NCBI GenBank assembly: GCA_951406725.2 | Contig: OX597833.1 | Coordinates: forward strand, 27,962,001 to 28,026,000 | From: Octopus vulgaris | Taxonomy: Eukaryota | Reading direction: 5' to 3' | Length of the DNA: 64,000 bases | In this document: piece after piece, positions 1 through 64,000 of the stretch | How positions within the stretch are numbered: position 1 is the first letter of the stretch | Layout of the letters: the number at the start of each line of letters is the position of its first letter | Position numbers and translations under genes: made by a program | The notes under the pieces: generated by a model | What the model saw: only the letters and a program-made list of their open reading frames with translations | What the model was told of the DNA's origin: nothing | The model's database searches: none

Positions 1-84
1 AGAAAACTGTCAACCGTGTTTTCTCATTGCTTCGACTCATTCGTGCTTTCTTCTATCTCGGAGAGGTTAGGATCTTCCACACAC

Positions 85-93
85 ATATATATA

Positions 94-155
<62 letters not shown>

Positions 156-375
156 TGTGTGTGTGTCTGTGTCTGTGTCTGTCCCCTCCACCATCGCTTG
201 GCAACCAATGTTGGTGTATTTACGTCCCCGTAACCTAGTTGTTCGGCAAAAGAGACCGATAGAATAAGTACTAGGCTTACAAAGAATAAGTCCTGGGGCC
301 GATCTTTTCGACTAAAGGCGGTGCTCCAGCATAGCCGCAGTCAAATGACTGAAATAGTAAAAGAATAAAAGAATA
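85..375 (+). mobile_element. 3' half of octopus-type tRNA-derived SINE (family A) with internal (TG)n
   Basis: GATAGAATAAGTACTAGGCTTACAAAGAATAAGTCCTGGGG...GGTGCTCCAGCATAGCCGCAGTCAAATGACTGAAA...AAAGAATAAAAGAATA matches the 3' half of the full copies at 5534, 40768 and 48542. Confidence 0.85.
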
Positions 376-422
376 TATATGTGAGTGTGTGTGTATGTAT
401 ATATATATATATATATATATAT

Positions 423-500
<78 letters not shown>

Positions 501-503
501 CAT

Positions 504-869
504 AGTAAAAATTATTTCCCAACGTAACGTGGCAGTCCCGGTTGGGACGAATTTTACTGTTATTTAGCCCAACGAAACGTCGTCTCCAGCAGGCTATACG
601 ACACATTATCTGTGTCCTTATATCGAACAGTTGAGTTTAGCATCCCCACTCAGCACAAAGCAATATCTATGGACCACGGTTTCTGGGTTATTTCTCTTCC
701 TCAGCAGAGGATAACTGCTTGGTTAGAGATGCCGCTACTAAATTCCTACTATAAGAACACAGATAGTGTGTTGTATACTCCAGCTGGAGATGATGTTTCC
801 TGCGGCTAAATAATAGTAACATTTGTCCTAACCGGGACTGTCAGATTATGTTGGTAAATAATCTTTACT
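504..869. repeat. Imperfect inverted repeat (~117-bp arms) enclosing a hammerhead motif; probable PLE-derived non-autonomous element
   Basis: 504-620 is the reverse complement of 749-869 (e.g. CAGTCCCGGTTGGGAC / GTCCTAACCGGGACTG); the arm motif GACACA.TATCTGTGTCCTT is shared with 30002-30475. Confidence 0.85.
667..709 (-). ncRNA. Minimal type I hammerhead ribozyme motif
   Basis: Minus strand ctctg-CTGAGGA-agagaaataaccca-GAAA-CCGTGG-TC-catag; core boxes and GUC site intact, stems I and II imperfect. Confidence 0.6.
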
Positions 870-1294
870 TTAGAGTACTGTTACGTTGAGAGATTTAGAA
901 ATAATAATGCTTCTATTGATATATATACATATATATATATATATGTATATATGCATATATATATACATATAGACATATGTTCTCACATAAAAAATGTATA
1001 TATGTGTATATATACGTACATACATACGTACAAACATACATACATACACTCACAGACATACACACGCACACATATGCAAACATACATACATACATACATA
1101 CATACATACATACATACATACATACATACATACATACATACATACATACATACATACATACATACATACTATACACGCACTGGATAGATGAATTTGTATT
1201 TGTTCTGGAGAACAATTAACTACAAAATTTTTTTTAAGAAATCAATGCGGCATTATATCTATCCATTCATCTATCTATATATTGTGTGCGCTTT

Positions 1295-2459
1295 CCCGCA
1301 GCTCGTCTCCATGACCGAACTGCAGTCGTGGATCAAAAAGAGGCCGAGGAAGGGCGAATGGCACCGCGAGTGTCGCGTTGCTCTCAAGCAACTCTGCCGT
1401 CCTGGGTCGACCTTAAGTGACTTCAACACAACCAAAGCATTCTATAGGGGTTTAGTGGAGGGGAGGTACGACGACGAGCTCGGGGCGAACCTGGACGTCG
1501 ACGAGGAGTACCTGACCCGCCTGTTCAGGACGACTTTCGGGCCAGGGCCCATGGACAACTTCCAGAGATCCCTGGCCTGGCAGTGCTACCGAGAAGCGCT
1601 ACCCGTTCGGGATAAGCTCTACAGACACGGCTCGAGAAACACGGGGCCGACCTGCCCGAGATGCGGTCAGAGCGACGAAACCGTTCTGCACGCACTCGTT
1701 CAGTGTCCAACAATTTCCGACCTGTGGGCTTGTGTCGAACAACTGCTGTCACGTGTGGGACGAGTCGGTTTATCAGCTGAGTCTATCGTCAATATTGTCA
1801 CGCCTCCTTCCTTCAAACGGGAAGGAAGAGCTATTTTCATCATCCTTGTGGCTATGGCGAAAGAATGTATCTGGTGGACGCGTCTGAAAGGATTGGAGAC
1901 AAACACTTTCCTCTCTGGTCAATCTCTCATCAACTTCTTCAAGTACCACTTGAAAAGGAAAGTGAGAGTAGAGAGGCAAGTTTTGTCTAGCGAATGTTTT
2001 AAAAAAAGATGGGTGAATGTAGCAAGAATGGCACGTATGAATGACGAAGCCACCTTGAGCATAGTCCTATGAACCCAGAAATCGAAAACAGAGAGTTGCT
2101 TATTTGCAAAAAAAAAAAAAAAAAAAAGAAATATAAAATGTGACTTCATTGACCGAGGTTACCGTGGTCTTTTCCGTAGGCTTTTCTTTCCACGGGTAAA
2201 CCTCACCTGTCCTTCCCTTTACACTTCATATTGACATTTCTGTGATAACGATCCCTATTGATCAAATTTTTTTCCTCCCCCCCTTTTTTTTAACCCCCCC
2301 TTTTTTGTCCTCTTTCTTTCCTTTTACGATCCCTTTTGATCGAAACTCCCCCTTCCATTTTTTTTTTTTTTTTTTTTTTTTTCTAACCCTTCAAAAGAAA
2401 AGCTCTACCTTGTAATTTGTTCTATCTGTGTGCAGCCCGGTGTGGCTAATAAAGAAACA
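1295..2459 (+). mobile_element. 5'-truncated Tx1/L1-group LINE: ORF2 C-terminus (zf-RVT CCHC) plus 3' UTR
   Basis: ORF 1188-2072 contains SLAWQCYREALPVRDKL and CPRCGQSDETVLHALVQC; ends AATAAAGAAAC; 19-bp direct repeat TATATATTGTGTGCGCTTT at 1276-1294 and 2460-2478 (TSD); second copy at 27467. Confidence 0.85.
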
Positions 2460-2484
2460 TATATATTGTGTGCGCTTTTCCGCG

Positions 2485-5400
2485 ACACTCCACCCGCATC
2501 AAACGAGGAGGACTGCTTCACTGACCTGGGCCGCTGACCATGCCAGTGGACGCCTGCTCCTGGTCTGTTCCAAGCAGTTGATCTTTTTGCGGGCGCCTGT
2601 CAGCACGCTGTGGAGCGGTTCAACTTCTCCAGGCGTCCCCGTCGTCTCAACATCTCCCCAACCGAACTCTCGGCTCTTCGTTCCCTCCGACGGTGCACTG
2701 ACATTGTTATTAAACCGGTCGACAAGGGTGGAGCAGTGGTGGTATGGCGCGCGGACCTCTACAAGGCCGAAGCTCTCCGCCAACTCCATGACACCTCCTT
2801 CTACTGCCCTCCGCCCTCTGACACCACGCCCAGCTACCAACAGGTTTCCTCTACCATCCATGAACTCATCTCGTCCTCCCGTCTCCCCCACACCGCATCC
2901 AACCTCATTGTCCGACCCCCCACACACCCACCATTTACTTCCTCCCCAAAATCCACAAACACAACAACCCTGGCCGCCCCATCGTCTCCGCCTGTAACTG
3001 CCCCACCGAACTTATCTCCAAATATCTCAACCGTGTCCTTGCGCCCCTAGTGGCTTCTCTTTCTTCTCACATCCATGACACCAACCATGCTCTTCGTCTA
3101 TTCAACCCTTTCTCCTTCCCTCCTGGCTCCTCCAAACTTCTCTTTACACTGGACATCCAGAGTCTCTACACTGTGATCCCTCACCACGAGGGGCTGCGTG
3201 CACTGAAACACTTCCTGGACCTCCGACCCAATCCCCGATCCGACACTTCCACACTCGTTCGTCTGGCCGAACTTGTCCTCTCACTCAACTACTTCTCGTT
3301 CGCGGGCGAGTTCTACCAGCAAGTCTCGGGAGTGGCCACGGGAACGAGGATGGGCCCCAACAATGCGAACCTGTTCGTTGGCTATGTTGAGGCCCAAAAT
3401 ATTCTCCAGTTTCACTGGTCCCAGTCCCGAACTATATGGCCGTTATATTGACGACTGTATCGGTGCCACCTCACTCTCCCGCGAACATCTAGACTCCTTC
3501 CTCTCTTTCGTCAAATCTTTCCATCCTGCCCTCCACTTCTGCACTATCTCTGACACCTCTGTCTCCTTTCTTGACATTTCGGTCAGCATTCATCACTCCA
3601 CTCTTACCACCTCCATCAACTACAAACACACAGACTCACACTCATACCTCAACTTCTCCTCTCCCACCCCAAACACACCAAGCTTTCCATCCCCTATACC
3701 CAATTCCTCCGTCTACGCAGGCTCTGTAGTGATGACCATGACTTTGAGACTTTCATCCTACGTGGACATCCCCTCACCACTATCCACCCCGCCCTTGCCA
3801 GAGCACTTCCGTGGACCGTGCATCTGCTCTCTCCCCCGAACCTGCCCTGCAGTCTCCCGCCTCCCTTTTCCCCTCACCTACCACCCCATCACCCTGCCTC
3901 TCCAATGCACCATTCTCCGAGCTTTCCAGCATCTCCAGTCCGACCTGTCCACTTCACACATCTTCCCTAACCGACCCCTCTCCTCCTTCAAACGAGCCCA
4001 CAACCTACGAGACCTCTTGGTCCACAGCTTCTTCCCCAACCCTACCTCCCAACCTGGTTCCTTCCCCTGCTCCCGCCCACGCTGCCGCACTTGCCCTTGC
4101 CCCTCCAACACAGACCTCCTCATCGGCACCCATCATCGACCCTATCGCATCACCGACTCCTTTACCTGCACCTCCAGCAATATCATCTATTGCATCTCCT
4201 ACTCTCTCTGCCATTCCCTGTACATCGAACAAACGGGACGCCGCTTGGCTGACCGGTTCCCGGAACACCTCCGAGACATCTGCCTCGGTAATGACACCCC
4301 GGTCTCACGCAATTTCTGCTTCACCGGTCACTCCTTGCAACACCTATCTGTGTTCGGATTGTCCTTACACAGAGGCCATCCGGACTCCCGTTTGCCCTGT
4401 GAACAAGAATTAATCTTCTCTTTTCGCTCTTTTACGCCATTTGTGATCACTCTCCTACATCTCTTCACCCCTCCTCTCTTTCCCTCTTCTCTCTTTCTCT
4501 CTTTCACTCTTCTCTCTTTTTCTCTGCTCCCTCACTCTCCTTCTCTCCTCTCCCCCCTTCCCTCCTACTTCTTCCCACCCAACTCTCCTCTCTTGACCCG
4601 ACTCCTACTTCTCTTCACTCTTACTTCTCTTCATCCCTACTCTCTTTCCCTCTTCTCTCTTTCTCTCTTCTCTCTTTCTCTCTTCTCTCCAACTCTCTTA
4701 CTCTCTTTCTCTCCTCTCGTTCCCTCTTCTCTCTTACTCTCTTTCTCTCTTACTCTTTTCCTCTCTTCTCTCTTTTTCTCTTCTCTCTTACTCTCTTTCT
4801 CTCCTCTCTCCTCCTCTCTCTCCTTACTCTCTCTTTCTCTCTTCTCTCCTCATCTCTCTCCTCACATACCCACCTTCTCCTCCCCCATAAGCCCACCCAC
4901 CCTTACACATTCCTTCTCCACCTTCCGATCCCCCCATCCTATCCCACACACCCTCTCCCACATACCTCACCTCTACCCCCACCCTCTGCCTACCCACAAA
5001 CCCCAACTCTACTCCAACCCTCAGTCGAACCCACACCCCACCCGTGCTTTCCCCATTCTCGCCACCCCCACCTCCCAACAACATCACACCACTACACCAT
5101 ACAACACTACACATCACATCACAACACACCACCCACACACCCATCCCCACATTTTCACACCTACACATACATACACACACACGTCCAGACCACCAGCCCT
5201 CTTTCACACGCACATACATACTCTCTTATACACGCACGCACCTTCGTGTTGGGGATCATCTTTACTTTGTTATCTCCCCTACTTTCCCTCTCGTGTGTGA
5301 CCCTTCTGTCCGAGTCAGTGCCGTGATAGATCGTTAGCCACTACACACATTTTTTCTCTCCTTGTTTCTCTCCTTGTTTTTTCTGTGTCCCTTTTTGTAG

Positions 5401-5520
5401 AAGAGCGTAGGCTCGAAACATAAAATACTTTTTCTATTCATGAGCGTTATACTAATACATCTGTTTGCTTTGTACACCACCTGTCTTCGTCTTTTGTTTT
5501 TTCGTAAACTCTCTCTCTAT
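2485..5520 (+). mobile_element. Penelope-like element: frameshifted RT + GIY-YIG endonuclease, polypyrimidine 3' UTR and pseudo-LTR
   Basis: IVIKPVDKGGAVVVW, TLDIQSLYTVIPH, QVSGVATGTRMGPNNANLFVG, RYIDDC, CSRPRCRTC, FTCTSSNIIYCI..C..LYIEQTGRRLADRFPEH. Confidence 0.92.
5391..5425 (+). ncRNA. Degenerate minimal hammerhead motif in PLE pseudo-LTR
   Basis: TAGAAGAGCGTAGGCTCGAAACATA: stem II and GAAAC present, CUGA box mutated; similar to the motif at 41408. Confidence 0.4.
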
Positions 5521-5533
5521 ATATATATATATA

Positions 5534-5988
5534 GGCGCATGCGTGGCTGTGTCGTAAGAAGCTTGCTTCCCAACCGCATCGTTCCGGGTTCAGTCCCACT
5601 GCGTGGCACCTTAAGCAAGTGTTTTCTACTATTGCCTCAGGCCGACCAAAGCCTTGTGAGTGGATTTGGTAGATAGAAATTGAAAGAAACTTGTCGTGTG
5701 TGTATGCACGCGCGCGCGTGTGTGTGTGTGTGTTTGTGTGTATGTGTAAGTGTGTGTGTGTGCGTATTTGTGTGTTTGTGTCTGTGTTTGTCCCCCAACC
5801 ATCGCTTGACAACCGATGTTGGTGTGTTTATGTCCCCCATAACTTAACATTTCGGCAAAGAAACCGATAGAATAAGTACTAGGCTTAGAAAGAATAAGTT
5901 CTGGGGCCGATTTGTTCGATTGAAACCTCCTAAGGTGGTGCTCCGGCATGACCGCAGTCAAATGACTGAAACAAGTAAAAGAATAAAA

Positions 5989-5993
<5 letters not shown>
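5534..5993 (+). mobile_element. Full-length tRNA-derived SINE (family A) with CORE-like segment
   Basis: Head GGCGCATGCGTGGCTGTGTCG (A-box-like) and GGTTCAGTCCC (B-box-like), CACCTTAAGCAAGT CORE-like segment, internal (TG)n, tail AAAGAATAAAAGAATA. Confidence 0.88.
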
Positions 5994-6030
<37 letters not shown>

Positions 6031-6053
6031 CTCTCTCTCTCTATCTTTCTATA

Positions 6054-6094
<41 letters not shown>

Positions 6095-6107
6095 GTCTAT
6101 CTATCTG

Positions 6108-6151
<44 letters not shown>

Positions 6152-6409
6152 AGGTGTATAGAATTTCATTTTACTTGACAAAAACAGGCTACTGATGAGG
6201 GGCCCTTCTTACGTTTTATGATTCATCAAATCAGAAACTGGACCAATGTTCTTCTCATCAATGATTTAGTTATTTGACGCTAAAAAATATCTACGTATTT
6301 TCTGAAGTCTTTGAAAGAATCAGTGAAATAGCAAAACCCGAGAAACGAACCTATATCGCGTAATTAATTCAATCCGAAGGAAAGTTTACTACAATATTCT
6401 AAGATTAAT

Positions 6410-6545
6410 ATATAATATACTATAAAATAACATAATATAATCCAATGCAGTATAATATAATGTAACCTTATACAATATCATATAATATAAATATATAATA
6501 TAATACAATATAAAAATATAATGTAATATAATATAATACATAATA
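6410..6545. repeat. Degenerate (TATAA)n pentanucleotide repeat
   Basis: Recurrent ATAATATAATATAA units. Confidence 0.7.
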
Positions 6546-7113
6546 GAATATAGATAACAAAGGAGACTGTTAATTGGTTAGTTATAACCTCATTATGAAC
6601 TCAAATCATGTTTACAGTAACAGAACAAGTGTGTTAAGAAGCCAACAGCTATTCACGGCCGTAACGGTCGCCATTTTAACAGAACGCAAATATATTTATT
6701 ACCTTTCAACCATTGTTAAACGCTGGCAAATCGAGACAAATTTCATTTTCATTCTTAGGTTTCCAAGCACGTATTTTTCTGTAAACTAACTGAAAGCGGT
6801 CTCAACCAGCGCGATATGAATATTATATTGAATTTTCAGGCCTTGTATCTTGATATTTACAGCCGCCTTACCCCCTCTCTCTCTCTCTCTCTTTCTGTCT
6901 CTCTCTCCCTCTCTCTCTCTCTCTTTCTCGTTCTCTCTTTCTTTATTATTATTATTAGCAGTAGTATTAGTATTGTTGTTGTTGCTATCATCATCATTAT
7001 TGTTGTTATTTAGATATTTGTTTTTGTTTTTGAGAAATTTGTTGGGTTTTGTGTGTGTGTACGTGTGTGTATGTGTGTGTGCGTGTGTGTGTGTGTACGT
7101 GCGTGTGTGTGTA

Positions 7114-7186
<73 letters not shown>

Positions 7187-7434
7187 GTGTGTGTGTGCGC
7201 GCATTGTGATGGCAGTATGTCGTTTAATATTATGGTGGTGAAACGTTGGCGTTATACCGAAAAACATCATTCGAAAACAATGACTAGAACACAATAAGAT
7301 GGGTTGGCATGGGATGGGAAGGTTGTGGAAGGGATGGAATGCGGAGCAAATGAATGGTTTGGTATGTGAAAGCATTAAAAATAAAGAGGGAAGGAAGGAA
7401 CGAAGGAAAACCGTGTAATGATGAAGATGGTCAA

Positions 7435-7518
<84 letters not shown>

Positions 7519-7609
7519 ATGAAGGAAGGAAGGAAGGAAGGAATGAACCAGCATGGTCACAGTCTAATGACAGAAACGAGTAAATAAAATGATAAAAGAA
7601 AAGAAACAA

Positions 7610-7653
<44 letters not shown>

Positions 7654-8134
7654 GAAGAAAGAAAGGAACGAACGAACGAAGAAAGAAAGGAAGAGAACAA
7701 AGAAGGGAGGAAAGAAAGAAAGAAAGAAATGGAAACTAGAAAAGAATAAGGTGATAAAGATGAAGAAAGATGGAGATATATATCGAATGATGTAGAAATG
7801 TTTAGATGCAGAAAAGTATAGATGTGTCAAGCTGGAGCAATAACGAGAAAGAAAGAAACAGAGGAAATACGAGAGGTGGAGAAAATTACAAAAACAGATC
7901 TCAATAAATGTCTATGTGTGTATATGTGTATCTAAGTGTATACCATATATGTGTATGTGTGTGTTTGTGTATCTGCATATATGTCTGTATTTGTATGTGT
8001 GCATGCATGTGAGTGCATTTGTATATGTGTACATAAGTTTGTGTATGTAAATTTGTGTGTATATATTTTTATGTGAATGTATATATAATAGTTTATCAGT
8101 GTGTGTTGTGTGTGTGTAAGAGAGTGTTATGTGT

Positions 8135-9330
8135 TTGCAGGGTAGCAGTAGAGAAATAGCATTCGAGTCCGTTGTAGCAAATGTTTTAGACAAAGTAATG
8201 CTCAAAATAACCTTTCAATATCAGAGAGGATGCTGCTAAAGTCACGGAATAGCTTCATGGCTCAATTACTTTGATCTTTGTCATAAGACTGCATCAGAAG
8301 AAATGCATGGAGCAACATCCGGGACATTTCTTAGCATCGGTCAAAGATCGGTCCAAAGCTTTCCAAACCATAAACAGGAACTTCTGTGCGATATTCTCAG
8401 AAAATATGGTTGTCAATTTAAATTCGGGAAACTCTTCTGCCAATTCCAAAAAGGAATTACAGCCCACCTTGTTGAGGTTGCAAGAGGAATAATGGACCGA
8501 GTCGTTCAGTATAAACATGAAAGTCAGACAAGGCAGTGTGCTGATTGCGGTAATGTTTGATATCTTCCTCCTGTTTTACGCTAAAAAAATGGAAAGGGAG
8601 ATAGAAATCCCTATTACCTTGCGACTGAGCTGGAACTTCTACATCAAACTTCAGAATATCACAAAACTCAGATCTGAACGAATCACAAAACTAAGCTCCA
8701 TTATCTTGACAATTGTATTCTGGTTAGTTTTAAATCTTTATAAACCATTATTTCAGCTACTGCTACAAACTATGAAAGAATTGTTCAAGAGCTACAATCC
8801 AGAAGACAGAGTTCATCTATCAATGACATTATCCCCACCATACTACTCCTTACTTTCTTTTAATAATAGCAACAACCAGTCTCAATCTCCAGGTTTAGAG
8901 ACCACCTCTGCAGCAGCATCCCCCAATGACTGTGCGTTGGATGAAGACAACCAAATAACCAGACAGTTCTTTGCTACCTTCGAAAGTTTCAAAAAGGAAA
9001 CCTTAAAGTCAAGGTCCGCGGTTACGGAGCAATTTAGGTTTTCATTCTCTTATGAGAGCGGGAACATATACATGAACCTCATACAGCTTCCGCATTAAGG
9101 ATCTGGACGCTTTAAACACCCAGTGGCCTTAGAAGATCCTTTCCGACACGTAGTAAGAATTTCACACACAAAATTCATTGAAACTAGTTCTGCAGCATTG
9201 AATACACAGCACAAAGGCAGCGACTCAAGTGAACCGAGCTTTTAATATGCATGTCTGACTCACGTTTCAGCCTATGATACACTTTGGCCAGTTACATCAG
9301 TGATTAACTATAAAACTAACGAAGCGAATT
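8135..9330 (+). mobile_element. Highly degraded RTE-BovB-like LINE reverse transcriptase remnant
   Basis: Frameshifted pieces REIAFESVVANVLDKVML, IFVIRLHQKKCMEQ, AFQTINR, ILRKYGC..KF, VRQGSVL parallel RTE RT motifs. Confidence 0.65.
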
Positions 9331-9747
9331 ATTTTCCCAAATTTTCATTCATTTTACTGTAATATGCATTATGTATTTCGTCGTTATATATTCCTGCTCT
9401 CTCCACCCTCTCTGTTTTCTTTATCTACCCCTCAGTCCTTTATTATATATATATATGAATGTATGTATGTATGTTTGTATGCATGTATGTATTATGTATA
9501 TATGTATGTGTGTATGTATATACGTACGTATGTATGTATGCTTAGATATGTTTATATCATTCTCCATTTCACCATCTCTCCTCTATCTCTCTATCTTGTT
9601 ATTTCGCTCTGTGACTCTCTATATTTTCTCCAGCTCACCATCTCATTATTTTTCTCACTCCTGTTCAGTTTTCTCGCCGTATATCCCAATTCCTTTCTCT
9701 CCCCTTTACCATCTCATTATATCTCTCTCACTACCTTAGTCGCTTTC

Positions 9748-9795
<48 letters not shown>

Positions 9796-10298
9796 TTCTC
9801 TCATTCTCTTAATGTTTACTTCTGTCTACCTCTCTCACAATTGCCTTCTAACTCACTCTCATTATCTCGCTCCTTTCCTCATCATCTTTCAAACTCACCC
9901 TTTTTCTCTCGTTCTTCCACTATCTTTTACAAATAACATTTCATATGATAAAAAAAAACACAAGGAGAAAGTTATTTTTTACGTAAATTATTCTATTAAA
10001 ACTAGAGATAGGAAATAAAAAAAAATCGTGAAACATATTTATGTAGAATGTAAGAAATACAGTGAAATTGGGAGGGGTTGTAAAATGATGGTTGAATGTC
10101 GGTCATATGCGGTAGATTGCATAAGTAGGCGAGAAATAGCGAGCTTTTGTTGTCCATTCCAAAGTATCTTCTAGTTTTCTAGATATGTGCTACCGATATT
10201 AGCTAGTTAAAGTAATACAATGAGCTGGTGTCATATTTTTGTAACTGCTGCACACACACACATTTATACACATAGGCACGCACAAAAACTCATATACC

Positions 10299-10346
<48 letters not shown>

Positions 10347-10599
10347 TGTGTGTGTGTGTGCGTGCGATTATGCATGTAACTATAAAATACATAAATATGT
10401 ATACACACACATATATATATGGTCATAGATGAGAGTCTCTCTCTCTATATATATATGCATAAAATATATGCGTTCGTATGTATATATACGTATATATATT
10501 ATATAGATATATACATATATATATACATGTATATACATATGTATGTATAGGTATATATGTATGTATGTATACGTATATATATATATACATGTATATATA

Positions 10600-10631
<32 letters not shown>

Positions 10632-11214
10632 CATACATACATACATACATACATACATACATACACATATGTTAATACGCACAGTTACACACACGTATAT
10701 ATACACTCAATCCTTAAGCACACATATACCTCTACATACAGTGCAGTGACATATTCATCAACGTTCTTAGGTAGAAGACACTCGCGTGTGTATATATGCT
10801 ATATATTTTTTAATCAGACATGTGATATTTGTCCCCCTCTTTCATTCTTTCTCTCGTTCGTTCTTTCTTTCTTTTCATAGTCGCCACCATCTACCCCCAC
10901 CCTCACCCAACCCCTCATCATTCCTTATCCAGCATTATACATCACCAAAGTACTTAGGTAAATTAATGTGTATATATGCATGTAGATAAATATGAATGTG
11001 CGTGTATGTGTGCATGTATGTGTACATACATGTATACACACATAGATGCACAGAAATGCACTTACATGTGTATGTGAGTGTATTCGTGGGTACAAGTGTG
11101 TGTGTGTGTATTCGTGTCCATACTTTAATACATGTTATTGTAGAGAAGTGTGGACATATTGATCTATACATGTATTATAGATATGTGGATGCTTGTCACG
11201 TATGAACGTGTATG

Positions 11215-11246
<32 letters not shown>

Positions 11247-11364
11247 GTTCATATAAAATTACATATATACATTCATATATGAAGTACTTATAAAAAATAA
11301 TTGAACATGCTTTTATGCAATAATATCAATATGAATACGAACTGGAATACATACACACATACAC

Positions 11365-11399
<35 letters not shown>

Positions 11400-11411
11400 G
11401 TGTATGTATGC

Positions 11412-11475
<64 letters not shown>

Positions 11476-11795
11476 CATATATATATATATAAAACATATG
11501 TATATATATGTGTGTGTGTATATATATATATAGCCAAAGCGTATGTCTCTATGCGCCCATGTGTGTGTATGCATGTAGGTATGTATGTACATATATGTAG
11601 ATACGTATGTGTAGGTGTTAGCGTCGATCCCTGAAACTTAAGTGATAGCCAACCAGTACGGTTCTATATTTTATAAGGTGGGGGACATATAAACGTATAT
11701 GTGTTCATAGGTGTGTGTGTGTGTGCACATGCATGTGTGTGTATGGACGGATGGATTGATGGCTGGATGTTTGTGTACAAATACATACATACACA

Positions 11796-11872
<77 letters not shown>

Positions 11873-12124
11873 TATATATATATACATACTTACATATATA
11901 TACACACAATGCGGAAGAGAGAGAACATAATGATACATATTTATATATATAGACATACACATATAGATATATGTGTGTGCATGTTTACGTATACTTATGT
12001 GTATGTAATTGTATGTATGTATATATATATATATGTATATATATCTGCGTATGTATGTATATATATATATATATATATATACACATACATACATACGCAG
12101 ATATATATATATATATATAAATGC

Positions 12125-12208
<84 letters not shown>

Positions 12209-12693
12209 TACGTGTATGCATATTTACATACATAAGTAAATGTAAATGAATAGATTAATGCATGTGTATGTATGCCTATAAATATATCTATGTCCGTATA
12301 ATGGATATGGAATTTATGTAAAATGTTATGTCATCATTATTGCCCTTGATTGTTGTTGTTCATGTTGTTTCGTATCTGCACTGAATAACTGCCTACATGC
12401 TCTGCTAGCAGATGGAGCCACCCTCAGATGCAAATCTTCCATTGCAATACGTCACACAGACACACTGGTGTAATATACACTGATTCATACAGGCTTCTGC
12501 TCTGGTGTACCGTCTTTGTTGCGTGTGCGTGTCTGTGTGAGTGTGTGCGCGCGTGTGTATGAATGTGCTCGCACGAGTGTGCTACGTGTATGAGCGTAGG
12601 CACGTACGTTCTTGTTACACACACAAACACATATATATGTATACATGTGTGCGTGTGTGTCCATATATGTGTAAATGCATACACACACACAGG

Positions 12694-12804
<111 letters not shown>

Positions 12805-13166
12805 ATGTATGTATGTATATATATATGCATTTATGTATACTTTGGGTATGGTAGATGAGTTCAGAAAAAATTTAGATTCAGATGAATATGGTACTTAAGT
12901 TGAGGCACCAGAATTTAGTATGGTATTATCCAGTAATGATTATTTTATGACTTCATTGCTTTCAGGCTTAGCTTAAGGTATTTTCGCGCCCGACATCACA
13001 AAATGTGTCTAAATAAACATTGCCGGATAGCAAATAGAGATTCGGACATTACTTAGAAAATAATTTTCATTTTTAACCTCGTATATAGTATGCGCTAGGG
13101 AATTTTGACATTTAAATTTTGGGAAAAATGCGGATTATACTCGAGGATTTACGCTATATATATATA

Positions 13167-13241
<75 letters not shown>

Positions 13242-13299
13242 ATATACATATGGCCAATGTCACACGGCTGAAACAAATGAAAGAATAAAAGAATACATA

Positions 13300-14600
13300 C
13301 GAGGGGCGTTCAATAAGTAATGCCCCTGACTCACTTCCCATAGCAGTAGAGCAACGAAACTTGGCACAGTTATTAGTCTTTTTCTACATAGGAACCACCC
13401 AGAGTTACGCATTTCTCCCATTGTTTGATGCAGCTCTGAAGACCGTTTTTGTAGAAGACCCCAGCTTGGTCCTCCAACCACGACGTGACTTCAGAAATCA
13501 AGGCTGCATCATCTAAGAAACGCTTTCCTTTCAAAAACAATTTCATGGCTGGGAAGAGGTGAAAATCAGAGGGTGCAAGGTCAGGAGAGTAAAGGGAATG
13601 GGGGAGGAGTTCATAGTCGCACGCCTGTGCTTCTGATCTGGCAACACGCGAGTTGTGGATCGGAGCGTTATCCTGCAGGAGGAGGATGACTTTGCTGATC
13701 TTGCCCCGCCTCTTGATTTTGATAGCTTCTCTTAATTTCCTCAAAAGTGAAGCATAATAGACTCCTGTAATTGTGGCACCCTTTGCCAGGAAATCTGTCA
13801 TCATTACTCCGTCCTGGTCCCAGAAGACTGTGAGCATGACCTTGCCAGCGGAGGGCTGTACCCTTGCCTTCTTTGGAGGAGGTGAGTCACGGTGCTTCTA
13901 CTGCATTGACTGGGATTTGGTCTCTGGATCATAGTGATGGACCCAGGTTTCATCATGTGTAATCAGTCTTTTGAAAAATTCTGACTCATCTTCTTGGCAC
14001 ATCTCCAAATTCATCCTCGAGCAATCGACGCGTTCTTGCTTCTGGAAAGGTGTGAGCAACCTGGGAATCCATCTGGCAGACACCTTTTGCATATTCAAAT
14101 GGTAATGAATGATAGTTTCCACAGACCCGGTGCTAATCTTGACCTCATGCGCTATTTGGCGAATAGTTACGCGTCGATCTTCCAAAATGACAGCTTCAAC
14201 TTGACGGACAGATGCCTTATCAATGGCAGAAGGGGGCGACCAGATCTGGGAGCTGTTTCCACAGAGTTCCTACCATGTCTGAATTCACGATGCCAGCGTT
14301 TTACAAGTTCATATGATGGGGCATCATCACCATAAGTTACTTTCATTTCATCAAAAAGGACGCACACCCGTGGTGTGCGTCCTTTCAAATACAAAAACCC
14401 GATCACTGCTCGACACTCAACAGGCTCCATTTCCCACTTGACTCAGTTCAAATACCTGTAAATCAGAAACCACAATTAGTTCAGAGCTGTAATTTGCAAC
14501 AACTTAATCTATAGAGATATAAATAATTGCACATGCAAAATTTTAGCTAGATCAAACAACTGCAAGTAGGTCAGAGGCATTACTTATTGAACGCCCCTCG
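13300..14600 (-). mobile_element. Full-length mariner DNA transposon (1301 bp; irritans/Hsmar2-like ends)
   Basis: TIRs CGAGGGGCGTTCAATAAGTAATGCCCCTGAC / GTCAGAGGCATTACTTATTGAACGCCCCTCG; TA at 13298-13299 and 14601-14602. Confidence 0.96.
13373..14430 (-). pseudogene. Mariner D,D34D transposase, disrupted by a frameshift and a premature stop
   Basis: MEPVECRAVIGFL, RWIPRLL (WVPxxL motif), THDETWVHHYDP, LQDNAPIH, YSPDLAPSDFHLF spread over three ORFs. Confidence 0.95.
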
Positions 14601-14636
14601 TACATACATACATACATACATACATACATACATACA

Positions 14637-14997
<361 letters not shown>

Positions 14998-15060
14998 AGA
15001 TTCTCTGAGAGAATCTCTTATCTATCCTCAAACGGGGACGTATTCAATAGGCATTGTGAG

Positions 15061-15106
<46 letters not shown>

Positions 15107-18100
15107 CAGGGGCGTGCACTCTCAGCTATGCAAGCTATGCGCTGCATGCCTTCTTTATTTCAAAGAAAATACGTCCAGTTGTTTTAGAAATATGTTGTCT
15201 CCCCTTCCCCTCTCTCAGTGACTCGTACTTCTGCTTTGATAAATGCTTTGAGAAGATCGCATGACACACACTCCCTCTCCGTCTGTATTAGTTTGTCCTT
15301 CCTTCCTCTCTCTCTCTCTTAGTGACTCGATAAATTTATTGTAGCTTGTCATGCGTTGAGAAGACCGCATGACACTCCCTCTCTCTCTCTCTCTTTGTTA
15401 GTTTGTCCCTCCTTCCTCTCTCTCTCTTAGTGACTTGTTTAAAAGGTATGCTAGGAGGAATGGTCACCCCCTTCTCTCTCAGTGATTCGACAAATTCAGT
15501 GTGGCGTGTCATGCTCTGAGAAGACCGCATGTCACGCCTCTCTGTCGATTTTGACCGGAACAAGAGCAAGCCCATAATTCTTGAGTTAGCTAGCCGAAAT
15601 GTTGGAATAGCTTGGCATGTAAGTTTGAATTCTTTTATCCAAAACATCCGTTTGCACTATTATATTTTTGGAGTGTTTTGAAAACAAAAATATAATCTAT
15701 ATTATATTTCTTATTTCAGAAATAGCTAATTAATCTTAAATTAATTTAACAAAGGGTATTTTTCCGTTTTGTTGAAATTGACTTACAATTTACGCCGGCA
15801 CTTCCACGTGGGTTCTTATATAAGAGCAGCCTTTTTCAAAATGAGTGAAATGTGTGTTATAAACGATATTTTGAGAAATAGTTTTTCGAAAAGAGACTTC
15901 GATGGAAAATAATTAATTATAAATGGTGGGAGACCAACACCGAATTTACCTAATTTGCGAAGCTACAACAAGAAATTCACGAGACAATTTCAGGTTAATT
16001 CGTATGAAAAGAAGAAATGGTTAACTGCAAGTGTTGTTCTTAATAAATTATTCTGTTGGCCATGTTTACTTTTTGGCTTAGAAAAAAATGTTTGGAATGA
16101 TAAAGGCTATGATGATTTAAATAATTTACATATGGCTATGCTAAAGCACGGGCGTTCTCAAAGGTATATAAAATGTTTGATAGACCTTAAAATATTCGGG
16201 AATGTTCGCATAGACTTACAATTAGATGCACATAAAAATCAAAGCATACAACATCATTATGAGAAAGTTCGACGAAACAGATCCATTCTGCAACGATTGA
16301 TCGATGTTGTTATTTTTTTAGGCCTCCAGGAATTATCGTTTCGGAGTCATTTTGAATCTGAAAGCTCTAATAATCGTGAAATTATAAGAACTCGTTTATT
16401 TGATCAGTAAATATGACCAAAAAAATGGAAAGTCATCTAGATACAGCTTCTATCATCACTGGTCTGTCGAACAAAATTCAAAATGACTTGATCGAAGCAA
16501 TTCATAAAGTTATGTTGAATGAGATGCAGAAGGAAATTGACCAAGCTAAGTTTGTTGATGAGACATCTGATGTCTCAGCATCTTCACAACTGTCAACAGT
16601 TTTACGTTATGTTACAGAAGACTGTGTGACGAAAGAACGATTTATCGGTTTTAGTGATGTTAGTGCAGATCGATCTGCAAATGCTTTATCTGAACATGTT
16701 TTTAAATGCATTGAATTGTGGAAATGTGAAAACAAATTGATTGCACAAACCTATAACGGTGCCACTACAATGGCAGGACAATTAAATGGGTTACAGGCAA
16801 AAGTAAGAAAGAAATATGAATGTGCGATCTTTATTCATTGTTGTGCCCATATCCTAAATTTAGTTCTTTCACAATCATGCTCTGCTATGAAAGAATGCAA
16901 GATATTTTTTTCTACAATAAACGGAGTCGGTACATTTTTTACGAAATCACCGAAAAGGGCTAATGCATTAGATAACATTGTTAAAAAAAGATTTCCGAAA
17001 GCAACAGCAACTAGATGGAATTACTCCTCACGTCTTATTATTACCACAAAGGAAAATTATAATTTCATTATCAGCCTTTTTGAACACATCATTGAAAATC
17101 CTGAAGCATGGGTTGATACCACCATAAATTCAGCAATTGGATTCTTACACACTTTAAAAGCTCCTAATTTCTTATTTTTGTTAGAAGTATTCAGTGACAT
17201 TTTTTTCTTTTACTGACGTCTTATTTAACATACTCCAGAGTAAAAGTCATGACATAGTGTATTGTAAAGAGCAAATAGATAAAACTAGAACTGTACTCGA
17301 AAACAAACTTGATAATTTTTCAATCTTTTATGATAGGTTAGGGGGAAAATATGGAGTCGATGCAGGAATCGGAATTCAGAGATCCAAGAATATATCTATT
17401 GATCCCCAACGACATTATAGAATGCTTTATAACAAAATTATCAGTACAATAGTTGACCAAATAAAAGCACGATATTCATCCTTAGAAGAGTTTAAATTCA
17501 TGGTACTTTTGAATTTCAACAAAGTTGATGAGTATTGTAAACAATTTCCTGTGGACTCTTTAGATTCTTTAAGAACAACTTATGGCAGATTTTTTGATGT
17601 AATACGATTACAAAGTGAGCTCAATGTGATGTATTCAATGAAAGATTTTAAAAAACCAAGTGTAAGTCATTTAATGAGTTACATTAACAGCAGCGATCTT
17701 GTTGAAGCTATGCCATAACTCTTCAATCTGTGCAAGTTGATTTTGAAAATTCCGTCTACCACTGCTTCTGTAGAGCGATCCTTTTCTGCATTAAGTAGAA
17801 TTAAAACATACCAAAGAAATGCGACAGGAGAAAGAAGACTGTCTGGGTTAGCACTAATGTCAATTGAAAAAGATTTATTACAAGAATTGATGAAAAGAGA
17901 AGATTTCTATGAAAATGTGATAGATATATTTGCCCAGAAAGATCGAAGAATTGAATTAATTTATAAATGAGGTAAATAACATTTTAAAACGTTAAAAAAA
18001 TTAATATATTAAAGAGCATATATTACAGGTTTTGCTTAGTGTTTGTTATAACGAAAGTTTCGACCTTCTTACATCAGTATTGTTTCGCAGGAGAAATGTT

Positions 18101-18947
18101 TCAATTTCTTCGTCAAACCTAACCTACATAGATTTCCCTTTCTGTGCTGCTGGGTGTCGTCTATTTACGGCCGTAAATAAGTGTCTTGTTTCACTTTCAA
18201 TAAGTGTCTTGTTTCAATCTCAGAGATGTTGACTTCTGCCACAACAGTTTTGGGAGGCTTTTTACAATGTTGAATTTTCGCTGTCTTTCATTGTGTGTGT
18301 ATTCATGTATATGCGTGTATTTTCAATGTGTGTGCGTGAGACGTAGTCTTTTAATGTACGGAGTTCAGTAAGTCTCAGAACAGTCAATAATTTTCCCGGA
18401 ATTGACAAGTAGCATGATAAAGCACCTGACTTGTCTTCGAGAGCGTAACGATCTAAAACCATGGCCATATAATGTAACTAAATGTGTTCTTTTAATTAAA
18501 TCATTTCATTCGGCTCAACCAATAGGTATAGGGGCTAATGCAGAATCGCACCTCTTTGAAAAACGAATTTTTGTGAAAAAAAATTTTTAGGATTCCTACC
18601 TTTAACAGAGATTCTGAATATGCAAAAATATTGACAGAATCCAATTTCATCTTTATTACATTTCACTTATGATTTTTAGACTTTTCTAAGGGAGAATGAG
18701 GATGGGAAAGTACTGACGTTTCGAAGAGCAAAGAATAATACAAACAATATACTTATTTCAGGCTCATCTCTACACAGCCATTTTTTATTCCCTGTTTATT
18801 CTAGGTCATACGGGGATGATTGCATATTCAGAATCTCTTATATGTAAATCGTAGGAATACGAAAATGTTTTACTGAAAAATTGCCGGTGGAGGGGTGGCA
18901 ATAAAATTCATTGCATGCCCAACACCGGAAGTCACCGCACGCCACTG
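15107..18947 (+). mobile_element. Full-length hAT DNA transposon (Tip100/Zaphod type), 3841 bp
   Basis: TIRs CAGGGGCGTGC / GCACGCCACTG; perfect 8-bp TSD ATACATAT at 15099-15106 and 18948-18955; subterminal repeats CTCTC(T)AGTGA..GAGAAGACCGCATG at about 15210-15535. Confidence 0.95.
15841..17970 (+). pseudogene. hAT transposase (TTF zinc finger-like N-terminus, DUF4371-like region, C-terminal dimerisation domain), disrupted
   Basis: WL..S....LFCWPCLLF, VDETSDVS..QLS.VLRY, FIHCCAHILNL, TRWN, IPSTTASVERSFSALSRIKTY.RN..GERRLSGLALMSIE; in-frame stops and frameshifts. Confidence 0.93.
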
Positions 18948-19031
18948 ATACATATATGTATATATATTAGACAGAATAAGATAACAAATCCAAGACTGTG
19001 AGGAGTTTTCAGGACATTTATAAGGAAATAG

Positions 19032-19077
19032 TCTTACAGCTGTTTCTGGGATATTAAGGATATCCCTTCATCAGAGA
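19032..19077 (-). ncRNA. Minimal type I hammerhead ribozyme motif
   Basis: tct-CTGATGA-A-GGGATAT-cctta-ATATCCC-A-GAAA-CAGCTG-TA-aga; palindromic stem III, GUA site. Confidence 0.75.
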
Positions 19078-19867
19078 TGGTGTGAGAAGGTTAAATAGAG
19101 GAAATAGTTGAGTTCGAATTATTATAGAAAAGGAGGAGATAGGGAATACAGATGGAAATAGGAGAATGAAAGTAGAAGTAAGATATATAAAGATATTGTA
19201 TATATGTATATACATATATACATGCTCTAATATCTATACAGCCTTGGGTTTTTTTATCTCATTATACAAAAAAATTTTAATATTTTAAATAATAATATTA
19301 TGACCATTCCTAAATTTTCAAATTCTAATTCTTTGTAACTAAATAAGAATGAATATACCATACTAGCTTTTATTCAACATGCACAGATTACTAAGAAACT
19401 TCATTGCTTATTTAGAATTAAATTCTCTTTTTTTTTTCTTTCTGATAATCTCCTATATTAAATAGAAAAAATTTTATGTCTCTAAGGAAACTACTCAGTT
19501 CATCTTGATTACCTCACTTCCATTTTTAATATATCATTGACTCCGGATATTTTTACCTAAGTGATTAGTTTTTCTCCGCGGGTAGTAAACATTATGTCTA
19601 ACAGATTCTTTAATTTAATTCATTAATAACAAATCACCATCTACTAAATCTAAGAAAATGACTCATCTTGATTACTCCTCTTCCACTGTTTCTAATATAT
19701 ATCATTGACCCCTAATATATTCACTTAATTAATAAGACTTTTGTCCACAGTTATTGAATATTATGCCTACTCATAATAAATGATAGTTTTTTTCTCCAAA
19801 ATTAATAAATATTAGATTTATAATTCTCTTTTAATCTAACTTATTAAAATAATCATCTACCACTAGC

Positions 19868-20110
19868 TGCTTTCTTCCAAAGAATCTAATGCTCTTAGCC
19901 TAGTTTATCCTTGGGACTGGCCAGATTGAAGCAATCTCAAGTATAATCAGTCGAAATTGCGAAGATAATTTGGTACTTGACTGAGGAAAGAAAACTTCGA
20001 ATGACCCTTCCCCGTTTTCTTTGTATCGTCTATCTGGATGTTTTGTTGTCCCATTTTGTATCACCTAACTGTCCGGATGTTTTGCGTTCTTGTCCCATTT
20101 TGTATTTTAC
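19868..20110 (+). mobile_element. Diverged solo copy of the PLE pseudo-LTR seen at 28750 and 29523
   Basis: Colinear similarity: GCTTTCTTCCA..ATCTAATGC..CCTTGG..AGCAATCTCAAG..AATCAG.CGAAATTGC.AAGAT..CTTGACTGA.GA..CTTCGAATG. Confidence 0.8.
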
Positions 20111-20272
20111 ATATATATATATATATATATGTGTGTGGTTGTGGCTGTTTGTGTATGTGTGTGGTGGACTTAGTGTTGCTTAAGGTCATAGGAAGAATTT
20201 ATAGTAAGAATTTTGGTAGGAGTGGCTATCTGTTGTGTGTCTCCTTACACATGTGCGTAGGAGAATGGTCAA

Positions 20273-20608
20273 AAATGCGATAAGAATAAATGGAAAACTT
20301 ACATATACCCAAGGAAAAAAGCAGACGCAATGTCATGTGTACATTTAAGTACCCCAAATATATCTAAACAGAAATTCTGTAGCAAGCCTCAGTACACGTG
20401 TCGACGGTCAGGAAACTCATGTAAAGTGGTTACCAGTCTCGAAGTGATTGGTAATAAATTTACTTCTAATATAAGGATATCATATTAAAATACCTTTTAA
20501 AGTGAAAATTTCTGTTTAGATATATTTGGGGTATTTAAATGCACTCATGATTTTGTGTCTGCTTTTCCGTGGGTATTTGTAAGTTTTCCATTTATTCTTA
20601 TCGTATTT
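20273..20608. repeat. Inverted repeat (~103-bp arms, ~130-bp spacer) directly upstream of a hammerhead
   Basis: CGATAAGAATAAATGGAAAACTTAC...CCCCAAATATATCTAAACAGAAATT versus AATTTCTGTTTAGATATATTTGGGG...GTAAGTTTTCCATTTATTCTTATCG. Confidence 0.85.
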
Positions 20609-20666
20609 CTCGCTGACGAAGGAAGAATCCTTTTAGATTAATCCAGAAATCGGTCCGATTCGGGAA
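20607..20666 (+). ncRNA. Type I hammerhead ribozyme motif
   Basis: TTCTCG-CTGACGA-AGGAAGAATCcttttaGATTAATCCA-GAAA-TCGgtcCGA-TT-CGGGAA; stems I, II and III can all pair; AUU site. Confidence 0.7.
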
Positions 20667-20869
20667 TAACGAATTTTTAAAAATTCTGATAGCTTGCTTT
20701 CTTCGTTTCAGCATGCTGTGCATTTATAGTGAAAAATATTCTATGTGGTTAGACTAACTAAAGTTTACTTTTCATCATATTGGCATAGAATTTTTTCTTT
20801 TGCCCTCATAATTGTTTATATATATATATCACACGCAAAGATTTCTTATCCCAATCTTCAAAAAGGGAA

Positions 20870-22140
20870 ACAGGTTTCCTGCAGTCAACTATTGCCCCTT
20901 CACTATCATCAAAGTTCTCATTTCACTATCATCAAAGTTTTTGAAAGGCTGGTGAGATCAAGAATAACTGGATTCCTGCAGAGTAACACTCTCCTAAATT
21001 CCAACCAGTATGGTTTTCGTTTCCATAGAGACTGCCTTAAATGATTTCTACATCGTTTTTATGAAATCCTTAAAGTTTTGGTCGAGGGCTCAAGCACTGA
21101 CGTTATATATTTTGACTTCAGCAAAGCCTGCTGTTAAAATTATCCAATATTTGATCCTGAGGTAAATACTGCACTAAATCAAGTATTTCCTGGCGAACAG
21201 AACTCAACAAAATGTAAACGATGGAATCCAGTCGTGCCCAGCAAATGTCACCAGCGGTGTTCTCAAAAAGGCTGTATTTGGCACACATTCCTTTACAATC
21301 CATATAAACAACATCTCAAATGTCATCAAGTACAGCAAAATAACAATATTCGCAGGAGACTTCAACCTTCAAAAACTTACCAACGGAGAAGAGTAAAAAA
21401 CCTCCAGTTTGATTTGTATACTCCAAGTCAACAGGCAGGCAAAATCAACATACTATTAAATGAGGGAAAATTTGAACTCATGCACTCAAACAATCATATT
21501 CTTTTGCATCAGGAAAACCACTCATGGTGCCCAATAATATTAGAGCAGGGGTGCTCACAACAAAGTCGATGCGGCTCACATGATGAGTTCTTGGATCTTC
21601 AGAACCTTCCGGTTCGGAGAGTGAGATACTATAATTCCCCCTTTTCTCTCCTTTTGTGCAGCCATATATAGAATACATCTACCTTTTATGGTTTTCTACA
21701 CCAAACAAAACATTATGAAAATTGAGACATTCCTAGCAGCAATCATAAAAATAATTTGGTATAACTGATTCTATAGACCACCTTAAAACATTGACACTCC
21801 ATTCTCTGCAACGCGGCTATCAGCGTTACATTATTTACACGATGTGGCGAATATGTCACCGGCATTGACCACAATTCATTTAAGGTTAGGACCCCATTCA
21901 ATATAACGCCTACACAACTCAGACTCACAACACTTAACCACATTGCAACACAATTACTGTTCTTCTACAGGCGCTCCTCTCTTTAATATCAAAACAATTC
22001 AAAGAAAAAGATCTCATAACCTTCAAACGATATCTGAACAAATACTTTCGAGGAACCAGACAAACCACCGCTAACTGGATACAGCTCAGTCAACAACAAC
22101 TTTCTATTTGAGGCTTTAAAATGATCCATTAGATTCTTAT
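20870..22140 (+). mobile_element. Degraded CR1-group LINE RT remnant
   Basis: IKVFERLVRSRITGFLQSNTLLNSNQYGFR..RDCL and DVIYFDFSKA; many stops. Confidence 0.7.
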
Positions 22141-22309
22141 TCGGTGGTGCTTATAAATTATTGATAGATAGAGAGAGAGAGAGAGAGAAAGAGAGAGGGA
22201 GAGAGAGAGAGAGAGAGATACACGCATGCATACATACATACCAATGTACATACTTATTTTTTCTTTCAATTCTTCGAAATGTAATGGTAATATACCATTT
22301 TCCCATTTC

Positions 22310-23290
22310 AGTGATTTGCCTTTTCATTGAAACCTGCAAGGTCTTGTGTGCTGCGGAATTGGTTAATAGAAAGCAGACAGGAAAGTTCTCGGTCGTAAGA
22401 TCTGCGTCTTAACATTCAGTTGGTTGGCCCCAACGTCCCGTTTTCGTTCTCAGATGTTTAAGTGTCTTCCACGGAGTCCATGGTACTTCTGAGTTAGAGG
22501 GGAGGGTTTCAACAGAAGGGGAGGATTCCCATGTGAAATGGAGGAAATTTGTTCTCAAGATTTTCTATCCAGAGCTTCCGTTTATTTCCTTCAAAGACTT
22601 TGTTAAGAGCTGGAGACGTCTGAGGAAGTTTTTGCCTGGCTTCAGTCGCTGAGCCAGGGGATTGACGTCCATAGAGGAGTGGCGTTCATCACCGTTAGAT
22701 TGTGTTATCTCGATTCGACTGGACACATTTCGCCTAAAATCAGCTGGTCAATCCCAGTGAAGAGCTGCACGGTGTTTGTGCAGTGGATTTCATGCAACCA
22801 GTTAGCAGTTGAGTAGCTCGTCGTTGGTAGGCAATTTTCACGACAGAATGCCTTTATTTCAATTTTTTATTCAATGTCAGACTATTTCTCCCTCGACTGA
22901 TGGGCCTTTTGATCAGGACTGATTTCTACATCATTTGGTCCAATTTATAATGTCTCGATTAACAAATTATTTGTTTTCCTTTTGTCGCATAGACGTAAAG
23001 ATTTTTCTTACTTCCTATTCTCCAAAATCCGACGTAAAGCTGACCATGGGTGGATCAGGGATCTTCAATGTGTAAGAGGCAACCGAAAATGTCTGTTCTT
23101 GCGATATGTTGATGATAATGGCAAAATTGAAACTCACAGGAAATTGAAGTCGTTTGAATCGAAATGGGACAACGTCACTTGAGTCTATGCGAAGGGGGCT
23201 CTTGTACGCTTATTATCTAATCGATGCATGCTATGTTCGGGTGTCTCTTGAGCTCGCTGCTGGTGCTTTGTGAGGGTCTTTCGACTTTGT
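22310..23290 (-). mobile_element. Degraded 3' part of an RTE-clade LINE
   Basis: Minus-strand pieces PLYG...QRLKPGKNF and PWTPWKTLKHLRT resemble the RTE C-terminal HPLxG..RLKSR and W..W..LNRLRT motifs. Confidence 0.5.
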
Positions 23291-24042
23291 CACCCTTATG
23301 AAAGTCCTTACACACATGCATACACACACACTTAGACAGACATACACATAATCACACACACACACACACACACACAGACTCACCATGAAAGATATACATG
23401 TACAGGGAAGTTGTGAGCTAAATATATATAGAGAGAGAGGTAAGATTACAATGAGGAGAGCGTAAAAGACAGAGAAAGAGAGAAATAGACAGAGAGAGAG
23501 AGATAGAGAGAGAACTTTGCATAGACAGATGCGCTCGTCCCCTGTGACTGACTGCGGTTACATGTCATATCAAGAGAAAGAGAGGGAGCAGCATGCGTTT
23601 AGAGATATACAGCGCCAGAGTGAGAGAGAGAGAGAGTGTGTATGTGTGTGTGTGTGTGGTTAATATATAGAGAGACAGGGCAAAGCGTAAAAGATAGAGA
23701 CAGATAAAGAGAGGTAGTTAGACAGGCAGTTACAAAATGCAACACACACACACTTACAACCATACATACACTCAAGTAATCATGAGTTTAAGATGGCGGC
23801 TTCTAGAGACATTCAATGACGGCGATCTGGAAGCTGAGTTATTTCTCGTAGAAATTTTCATTTTTTGATTACTAACGACCAAGAACCTTTTACTTGGGAC
23901 ACAGACTTCGAAACCCAGACCCGTTTCTCTGTAGGAGCCTTTCGGTGACATACATATATACATATACACATACATTCTCATTTATATAGTGCATGAATGT
24001 ATATATATATCTATCAATATACACTCATACATACATACAAAT

Positions 24043-24075
<33 letters not shown>

Positions 24076-24178
24076 ATAGGGATTTCATTTGGTTCCAACT
24101 CTTGCAACGTCGGCACTAATACCTTTACTACTCTTATATTTCTTTTAGTAGTGGAAGTAGTACTAGGCATCGTAGTAA

Positions 24179-24252
<74 letters not shown>

Positions 24253-24285
24253 ACAGCAGCAGCAGTAGCAGTGGTGGTGGTGGTG

Positions 24286-24325
<40 letters not shown>

Positions 24326-25493
24326 CAGTAGTAGTTGCTGCCGTATGTGCTGGTAGGTGTAAAACTGGTCTGTCTAATACACTCGACATTCATTCAATTC
24401 AATTACTGAGTATCTGTGTGTCTGTGAGTATATATATATATATATATGTCTCTGTGTGTATGTGTGTGTCTATGTATATATGTATGCATGTATGTAAGTA
24501 TGTATACGTGTATGTGTGTGTAACGATATATATGTATGTATATATTAAATATATGCATATGTGTACTTTATATCTTTATAAATATATATATATAAATACT
24601 TTCATATACATATATGTGTGTATGTATATATATATGTACACACACACACACACACTTATATATATACATATCATACACACACACGCGCGCATCCATGTAT
24701 GCATGGCCGTCTTTGTGCGTCTGTTAAGTTTGTGTATGATACGTGTCTATTCCTGTGTGTTTGTTGTTTTGTTGCGATTATTTCGTTTGTACGAAGTGTT
24801 TAGTTCTTTTTATACTCTCATACAACAGGTTCGTAAAAATCTCTTTCCCCTCGTTGACGCAATATGGTTGCAATTGGCACTCAAATCTTCTTTTCGTTAA
24901 ACTGCCAAGCGTCCATTCAACTTGTCAAGTCACCATCACTCCCGCACCGTCAATACGCAGTCGGCCGCCATCTTGTTTAGTTGCTTTTATTTCTGTTTAT
25001 ATTTATTCTACGTTACTTTTGGTTTTTCTTTTTGTTGTTATTTCTCTTTATTTTCTCTTTTCTTTCATATGGGTTTGTTAGTTCCTTTTTTTGTTGTTAT
25101 TTTAGTTTCTTTGCTTTGGTTTTGTTTTTGTCATTTTTTTGGCTGCTGCTGTTGTTGTTATTGCTATTGTAGTTACTTTTAATATTGACTGCTTGCTGCG
25201 GTTTGCTAACTGAGTGTTACTGTAACTATTATTATTGTTACTCTTTTCCTTCTTTTCTTTGCCGTCGTTGACATATAAATATTACTATAATTTTAGTTTT
25301 TATTCTTTTATTATTGTTATTATTATTATTATCATTATTATTATTATTATCATCATCATCATGATCATCATCATCATTATCATCATCATCAACATTCAGA
25401 GCTAATGTTAATTTTGTTATGATTAAGCGGAGTTTTTTTATAGAGAGAGCATTATACGCCTACAAGTATTATCACTGCTAGAATAGGAATTAC

Positions 25494-25524
<31 letters not shown>

Positions 25525-25656
25525 TGTTGTTGTTGTTGTTGTTGTCGGTTGTAGTTATTCTTGTAGATGTGGGGTCAGTACTAAATTATTTGATTTCATT
25601 TGCACATATATACATATATGTGTGCGTGTGCGTTTCTGTGTACGTATTTGTGTGGG

Positions 25657-25748
<92 letters not shown>

Positions 25749-25820
25749 CATACATGCATACATACGTGCATATATACATATATATGTATATGCATGTGTG
25801 TTTGTGTGTGTATTTAGTAG

Positions 25821-25920
<100 letters not shown>

Positions 25921-26034
25921 TTTGGCCAATTTACCGTGTAGCGTCAATTTATATCTTTGCATTTTCTGTACTTTTTAATTTGTCTTAATTTGTTTTGTTG
26001 ACTTTTTACTGCTTCTTTTGCCGTTGTTGCGGCT

Positions 26035-26079
<45 letters not shown>

Positions 26080-26983
26080 GCTGCTGCTGCTGCTGCTATT
26101 GTTCTTGTTGTTGTTGCTATCATTCCTGTCGCCGCTGCTGCTGTGTTGATGCTATGTTTACAGTTGTTAGAGATGCTGTCGTTGATCTTGCAGTTGTTAC
26201 TTTTTGTTCGCTTGTTATAATTTCTTTGGCGGGGTTGGGGTAGGATTTTTGGTTTGTTTTGTATTGTTTTTTTCTTGTTTTGCTGTTGTTTTTTGTTTCT
26301 TTGCTTATGTTTGGTGAGGGTGGTATTGGCGTGTGATTTTTGCGGAAGAAAAATGGTTTAAGAGAAGCAAACAGATAAAAGACAAAATTTGCCAAAAAAA
26401 AACTATACATAAAAAATAAGTCAACAACTATAGTAAAAAAAAGAATCCTAAACGAATGAACAATCGCCATTTTGTCGCAAGAATTAACTGACGTCAATAT
26501 TCTACAGACTATGGAAACGACAGGGTTTTGGAATATCTTTAGTCAATGGTGTCTTGCTAAGCATTGATTAATATCCAGCGCACTTTTTCGATAACTAACT
26601 TGGAACACACAAAGACGTAGAAGAAGAAGAAGAAGAAGAAGAAGAAGAAGAAGAAGAAGAAGAAGAAGAAGAAGAAGAAGAAGAAGAAGAAGAAGAAGAA
26701 GAAGAAGAAGAAGAAGAAGAAGAAGAAGAAGAAGAAGAAGAAGAAGAAGGAGAAGAAGAAGAAGAAGAAGAAGAAGAAGAAGAAGAAGAAGAAGAAGAAA
26801 AGAAGAAGAAGAAACAACAATTATTAATGTCATCATCATCATTAAATTTATTATCATTGTTATTGTTGATGATGTTGATGTTCTTTGTGTTGTCGTCATC
26901 ATCATCATCATTATCATTAATAATATTATTATTATTATGTTTGGCTTTTGCTTTGTAATTAATTTTGTATCTTTTACTATTGT

Positions 26984-27105
<122 letters not shown>

Positions 27106-27368
27106 AAGACTACATAAATAGATAATTAAATAAAGTGTAGAAGGATTTGAGTAAGAGTGTGTGGAGAAGGATTGAGAAAGACGAAGAAATTTGAAGAATA
27201 AAAAAGGAGCGAAAGAAAAGCAAGAGAAAAGAAGCAAAAAAGTAAATGAAAGGAGGGAAGAAAGAAAATGAGATGGCGTGTGGGATTCAAAGAGAGATTT
27301 TATGGTTCGTATATTTATGTATATATATATAGATATGTTTATGTTTATGTGTATTTATGTAAGCATGA

Positions 27369-28545
<1,177 letters not shown>

Positions 28546-28670
28546 TCTATGAAGCGCCGGAGATGTGTGGGGGTGGAAGGAGGAAGGTGACATGCGCAGA
28601 TTGATGTTACTAAATTAACCAGGCTGCTTCATGTACTTCTTTCCTGTTACACAGACACACACACACACGT

Positions 28671-28749
<79 letters not shown>

Positions 28750-28757
<8 letters not shown>

Positions 28758-29917
28758 TAAACAGTAAAAATAATTACAGACATGAACAAGAACATGAAAC
28801 ACCACAGAGACGACACAAGAACCACAGGACGGGACATTCGAAGCCCTCAGTCATCAGTCAAGAACCAGATCATCTTAGCAATTTCGGCTGATTAATCTTG
28901 AGATTGCTCCGATATGGCCAGCCAGCCAAGGGAAATCTAAGCCAAGCGCATTAGATCCCCTGGAAGAAAGCTTCGAATGTATACAACACGAGGACGGAAA
29001 ACGAACGAAGTACACGAACAAAAATACAGAATACGTGACACCAATAAGAATGCAAAAACGTAAAAACAATAACGGTAATAATAAAAAATAAACAACAAAA
29101 CAAAACCAGGACGTAGGACAAGGGTCTTTCGACAGGACGAGTTAAGTATGGGGCTGGCTTGTGAAGTTGTGCCTAATGGCCGCGGGGAGACGAACAAATA
29201 CGTGTTGCTTCTGCGACTGCTGAAACGAAAAGAGCGCTCAACAGCGGCTAGCGGTCACGTGAGAACAAAAGACAGGAGAAAGGGACAGATGAAAAGAGAG
29301 AGAAGGTGGACGAGGGAGGAGAAGAAAGAGACAGATCGAGGGGGCTGGAGGTGAGAGAGATAGAGAAACGTAGAAGGGGGGGAAGACGGATGGAGAGGGA
29401 AAGAAAGGAAGGGGAATAAGGGAGGAGAGAGAGAGAGAAAGAGACAGATTAAGAGTCGTATCAATGTTAGAGAAAAAATATACTTATCGTATAAGGACAA
29501 TTGTGGATACGTAGCCGCCGATTATATAGGTAAACAGTAAAAATAATTACAGACATGGACAAGAACATGAAACACCACAGAGACGACACAAGAACCACAG
29601 GACGGGACATTCGAAGCCCTCAGTCATCAGTCAAGAACCAGATCATCTTAGCAATTTCGGCTGATTAATCTTGAGATTGCTCCGATATGGCCAGCCAGCC
29701 AAGGGAAATCTAAGCCAAGCGCATTAGATCCCCTGGAAGAAAGCTTCGAATGTATACAACACGAGGACGGAAAACGAACGAAGTACACGAACAAAAATAC
29801 AGAATACGTGACACCAATAAGAATGCAAAAACGTAAAAACAATAACGGTAATAATAAAAAATAAACAACAAAACAAAACCAGGACGTAGGACAAGGGTCT
29901 TTCGACAGGACGAGTTA
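28750..29917 (-). mobile_element. PLE partial tandem: two near-identical 395-bp pseudo-LTRs (28750-29144, 29523-29917) around a pyrimidine-rich 3' end
   Basis: Direct repeats with one difference seen (CATGAAC vs CATGGAC); no TG..CA ends; the internal part reads KYIFSLTL (like PLE ORF ends K.IF.L.TL) followed by a CT tract; flanked by (TA)n. Confidence 0.75.
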
Positions 29918-30146
29918 TATATATATATAGCATAATTAAATCTCAGAATGAGATTGAAACAGTAATCGCTCGATAATGTAAAGTATAGAAGCCATCTTAT
30001 CATGGCTAATCACATTGGGGAGGGGGTGTTACTGTAGCTTTATAGCCCCAAGAGATCTTCGTCTCTAGCTGGCTTTAGACACAATATCTGTGTCCTTGGA
30101 GTATTTTCAAAGAGAGGCCATCCCTTCCTCGCAAGCCTGAGTGATA

Positions 30147-30189
30147 CGCTCGAACTAGTTTCGGGATTGTTGTCCCTCGTCAACGGGCG
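30147..30189 (-). ncRNA. Minimal type I hammerhead motif (U3 variant)
   Basis: cgcccg-TTGACGA-GGGAcaacaaTCCC-GAAA-CTAG-TT-cgagcg. Confidence 0.65.
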
Positions 30190-30288
30190 GTAACCACCAG
30201 GTTTTTCGACATCAGTGGCAGACGCCATTAGAAAAACTTATATATATTTGCAAAGGAGCCTTCACTTTCGTCGCTACCTGGTGGTTAC

Positions 30289-30331
30289 TGCCCGTTGACG
30301 AGGGACAACAATCCCGAAACTAGTTCGAGCG
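30289..30331 (+). ncRNA. Minimal type I hammerhead motif (U3 variant)
   Basis: tgcccg-TTGACGA-GGGAcaacaaTCCC-GAAA-CTAG-TT-cgagcg. Confidence 0.65.
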
Positions 30332-30470
30332 TATCACTCAGGCTTGCGAGGAAGGGTTGGCCTCCCTTTGCAAATACTCCAAGGACACAGATATTGTGTC
30401 TAAAGCCAGCTAGAGATAAGATCTCTTGGGGCTATAAAGCTACGGTAACACCCCCTCCCCAATCTGGTTA

Positions 30471-30513
<43 letters not shown>

Positions 30514-30525
30514 TCCATTCTAGCA

Positions 30526-30572
30526 AAAACTGTCCGATGAACGGCAACGGGAAACTCAGAGTAACAGGTTTT
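30526..30572 (+). ncRNA. Degenerate type I hammerhead motif
   Basis: aaaactgt-CCGATGA-acggcaacgg-GAAA-CTCaGAG-TA-acaggtttt; U4 mutated and stem II weak; same stem III as 31394. Confidence 0.5.
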
Positions 30573-30621
30573 GTTGAATTTTCTGCCGCTTTAAATAAAG
30601 TATATATATATATATATATAA

Positions 30622-30836
30622 GAAGTTAATTATATGGTCCATCATAGAGTGACCAATGATTTCGCATCCATAAAGCGATTAGCTTTATGGACGGCTGGTC
30701 CGACTCTAATGGCCCTGGGCTATTACCTCACGTTATATGTTCGCGGCCATTACAGTCCGACGAGCTGTCTGTAAAGCTCAGCGCTTTATGGATGCGAAGC
30801 TATGGTCACTCTTTGACCGGACATATTATTAACTTC
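30622..30836. mobile_element. Palindromic MITE-like element (~215 bp) beside a TA run
   Basis: GAAGTTAAT..AGAGTGACCA..TTCGCATCCATAAAGCG..TAATGGCC versus GGCCATTA..CGCTTTATGGATGCGAA..TGGTCACTCT..ATTAACTTC. Confidence 0.6.
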
Positions 30837-31001
30837 CTGTAAATATATTACTGCTCTAACGTTTAGTGTCTGCTTATTTTTCTACTGACGATATATATAC
30901 ATAATATATATATGTGAATGAGAAAAAGAAGAAATTGGAGAAATTGACATGCAGACATCATGTGTGTGTGTGTATGTGTGTGTGTGTGTGTGTGTGTGTT
31001 T

Positions 31002-31039
<38 letters not shown>

Positions 31040-31393
31040 ATGTATATATACAAAATATGGGGGTTTAGTTCATGAGTGATCTAAACGACTAGGTAGGTAC
31101 ATAAATACATACATACATACATACATAAATACATACATACATACATACATACATACATACATACATACATACATACATACATACATAGTCTTCTGCAAAA
31201 GTTCCACCTCCTAATTTTACACGTATGTCATTGGTCAAACCTATGCTATAAGAGAAGACATTTGGCCAACATGCCACCTCGTGGAAGTGAACCAGAAACT
31301 CTGTAGTTACAAATGAGCACTTCTTAAGCACAGTTGGGGGAAATGTATTCAATACCATAGTATAGATTAATAATATATTTTATCTTAGTCAAA

Positions 31394-31439
31394 TTGCCTG
31401 AAGAGCTCGTACAGCCACAAGCGAAACTCAGAGTAACAA
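31394..31439 (+). ncRNA. Minimal type I hammerhead motif, canonical core
   Basis: ttgc-CTGAAGA-GCTcgtacagccacaAGC-GAAA-CTCaGAG-TA-acaa. Confidence 0.75.
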
Positions 31440-31501
31440 GAAACTTACGCAAGGGAGCGCTAAGCAATGATATGTAGAAATACAATGTTATTACCAGTCT
31501 A

Positions 31502-31908
31502 AATGTGCTCGAGACACGTTCGAACTGAGGAACAAGCCATTCACTGTGTTTTGTCTTGGAGAAAATTTCTTGCTGTAGCCAAATAATTCGCAGCGCCACC
31601 TACCTAGACATCTCAAAGTAGATGTCTTCTGATAAGTGCTATGCGATAGCGCTAATCAGCCATCGTACGATGACTGAAATAGCATAAGAGAAACAATCTC
31701 TTTGATCAGTTCGCAGCATCACCTGCCTGGTGGCTGTGGCTGAAGAGGGGACGACAACTCCGAAATGCTGGCATCTCACAGTCTAGGCAGGTGGTACGAC
31801 GAACTGATCTAGGTGTATACACACCATTTGTCTACAGCGAGAAATTTTCTCCATGACAAAATACAGTGGCTGGTTGGTTCCCCAGTCCGAACGTGCCTCA
31901 AGCATATT
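31502..31908 (+). repeat. Rod-like nested inverted repeat containing a hammerhead
   Basis: Outer arms about 31502-31584 and 31826-31908; inner arms GATCAGTTCG..ATCACCTGCCTGG / CTAGGCAGGTGGT..CGAACTGATC. Confidence 0.8.
31732..31783 (+). ncRNA. Type I hammerhead ribozyme, canonical core with long stem I
   Basis: GGCTGTGG-CTGAAGA-GGGGacgacaaCTCC-GAAA-TGCtgGCA-TC-TCACAGTC; all three stems pair; AUC site. Confidence 0.85.
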
Positions 31909-31949
31909 GCGTTTAACAAGAAACTGTCTCGGCCGAAATAATACATATG

Positions 31950-32021
<72 letters not shown>

Positions 32022-32022
<1 letters not shown>

Positions 32023-33593
32023 CTCTATATATATAAAACTGAGAATGTGTGTCTATCTGTCTGTCTGTATGTTTCCCTAAAACTTGAGGACTACACAACC
32101 AATTTCATTCAAATTTTACACATGCCTTACTTAGGGTTCATGTAGTTTCATGGGCAAAAAAAATGTTTAACTTCTTGCCTAGGGCGAGCCCATAGCAATA
32201 TCATATCTTCTCCACTATTTCAGTATTACGTGTTAAAAGTGAAACAAAAACATTTCTCTATTTTATGTCAGATACTTTCACTTTAACAATAACAATTAGA
32301 GATAATAATAACAATTGAATTATATGTAGTAAGTAATAATTAAAATCAAGCTAAAGTATGATATAATAATTAAATCGCAACATAACAAAAGTAAAAATAG
32401 CAATTGGTATAAAATTGCATCAATGACTTGAACTTGAATAAGTGGTTTCACATGAATGGAAATAAATTAAAAATAAAATTAGTGTGCAGAAATAGAATAG
32501 TCCAGGTGGAGCTGTGCATAAACCTTTTACCACGGCTTTTACATTAGATTATCTGCTAATTAGCTAGCATTAAGTATCTATATGAAGTTTGGCTGTATGT
32601 AATGTCAGTTTTCTCGAGCAGCCGCTTCAACTGAGTACTGCTGTTGGTTTATTCCTTATACATAAAGGACTATAGCTTCAACTGCATACTGCTTTTTGAT
32701 TTACCGTGAGGTTTGTTGTTATTATTATTACTGTTTAACTATTGTTATCACGTTTGTTGGTTCCTCGAAAGGGAAACGTTGTTGTGTTGCATTGTAAATG
32801 ATAACCCTCCCCCTTTGGGAGAAGGAGCTTTGGTTATTGTTTAAAAATTTAATTGTGTCCCTGTTTGGGGAAATTGACAATATTTTCACCGTTTATATGG
32901 AAGAATTTTTGTTAAAATGCCTTCGATAGAAGAAAGTCCAAAAATGAATTTCGCTGCAGCCGTCGGCGGGCGCGAACTCATTAAAATTAAAATGGAAGAA
33001 ATACAAACCTACTTCGGATTGATCACCGACAAAGACGGTGAATCTAGGATAACACCACCAAACGAAATAAAAAATTAAATTAAAGAAAAGTATACAATGT
33101 AGAGAAAAAAAAAGATTTGAACATCTGGAGGAAAGCATCATCGAAAAGTGTCTTGGTGCGACTATGAAATATATCCAGAGGCTGTAAATTCGCCACAATA
33201 GAAGCAAGGTTCGAGGAGTCAACGGAGCGTGCAAGGGAGTACTCGACTCAAACCTTGCAAAGTGGAAATATTTTATTTTTACCTGTATATCTGGGACGTA
33301 GGACGTCCCGGATAAAAATTTAAAATGTCACCCCAGAAGTAGAGGTAGGCTGGATTGTAGCCACACTTCTATACAAGAGGGAGGACAAGATACAATTGAT
33401 CGAAATTGCAAGAGACGGGCCTACAATTCCAGTCTGTTATATATTTTGAGTATTGTTATCACTAGCGATATCAAGATATAATTTGTATTTTGCATTTTAT
33501 GTGTAGATGTATATATATAGATGTACATGTAATATGTACACATATATACATGCACTAGCACTATGACCCAGCAGCGACGGGTCATAATGCTAG
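32022..33593 (+). mobile_element. Probable non-autonomous Helitron, possibly interrupted near its 3' end
   Basis: A|TCTCTATATATATAAAACTGAG start followed by (GTCT)n; 3' hairpin TATGACCC..GGGTCATA then CTAG|T; no TSD. That both ends belong to one element is inferred. Confidence 0.5.
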
Positions 33594-33644
<51 letters not shown>

Positions 33645-33654
33645 GTATACATAT

Positions 33655-33714
<60 letters not shown>

Positions 33715-33867
33715 GTGTGTGCATGTGTGTGTGCGTATGTGTGTATGTATGTATTATTAGATAATAAATCAATGGTACACACCTGGTAGCTTACCGGTAA
33801 ATTACGTTCCCTTTTACAGTATTCGTTGGGCATTTGATTAATGAAGGAGACGGGAAATGAAAGATAC

Positions 33868-35085
33868 TAGAATGTTTATTAATCACTACAGTTCATCTAG
33901 CAACGAACTTTCACGGGGGAGATACTTACCAATTGGTTTAGGAGTATCCGTCGGTGTAGGTGTGTCTCTTCAGGTGATTACAAGATTTATCTCATTAAAA
34001 TAACGACTGTTCCGCAAGATATCTTCTCGGTTTGTGCAAAGAAAAGCAGCAAATTAAGGAATGCAGCTTCATTTTTATAGAAGATCCTTAGTAAATAACG
34101 GATACAAAAAGAAACGAATATACAATACAATGAAAAAGTATTAAATATAACCGTTAACAGATGTATAAACGCTCTCACTTAGGTTGTGTAGCGCATGTAT
34201 ACTCGCTCGTACAAACATCCACGAAGATATAAGCATACGCACACGCAATGTTTTGGCGCACATACGCTCACACAGCGAATTAAATAGCTACTTATTGTTT
34301 ATAAGAGTGGGGAGGCTAGAGTTAAATTTAATTCAACCATACCTTAATGTAAATTATGATTATTAATTAGGTTAACTGACTCAAATTCATTCTCACTGCA
34401 TTGTGCAAAAGTGCATTTATAAGCATGTTTGCATCTTGAGGGTCTTTCAGAATTTCTATTAATGATCTTCTCATAGGTTCACAAAATAGACAGGGATTCC
34501 TCAGAGCAGAGTCTACATCTTGTGGAAAGGATAATATATTGTTGTGCGTGCCTTATTATGGACCAAGTTGTGTTATACTTAATTTTATCTTCCTTAAATC
34601 GCCACACAAAATCAGCCAAAGATGTTGAATGCCTCTTATTGATTTCCTTGAAGCTGACGATATGGTTGCGATAACGATTCTTGAATGAATCAGCCGTTGC
34701 CCAAACGTAAACATACGGTTCTCACCTTGTGTGTACGGTACATTTACATACAAGCTTCGTACTCATACAGGGGTTTATACATCCATATCTGTTAACGGTT
34801 ATATTTAATATTTTTTGCTGTACTGTGTATCCGTTTCTTTTTGTATCCGTTATTTATTAAGGATTTTCTATAAAAATGAAGCTGTATCTCTTAATTTGCT
34901 GCTTTCTATACACAAACCGAAAAGATATCTTGCAGAACAGTCATTATTTTAATGAGATAAATCTTTTAATAACCTGAAGAGACACACCTGCGCCGACGGA
35001 TACTCCCAAACCAGTTAAGTATCCCATCCGTGAACGATCGATGATAGATGGGTCGAAACAATTGTAGTGATTAATAAACAGTCTC
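33868..35085 (-). mobile_element. 5'-truncated PLE with inverted pseudo-LTRs (about 33868-34170 and 34773-35085) around a GIY-YIG C-terminal remnant
   Basis: ~300-bp inverted arms; minus-strand HSTSLADFVWRFKEDKIKYNTTWS, RCRLCSEESLSIL, IINRNSERPSRCKH. Confidence 0.85.
34967..35073 (+). ncRNA. Type I hammerhead with large stem II insertion
   Basis: taataac-CTGAAGA-GAC-[~68 nt]-GTC-GAAA-CAATTG-TA-gtgatta; palindromic stem III. Confidence 0.75.
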
Positions 35086-35092
35086 GTATCAT

Positions 35093-36367
35093 TCATTGCT
35101 GAGTATCATTTGAAAAGATTCTTGATGCCATCCTTGTAGTCCATTGCCTTCTTGTTGCCCAAGAAATTTTCACGGATCTAATTGAAAGCATTCCAGGCAG
35201 TTCCAGTTCATCCAGTGTTGACTTGAAGTTGAGAACTTTGAGTACTTCTCTAATTTGGGGTCTAACAAAGATATCCTCTTTCAACTTCGCCTGTGTGACT
35301 TTGGGAAACTTTTCTCTAGCATTTCTCTTTCCTAGTGTCTGTACAAACTGTTTCATCAATCCAAGCTTTATGTGAAAAGGAGGCAATAGGACATTACATG
35401 GACATTACAGTCTTGATGCCAACTGTTTTACTTTATCTTTTGAGAGGGATAGGTCTCTGACAAGGTTATTCAGTTCTGCTTGGGAAAATTTCTGAGGTTC
35501 AAAGCTATCGTCACCAGCCACGTAATCTTCCTCAGCAGTACCATATTGACAATCAGCATTATCATATGATGTTTCAATACCATCACCTGGTGGAACTGGA
35601 ATTGGCAGACTTTCATTGTAAGACACAGTTCTCGTGCAGAATCCAAATTGGAATACACAATTTTGTGTTTATTCTTCATAGAAAGTCCTGTGACATTTAC
35701 TTTGCAAAAATAACGGTCATTAAAATGGTCTTTCGGCTCTCTCTACATCATTGAAATGATAAAAGGCATGGACTTATTATTATTGAACTAGTCACGCAAG
35801 CTAGGCAGATAAAATGTGGTGCCCATAACTTGTCCTGATCTCCAAGAGGACAGACAAAGTATAGCTTATAAATCTCCTTGATCTCTGGTGTTATTGTACT
35901 TTTTGAGCTTTCACAATAAATTGTCCACAGACATAACAAAACACATTAGGACGATTTCTACACTTGACATTCTTAACATTGTAAAACAAGTAAGGAAATA
36001 GATGCAAACGGTTATACTTATATTGAATTTGAGATGATGAAATATTTCATCAGACCAATTATAACTGGACAATTTGAGACAAAATTTGATTAGTTAATTT
36101 AAGATGATGAAATATTGCATCTAAACTATGCAGCAATGAATAATGTAGTTTATTTTACTGGTATGTTTCCATGATGTAAATGAAATACATGCATACACGT
36201 CATTAATTGGAATTTCTATATAATGCATGAGCTAAAACCAACAAACTTTCTCATCTTGAAACATGTACGTGGTGTCAAAAAACTAATTGTATATTTGAAA
36301 TCAGCATTAAAAACTACACCAAGTACACCTTGATATATGCTTGATGAAAAATATTTACTGACCAGTG
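35093..36367 (-). mobile_element. Chapaev3 (CMC) DNA transposon remnant with 5' terminus and decayed transposase
   Basis: YF.CPLGDQDKLWAPHFICLAC, PQKFSQAELNNLVRDLSLSK...LASRL, PPFHIKLGLMKQFV; terminus CACTGGTCAGTAAATATT. Confidence 0.75.
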
Positions 36368-36490
36368 TAATCAATGATATTTAGCTTCCATTTTCCCAGG
36401 AATTGCAAAGACGATTATACGTATCACTCACTTCTCTTTGTCTCTCTCCAAGTACACACACATACACATACATATGTATATATACATACA

Positions 36491-36522
<32 letters not shown>

Positions 36523-36720
36523 CAATTAGATGTTAAAATAGCCTCATTAGGGGATAGTAATATCCAATGAATTACTGTTTCATTTTTTGTGAATAATAAC
36601 AGGTCTAATAATAGGTCTAAATATAAATCTTGGTTTATAAATATGAAAAAGAAAATGAAAATTTAGAAAATGGAGATGTAACATTAATATAATTTATTAT
36701 CTGCAAAAAGCCAACATATT

Positions 36721-36802
36721 CTCTTACGGCTGTTTCAATTTACCATAAAAGATTAAATTACAATAATTAAATCATTGTATAAGGCAAAATCTCATCAGAG
36801 GA
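36721..36802 (-). ncRNA. Type I hammerhead motif with long AT-rich stem II
   Basis: tcct-CTGATGA-[~55 nt]-GAAA-CAGCCG-TA-agag; resembles the 19032 motif. Confidence 0.55.
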
Positions 36803-37894
36803 GTAGAAAAGATATACCGTTAGGTTATTAGGTGTTGTGTTTTCAAATCATCTCAGCAGACTGAATATTATTTTGTTGCTAATATTGGTATAAACCTGGG
36901 CTAGGGGGGTGGGCATATGTTGTTTTAGTGGGTAATGGATAATGTGAATAGATAATGTATATATGTGTGTGTGTGTGTGTGCGTGTATGCATATATATGT
37001 ATATATATGTATATATATATAATTATTGAGGCACTTCACTGTGACTGTGTTACTCTCCTTCTTTCTCTTCCTCTTCGCCGAAATTCAACGCAAGATCAAC
37101 GAAGAACACCGAAGAATAACGATGAACAACGAAGAAAAGCGAAGTCTGCCGAGAACAATAAAAACTGAATGAGTAGACAACTATGTTCTTACTGACATTT
37201 TCTTTCTCACTCTTTCCTTCCACTGTCTTTCCATCTCCCTTTCTCTCTCTCTCTTTCTCCCTCCCTCCCTCTCTCTCTTATTCTCTTTCACTCACTGTCT
37301 ATCTATCTATCTCTATCCATCTTTCTATCTTCCATTCTCCCTCTCCATATTTTTCTCTCCATTGACAAAAGACGTTCTTAATATTCAACATTATATCGGG
37401 AGTTCTTTTTTATAATTTTTTCGTATTTGTTGCCTATTAAAATGATGTTGACCTGTAACGACAGTAATTCTCTGCTTCGGGCGCATCTTTCGATAACGGA
37501 GGAGAGTCTTGATTTGGCTGAGGGGATGTATGTGTGTGTTTGTATGTGTGTACAGAGAGGAAGACAAACAGACAGAGACAGAGAAGGAAAGAGACAAAGT
37601 GAGAGAGGCAGTCAGACAGTCAGACGACAGACAGACAGACCGATGGAGGGACAGAGAGTGATTGTGAAAGATAGATAGATAGATAGATAGATAGAGAAGA
37701 AGAAGAAGAAGAAGAAGAAGAAGAAGAAGAAGAAGAAGAATGTGGATGAGGAGGAGGAGGAGGGCAGGAGGGGGGAGGGGGAAGATGGGGAGGAAAGAAA
37801 GACGGAAAGAAAGAAAAATAGAAAGATAGAAATCCTGCTCTATTGCCGTGTTTCTGCCTCTCTTCCTTACTCTAACTTTCTCTCTCTCTCTCTC

Positions 37895-37936
<42 letters not shown>

Positions 37937-37948
37937 TCTATGTGTATG

Positions 37949-38003
<55 letters not shown>

Positions 38004-38466
38004 ATATATATATATAATGTCTCTATCTACTTCGTTATAACAGTCTTTATTATTTTTTTCTCTTCTCTCTTCCGCTGCTTCTTTTTTCTGCACACATACA
38101 CAGACTTTTTCTTCTCTTTCACAACCTATCCACTTTAAACACATTCTCTTATTCTCTTATTCTTTCTCTCTTTCTCTCTGACTACCTCTTTCTTTCACTC
38201 TCACGCACATACAAACATATACACGATATATACATAAGCGGTATCTCTTCTTTGCATGATGATGATCAGAAGAAGAAGAAGAAGAAGAAGAAGAAGAAGA
38301 ATAACAACAACAACAACAACAGCAACAACAGCAACAACAACAACAACAACAACAAAATTGTTGGTAATAATAGCCCTTGATAACAAGTACAACAATAACA
38401 TTTCCTTTATCTGCCAACAAGAAATTATAGCAACAATAAGATGAATACTTAAACAAACGAGAAAAT

Positions 38467-38557
<91 letters not shown>

Positions 38558-38927
38558 AGAAGTAGAAAAAAGAAGGTTGTTGAGAGATAAGAAGGATATA
38601 TAAATAGAGAGAGAGAAAAACAAGAAAGAGAGAGAGAAAGAGAAAACGTCGTGGCTGGCGGTCATGGAAGTTTTGTTGTTTCTTCATTTTAAGTATCGTC
38701 TCATATCAGCCATGTTTCCGTAGCTTGTTTTGTACAGTAAGCAATGAAAGAAGCAAAAGAATAAGAACAAGAGAGTTTGCCACAGGTTTTTCCATTCTTT
38801 TTCTTCTTTTCTTTCTTTCTTTCTTTCTTTCTTTCTATCTTTTTTTACTTACTTTTCCATATATTTCTCATTCTCTCACGTAGTTCTTTCTATATTCCTG
38901 GCAATCATTCGCTTTTCCTTTTTCGTT

Positions 38928-38975
<48 letters not shown>

Positions 38976-38996
38976 TCTCTCTCTCTATTTATATTC

Positions 38997-39040
<44 letters not shown>

Positions 39041-39088
39041 GTATATATTAGAGCATTCTATCACTTTGCGTTGATACATAAGTACATA

Positions 39089-39131
<43 letters not shown>

Positions 39132-39230
39132 GTGTATTTAAGTATGTATGAATAGATACATATACCTAGCTTCCTCTCTGATATATAAAGAGAGAGGCGG
39201 GCGGGGGACGAACGAAAAGGAACAAGAACT

Positions 39231-39372
<142 letters not shown>

Positions 39373-40064
39373 CTTCGAACGTTGAGATCTTTGCGTATGG
39401 TTTTCTCCTAGATTCATTACACCTAGTCAGGATCCAATTAAAGCATACGTAGCACAGATAACTGGATTCTTAAAACTGCAACACCCTTCGGGCCGTCCGC
39501 CATAACAACAGCTATTTATCTCTGCTCTATAATATACTCACAACTTGTTTGCGACTTTAATGGAAACAAATGATGTAGGTAATCTTGAATGTTAAACAGA
39601 GTTAAAGCTTTTAACCGTAATACAACTGAGATTTCGTTTCCTCTTTCCTTTTCATTTTTGTTCGCCATTTTGTTTCCCATCTCCTTTCTTCCTTTCTATC
39701 CTTGCTTCTTTCCGTCTTCCTTTCTTCTTTTCTTTCTGTCTTGTATATTTTCTCTTTAATCTTTTTTGCTCTGTTTTGTTTTGTGTTGTTTCGTATTTTT
39801 TTTTCTTTCGTTTCATTACCACTCTTTTCGATTCTTTTCTTTCATGTTTTTCGTTTCTTTTTCGGATTTCTTCCATCATCCTTTCCACTACACACTCTCT
39901 ACATCTTCCGTATATTCTCGTTGCCAGCCTGTGTGTCTGTATCTCGGTCTGACTGCATGCTTCTACATTTGTCTCTCTGTCTGTGTATACATGAAAGTAC
40001 GAATATATATGTGTGTGTGTATTATGTACGTACGTATTTATGTATATGTATGCATATATATATG

Positions 40065-40132
<68 letters not shown>

Positions 40133-40767
40133 TGTATGTATGTATGTATGTATCTATGTATGTATTTATACACATATATACATACATATATATATATATG
40201 CATGCACACATACGCACGAGCACACACATTCACATGCACTTTGTGAAGTTACAGTTTTAAGTAACATAGTTTCATGTCCTCTCTCTTTGGCCATTACATT
40301 TCTCAGTCCGAACTGATGGAACAGATCTTCGTAGTCGATTTTAATCAGTTTAATACATACCAGTTCCAAACTTCTGATCCGTCATACGGACATGACATAT
40401 TAAAAGAATATTAGAATATTGTAAATTAACAGAAACAATTCAATAGGACTTTCATCTTACGAGTGTTCACACACGGACACACTGGACCATAAATGAACAC
40501 GCAGATAAATATATGCACGTCACAGACACACCTGAATATTAACTTGGCTGAATATTAACTTGGAAAGTTATTATATTTACTATAAATAATATTCACCAAT
40601 TAACATACGCACATATGATTGCATGTACACAAATATTTACACCGGGGAACAATACATACATACACTAAATGTATATATATAGGCAAAATCGAACACACAT
40701 CCACATCCATACATATATAGATATATACATACATGAGACATCTGTACATCATACATACATACATATA

Positions 40768-41002
40768 TATTCTTTTACTTGTTTCAATCATTTGACTGTA
40801 GGTATGCTAGAGCACCGCCTTAAAGGAGTTTAGTCGAAGAAATCAACCCCAGGACTTATTCTTTGTAAGCCTAGTACTTATTCTATCTGTCATTTTGCCG
40901 AACCGCTAGATACGGGGATGTAAACACACCAGCATCGGTTGTCAAGAGATGGTTGGGGTACAAACACAGATATATACAATATATATATATATATATATAT
41001 AT

Positions 41003-41045
<43 letters not shown>

Positions 41046-41344
41046 CATACATACATACATACATACATACATACATACATACATACATACATAGATACAT
41101 ACATAGATACATACATACATACATACATACATACATACATACATACATACATACATACATACATAGACAGACAGATAAATACGACAGCCTTTCCTCAGTT
41201 TCCGTCTGCCAAATCCACTCACAAGGCTTCGGTCGGCCTGGGGCTATAGCAGATGACACTTTCCCAATGTGCCACGCAGTGGGACTGAGCCCGAAACAAT
41301 GTTGTTAGGAAGCAAGCTTCTTACCACACAGCCACACCTGCGCC
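40768..41344 (-). mobile_element. Full-length SINE family A with expanded internal compound microsatellite
   Basis: Head GGCGCAGGTGTGGCTGTGTGGTAAGAAGCTTGCTTCC; conserved 3' half; internal (TA)/(GATA)/(CATA). Confidence 0.88.
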
Positions 41345-41407
41345 CATATGTATGATCTTATGCAAAGTATTAATGAGACGCTCAGAGAAGGAAAGAAAGA
41401 GTGGTTG

Positions 41408-41441
41408 GTTTATGTTTCGAACATAGCTCTTCTTCAGAAAC
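41408..41441 (-). ncRNA. Minimal hammerhead motif in PLE pseudo-LTR
   Basis: gttt-CTGAAGA-aGAGCtatGTTC-GAAA-CATA-aac. Confidence 0.5.
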
Positions 41442-41525
41442 AGTTGACATAGGAAAGTCCAAAAGAAAAGGAAGGAAAAAATCGACAATGGTCCACGTGT
41501 AGTTACATTTTGGAATACATGTGTG

Positions 41526-41571
<46 letters not shown>

Positions 41572-41899
41572 AAGAGAAAAGATGAAAAAACACAGATTTG
41601 TTTTACAGGGTTTAAGAGTATATTGGAGTCACGATAATAAAGATATTATACAATTTTGTACAAAATAAGGTTTTGTTCTTTCAACATAATTCAAATAAGG
41701 ACCAGTTTGGCATTGCTTCTCAAGCTAAGAGTTCAAAAATATATACTGCTGGGAGTAAAAAATACATTGCCAGGGGGATACTTGTTCGCTCATTTATTTT
41801 GCAGTTAAGGGGGGGTAAATCTGTAATCATTATTGTTTTTTTTTTTTGTGTTCTCTATTTTATTCTGGCTTATATCTTACTTTACATGGAGTAAGTCCC

Positions 41900-44220
41900 T
41901 TATTTTTAATATAGGTTCATATTTAATTCTGGGTTATATTTTTAGATAAATCAGACTTTATTCAGTCTTACTTGGGTTGAGGTCCAGAAGGCAAATTGAT
42001 AAAATGAGAAAACTACGAATTGTGGTTGTAATCGTTCAGCACATTCGACTGAGGTATATTTGGCGATATTGTGGGGAGGAAATTCATTGTCTATGGACCG
42101 TACGTCTCTTTCGGATCGAATTTCCTGTCGAACTAATATAGTTTTGTTGGCAGCCCGAGCATCTGATTATGGAAACGAGGTTCTGGGAGGCGTAAGTGAA
42201 TTGAGATTTGATTTTGAATACTTACCCTTGTCTGAAATGGAATTTCGATCCTTCCAACTTTGCGTCCGTTGTTCTAGAGGATAGTTTGGCATTGGTGAGA
42301 ATATTCTTCAATGTCTCAGGTTGTTTGCTGCTCTTAATGATTTTATGGTTGCGTAGAATTTCCTTAAGTTTGCAGTCCTTATGAAGTATTGGAAGATTTT
42401 GAACGATGATATTGAAAGCGTCTTTGTTTCTGGAGTTGTATGTGGAGATATAAGGTAGTGCTTTGAGAGTAGATGTGTTGTTGAGTTTGACTTTTTTTAG
42501 TGTTTTAATATCAATCGATTTTGAACGCTTAATTATTTCATTTATAAGTTGAGTTGTGTAGTGCCTGTCCTGGAGTAATTTTTTAAGCTTTTGCAATCTT
42601 AGTTCTCTAGTATTTTTTTCGGTTACTATGGTGCAAATCTTCCTTGCAAAGTTGAAGAGGATATTTGTTTTGATATGTCTCAGGCGACATGAACTAAATG
42701 ATAGACATTGTTTAGCGTCTGTGGTCTTGTAAAAAAATGTTTCTATTTTTCTGTTTTAATCAGTAAGTCTAGGGGTGGGAGTTCCTCGTGGTCGTGTTCC
42801 ATTGTGAATTGTATGTTGGTGTTAATGTTATTGAGAAGTTTTTTTATGTTTTCATTCCAGAGGATGAAGTAGTCGTCCAAAAATCTTTTCCAATTTTCTT
42901 TTATGGTATTGGGAAAGAGGGTTTCTAAATTTTGAAAAAGACACGTAATATATTGTTATTTCTAAATAGCCCATTGTTAGATTGGCTATGCTTGGTGCTG
43001 CCCTGGTTCCCATTGCAATTCCAGATTTTTGGCGATAAACAGTGGTGTCAAACATGAAATGGTTGTTTTGGAGGATGAATTTAATTGATTCAGTTATGAA
43101 GTCTTGTTGATCCGTTGTGGTATTTCTGGATATTTGTCCAGCCAGAAACGGATTGCTTCTATTCCATAACTATGAGGTATGTTGGTGTATAAATTAATCA
43201 CATTGAATGATACTATGATTGTTTCCTCCTCGACCCTTTCTGGAAGGTGATTTAACATATCCAAGTTATCTCTAATATGACTCTTGATATATTTTAGAAA
43301 TGGTTTCAGGAGAATGTCCATGAAGCAACTTAATCGATGTGTTTCACAGGATGGTCCAGCTACAATGAGCCGTAATTTTAGGACTCCTGGTGCTGGTGTA
43401 TGTATGTATGTATGTATGTATGTATGTATGTATGTATGCCTTTGGAGAATTTTTTGATGGCTTCGTTTATAGTTTGGCTTTTGTGAATTTTAGGTAGACC
43501 ATAGAATAGGCTGGGTTTACATCTAAAGTTTGTCAAAGAGTCTATTTCTTTTTTGTTAGGTATTTTCCGTGGGTTTGGATTGTTGAAAAGAGGTTTTCCG
43601 TTATTTTTTGGCGGGTGTAATTATTGACTTTTTCGTAGTGTTCATCATTATTAAGTATGGATACTACTAAATTTTTGTACTAAAATGTGTCCATTACCAC
43701 TATTGCACTTTCTTTGTCCGCTTCATTGATTGTTATTTATTCATTGTTTTGTAGTTTAGTTAGTTCTTTCCGTTGGGTGGTGCCGAAATTTGAAGTAATT
43801 TTTTTGTTTGTGCGGGGAGTGGTAGGAGAAATTTTGTGTGTTGATATGAAGCATGTGGGTAAGTGATGTTGTCTTGGATTGTTTTGCGTATATTGGTATC
43901 TGGGAGTTCTTTGGCTGGTATTTTGTGTGTCCCAAAATGTGTTCCGTTTTCTTTGTTCTGGGGCTGGAAAAAGTTGGTTGTTGCTGTGTTGGTATGACCT
44001 GTCCGTGTAGAAGTAGGGATTTGGGTTGGACGGATAGTGATGCTGAACTCTTGGATTGTTTTGTGTTTGGGCATCGGTGTCTTCATCGTTCTCGGAAAGG
44101 GGGCAAAGTTCCTGAATGCGTTGTGGCCTCGTCCGAAACCTTTCGCTTGTGGAGTGGGCCAGTAGTTCTGGGATATGAGGTGGAACCAGAATGTGGCTGA
44201 TGATTTCTGTTCATAGTGCA
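41900..44220 (-). mobile_element. Degraded Penelope-like element (RT, thumb, eroded endonuclease)
   Basis: VSFNVINLYTNIPH, YRQKSGIAMGTRAAPSIANLTMGYLE, RFLDDYFILW, LPYISTYN, SKQPETLKNILT. Confidence 0.88.
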
Positions 44221-44284
44221 TGTACGATAATACGTGTGAAAGCGTTACATTTATATTCCCTGTACCTCACGTCATGGACGCTTA

Positions 44285-44343
<59 letters not shown>

Positions 44344-44424
44344 TTTCACTTCATCTTTTCTTCTCCCTCTTTTCTTTCTTCCTCTTTTTCTCTAATCATG
44401 TGAAAGCGTTACCGACGGGCTAGG

Positions 44425-45313
44425 TAACTGAAGAATTTGAGATTAATTGTTGAATTTATAGTTGGTGTCTATCTTCCCAACTGGTTTGATATTAAGCTAA
44501 ATCTAAAATGGGTTGATGGTCTCAGTCACCTTTTCTTTCACTTGCAGCTTGTAAGAACACAAAATAAGTTGGTGAAGGATATCGTGCTACCTGTGGTGAG
44601 GTGGTCCGTATGGTATGCTCGATCAGAAGCAGTGTTGCAAGCAATGCTTTCCAGCCACCGTTCAAATCTTTGTACTGAAGCTATAGAAACCATTCTTAGA
44701 GGTACATCACTTGAAGATGACCAGTTGAGAGACTGCTCATTTAGTCAAAGAAAAGTTGCCCAATTAAATGCCAATGCCACCAAGCTGTCTGGGTTGGTTG
44801 ATTTGAGTTCTGGGGCCTTGGAACAACTATTGACAACATCCTTAACTAGTAAGAATCTCAAAAGCTTTAAAGATACACCAATGATAATACCAAAATGGCC
44901 ATCACACACACACAAAGTGTTGAGATGTGTGTTAAAATGGCCACTGAAGCTGCGAGTCATGTTTACAGTTACGAGAAGCGAGACGGTTACATCAAAGCAC
45001 AAGCAGTCAGCCGGCAACAGATGAAAAGAAACAGCAGAAAGGAGGATGTGAAGACTTTGATTATTTTCGAATAGTATATTGGAATGTATTATACTTTATA
45101 TGAAACTTGAAACAGAAAGATGCTGGTGAAAACCAATTATGTTCAAAATTCTCAAAACATAAATTTCGAACTCAAATTGATGTAGTTAAGAATTATTTAA
45201 AATTATTTTACTTTCCAGAATTTTGTGTTATATGCTAAAAGGCAACAATAAATTACTACCAAAATTGAAGATTATGAATTTTCCTATTTACTCCCCAAAA
45301 TTGACACACCCTG
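44425..45313 (+). mobile_element. DNA transposon 3' remnant, hAT-like (hATm-type) transposase C-terminus
   Basis: FIVGVYLPNWFDIK, WYARSEAVLQAML, PSHTHKVLRCV; possible terminus CACACCCTG; superfamily assignment tentative. Confidence 0.5.
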
Positions 45314-45340
45314 CTTTGGTACGCACCCTCCTCTTTAAAT

Positions 45341-45510
45341 GTGAGGGGCCCACTTAAGCAAATTTTTGCCATCGTTAAATCCAATTTCCAAACACAGCAT
45401 AAGTACAACTCAATTTTAAACTTTTCCACACTTAAATTATCCTATTCAACTATATCTAATATCGAATCAATTATAGCTGCATCTAATAGACGCAAATCTA
45501 ATAGATATAA
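45341..45510 (+). mobile_element. Short PLE linker fragment
   Basis: NFQTQHKYNSILNFSTLKLSYSTISNIESIIAASN resembles the PLE motif FP..H....IFN..T.K.SYS...N....I...N. Confidence 0.55.
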
Positions 45511-45574
45511 CTCACAGACCATGACTATGAATACTACTACAAGTGCGGCTATATATATATATATATATATATAT

Positions 45575-45652
45575 TATCGATCCCGGAAGGATGAAAGGCG
45601 AAGTCGACCTCAGTGAAATTTGAACTCAAGACGTAAATGATTTTGCCAGCTT
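45575..45652 (-). mobile_element. Fragment of SINE family B (Nin/Deu-like domain)
   Basis: Minus strand GTCGACTTCGCCTTTCATCCTTCCGGGATCGATA. Confidence 0.6.
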
Positions 45653-45859
45653 ACGGCTTTAATAAGAAGAATAACAACAACAATAGTACTAGTTACAATA
45701 ATAGTGATTACACTACCAGCCTTGGCAACCACGCAGGATTAATCAACTTTCAAGGGACTGGAACATCTCCGTTCTCTATCATCAATACTTCTAATACAGC
45801 CAATCTTTATAATAATGGCACAGATAACGCTGACAATACTATAGAATATAGCCTTCGCC

Positions 45860-48440
45860 TGTGTTTCTTGCCTTGACGTAGGTTCATCCGGAACTCTTGA
45901 CACAAAATCCAGTTTAGCTTTGAAAACACCTACATCCACGCCATTCAGGTCTCTCTGGCTTTGTGGAAGATCATTGAAGAGCTGTGGATCATTGAAATCC
46001 AAACTGCTGCAGTATCTCGCCTTACATCCCGATGGCAATGTTGGGATTTTTTGGTACTATGCAGTGACTATGCCCCGTCCCGCTGTTTGTGTAACTGACA
46101 ATGCCAAACTTTCGTCCATGTTCTAGGATTTTCCAGATGTATATTACTGCATATCTTTCCCGCCTTCGTTCTAGGGAGTGGAGTCTTAACTCTCAGTTTA
46201 TCCCAGTAGCTGATATGTCGCATTGAGCCGATCTTTCGCTGGATCGCATCGAGTTGGGAGCAGTAATCCAGATGGCTGAGGACGAAAGTCCTCAAGAGGA
46301 CCATTATGGTTCGCTTTTCCCTCATTCTGAAAGTTCGAAGGATCCATCCGGTCAAACGTTTGCATTTTATTGCCAACTTGACAATATGCACCCGGAAATA
46401 TGCCTCATTACTCATGTCGATGTCCAGGACACGTACTGATTTTGATTCAGGGATTGCAATCCCTCCTGGACCAGTGTATCCTATTTGCTTTCATAGAGCT
46501 TCATGTGTTGGTAGCGTAGGACTTTGAATTTTCCAACATTAAACTGCATGTTATTTTCCTCGGCTTACCTGTATATTGCATTCAATTCACGTTGCAGATG
46601 CGCAACATCTCCAGAATTCTGTATCCTCTGAGAGACTTTTGTATCGTCTGCTTAGCTAGCAAGGGTGGCTACTTGAGCAGCTGAGGGCACGTCAGAGAGG
46701 GCCACTATGAATAGCAGTGACTCCCAAGACATTTCCTTGTAGAACACCACTCATTATCTGTGTTTCCTTGGAGGTGGCCCTGTTGGCCACAACTACCTGA
46801 TTTCAAATCGCTTAGAAAGTCATGTAGCCATTCTCCAAGTTTCCCAACTATGCCAAGATTACGCAGCTTGTGACATATCATGCCATGGTCGACTTTGTAT
46901 ATCACATCCACTATTCGTTCTATGACTTTGCTGATGTGGGAGGTCAGAGAGATAGGCCTATAGTCTTTAGCATCTGCTCTGCTTCCTCCATTATGAGTAG
47001 GCATATTATTCCTTTAGTTTGTCCGGAAGCTTACCATTTGCAAGGAAGCTCTGAAACAGAAACCGCAGTGGTTTTGCAAGGACTCGTTTGCATGACTTGA
47101 GAAGGATTACCGGGAATTTGTCGGGGCCAGCAGCCGAGTTTGTATCTATTACCAGTATTACATCCTCTTTTTCGATGTTGATGTAATCAATTGTTACTGC
47201 CTCCCGTTCAGCTTCTGTAATGGTAAAGAACTGTACAGGTTTGCTAACTTGCACGCGCCCTGGAGACACTTTTGAATTGTTCGTTTAGTGTTTCACTTAT
47301 CGTCATTGCGTTTCCCGTGAGGGAGCCATCTTTTTGGAGGAGGGGTGGTCCTACACCGCAATGCACAGAGGCAGACTCCTTGGCGTACCTAAGGAAGGCT
47401 TTAGGGTCTGGTTTTATATTTCTTATGACTCAGGCTTCTTTGTCTGCTCTTTCCTTCTCGTGGGAGAGCTTCAGATGTTTCTCAGTCTCCACCAGTGCTG
47501 TTTCCAGGTGGGATTTCTCACTGCCGTGGAGTTCTCTGTTGAGGCGGTTTTCAATCTTTGTACACCGTCTCAAGAACATTTCTCCCCCTGGGAATCTTGT
47601 TTTCATGAGCGGTGGACCTTCTCTCTGGAACAAAATTTTAGCTTATGGCTTGCATTATGGACCTGACAGTTTTCAATTTCATACCAATATCAGTTGTAAA
47701 GAGACATAGCTATCAGTCCTGTTTGGTGATCTTTTTCTCAATTGATTTCTAGTCAGCTTTGTGGCAGTTCAGTTTGGATATGCTTTGGGTGCTTCTCATA
47801 TCGGTTGCTTTGATCCATACATGGTCAACTCCATTATGTTGTGATCTGAGACAAGCGTCGGTGTCACTTTCACATTGTGGATGAGAACCACATTGTTTGT
47901 GAAGCAGAGATCAAGTATATTGTTTGCCCTGGTTGGCTGGAGTAGTTTTTGCTCTATGTATAACTTGGTGGGATTGAGCAAGGATTCCACCTGACTTTGC
48001 TCACATCGCGTCATTCCTGAGAGAAAAAGGCCTTCAGGCAATTCTACATTGGGGAAGTTGAAATCTCCCATGAGAAGTACACTGATGTGCTCTTCTATTT
48101 TGGTTAAAACCTCTTCTTTTCTTGCAAGGCAATCTCCGAATAGGCGCGTATGATTTAGGGCATCTGGTGAGCGGTATCTAGTACGAATAACTATGTCGAG
48201 TTGTCTTATATGCACAATTAGTGTGTCACACACTGAATTTGGGTGTGAGAAAAGGATATATAGCATGAGGTCTTCACGGATGTACATTGCAACTCGACCA
48301 TGGCTCGTGTCTTTTCTATCGCTTCGCAATACAGCATATGTTGGTATGCGTATTTCTGCATCTGTGGTATCGAGTTTTAGGTGAAATCGTTTCAGTGAGT
48401 GCTATGCATAAGGCTTGATTGCATGCCACAAGGTTTCTGA
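45860..48440 (-). mobile_element. CR1-group LINE ORF2 remnant (AP endonuclease + RT)
   Basis: IALTET, MGDFNFP, PTRANNILDLCFTN, SDHN, SAAGPDKFP..LLK, YRPISLTSHISKVIER, LSHLDYCSQL. Confidence 0.88.
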
Positions 48441-48541
48441 CGAAGGTAATTTTAGTTCCGTTTCTGAGTTCTGTATATATATAGTTAATCCAAACATAAA
48501 AACACAAAGAGAAAACACAACAACGCGAGGACGTTTCCCTT

Positions 48542-49094
<553 letters not shown>

Positions 49095-51489
49095 TTTGTA
49101 TATGTTTTCCAAAATTCTGCGTGTTGACACAAATATTGTTTTAAATTAGGAAACAGACTGCGTTGGTGGTGTTCACTTCTTATTGCTTAATTCATTAAAT
49201 TAATTCATTATAATATATTGAACTACAGCAAGGAATGTGTTATTATTGCCAGAATGACTCTCATAAAGTAAATATACACATACAAACATACATATACATA
49301 CATACATACATACATACATACATACATAAATATATATGCATATATATATACACACACATGCATACAAATATATATACGTATGTATATATTTGTATGTATG
49401 TATGTATGTATGTATGTACGTATGTATGTATGTATGTATGTATGTATGCATGTATGTATGTATGTATGTATGTATGTATAACCTCTTGTGTGTGTGTGTA
49501 TTAAGTACATGAGTAAACAGCCACCATCGTGTAAATAAAGACTGGATCTCTTATATTACCTGTGTCACATACTAACAATAAAATCTGATAATATTGAATA
49601 GTTTTCTTTAAGCGCTATATTTTAACACACACACACACACAAACAAACACACACACACACACACACAAACAAACACACACACACACTCTTTCTCCCTCTA
49701 TCTGTCTATCTGGCTATCCATCTATCTCTATCTCACTTTCTATTTCTCTCGATCTCTGGCCCTCTGTTACTTTCTCTCTTTGGGGAGTCAACTGATCAAC
49801 CATTGAACATAACCTCTTGTATTTAATTTCCCGTTATCAAAATCTCTTATCTCAAGAGTGTGACTAGAGTAAAGGGATTGATTGCACGTTTGTCTGTGAA
49901 ACTATTATTTTTCTAGAAAACTTTAGGCTGGCATTTAATCAATGCCACTTCGCTATTCTTCCTATTCGTCTCATATCTTTATAAAATTCACAGCTATTTA
50001 GTCAGAGCAAATGACTCGTGTCTAGAAATGAAAAATAACGATAATAATAACTAGGAAGTGTCACAAATTTAAAGAAAGGAGATAAGTGTTTCTACTGCTA
50101 CTATATTTGTTTGGTTTCAGAAGGTTGAAAAGGTATTTGCTACATTTGTTTACTCTTTGTGTTCTCATTATCACAAGAATGGCTTGTTTTCAACAACACA
50201 GGTGGTACTAACACTTCTTTCGCTAGAATTGCTAGCTATAGAGAGGAGAGAACAAGAACAGTAGAAATATGGGATCAAGAAAAGCACCTTTTTCTTTTAG
50301 GTCATTATTAAAGTGCGAACAAAGAGGAAGGCCACATATCTTTACATCTCTAAAATTAACACGGGGTGCTTTCCGTGATCTCTTAGAGCAACAACTGAAG
50401 GTAACCTTAGCTGATATGTAGATCCTCCATCGGCCTGGTGGTCGGCTCCGAGCTCTGAAAAACGAATGGATTTCTTATGCTATGCTCCAATCTGTATTTA
50501 ATGGTGCACTTGGGATTTTCTGGAAGCAACTATTTCTGGGATCTTCAGTTGCTGGCGCTTTGTCCACTTTCTCTCTTTCTCTGCCTCCAAGCTCTTCAGG
50601 GAAGAAAAGCTCTAAAAGGGATCATACAATCACACGTGTAGCAGCTGGGATTTCTAAGGAATTATATGACCATACCGGACCCTTCAGACCACATGTCGTT
50701 TCTGGTCACTTCAGCGCTCAGGCCCAGCATGTACTCTACCACAAAGTGATAATGAGGTAAAGGTCAACGTCAAAGTCAATATCCTTCACCCTGACCCTCG
50801 TGTTGCATCATTCTAGGTTTTACATCACGAGCTTGTAAACTGACAGATGATACAGCAGCTCGCCTTTCTTTCTCATCTCATCCTTTGTTTTAAACAAACA
50901 ACGGTCCCATAAGCCCTACCCCGATCAATAAAGAAATATCTCTCAACATATCAAGAAAGGTTTGGTCGTTCATGGACACTCTTTTCTCTATGGCAAGCGT
51001 TGCTAACCAAAGAGAGGAGTAAACATGAGAGAGTGCATTGGTATTATTGATGTTTTCGGTGGTGGTAATAGTGTGTTGTATCTTTAAAATAGTTCAAATT
51101 AATGGTTTTAACTAAAAATATCATTGTTCTTTTGTGTAAAAGTTTGTTGGTCTTATGGTGAAATTGAATTTGCATTGTTATTATTTTTTGTTTTGTCTAT
51201 TTTCCGCGTTTATTTTGTCTTTTAAAATAAAGAGGATTCTGTGACAGGAGGCTATTTTGTTATACGAAATGTAAATACGAAATGAAAAACAATTAGATCC
51301 AAAAATAATACTTATTTACGTCTCTCCTGTTAGACGTCGAATGCGTTCCAGAAGGTTTCTTATTGAAAATTACAAAAAAAGTAATCATTTTCTTACAGTT
51401 ACACTGTGTAAGAAACAAATCCAAACCCCCAAGAGCTCGAAATAATGTTTCTATCAAAGGTAACTATTATTATTTATTATTATTATTAT

Positions 51490-53640
51490 TCTATGTTTGA
51501 CTTTTGTACAAGTTGGCTCCAAGTCTCACCCAGAGACCTCAAGAGACAACAAGTTGGAAGTTCATGTTGGTCTTAAGACTAGGGTGCCATACTTTGGTTT
51601 TGTACCTAGTGTTGTACTAGTGAATGTCTAAAAACCCATACGAAAATTGTTTGTTTTAAAACTTGAGATTACATAGAAAGTATTTTGCGTAGGATATGAG
51701 CAGTTCCCATGAACACTATCTTTTGAATTTCTGCCATTTTGGGGTTTCCTGGTATCTGAGTTAGGTAGCAATCAGCCCCTTTTGCTATCATTCCCAGGGC
51801 ACCAATGACAACAGGTATTGTTTTAGTTTTCAGGTTCCACATTTTGCTTATTTCTATTTCAAGATCTTTATATTTGCTCATTTTCTGGTATACGTTTATA
51901 TCGATTGGGACAGTCATATCAATGAGGAGACATGTTTTTTGTCTGAAGTCTTTCAATCTGCTGTCTGGCCTATTCGCATCTATCTTTCTGTCAGTTTGAA
52001 TGGTGAAGTTCCAGAGGAGTGAGATGTGGTCATTTTCAAGCACTGGATGTGGTTTGTGTTCCCACCAGTTTTTATCATGGGGCATGTCCAGACTTTTGCA
52101 AATTACCCAGTGCCTGTTGAGATACTCTGTAGGCGCAAGAAGACTGCACTTGGAGACAACATGATCAATGGTTTCATTTTGTTGTTGACATACACGACAC
52201 GTTGGGCTACTGCCGTTCTTTAATATGTTGGCCTGGTAGTTCCTTGTAGGTAGGCATTGATCTTGAGCTGCTATAATAAACCCTTCTGTTTCAGATTTTA
52301 AGCCAGAGGCCATTAGCCATTGATGGGTCAGGGCTTTGTCAACATCTGCATTATTCGTTATCTTTGGGTATTTGCCATTGAGAGGTTTTTCTTGCCATTT
52401 ATCAATCAGAATATCTAAGGTAGCAGTTTTAGCACGGGTTTTCATGCGCTTAGCTTTTTCTGTGCTTGTTTCTTGTATGTCTAATTCCGAAATTTGCTGT
52501 ATTCAGAATTCACTTAGATATTCCTTTGCCTGTTTTGTTACTGAGTATGATGCTTTCTTGTTTTCATGGTTTGAGACAAGTTTTAACATCCAGTCCTCAG
52601 AGGTTTTTCAGGTAGGTGTTTAGGCCAGTTGTAGCAATCTTCATTGTTATTGCCAGTTGTAAAAGTCCACGGCCTCCCTCTTTTCTTGGCAGATAAAGTC
52701 GTTCTATATCTGCTTTAGGGTGGTGCATTCTATGCAATGTCAACAGTTTTCGTATTTTTCTGTCAAGCTTACATATATCAGTAATTGACCACTTAATGAT
52801 ATTGAAACTGTAAGTCACGACTGGTATGGCTAAAGCATTGATCGCTTCGATCCTGTTTCTCGCATTCAGTTCTGTCTTGAGTATTGCTCTTACTCTGCGA
52901 TAACATTCTCTCCTGATACTTTCCTTCATCACTGAATGCTTTATTCCTTCCCCTTCAATTACCCCTAGGTACTTGTAGCTCTCCGCTGGGTCTTTTATGA
53001 CATTCTGGTGGGCAAGATGTTTCTGTCATTTTTCCTTTGATAAAGGTAGCTTTTGCACATTTATCAAGGCCAAATTGCATTCTGATGTCATCACTGAATT
53101 GTTTAACAATCGCTAGTAAGCCCTTGAGTTGTTGGTCATTTTTTGCAAAGAATTTTAAATCATCCATGTAAATGAGATGATTTATATTTTTATCAAACAT
53201 TTTATATCCGTACTGTGCGTCATTGAGCAATTTTGAGAGAGGTATTAAGGCTAAACAAAAGAGGAGTGGTGATAGTGAGTCACCCTGGAAAATGCCACAC
53301 GAAATTTTTTAGAGATCCATTGTCACTGTTCAAAGTCAGTGTGGTTCTCCATGATCTCATACTTACAGACAAAAAGTTTCGCAGAGTAGGCGCTATTTTA
53401 TACATTTCCAGGCATTTCTTAATCCAGCTATGTGGAAGGCTATCAAAAGCCTTTTTATAGTCTATCCAGGCTATTGACAAGTTTTTGTGTCGTTAGTGAC
53501 AATCTTCTAAGATCATCTTATTGATGAATAGCTGATCTTTACAGCCGTAGGATCCACGTTTACATCCTTTCTGTTCATTAGGGAATATGCTGCTGTCTAT
53601 TAAAAAACTATCGGTATATTCCGTCAGGACAGATGCGTTT
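51490..53640 (-). mobile_element. 5'-truncated R4/Dong-clade non-LTR retrotransposon (RT, CCHC, restriction-like endonuclease)
   Basis: WIDYKKAFDSLPHSWI, HLIYMDDLK, RLYLPRKEGGRGL, IAAQDQ, CRVC..ETIDHVVSKC, NRPD..LIDMTVP..KYKDL; (TAA)n at both ends. Confidence 0.92.
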
Positions 53641-53673
53641 TATACATAGTTTTATACATAGTTGTTAAGTAGG

Positions 53674-53720
<47 letters not shown>

Positions 53721-53739
53721 CATTATTATTATTATCATT

Positions 53740-53816
<77 letters not shown>

Positions 53817-53914
53817 TATTATTATTGTTGTTGTTGTTGTTGTTGTTGTTATTGTTATTTTGCAGAATCGTTAGCACGCCGGGCAAAATGCCTAGCGGAG
53901 TATTTCGTACTTAA

Positions 53915-54222
53915 GAGGGTTGTATTTATTCATTTTTTCAACTCCCTTCTTGACTATTCGTGGGTCAATGGGACATGCAGCATCAACTATATAGCATATG
54001 TGGTGCACCTTGTGCACCACCACTAGATCCGGTCTGTTATGCTATAGCACCTGATCTGTTTGAATTGGGAAATCATAGAGGATTTTACTAGTCTCCGACT
54101 CTATCACTCTCTGTGGTTTGTGTTCTTGTCTCTCTTTAGCCCTCACTTTTCGCACAGCTTCCAAGTTAGCACTTTCGCTACCTGATCGTGTGGCCACAAC
54201 TTGTAGTGGTTTTGGGCAAGTC
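53915..54222 (-). mobile_element. R4/Dong restriction-like endonuclease fragment
   Basis: HDQVAKVLTWKLC..KILYDFPIQTD..NRPDLVVV..CYIVDAACP..EKMNKY. Confidence 0.8.
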
Positions 54223-54246
54223 TAGGGCATTCTTATTATTATTATC

Positions 54247-54384
<138 letters not shown>

Positions 54385-54420
54385 GGTGGTGGTGGTGGTG
54401 GTGTATTATCATCATCAAGA

Positions 54421-54624
54421 AGGTGGCGAGCTGGCAGAATCATTAGCACACTGGGCAAAATGCTTAGCGGTATTTCGTCTGCCTTTACATTCTGAGTTCA
54501 AGTTCCGCGAAGGTCAATTTTACCTTTCGGAGCCCATAAAATAAGTACCAGCTGAACACTGGGGTCGATGTCATCGACTTATCCCTTCCCCTGAACTTGC
54601 TGGCTTTGTGCTAAAATTCGAAAT
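54421..54624 (+). mobile_element. SINE family B (tRNA-like head, Nin/Deu-like body)
   Basis: GGTGGCGAGCTGGCAGAATCATTAGCAC..GAGTTCAAGTTCC..AAAATAAGTACCAG..CTGGGGTCGATG; truncated head copy at about 53862-53907. Confidence 0.75.
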
Positions 54625-54639
54625 CATTATTATAATTAT

Positions 54640-57540
54640 TACTGGTTTTTACTTTTAATCTGCATGCTTGATGCAATCACTTGCCGAGGCACACCCAGCG
54701 CCCCAGGGCAAGTGAAAGTTCAGAGATGTTGAAATATAACTGAAAGCCTGGTGAAGGGCAGTGGCGGGGGCAGAAGAGAAATGCTTCCATATAATACAAC
54801 ACAAACATTTAAATTGATAGGGTTTTTTTCTTAGGATGTGCGCAGTACTTGTCAGCACAATCTTTTGGATTTCCTTCAGACATGGTTCTCCTGAGATGTT
54901 GGCTAAATATTTCTGGCATCCCCTTTTATCATACCTAAAGCACCTACAATAACAGGAACAGTTTTTGCTTTAAGAATTCATATCTTTTGTATTTCAATTA
55001 CTCGGTACTTATATTTAATAAGTTTGTCAAATTCCTTTACAGATATGTTTTTATCAGTGGGAACTCTACATCTATTAGTCTGCAAGTATTTTCTCCTGTC
55101 TTTAATAATTATGTCTGGTAGATTAGACATAGTCTTGATCGTTCTGTCTGTGTGGACTGGAAAATCCCAGAGGGTTGTGACATTTTTACCTTCAGCGACT
55201 TACTCAGGGTGATGTTCGTACCAGTAAGCAGGAGTCCCTATTTTGTAGTGTTTATATATTTTACAATGTAAATACTGTACCACCGTCTTGGCGATTCTTG
55301 CATTTGTTTGGTATCATCACAGGACATCTCGAAATGAGATGGTCTACTTTTTTGTCAAATTTTCGCAGAATTTGCATTTAGGGTCAGTACCGTTTTGGAG
55401 AACGTTAGCCTGGACTCCTCAGTCACTAGTGGGTTGTTGCTTGGTCTACAACATTTTGGCTTCGGAGAATATATTGTCTATGCAAGGGCTTCTGGCTCCA
55501 CCACTTCTCAATTTGTTTCTGCCCGTTCTTTTTTAACAGTTTCCTTGATTCGTTTTGCTTTCTATGGTTTCAGTCTCCTCATCTAATTCAGGGTTAACGC
55601 CAAGTTCCCTTTCGAATTTATAAGCTTCCTTCACAATAGAATGTGACTTTTTGCTGCTTTCATGTTCGCACACAAATCGCAGCATCCAGTCCTCTGTACT
55701 AGATAAGTACCTGTTCATTCCTAAAGTGAAGGTCTTATCTGTGTTCCGATTGTCCTTGCACAGAGGCCATCCGGACTCCCGCTTGCGCCGTGAACAGGGA
55801 TTAATCTTCTCTCTTCGCTCTTTTACGCCATTTGTGCTCAACTCTCCTCCCCTTTTCATCTAACCTCCTCCCCGACTCCTACTTCTCTTCACTCCTACAT
55901 CTTTTCACCCCTACTCTCTTTCCCTCTTTTCCCTCTACTCTCTTTCCCTCTTCTCCCCTACTCTCTTTCTCTCTTCTCTCTTTCTCTCTGCTCCCTCACT
56001 CTCATTCTCTCCTCTCTCCCCCTCCCTCCTCCTTCTTCCCACCCAACTCTCCTCTCTTGCCTCAACTCCTACTTCTCTTCACTCCTACTTCACTCCTACA
56101 TCTCTTCACTGCTACTTCTCTTCACCCCTACTCTCTTTCCCCTCTTCTCTCTTACTCTCTTTCTCTCTTCTCTCCTCCTCTCTTCTCTCCTACTCAATTT
56201 CTCTCTTTCTCTCCCCTCCTTCCCTCTTCCCTCTTACTCTCTTTCTCTCTTCTCTCTTACTCCCTCTCTTACTCCCTTTCTCTCTCCTCTCTTATTCTCT
56301 TTCTCTCTTCTCTCCTACTCTTTCACCCTCTCTTTCTCTCTTCTCTCTTACCCTCTCTTTCTCTCTTCTCTCTTACTCTCTTTCTCTCTTCTCTCCTCCT
56401 CTCTCTCCTCACATACCCACCTTCCCCTCCCCCCATAAACCCACCCACCCCTACTCCACTTTCCCTATCCCACACCCCTCCCCCATATACCTCACCCATA
56501 TACCACACTCCTCCCCCACATACCTCACCTCTAAACCCACCCTCTGCCTACCCACAATTTCCACTCTACCCGTCTGCCTACATCTGCACGTTCTTGAACG
56601 TTAATAGTTTTCTTGTCTCCCTGTCCAGGGGTTGGAGTTCCGTAGGATTCTAGTTTATGATATTAAAACTGTACTGGGCCCTAGAAGGTGCCAGTGTGTT
56701 AATGGCTTAAGGACTTTGAGTATCCATTTATGTGCGAAACTATCAAAAAAGCTTTCCTGTGGTCTATTCATGTGGGGCACTGTCAAACGCTTTTCTATAG
56801 TCTATCCGTCCCAAACCCGGGCCTTGTTTTTGCTCCGGCAATTATCTTCAATCCTTTTATTTATGAGCAATTTTTGAACTTGTGGAAAGTTTTGTTCAAG
56901 GAAAGCGTACATTCTTTCAGTTATTGTGGATGTTAGGATCTTGTTAGTGGTGTTCAGACATGTTATTGGTCATTAATTCTTTAGGTTTTTGTTTCTTCGA
57001 TTTTTGGTAGTAGGTAGGTAGTTCTTTCAGTCAGTCAGGCAGGTATTCGCTCTGAGTTCTGAATGATATCCGTTAGAGATACAATGAGATTTTGGTGTCC
57101 TTCTATCAAACAATTCAACCATAAGTTAGGGATCCAATCCAGTCCTGTAGTTTTCCATTTGTGAGACTTTCTAAAAACACCCCCTTAGCTCTTCTATTCT
57201 TATTGCTTTCCACTTCTATTCTTCAACTTCATCCAGTCTCTCTTTCTGACTTTCTATCCAGTAAGCTTCAGCATTAAACTTTTTTTGTTGATCCATATCT
57301 TCTTCCAGAACTCTTCCACTTCCTCAATCTGGAGTTGTTTCTTTATTTCTAACTTACTTTTGTAAATTTCCCTATAAAATTTCTTTGCATCTGTCTTGAA
57401 TATTTTGTTTTATCGATAAAATTTGATTATTTTATCATACCTTCTAAGCTGTTGGGCTTTCAGCCGTACACGCTGTTCCTTAGTTTGCCAGGAGGTTTAT
57501 AAAATCTTTGATTTTATATTTTTGCTTGATTTTTCTAGTT
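54640..57540 (-). mobile_element. Older, degraded R4/Dong element interrupted by a PLE fragment
   Basis: QKIVLTSTAHILRK end, AQKQEQGRVWDG*TIEKR and TTGLDWIPNLW-like pieces; many indels. Confidence 0.7.
55735..56572 (+). mobile_element. PLE 3' fragment (same family as 2485-5520) nested in opposite orientation in the Dong element
   Basis: LSVFRLSLHRGHPDSRLRREQGLIFSLRSFTPFVLN versus LSVFGLSLHRGHPDSRLPCEQELIFSFRSFTPFV at about 4345-4445, followed by the same CT-rich tract. Confidence 0.88.
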
Positions 57541-57559
57541 TTTCCCGTCTTGGGGAATT

Positions 57560-60500
57560 ATGACCGTGTTTCGTGGTCTGCTACCACAACAGCTCCTTTA
57601 TAGGATCCAGTTAGCTCAAGACATCATCAGGAGGAACCACGTCCGGTTTCGGCCCCTACTCCTCTACCGTTTTGACGTGACGACCCCCTCCCTTTCGGAG
57701 GTGTCTTCAGCACTGGTGTTGGGTGCATGTCTTCTTTCTTCTGCTCTCTAGCCTCTTCGATGTAGCGTCAACGAGTGTCAGCGGGCGACTGATTGACTTG
57801 TCAAATTTTTCCCTTTAAGTACCTGCCGCTAGGCCCCAGCAAGTTGTCACGTTTAACTGACCGATGAAGGCACATAGTCTTAGCCCACGCATTCCCTAAA
57901 CGACCGTCACCTGTCAGTCAGCGAAGCTAATTCAGTGTCAGCTTATTTCCCACCTGCATATTATGACTTTCAAGCCATTTTTGGTTTTCCCGCTTCAGCC
58001 ATATATAGAAGTTGGCTTTTTCGACCGCCTCCTGTAATAAGGAGAGCCTTATTGGTTTTCGCAGCTCGGAGCCAGAAAAAAAAAATCTTCTTTTGAATAG
58101 CGTTGTCATTTTTCTTTCAATGAAGCCTCTAGCCCCCACTGCCAGGTGGTAATACTTGACATTCCATCCCTGTACTCTTCGATTAGCTTTTCATACCTCT
58201 TCTTTCGTTCCTCTGCATTGCCGATGTTCTCTTCCCATGGCACTGTCAGTTCTAGCAAAATTCCTATTCTCCGTTCTCTGTTCCATAGGACTAAATCTGA
58301 TCTTTTTGTCGTTTTTATTAGTGGAAATATTACTTGTCTTTCCAAATCCGTGGCCACCTCCCAGGATCCCTTCCATCTTTCGTCTATCTCATATATTTTA
58401 CTTGTAGGCCTGGTTTTATATCCTTTTCCCTCCTTCTGGAAGTATACTTTCATGCGCTTTTCCATTTTGGGCACTCTCCCCTATTGTACCTCTCGATCTT
58501 CTCCTTGAGAGCTGCGCTTATGACGCCGAGGACTTGGTTATGACGCCATGTATATCTTTCTAGTGCTAGTCTGCAGTTTGAAAGAACATGTCTAACCGTC
58601 GCTTTCTCTCCGCATCTACACTCATCGGTTGCTTTTATGTTCCACCGGACTAAGTTCGCCGGTGAGGGTAGAACGTCAAAGGTAGACTTGATCAGGAAGG
58701 ATGTTCTTGCTTGTTCCCAAGCCCAAAGTTCCTTCTATGATATTCTGCAGCTGATCACATATTCCTCCGATCTCAGACACTGTCCCTGTTGACTGCATTG
58801 CACCAAATGTACATTTCGCCTTTCTTCTTTCTCCTTTCTCACTTCGTATACCACTGCCTCTTTCATCTCTTTTATACTGCTCTTGCAAAATGGCCTGAAA
58901 TTATGCGACCCTAGGCCGGCTCTTGCTTCTTGCGTCGCTCCGACTATATCCGCGTGCCTTAGTTTTCCGATTGCCCTGTTTACTGCCTCTTCTGCCTTCC
59001 ATTTCCTCCCTGTTCGTACTTTGGAGGGTTTTCCCGGATGCTCTGATCTTTTGAATACCATAGCATCATTACTGTCCTTGCCTATCCGGCCTTATATTCT
59101 TCAGCAATGGATGTTATTGGTAGTTGCAGCACGGGTTTTCCATATAGTGCAGTTGTATTCAGTAGTTTCGGCAGACCAAGCCATTTTCTGATAAACACAC
59201 TGCATCTTTGTTCCATCCTTTCTACTCTACTCGAGGCTATTTCGTACATTTGCAATGGCCACATTATCCTTGGGTACAGCCCAAATTGCAGTATCCAACA
59301 TTTGAATTTTCCCGGCAGCGTTGTTCTGTCAATTGCCTTTAATCCTTGTTCTACTAACTCGTCTGTTTCTTTCCCTTGTTTCTTATCATTTAATAAATCT
59401 GTATACCATCTGCCGAGACTCTTTACTGGTTTTTCTTTCAGCGTTAGTATGTCTTCACCTCCTATCCTGAATTTCACTTCTTCTTGCATTCCTTTCTCGA
59501 AAGCCACGCTTCGAGATGTTTTGGCTTTGAATTTCATCCTTGCCTATCCTATCAGCTCGTCCAACCGCTCTAACGTTCCCTCTGCTGCTTCTCTACTTTC
59601 CGATAATACAGTAACGTCGTCCATAAAAGCCCTTAATGGTGTCTTTGTAACAGCTTTCCCACAGTTTGTAGATCTAAGTAACATTTCCATGACTAGCACG
59701 AATAAGATGACTGATATCGTGCATCCAGCTGCAATACCTTACTTCAAGCTGTTGCCACTCCGTTGTGAACTTTCCTGCTGTAAATCTCATCCTCAGGTTG
59801 TCGTAATAGAACATGAGCATTCGTTGAACATCTTTTGGAATCCAAAAGAAGTCCATCGCTGTTTTTATTAGTGCGTGCGGAACAGATCCATAAGCATTGG
59901 CAAGATCTAGTCAAACAATATACAGGTTTTTCTTCAGTTGTCTTGCACAGGTGATGGCAAATGCGTGTTCTATGCACCCAGGGATTCCGGGGATTCCTGC
60001 TTTTTGGATTGCTTCATTAACGTACCCGTTATGCTGTACGAATCTTATGATTCGTCTAGCAATAATTCCAAACATGATTTTCCCGTCAGTATTTAATAAT
60101 GAAATTAGTCTAAATTGTCCTAGTGTTTTTGCATCTTTTTCTTTATGTAGATAGATACCTTCGGCTATACACCATCGCTCCGCTACATCTTTCTTCTTCC
60201 ACATTTCTCTTATCAGTGCAAGCAGCTGCAAACGTAATTTTGGGCAATATTTGTATACCTTGTAGTTCACTCCATCGTTCCCTGGTGCACTTTTTGCTCT
60301 TGCTTTCCTTACGAACTCATCCATTTCTTTCCGTTTGATGTCACTCATATCAAATGGTACTCTTGGTTCAGGTGGCTTCTTCAGTCCGTGCATTTCTGGG
60401 AGTACTTTATTTCTGTCAGAGTCGCTGTATGTCTCTTTCAGATGTTGTTCGAGCTCTTCTTTCGTGCAATCCAATTTTCCGCTTTTATTTTCAGTAAATA

Positions 60501-61029
60501 AATGTTTCGCATATTGATAGGGATTGTTCACAAAGCTACGATAGTTCTTTTCTCTCTCCTTTCTTCTGCTCTTCCTTCTTTGTTTTCTTAGCAGATCTCG
60601 ATGCCTCTTTTTTATCTCTTCATATAGCTGCTTTAGCCCTTCTCTTTCCTCCTCCTTTGCCTCCTTCCATCTGGTTCTGAGTTTTTTCTTCTCTTCTCGA
60701 ATCTTTACGATCGTCTTTCTCTCCTCGATGGTCCGCTCTTTGCCGTTGATTCTACCTTCCCCGTTGTTTCCAGTCCAAATCTTTTCGCTCCTTCCTGGCA
60801 GATTGTATTAGCCAAGTTTTCGAGCTTTTGTTCGTCGTCGCCTTTGAATTTGATGGTCATTCTTGCTACCTCGTTGTCAAATTTTTTATAACGTGGCCCT
60901 TGTTGTGCCGAGTGATGACCAATCCGGTGTAAGTTTTGGTTTGATGTCATTAAACCATTAACGATAACATTAGGAGACTGGTATTTTTGTTCAGAGTAAA
61001 TTTTTTGACAGGACACGGCTTCCGAGTTC

Positions 61030-61030
<1 letters not shown>
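57560..61030 (-). mobile_element. Hero-clade non-LTR retrotransposon (RT, CCHC, RLE), frameshifted
   Basis: SAPGNDGVNYKVYKYCP, QFRLISLLNTDGKI, QKAGIPGIPGCIEH, AFMDD, MKFK..SRS, GKFKCW, RTGRKWKAEEAV, RSDLVLW..LELTVPWE, IWLKR. Confidence 0.9.
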
Positions 61031-61106
<76 letters not shown>

Positions 61107-61117
61107 CATCATTATTA

Positions 61118-61199
<82 letters not shown>

Positions 61200-61455
61200 C
61201 ATTATTATTATTATCATTATCATTATTATTATTATTGGTAGAATCGGTAGATTACGGAGTTAGATACAATGTTGCATTGTATGTCAAATAATGCGATCTC
61301 GAAACTGCTTTTCATCCTTCTTGAGTTCATAAAATAACGGTCTCGTTCGGATTTGACATAAAGTAATATGTATCTATACATACATATATAGATGTGTGTG
61401 TGTGTATGTGTGTGTGTATATACATACATATATATGTAAATATAGACATCCTATT

Positions 61456-61489
<34 letters not shown>

Positions 61490-61631
61490 CGTGTGTTTGT
61501 GTGTGTGTGTGTGCGTGTGTGAGTGAATATATGTATGGGTGGATTAAAACAGATAGGTAGATTTGTTAGTATAAAGGTAGGTAGGTAGTTTAATAAATAG
61601 ATAGAGATAGAGAGAGATGTATGTACACATA

Positions 61632-61762
61632 TATATGTGTATCTACATACACTTATAGTATACATACAAATCTACGTATATATATATATGTGTGTGTGCG
61701 TGTGTGTATACATATATATACATACACATGTACACACACACACATACATACACGCGCACACA

Positions 61763-61793
<31 letters not shown>

Positions 61794-62428
61794 GCACACA
61801 CACACACATATATACACGCATATATATATATACATAATAACAAATATTCGAGAATATGTATAAAGATGTAAATACAACCTGAAATGTATGTCGAATTATA
61901 TATGTACTTACACACCTAGACATATACATAATATATACACATATAAATAGTTATAGGCATATAAATACATAGATATATATAACCATATACAAGTGAATGT
62001 GCATATATCTACGTACACACACTGACACGCACACACATATCTATATATATTCACAAAATATAGATCCTCACAAAAATATTCCACGCATGTATGTACTCAC
62101 ATACATTTACATATGATACACACAAATACGTGTGTGTAGGTGTTTATATAAACTCATATATATTGCCTATAGTTAAGCAAGTATTGCTGTATGTATTATT
62201 AAAAGCAGAAACTAATAAAATATACACATGCTACTTATGTATTGAGTACTTTCCCCTGTTTTTAGACACAAACATTCACCATCCATATATTTATGCGTGT
62301 ATATGTGTATCTACATACACTTATAGTATACATACAAATCTACGTATATATATATATGTGTGTGTGCGTGTGTGTATACATATATATACATACACATGTA
62401 CACACACACTCATACATACACGCGCACA

Positions 62429-62461
<33 letters not shown>

Positions 62462-62525
62462 GCACACACACACACATATATACACGCATATATATATATA
62501 CATAATAACAAATATTCGAGAATAT
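61632..62525 (+). repeat. Local direct duplication of a ~225-bp compound microsatellite block (61632-61857 and 62300-62525)
   Basis: Shared unique anchors GTATCTACATACACTTATAGTATACATACAAATCTACG and ATAATAACAAATATTCGAGAATAT. Confidence 0.85.
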
Positions 62526-62821
62526 TTATGTAAGTGTGCATAGATGTAAAGTAGTTATGCATATATTATTGAAAAGATAGATGTTGGTAATGTGCGTACT
62601 TATGTATGCTATATTGTATATGAACACATTTTAATAGTGTTGTATATGTATATATATATACATACATACATACATACATACATACATGATAATATGTATG
62701 TAAGTGTATGTGATTATTTGTAAAGTATGTATGGATGTATATGTACTCATATGTATATATGCGTGTGTATATGTGTAATTGCGTGTGATTCTGTATGTGT
62801 GATTGTGGGTGGGTGTGATTT

Positions 62822-62978
<157 letters not shown>

Positions 62979-63383
62979 TTGAGCATATGTGTCTATGTGC
63001 GAGTGTTTTATGCGTAACACCAATACCATTACCTCTAAGCCTCGCAACGTGGAATGGCGCATTTTAAGGAATTATCTTCATTCTTCCTTTCTGTAAATGC
63101 TTTCCAAAGAAATTTGTCTTGACAGTGGAAATTTGGCAGCCATTAAAGATGGCGTCTTGTAGAAGAGTGTCTACTGGAGGCCATTTTGTTGGAGTGCTCT
63201 GTTCGTTTTTCTACGTGAAATTACAGCTTTAATGAATATAGAGTATGTGTAGTGAATGGCATGGGGTCTTTTCCTTGACTCTCCTTTTCGACCATCATCA
63301 CCACCACCACCACCATCGCCATCTTCTCTTTCTTTTCTGTTAGCTTTTTTTTCATGTATTTTGCTTTGTGTATTGTTGTTGTT

Positions 63384-63428
<45 letters not shown>

Positions 63429-63479
63429 AGTGATAGTGATGTTGTTTTCTATTGTTTCTTTGTGTTTTACATGTTTGTT

Positions 63480-63527
<48 letters not shown>

Positions 63528-64000
63528 CGTGTTGATGGCGATGATGATCATGATAGTGATTACGATGATGATTATAAGGAGGATAATAATGAGGAAGATG
63601 ATGATGACGATAATGATAGAAATTGTGATGTCGGTGGTGGTGGCGGCGGCGATAGTGGTGGTTGTGGTGGTGTTGGTGGTGGGGGGGTAGTAGTGGTGAT
63701 GATCGTCGTTGTTGTGCTGGTGGTTATGTTTATACGGATGTTTTGTGCGGCAATTTGGATGGGAGTAGCGGGGTTGTATTTTAAAATGATGATGATGGTG
63801 GCGATGTAATGTTGACGATGGTAATGATGATGAAGATGATGATAATAATGATGATGATGGCAACGATGATGATGGTAATGATGATGGTAATGATGATGAT
63901 GATGATGATGATGAGGTATGATGGTAATAATAATGATGCTGTTAATCTTGTTGTTTCTTGTTGTGTATGCCGCTGCAGCTGCTGCTGCTATCGGGAAAGG

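What the first reader, a model, noticed from the sequence alone, without database searches (positions are those of the whole stretch)
28834..28980. Covariation-supported double-pseudoknot RNA in a Penelope pseudo-LTR that lacks a hammerhead: candidate new ribozyme or structured RNA
Seen (minus strand; identical copy at 29607-29753): ACATTCGAAGCTTTC/GAGGGCTTCGAATGT closes a domain. Inside are a hairpin CCAGGGGATCTAA/TTAGATTTCCCTTGG and a stem GCCATATC/GATCTGGT topped by AGCAAT/ATTGCT. The terminal loop of that stem carries two segments that pair outside it: TCAAGA with TCTTGA just 3' of the stem, and CAGCC with GGCTG just 5' of it. The diverged copy at about 19870-20003 (+) keeps this with three double substitutions: GGCTG/CAGCC becomes GACTG/CAGTC, TCAAGA/TCTTGA becomes TCAAGT/ACTTGA, and the inner C-G of the stem becomes T-A (GCCAGATT/AATTTGGT). 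Unpaired GAA, AAGAT and CTGA.GA are invariant, and G.U pairs favour the element's sense strand. Known: PLE pseudo-LTRs usually carry hammerheads that process tandem transcripts. Inference: this fold occupies that position and may be a different self-cleaving or RT-recognition RNA. I could not fit it to hammerhead, HDV-like, twister, pistol or hatchet layouts by eye.
Basis: partly seen in the sequence, partly recalled or inferred. Interest (0 to 1): 0.85.

Follow-up and report, generated by a model that had tools for sequence, protein, structure and literature searches.

The report
Rewired hammerhead ribozyme in Naiad-type retroelements
The folded RNA is not an unknown ribozyme but a hammerhead core with its strands wired in an unusual order, present in thousands of copies of a protein-less jumping repeat and in the tails of Naiad retroelements reported to lack hammerheads, and it likely cuts itself, which would explain why many copies begin right at the predicted cut site.

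Summary
The pairings are real, but the motif does not 'lack a hammerhead'; it carries a complete hammerhead core. The strand order is the non-circular S-G-C order of Eckert et al. 2023, with two differences. The chain opens between A9 and G10.1, where a predicted four-way junction sits, and a k-turn sequence links stem III to the I/II helix. Six subfamilies in this genome keep 122 of 126 family-level pairs, with 26 further Watson-Crick pair types. One pattern alone gives 5,178 copies. The window's copy is an ORF-less, retrozyme-like tandem unit. The same architecture sits behind Naiad reverse transcriptase in 13 of 30 loci, and by eye in published Naiad consensi of several phyla. Copy 5' ends pile up just 3' of the predicted cut site and drop about sevenfold 5' of it, an indirect sign of cleavage in vivo. 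Cleavage is untested and the helper element of the young subfamilies was not found. Verdict: a new variant of a known ribozyme that bears on a stated open question.

The parts
28756..29916 (-). Insertion of the ORF-less repeat: one 773-nt unit (29916-29144) plus a partial second unit ending at the family's fixed 3' end, flanked by (TA)n
28834..28980 (-). Permuted hammerhead domain, downstream copy
29607..29753 (-). Identical upstream copy (all sub-part coordinates +773; predicted cut between 29675 and 29674)
28966..28980 (-). P0 5' strand (closing helix; one arm of the predicted four-way junction at A9/G10.1)
28926..28963 (-). P1 hairpin (second inserted arm), directly 5' of the stem II 10.x strand
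28919..28923 (-). Stem II 5' strand (10.1-10.5, GGCUG), displaced upstream
28911..28918 (-). I/II interaction helix, 5' strand (pairs 28864-28871)
   Evidence: equivalent of helix 'I' in PMC10085705
28908..28910 (-). k-turn non-bulged strand G3n G2n A1n
   Evidence: sequence in six subfamilies; definition in PMC5061560
28902..28907 (-). Stem III 16.x strand and C17; predicted cut between 28902 and 28901 (AUC|U)
   Evidence: core analogy; 5'-end pile-up
28896..28901 (-). Stem I 1.x strand (pairs 28858-28863)
28886..28890 (-). Stem II 11.x strand (CAGCC), after a 5-nt linker
28878..28885 (-). G12 A13 A14 and stem III 15.x strand
   Evidence: GAAA invariant in 36 of 36 aligned copies
28872..28877 (-). 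k-turn 3-nt bulge plus G1b A2b U3b
   Evidence: bulge varies, GA invariant
28864..28871 (-). I/II interaction helix, 3' strand
28858..28863 (-). Stem I 2.x strand
28851..28857 (-). CUGAUGA catalytic core (C3-A9); only N7 varies between subfamilies
28834..28848 (-). P0 3' strand, following A9 in place of stem II
19867..20110 (+). 5'-truncated subfamily-B copy (predicted cut 19936|19937, core 19981-19987); G2n is A in this copy

Best explanation
The motif has a complete hammerhead core and three covarying stems in a non-circularly permuted order, and it is likely an active self-cleaving ribozyme that processes transcripts of an ORF-less Penelope-like (Naiad-type) tandem repeat. SHOWN by sequence and covariation: the order is [stem II 5' strand]-[I/II helix]-S-G-[I/II helix]-[stem I strand + CUGAnGA]. 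Stem II's partner lies upstream, two helices (P0, P1) occupy the A9/G10.1 step, and a standard k-turn sequence joins stem III to the I/II helix. INFERRED: P0/P1 and the core form a four-way junction, and the k-turn bends the I/II helix back along stems III/II so the ends of stems I and II meet. Read-through transcripts would be cut at AUC|U once per 773-nt unit. A Penelope-like RT/endonuclease supplied in trans would nick (TA)n and start cDNA about 145 nt downstream of the cut. It would run off the cleaved 5' end, giving short copies, or continue through uncut or circular RNA, giving partial tandems.
For: Core GAAA and CUGA.GA invariant in 36 of 36 aligned copies of six subfamilies; N7 varies; site is AUC, AUA or GUA; G10.1-C11.1 and U16.1-A15.1 in all six. 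Family-level pairs 122 of 126, 26 further Watson-Crick types, 2 of 720 family permutations as good. On 27 A-E rows: 94.1% of cells paired, 75 double-change cells, 0 of 500 shuffles as high, slid controls 20-47%. Topology descriptor: 150 distinct hits in held loci, 0 in 1.97 Mb of reversed sequence. Among the first 100 copies on contig C1, chosen only by sequence 3' of U4, 25 5' ends lie between G12 and the site (0.0167/nt), against 11 in the 78 nt 5' of it (0.0024/nt) and 10 3' of G12 (0.0037/nt, P 2e-5). Three end exactly at U1.1 and none at -1 to -3. Without four internal deletions: 23 vs 9, P 2e-8. In 34 further copies: 16 vs 7, P 4e-5, two at U1.1, none at -1 to -20. The same architecture lies 0.7-1.5 kb behind Naiad-like RT in 13 of 30 loci. 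Type SGC and CSG hammerheads cleave in vitro (PMC10085705). 3b.3n is U.G in A-D and C.C in E, both fitting the '3n=G or 3b=C' folding rule (PMC4382518 abstract).
Against: No cleavage assay. Block C is interrupted, which Eckert et al. assumed not to occur beyond 1-2 nt, so activity cannot be taken from analogy alone. The six subfamilies share ancestry and A-D have the same stem II, so stem II rests on three independent sequence states (24 of 720 permutations). Copies for one search were picked by similarity, and that parser required the k-turn GA/GA. Folding z-scores of B, D, E and N were not significant. In a constrained fold of B, C and D the inner P0 competes with a small 3' hairpin. In A, C and D a downstream GGCU could give about 4 of 5 stem II pairs. 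The 5'-end pile-up could also come from RT stalling in the knotted core. N has 3b.3n = U.U, outside the folding rule. No Naiad frame longer than 300 aa among 133 matches, so the helper of young subfamilies A and D is unidentified. In a Poseidon element, hammerhead cleavage was not needed for insertion in vitro (PMC11167929).
Confidence: 0.82

Rival explanations
1. It is an ordinary type-SGC hammerhead. The active stem II forms with a segment just 3' of CUGAnGA (GGCU, 5 nt downstream in A, C, D), and the upstream GGCUG pairing is an inactive or regulatory alternative fold.
For: Offset-5 downstream pairing averages about 4 of 5 in A, C and D, and offset 4 gives 4.5 (mostly G.U) in N. Known SGC ribozymes keep block C intact.
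Against: Downstream pairing reaches at most 2.1 in B and 2.8 in E, while the upstream strand pairs 4.65-5.0 in all six subfamilies and changes with its partner in E and N. The downstream segment covaries with the P0 5' strand. The I/II helix continues from the upstream strand.
Confidence: 0.05
2. The hammerhead-shaped fold is kept as a binding and positioning signal for the Penelope-like RT (or a k-turn-binding protein) and cleaves little or not at all. 5' ends cluster because RT stalls inside the knot.
For: In Anolis Poseidon, catalytic mutants did not affect insertion and no RNA-seq ends were seen at the site (PMC11167929). Over half of sampled copies run through the site. Penelope minimal hammerheads cleave poorly in vitro (PMC4209133).
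Against: All catalytic nucleotides and an NUH triplet are kept across subfamilies whose stems have changed completely. 5' ends stop abruptly at the predicted bond in two samples, and TA/AT microhomology is no richer in the loop (0.16 vs 0.13 per nt).
Confidence: 0.1
3. The core is active only as a dimer, with strands exchanged between neighbouring tandem units, so the strained single-unit topology never forms.
For: Metazoan Penelope hammerheads are proposed to work as dimers (PMC4209133). The units occur in tandem.
Against: Stems I-III are all 5-6 bp within one unit. A k-turn sits exactly where a single-unit fold needs a sharp bend. Monomeric SGC and CSG forms cleave.
Confidence: 0.03

Closest known systems
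Type-SGC and type-CSG non-circularly permuted hammerhead ribozymes (Eckert et al. 2023, PMC10085705; read: introduction, sections 7 and 13-16, discussion part 1, supplement searches)
   Same: Same cyclic S-G-C order, short linker from stem I to stem II, extra helix joining the other ends of stems I and II, two core pseudoknots, same predicted site.
   Different: Here the chain opens inside block C (A9/G10.1), the break is filled by two helices, both links between the I/II helix and stem III are closed, and they form a k-turn sequence. Known examples come from metatranscriptomes, soil DNA and one bacterium. The supplement text has 0 hits for Octopus, Mollusca, Metazoa, Eukaryota, kink or k-turn.
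Naiad Penelope-like elements and their 'HHR_half_core' annotation (Craig et al. 2021, PMC8557442; read: passages, section 6, supplement S1 and searches of S5)
   Same: (TA)n targeting, 5' truncation, partial tandems, inverted 5' copies. The Octopus Naiad tails marked or shown there have this exact architecture.
   Different: That paper states that Naiads lack canonical hammerheads and did not resolve the half cores. Subfamilies A-E have no ORF and showed no nucleotide match to Naiad loci in a blastn.
Non-LTR retrozymes (bioRxiv 10.64898/2026.07.22.740005; read: part 1 and passages) and Penelope minimal hammerheads (PMC4209133; passages)
   Same: ORF-less tandem units with one hammerhead each, proposed non-autonomous derivatives of Penelope-like elements.
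   Different: Those carry type I hammerheads and were found with type I descriptors, which cannot see this form.
Standard k-turn (PMC5061560 passages; PMC4382518 abstract)
   Same: 3-nt bulge followed by G.A and A.G; 3n=G or 3b=C in subfamilies A-E.
   Different: It would sit inside a hammerhead as an architectural hinge. The non-cephalopod Naiad forms read by eye use other connectors.

Membership tests
Hammerhead ribozyme | CUGAnGA core directly 3' of a stem I strand | tested here: met
   invariant in six subfamilies, only N7 varies
Hammerhead ribozyme | GAAA between stems II and III, with the A15.1-U16.1 pair | tested here: met
Hammerhead ribozyme | NUH triplet between stems III and I | tested here: met
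   AUC (A, B, C, E), AUA (D), GUA (N)
Hammerhead ribozyme | Stems I, II, III supported by covariation; G10.1-C11.1 | tested here: met
Hammerhead ribozyme | Site-specific self-cleavage | not testable with these tools
   only the indirect 5'-end footprint
Hammerhead types I/II/III (Rfam families) | Circular C-G-S strand order; Rfam model match | tested here: not met
   0 gathering-level hits in the window; only (TA)n noise at E<=10
Type-SGC hammerhead | S, G, C blocks in that order with an I/II helix | tested here: met
Type-SGC hammerhead | Block C intact (stem II strand within 1-2 nt of A9) | tested here: not met
   at offsets 0-2 the downstream strand averages 0-2.4 of 5 pairs in A-E and up to 3.8 in N, against 4.65-5.0 upstream
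k-turn | C helix, 3-nt bulge, G.A/A.G, NC helix | tested here: met
   sequence level only; the parser required GA/GA, and the alignment shows the bulged-strand GA invariant
k-turn | Kinked fold or L7Ae/15.5K binding | not testable with these tools
   needs FRET, gel shift or a structure
Penelope-like element pLTR | Partial tandems, 5' truncation, fixed 3' end, inverted 5' copies, (TA)n targets | tested here: met
   6 of 60 loci with both orientations, 3 of 60 tandem
Penelope-like element pLTR | Flanks an RT/GIY-YIG ORF (subfamilies A-E) | tested here: not met
   in 65 copies with up to 3.5 kb upstream, 4 had PLE-protein hits, two opposite-strand, two internal RT pieces, none Naiad
Naiad clade (subfamily N) | Motif in the 3' UTR behind a Naiad-type RT | tested here: met
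   13 of 30 RT loci; L280 peptides match the published Naiad_Ovul protein by eye
Non-LTR retrozyme | ORF-less tandem units with one hammerhead each | tested here: met
Non-LTR retrozyme | Type I hammerhead | tested here: not met
   permuted form instead
Non-LTR retrozyme | Circular monomer RNA | not testable with these tools
   only assembled contigs were available

The most novel reading that the evidence does not exclude
A seventh natural wiring of the hammerhead, opened inside the CUGAnGA-stem II block by a four-way junction and hinged by a k-turn, is the ancestral ribozyme of many Naiad retroelements (cephalopods, cnidarians, an ostracod; intact CSG form in nematodes). It is active in vivo and drives a cephalopod retrozyme family of more than 5,000 copies whose insertion ends record cleavage. 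This would make non-circular hammerheads abundant residents of animal chromosomes rather than rarities.
Probability: 0.68. Interest if true: 0.88.

Novelty: new variant of a known kind. Interest (0 to 1): 0.8.

Why it matters
It bears on a stated puzzle, that Naiads lack canonical hammerheads and show only unexplained 'half cores', and offers an answer for part of the clade. It moves non-circular hammerhead permutations from environmental sequence into animal genomes at thousands of copies. It breaks the three-block assumption that limited the possible permutations to six. It suggests a concrete solution, a k-turn, to the open question of how the I/II helix and stem III can be directly linked. 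The 5'-end pile-up gives a genomic readout on whether Penelope-type ribozymes cut during retrotransposition. Everything is testable with a 150-nt transcript.

Tried and rejected
Rfam: no family at gathering level, noise only at E<=10. New ribozyme class: rejected because all hammerhead core features are present. One search used the wrong strand of L034 and returned an unrelated SINE; L061-L090 then served only as background. The RT in L006 looked Naiad-like but is a C-terminal-endonuclease (Hydra-like) family, and its 30 loci show the motif only where an A or D copy is nested. Helper element for A-E: not found in loci; no Naiad frame over 300 aa among 133 matches. Expression: no RNA holder listed; four contig sets laid on the element show cover but cannot show ends or circles. 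Metagenome pattern scan: one match without CUGAnGA downstream, taken as chance. MAFFT misaligned subfamily N, so N was compared by core-anchored parsing. The 'all 5 prime of site' count (33 events) is inflated by alignment-end effects and was not used. Supplement entries of spiders and other ostracod Naiads with CUGAnGA did not parse by eye, and bivalve tails gave no such hit. Earlier-findings searches by sequence and by the specific words gave nothing. Prior-art searches listed no paper that reports this form in Naiads or animals; most listed papers were seen as listings only, the library lacks most subscription papers, and bioRxiv supplements were closed.

Full report
Observation. The two copies at 28834-28980 and 29607-29753 (minus strand) are identical and lie 773 nt apart in a partial tandem flanked by (TA)n; the third copy is at 19867-20005 (+). 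The minus strand folds better than 200 of 200 shuffles (z -3.9); four relatives tested were not significant. Rfam has no match.

What it is. The 'unpaired invariant' residues are the hammerhead core. Read 5' to 3', the copy has P0 5' strand, hairpin P1, GGCUG, the helix strand GCCAUAUC, GGA, GCAAU-C, UCAAGA, a 5-nt linker, CAGCC, GAA-AUUGC, UAA-GA-U, GAUCUGGU, UCUUGA, CUGAUGA and the P0 3' strand (coordinates). GCAAU/AUUGC is stem III with the AUC site, UCAAGA/UCUUGA is stem I next to CUGAUGA, and GGCUG/CAGCC is stem II next to GAAA. Eckert et al. [quoted passage not shown] They assume that CUGAnGA and its stem II strand are never separated by more than 1-2 nt, and leave open how that helix can be joined directly to stem III.

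Family evidence. Iterative searches of the own genome gave five ORF-less subfamilies, A-E (each returned only its best 40 places, 30 fetched). One pattern for A/C-type copies has 5,178 exact matches and 0 control matches. A short pattern from the published Octopus Naiad tail has 323 matches and 0 control (subfamily N). A topology descriptor parsed 150 distinct copies and gave 0 hits in 1.97 Mb of reversed sequence. Stem I is UCAAGA/UCUUGA, UCAAGU/ACUUGA, UCAGA/UCUGA or CUGCCC/GGGCAG. Stem II is GGCUG/CAGCC, GGGCA/UGCCC or GACAC/GUGUC. Stem III is GCAAU/AUUGC, GCAAAU/AUUUGC, ACCAU/AUGGU or AUGGU/ACCAU. N7 and the bulge vary, while GAAA, CUGA.GA and the bulged-strand GA are invariant in 36 of 36 aligned rows. 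Family-level pairs hold in 122 of 126 cells with 26 further Watson-Crick types; 2 of 720 family permutations do as well overall, and 24 of 720 for stem II or stem I alone. On 27 A-E rows, 94.1% of cells pair with 75 double changes (0 of 500 shuffles; slid controls 20-47%); the count of pair types did not exceed shuffles. These families share ancestry, so the figures are not probabilities.

Two departures from known forms. First, stem II's partner is upstream (4.65-5.0 of 5 pairs in all six subfamilies); the bases after A9 pair with the P0 5' strand instead. P0 and P1 thus fill the A9/G10.1 step with linkers of 0-2 nt, a four-way junction by inference. A single bulged base at this step is usual in Penelope hammerheads (PMC4209133 passages). 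I found no report of helices there (listings; PMC3088659 passages). A downstream GGCU could give about 4 of 5 pairs in A, C and D and remains a minor rival. Second, the 2x5 loop between stem III and the I/II helix is a standard k-turn sequence (PMC5061560 passages). Its 3b.3n pair is U.G in A-D and C.C in E, fitting the ion-folding rule (PMC4382518 abstract), and U.U in N. That it supplies the needed bend is an inference; no 3D model was built.

Element context. A-E copies have a fixed 3' end, variable 5' ends, partial tandems of about 700-780 nt, inverted 5' companions and (TA)n flanks, and no in-line ORF. Craig et al. 2021 (PMC8557442; passages, section 6, supplement) report these traits for Naiads, state that Naiads lack canonical hammerheads, and mark some as 'half core'. 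In this genome 13 of 30 loci hit by a Naiad-like RT fragment (one is the query's own locus) carry the N motif 0.7-1.5 kb downstream on the same strand; none matched the profile built from A-E copies. By eye only, on search passages of their file of 54 Naiad consensi, I could parse the split form clearly in 9 (three Acropora, three other entries in the cnidarian part of the file, one ostracod, two Octopus), partly in 2 (Beroe, Euprymna), and the intact CSG form in 6 entries in the nematode part. The rest did not parse or gave no hit; motifs split by line breaks would be missed. Earlier AI notes of this scan report twister-like motifs in clam-type Naiads (unchecked), which fits the blank in bivalves. 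The host is probably an octopus, inferred from the near-identity of subfamily N to those consensi.

Sign of activity. Among the first 100 C1 copies matched only by sequence 3' of U4 (3,671 in all), 25 begin between G12 and the predicted site, 10 begin 3' of G12 and 11 in the 78 nt 5' of the site. Three begin exactly at U1.1 and none at -1 to -3. Removing four internal deletions gives 23 vs 9 (P 2e-8). In 34 further copies the figures are 16 vs 7, two at U1.1 and none at -1 to -20 (P 4e-5), and TA/AT microhomology is similar in both windows. A first U shared with the (TA)n target makes 'exactly' uncertain by one base. This is what RT running off a cleaved 5' end predicts; stalling in the knot is not excluded.

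Mechanism, inferred. Read-through RNA is cut once per unit. A Penelope-like RT/endonuclease in trans primes at (TA)n and starts internally about 145 nt downstream of the cut; internal initiation is shown for a Poseidon element (PMC11167929 passages), where cleavage was dispensable in vitro. Cut templates give short copies; uncut or circular ones give tandems. The helper is unknown: Naiads here are remnants (longest frame 300 aa among 133 matches), yet A and D copies are 98-100% alike. RNA data were contigs only and say nothing on ends or circles.

Novelty. The ribozyme class and the S-G-C order are known. The split-block form, the k-turn, and the presence in Naiads and animal chromosomes were not found in the searches listed under Tried and rejected; 'type-SGC' with 'hammerhead' returns only the 2023 paper, and a 2026 retrozyme preprint used type I descriptors only. 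Subscription papers were not searchable. Verdict: new variant of a known kind, interest 0.8.

Noticed in passing
window 2538-5480 (+), motif near 5397-5419: Decayed Penelope/Poseidon-like element (RT, GIY-YIG-like, CT-rich tail) with a small hammerhead-like variant in the usual order near its 3' end.
   Followed up: no
window about 41400-44300 (-): Decayed Neptune-like element with a CUGAAGA...GAAAC motif near 41410-41440.
   Followed up: no
L182-L210; one search list: Young Penelope-like family with a C-terminal endonuclease (Hydra-like), dozens of open frames near 900 aa; no permuted motif of its own; an untested candidate helper.
   Followed up: partly
window 29897-29906 and 29124-29133 (-): Small GUC-GAAA-GAC hairpin about 150 nt upstream of the ribozyme, kept in subfamilies A and B although flanks diverge.
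   Followed up: no
L033 about 1020-1310; window 29523-29200 (-): The rest of the unit has intron-like signals (a GTAAGT donor in B, long pyrimidine tract, YAG), like the 5'-UTR intron of Penelope-like elements.
   Followed up: no
window 30062-30416: 141-nt inverted repeat (97%) of another element just upstream of the insertion.
   Followed up: no
PMC8557442 File S5, nematode part: Six Naiad tails parse by eye as intact type-CSG hammerheads, a form known so far from two unique soil sequences.
   Followed up: partly
PMC8557442 File S5, parts 16-19: Spider and ostracod Naiad tails have CUGAnGA after a C-run but did not fit the split or CSG layouts; possibly further arrangements.
   Followed up: no
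L223, L237, L247, L250: A second, older Naiad tail lineage with a different P1 hairpin and 3' flank but the same core.
   Followed up: partly
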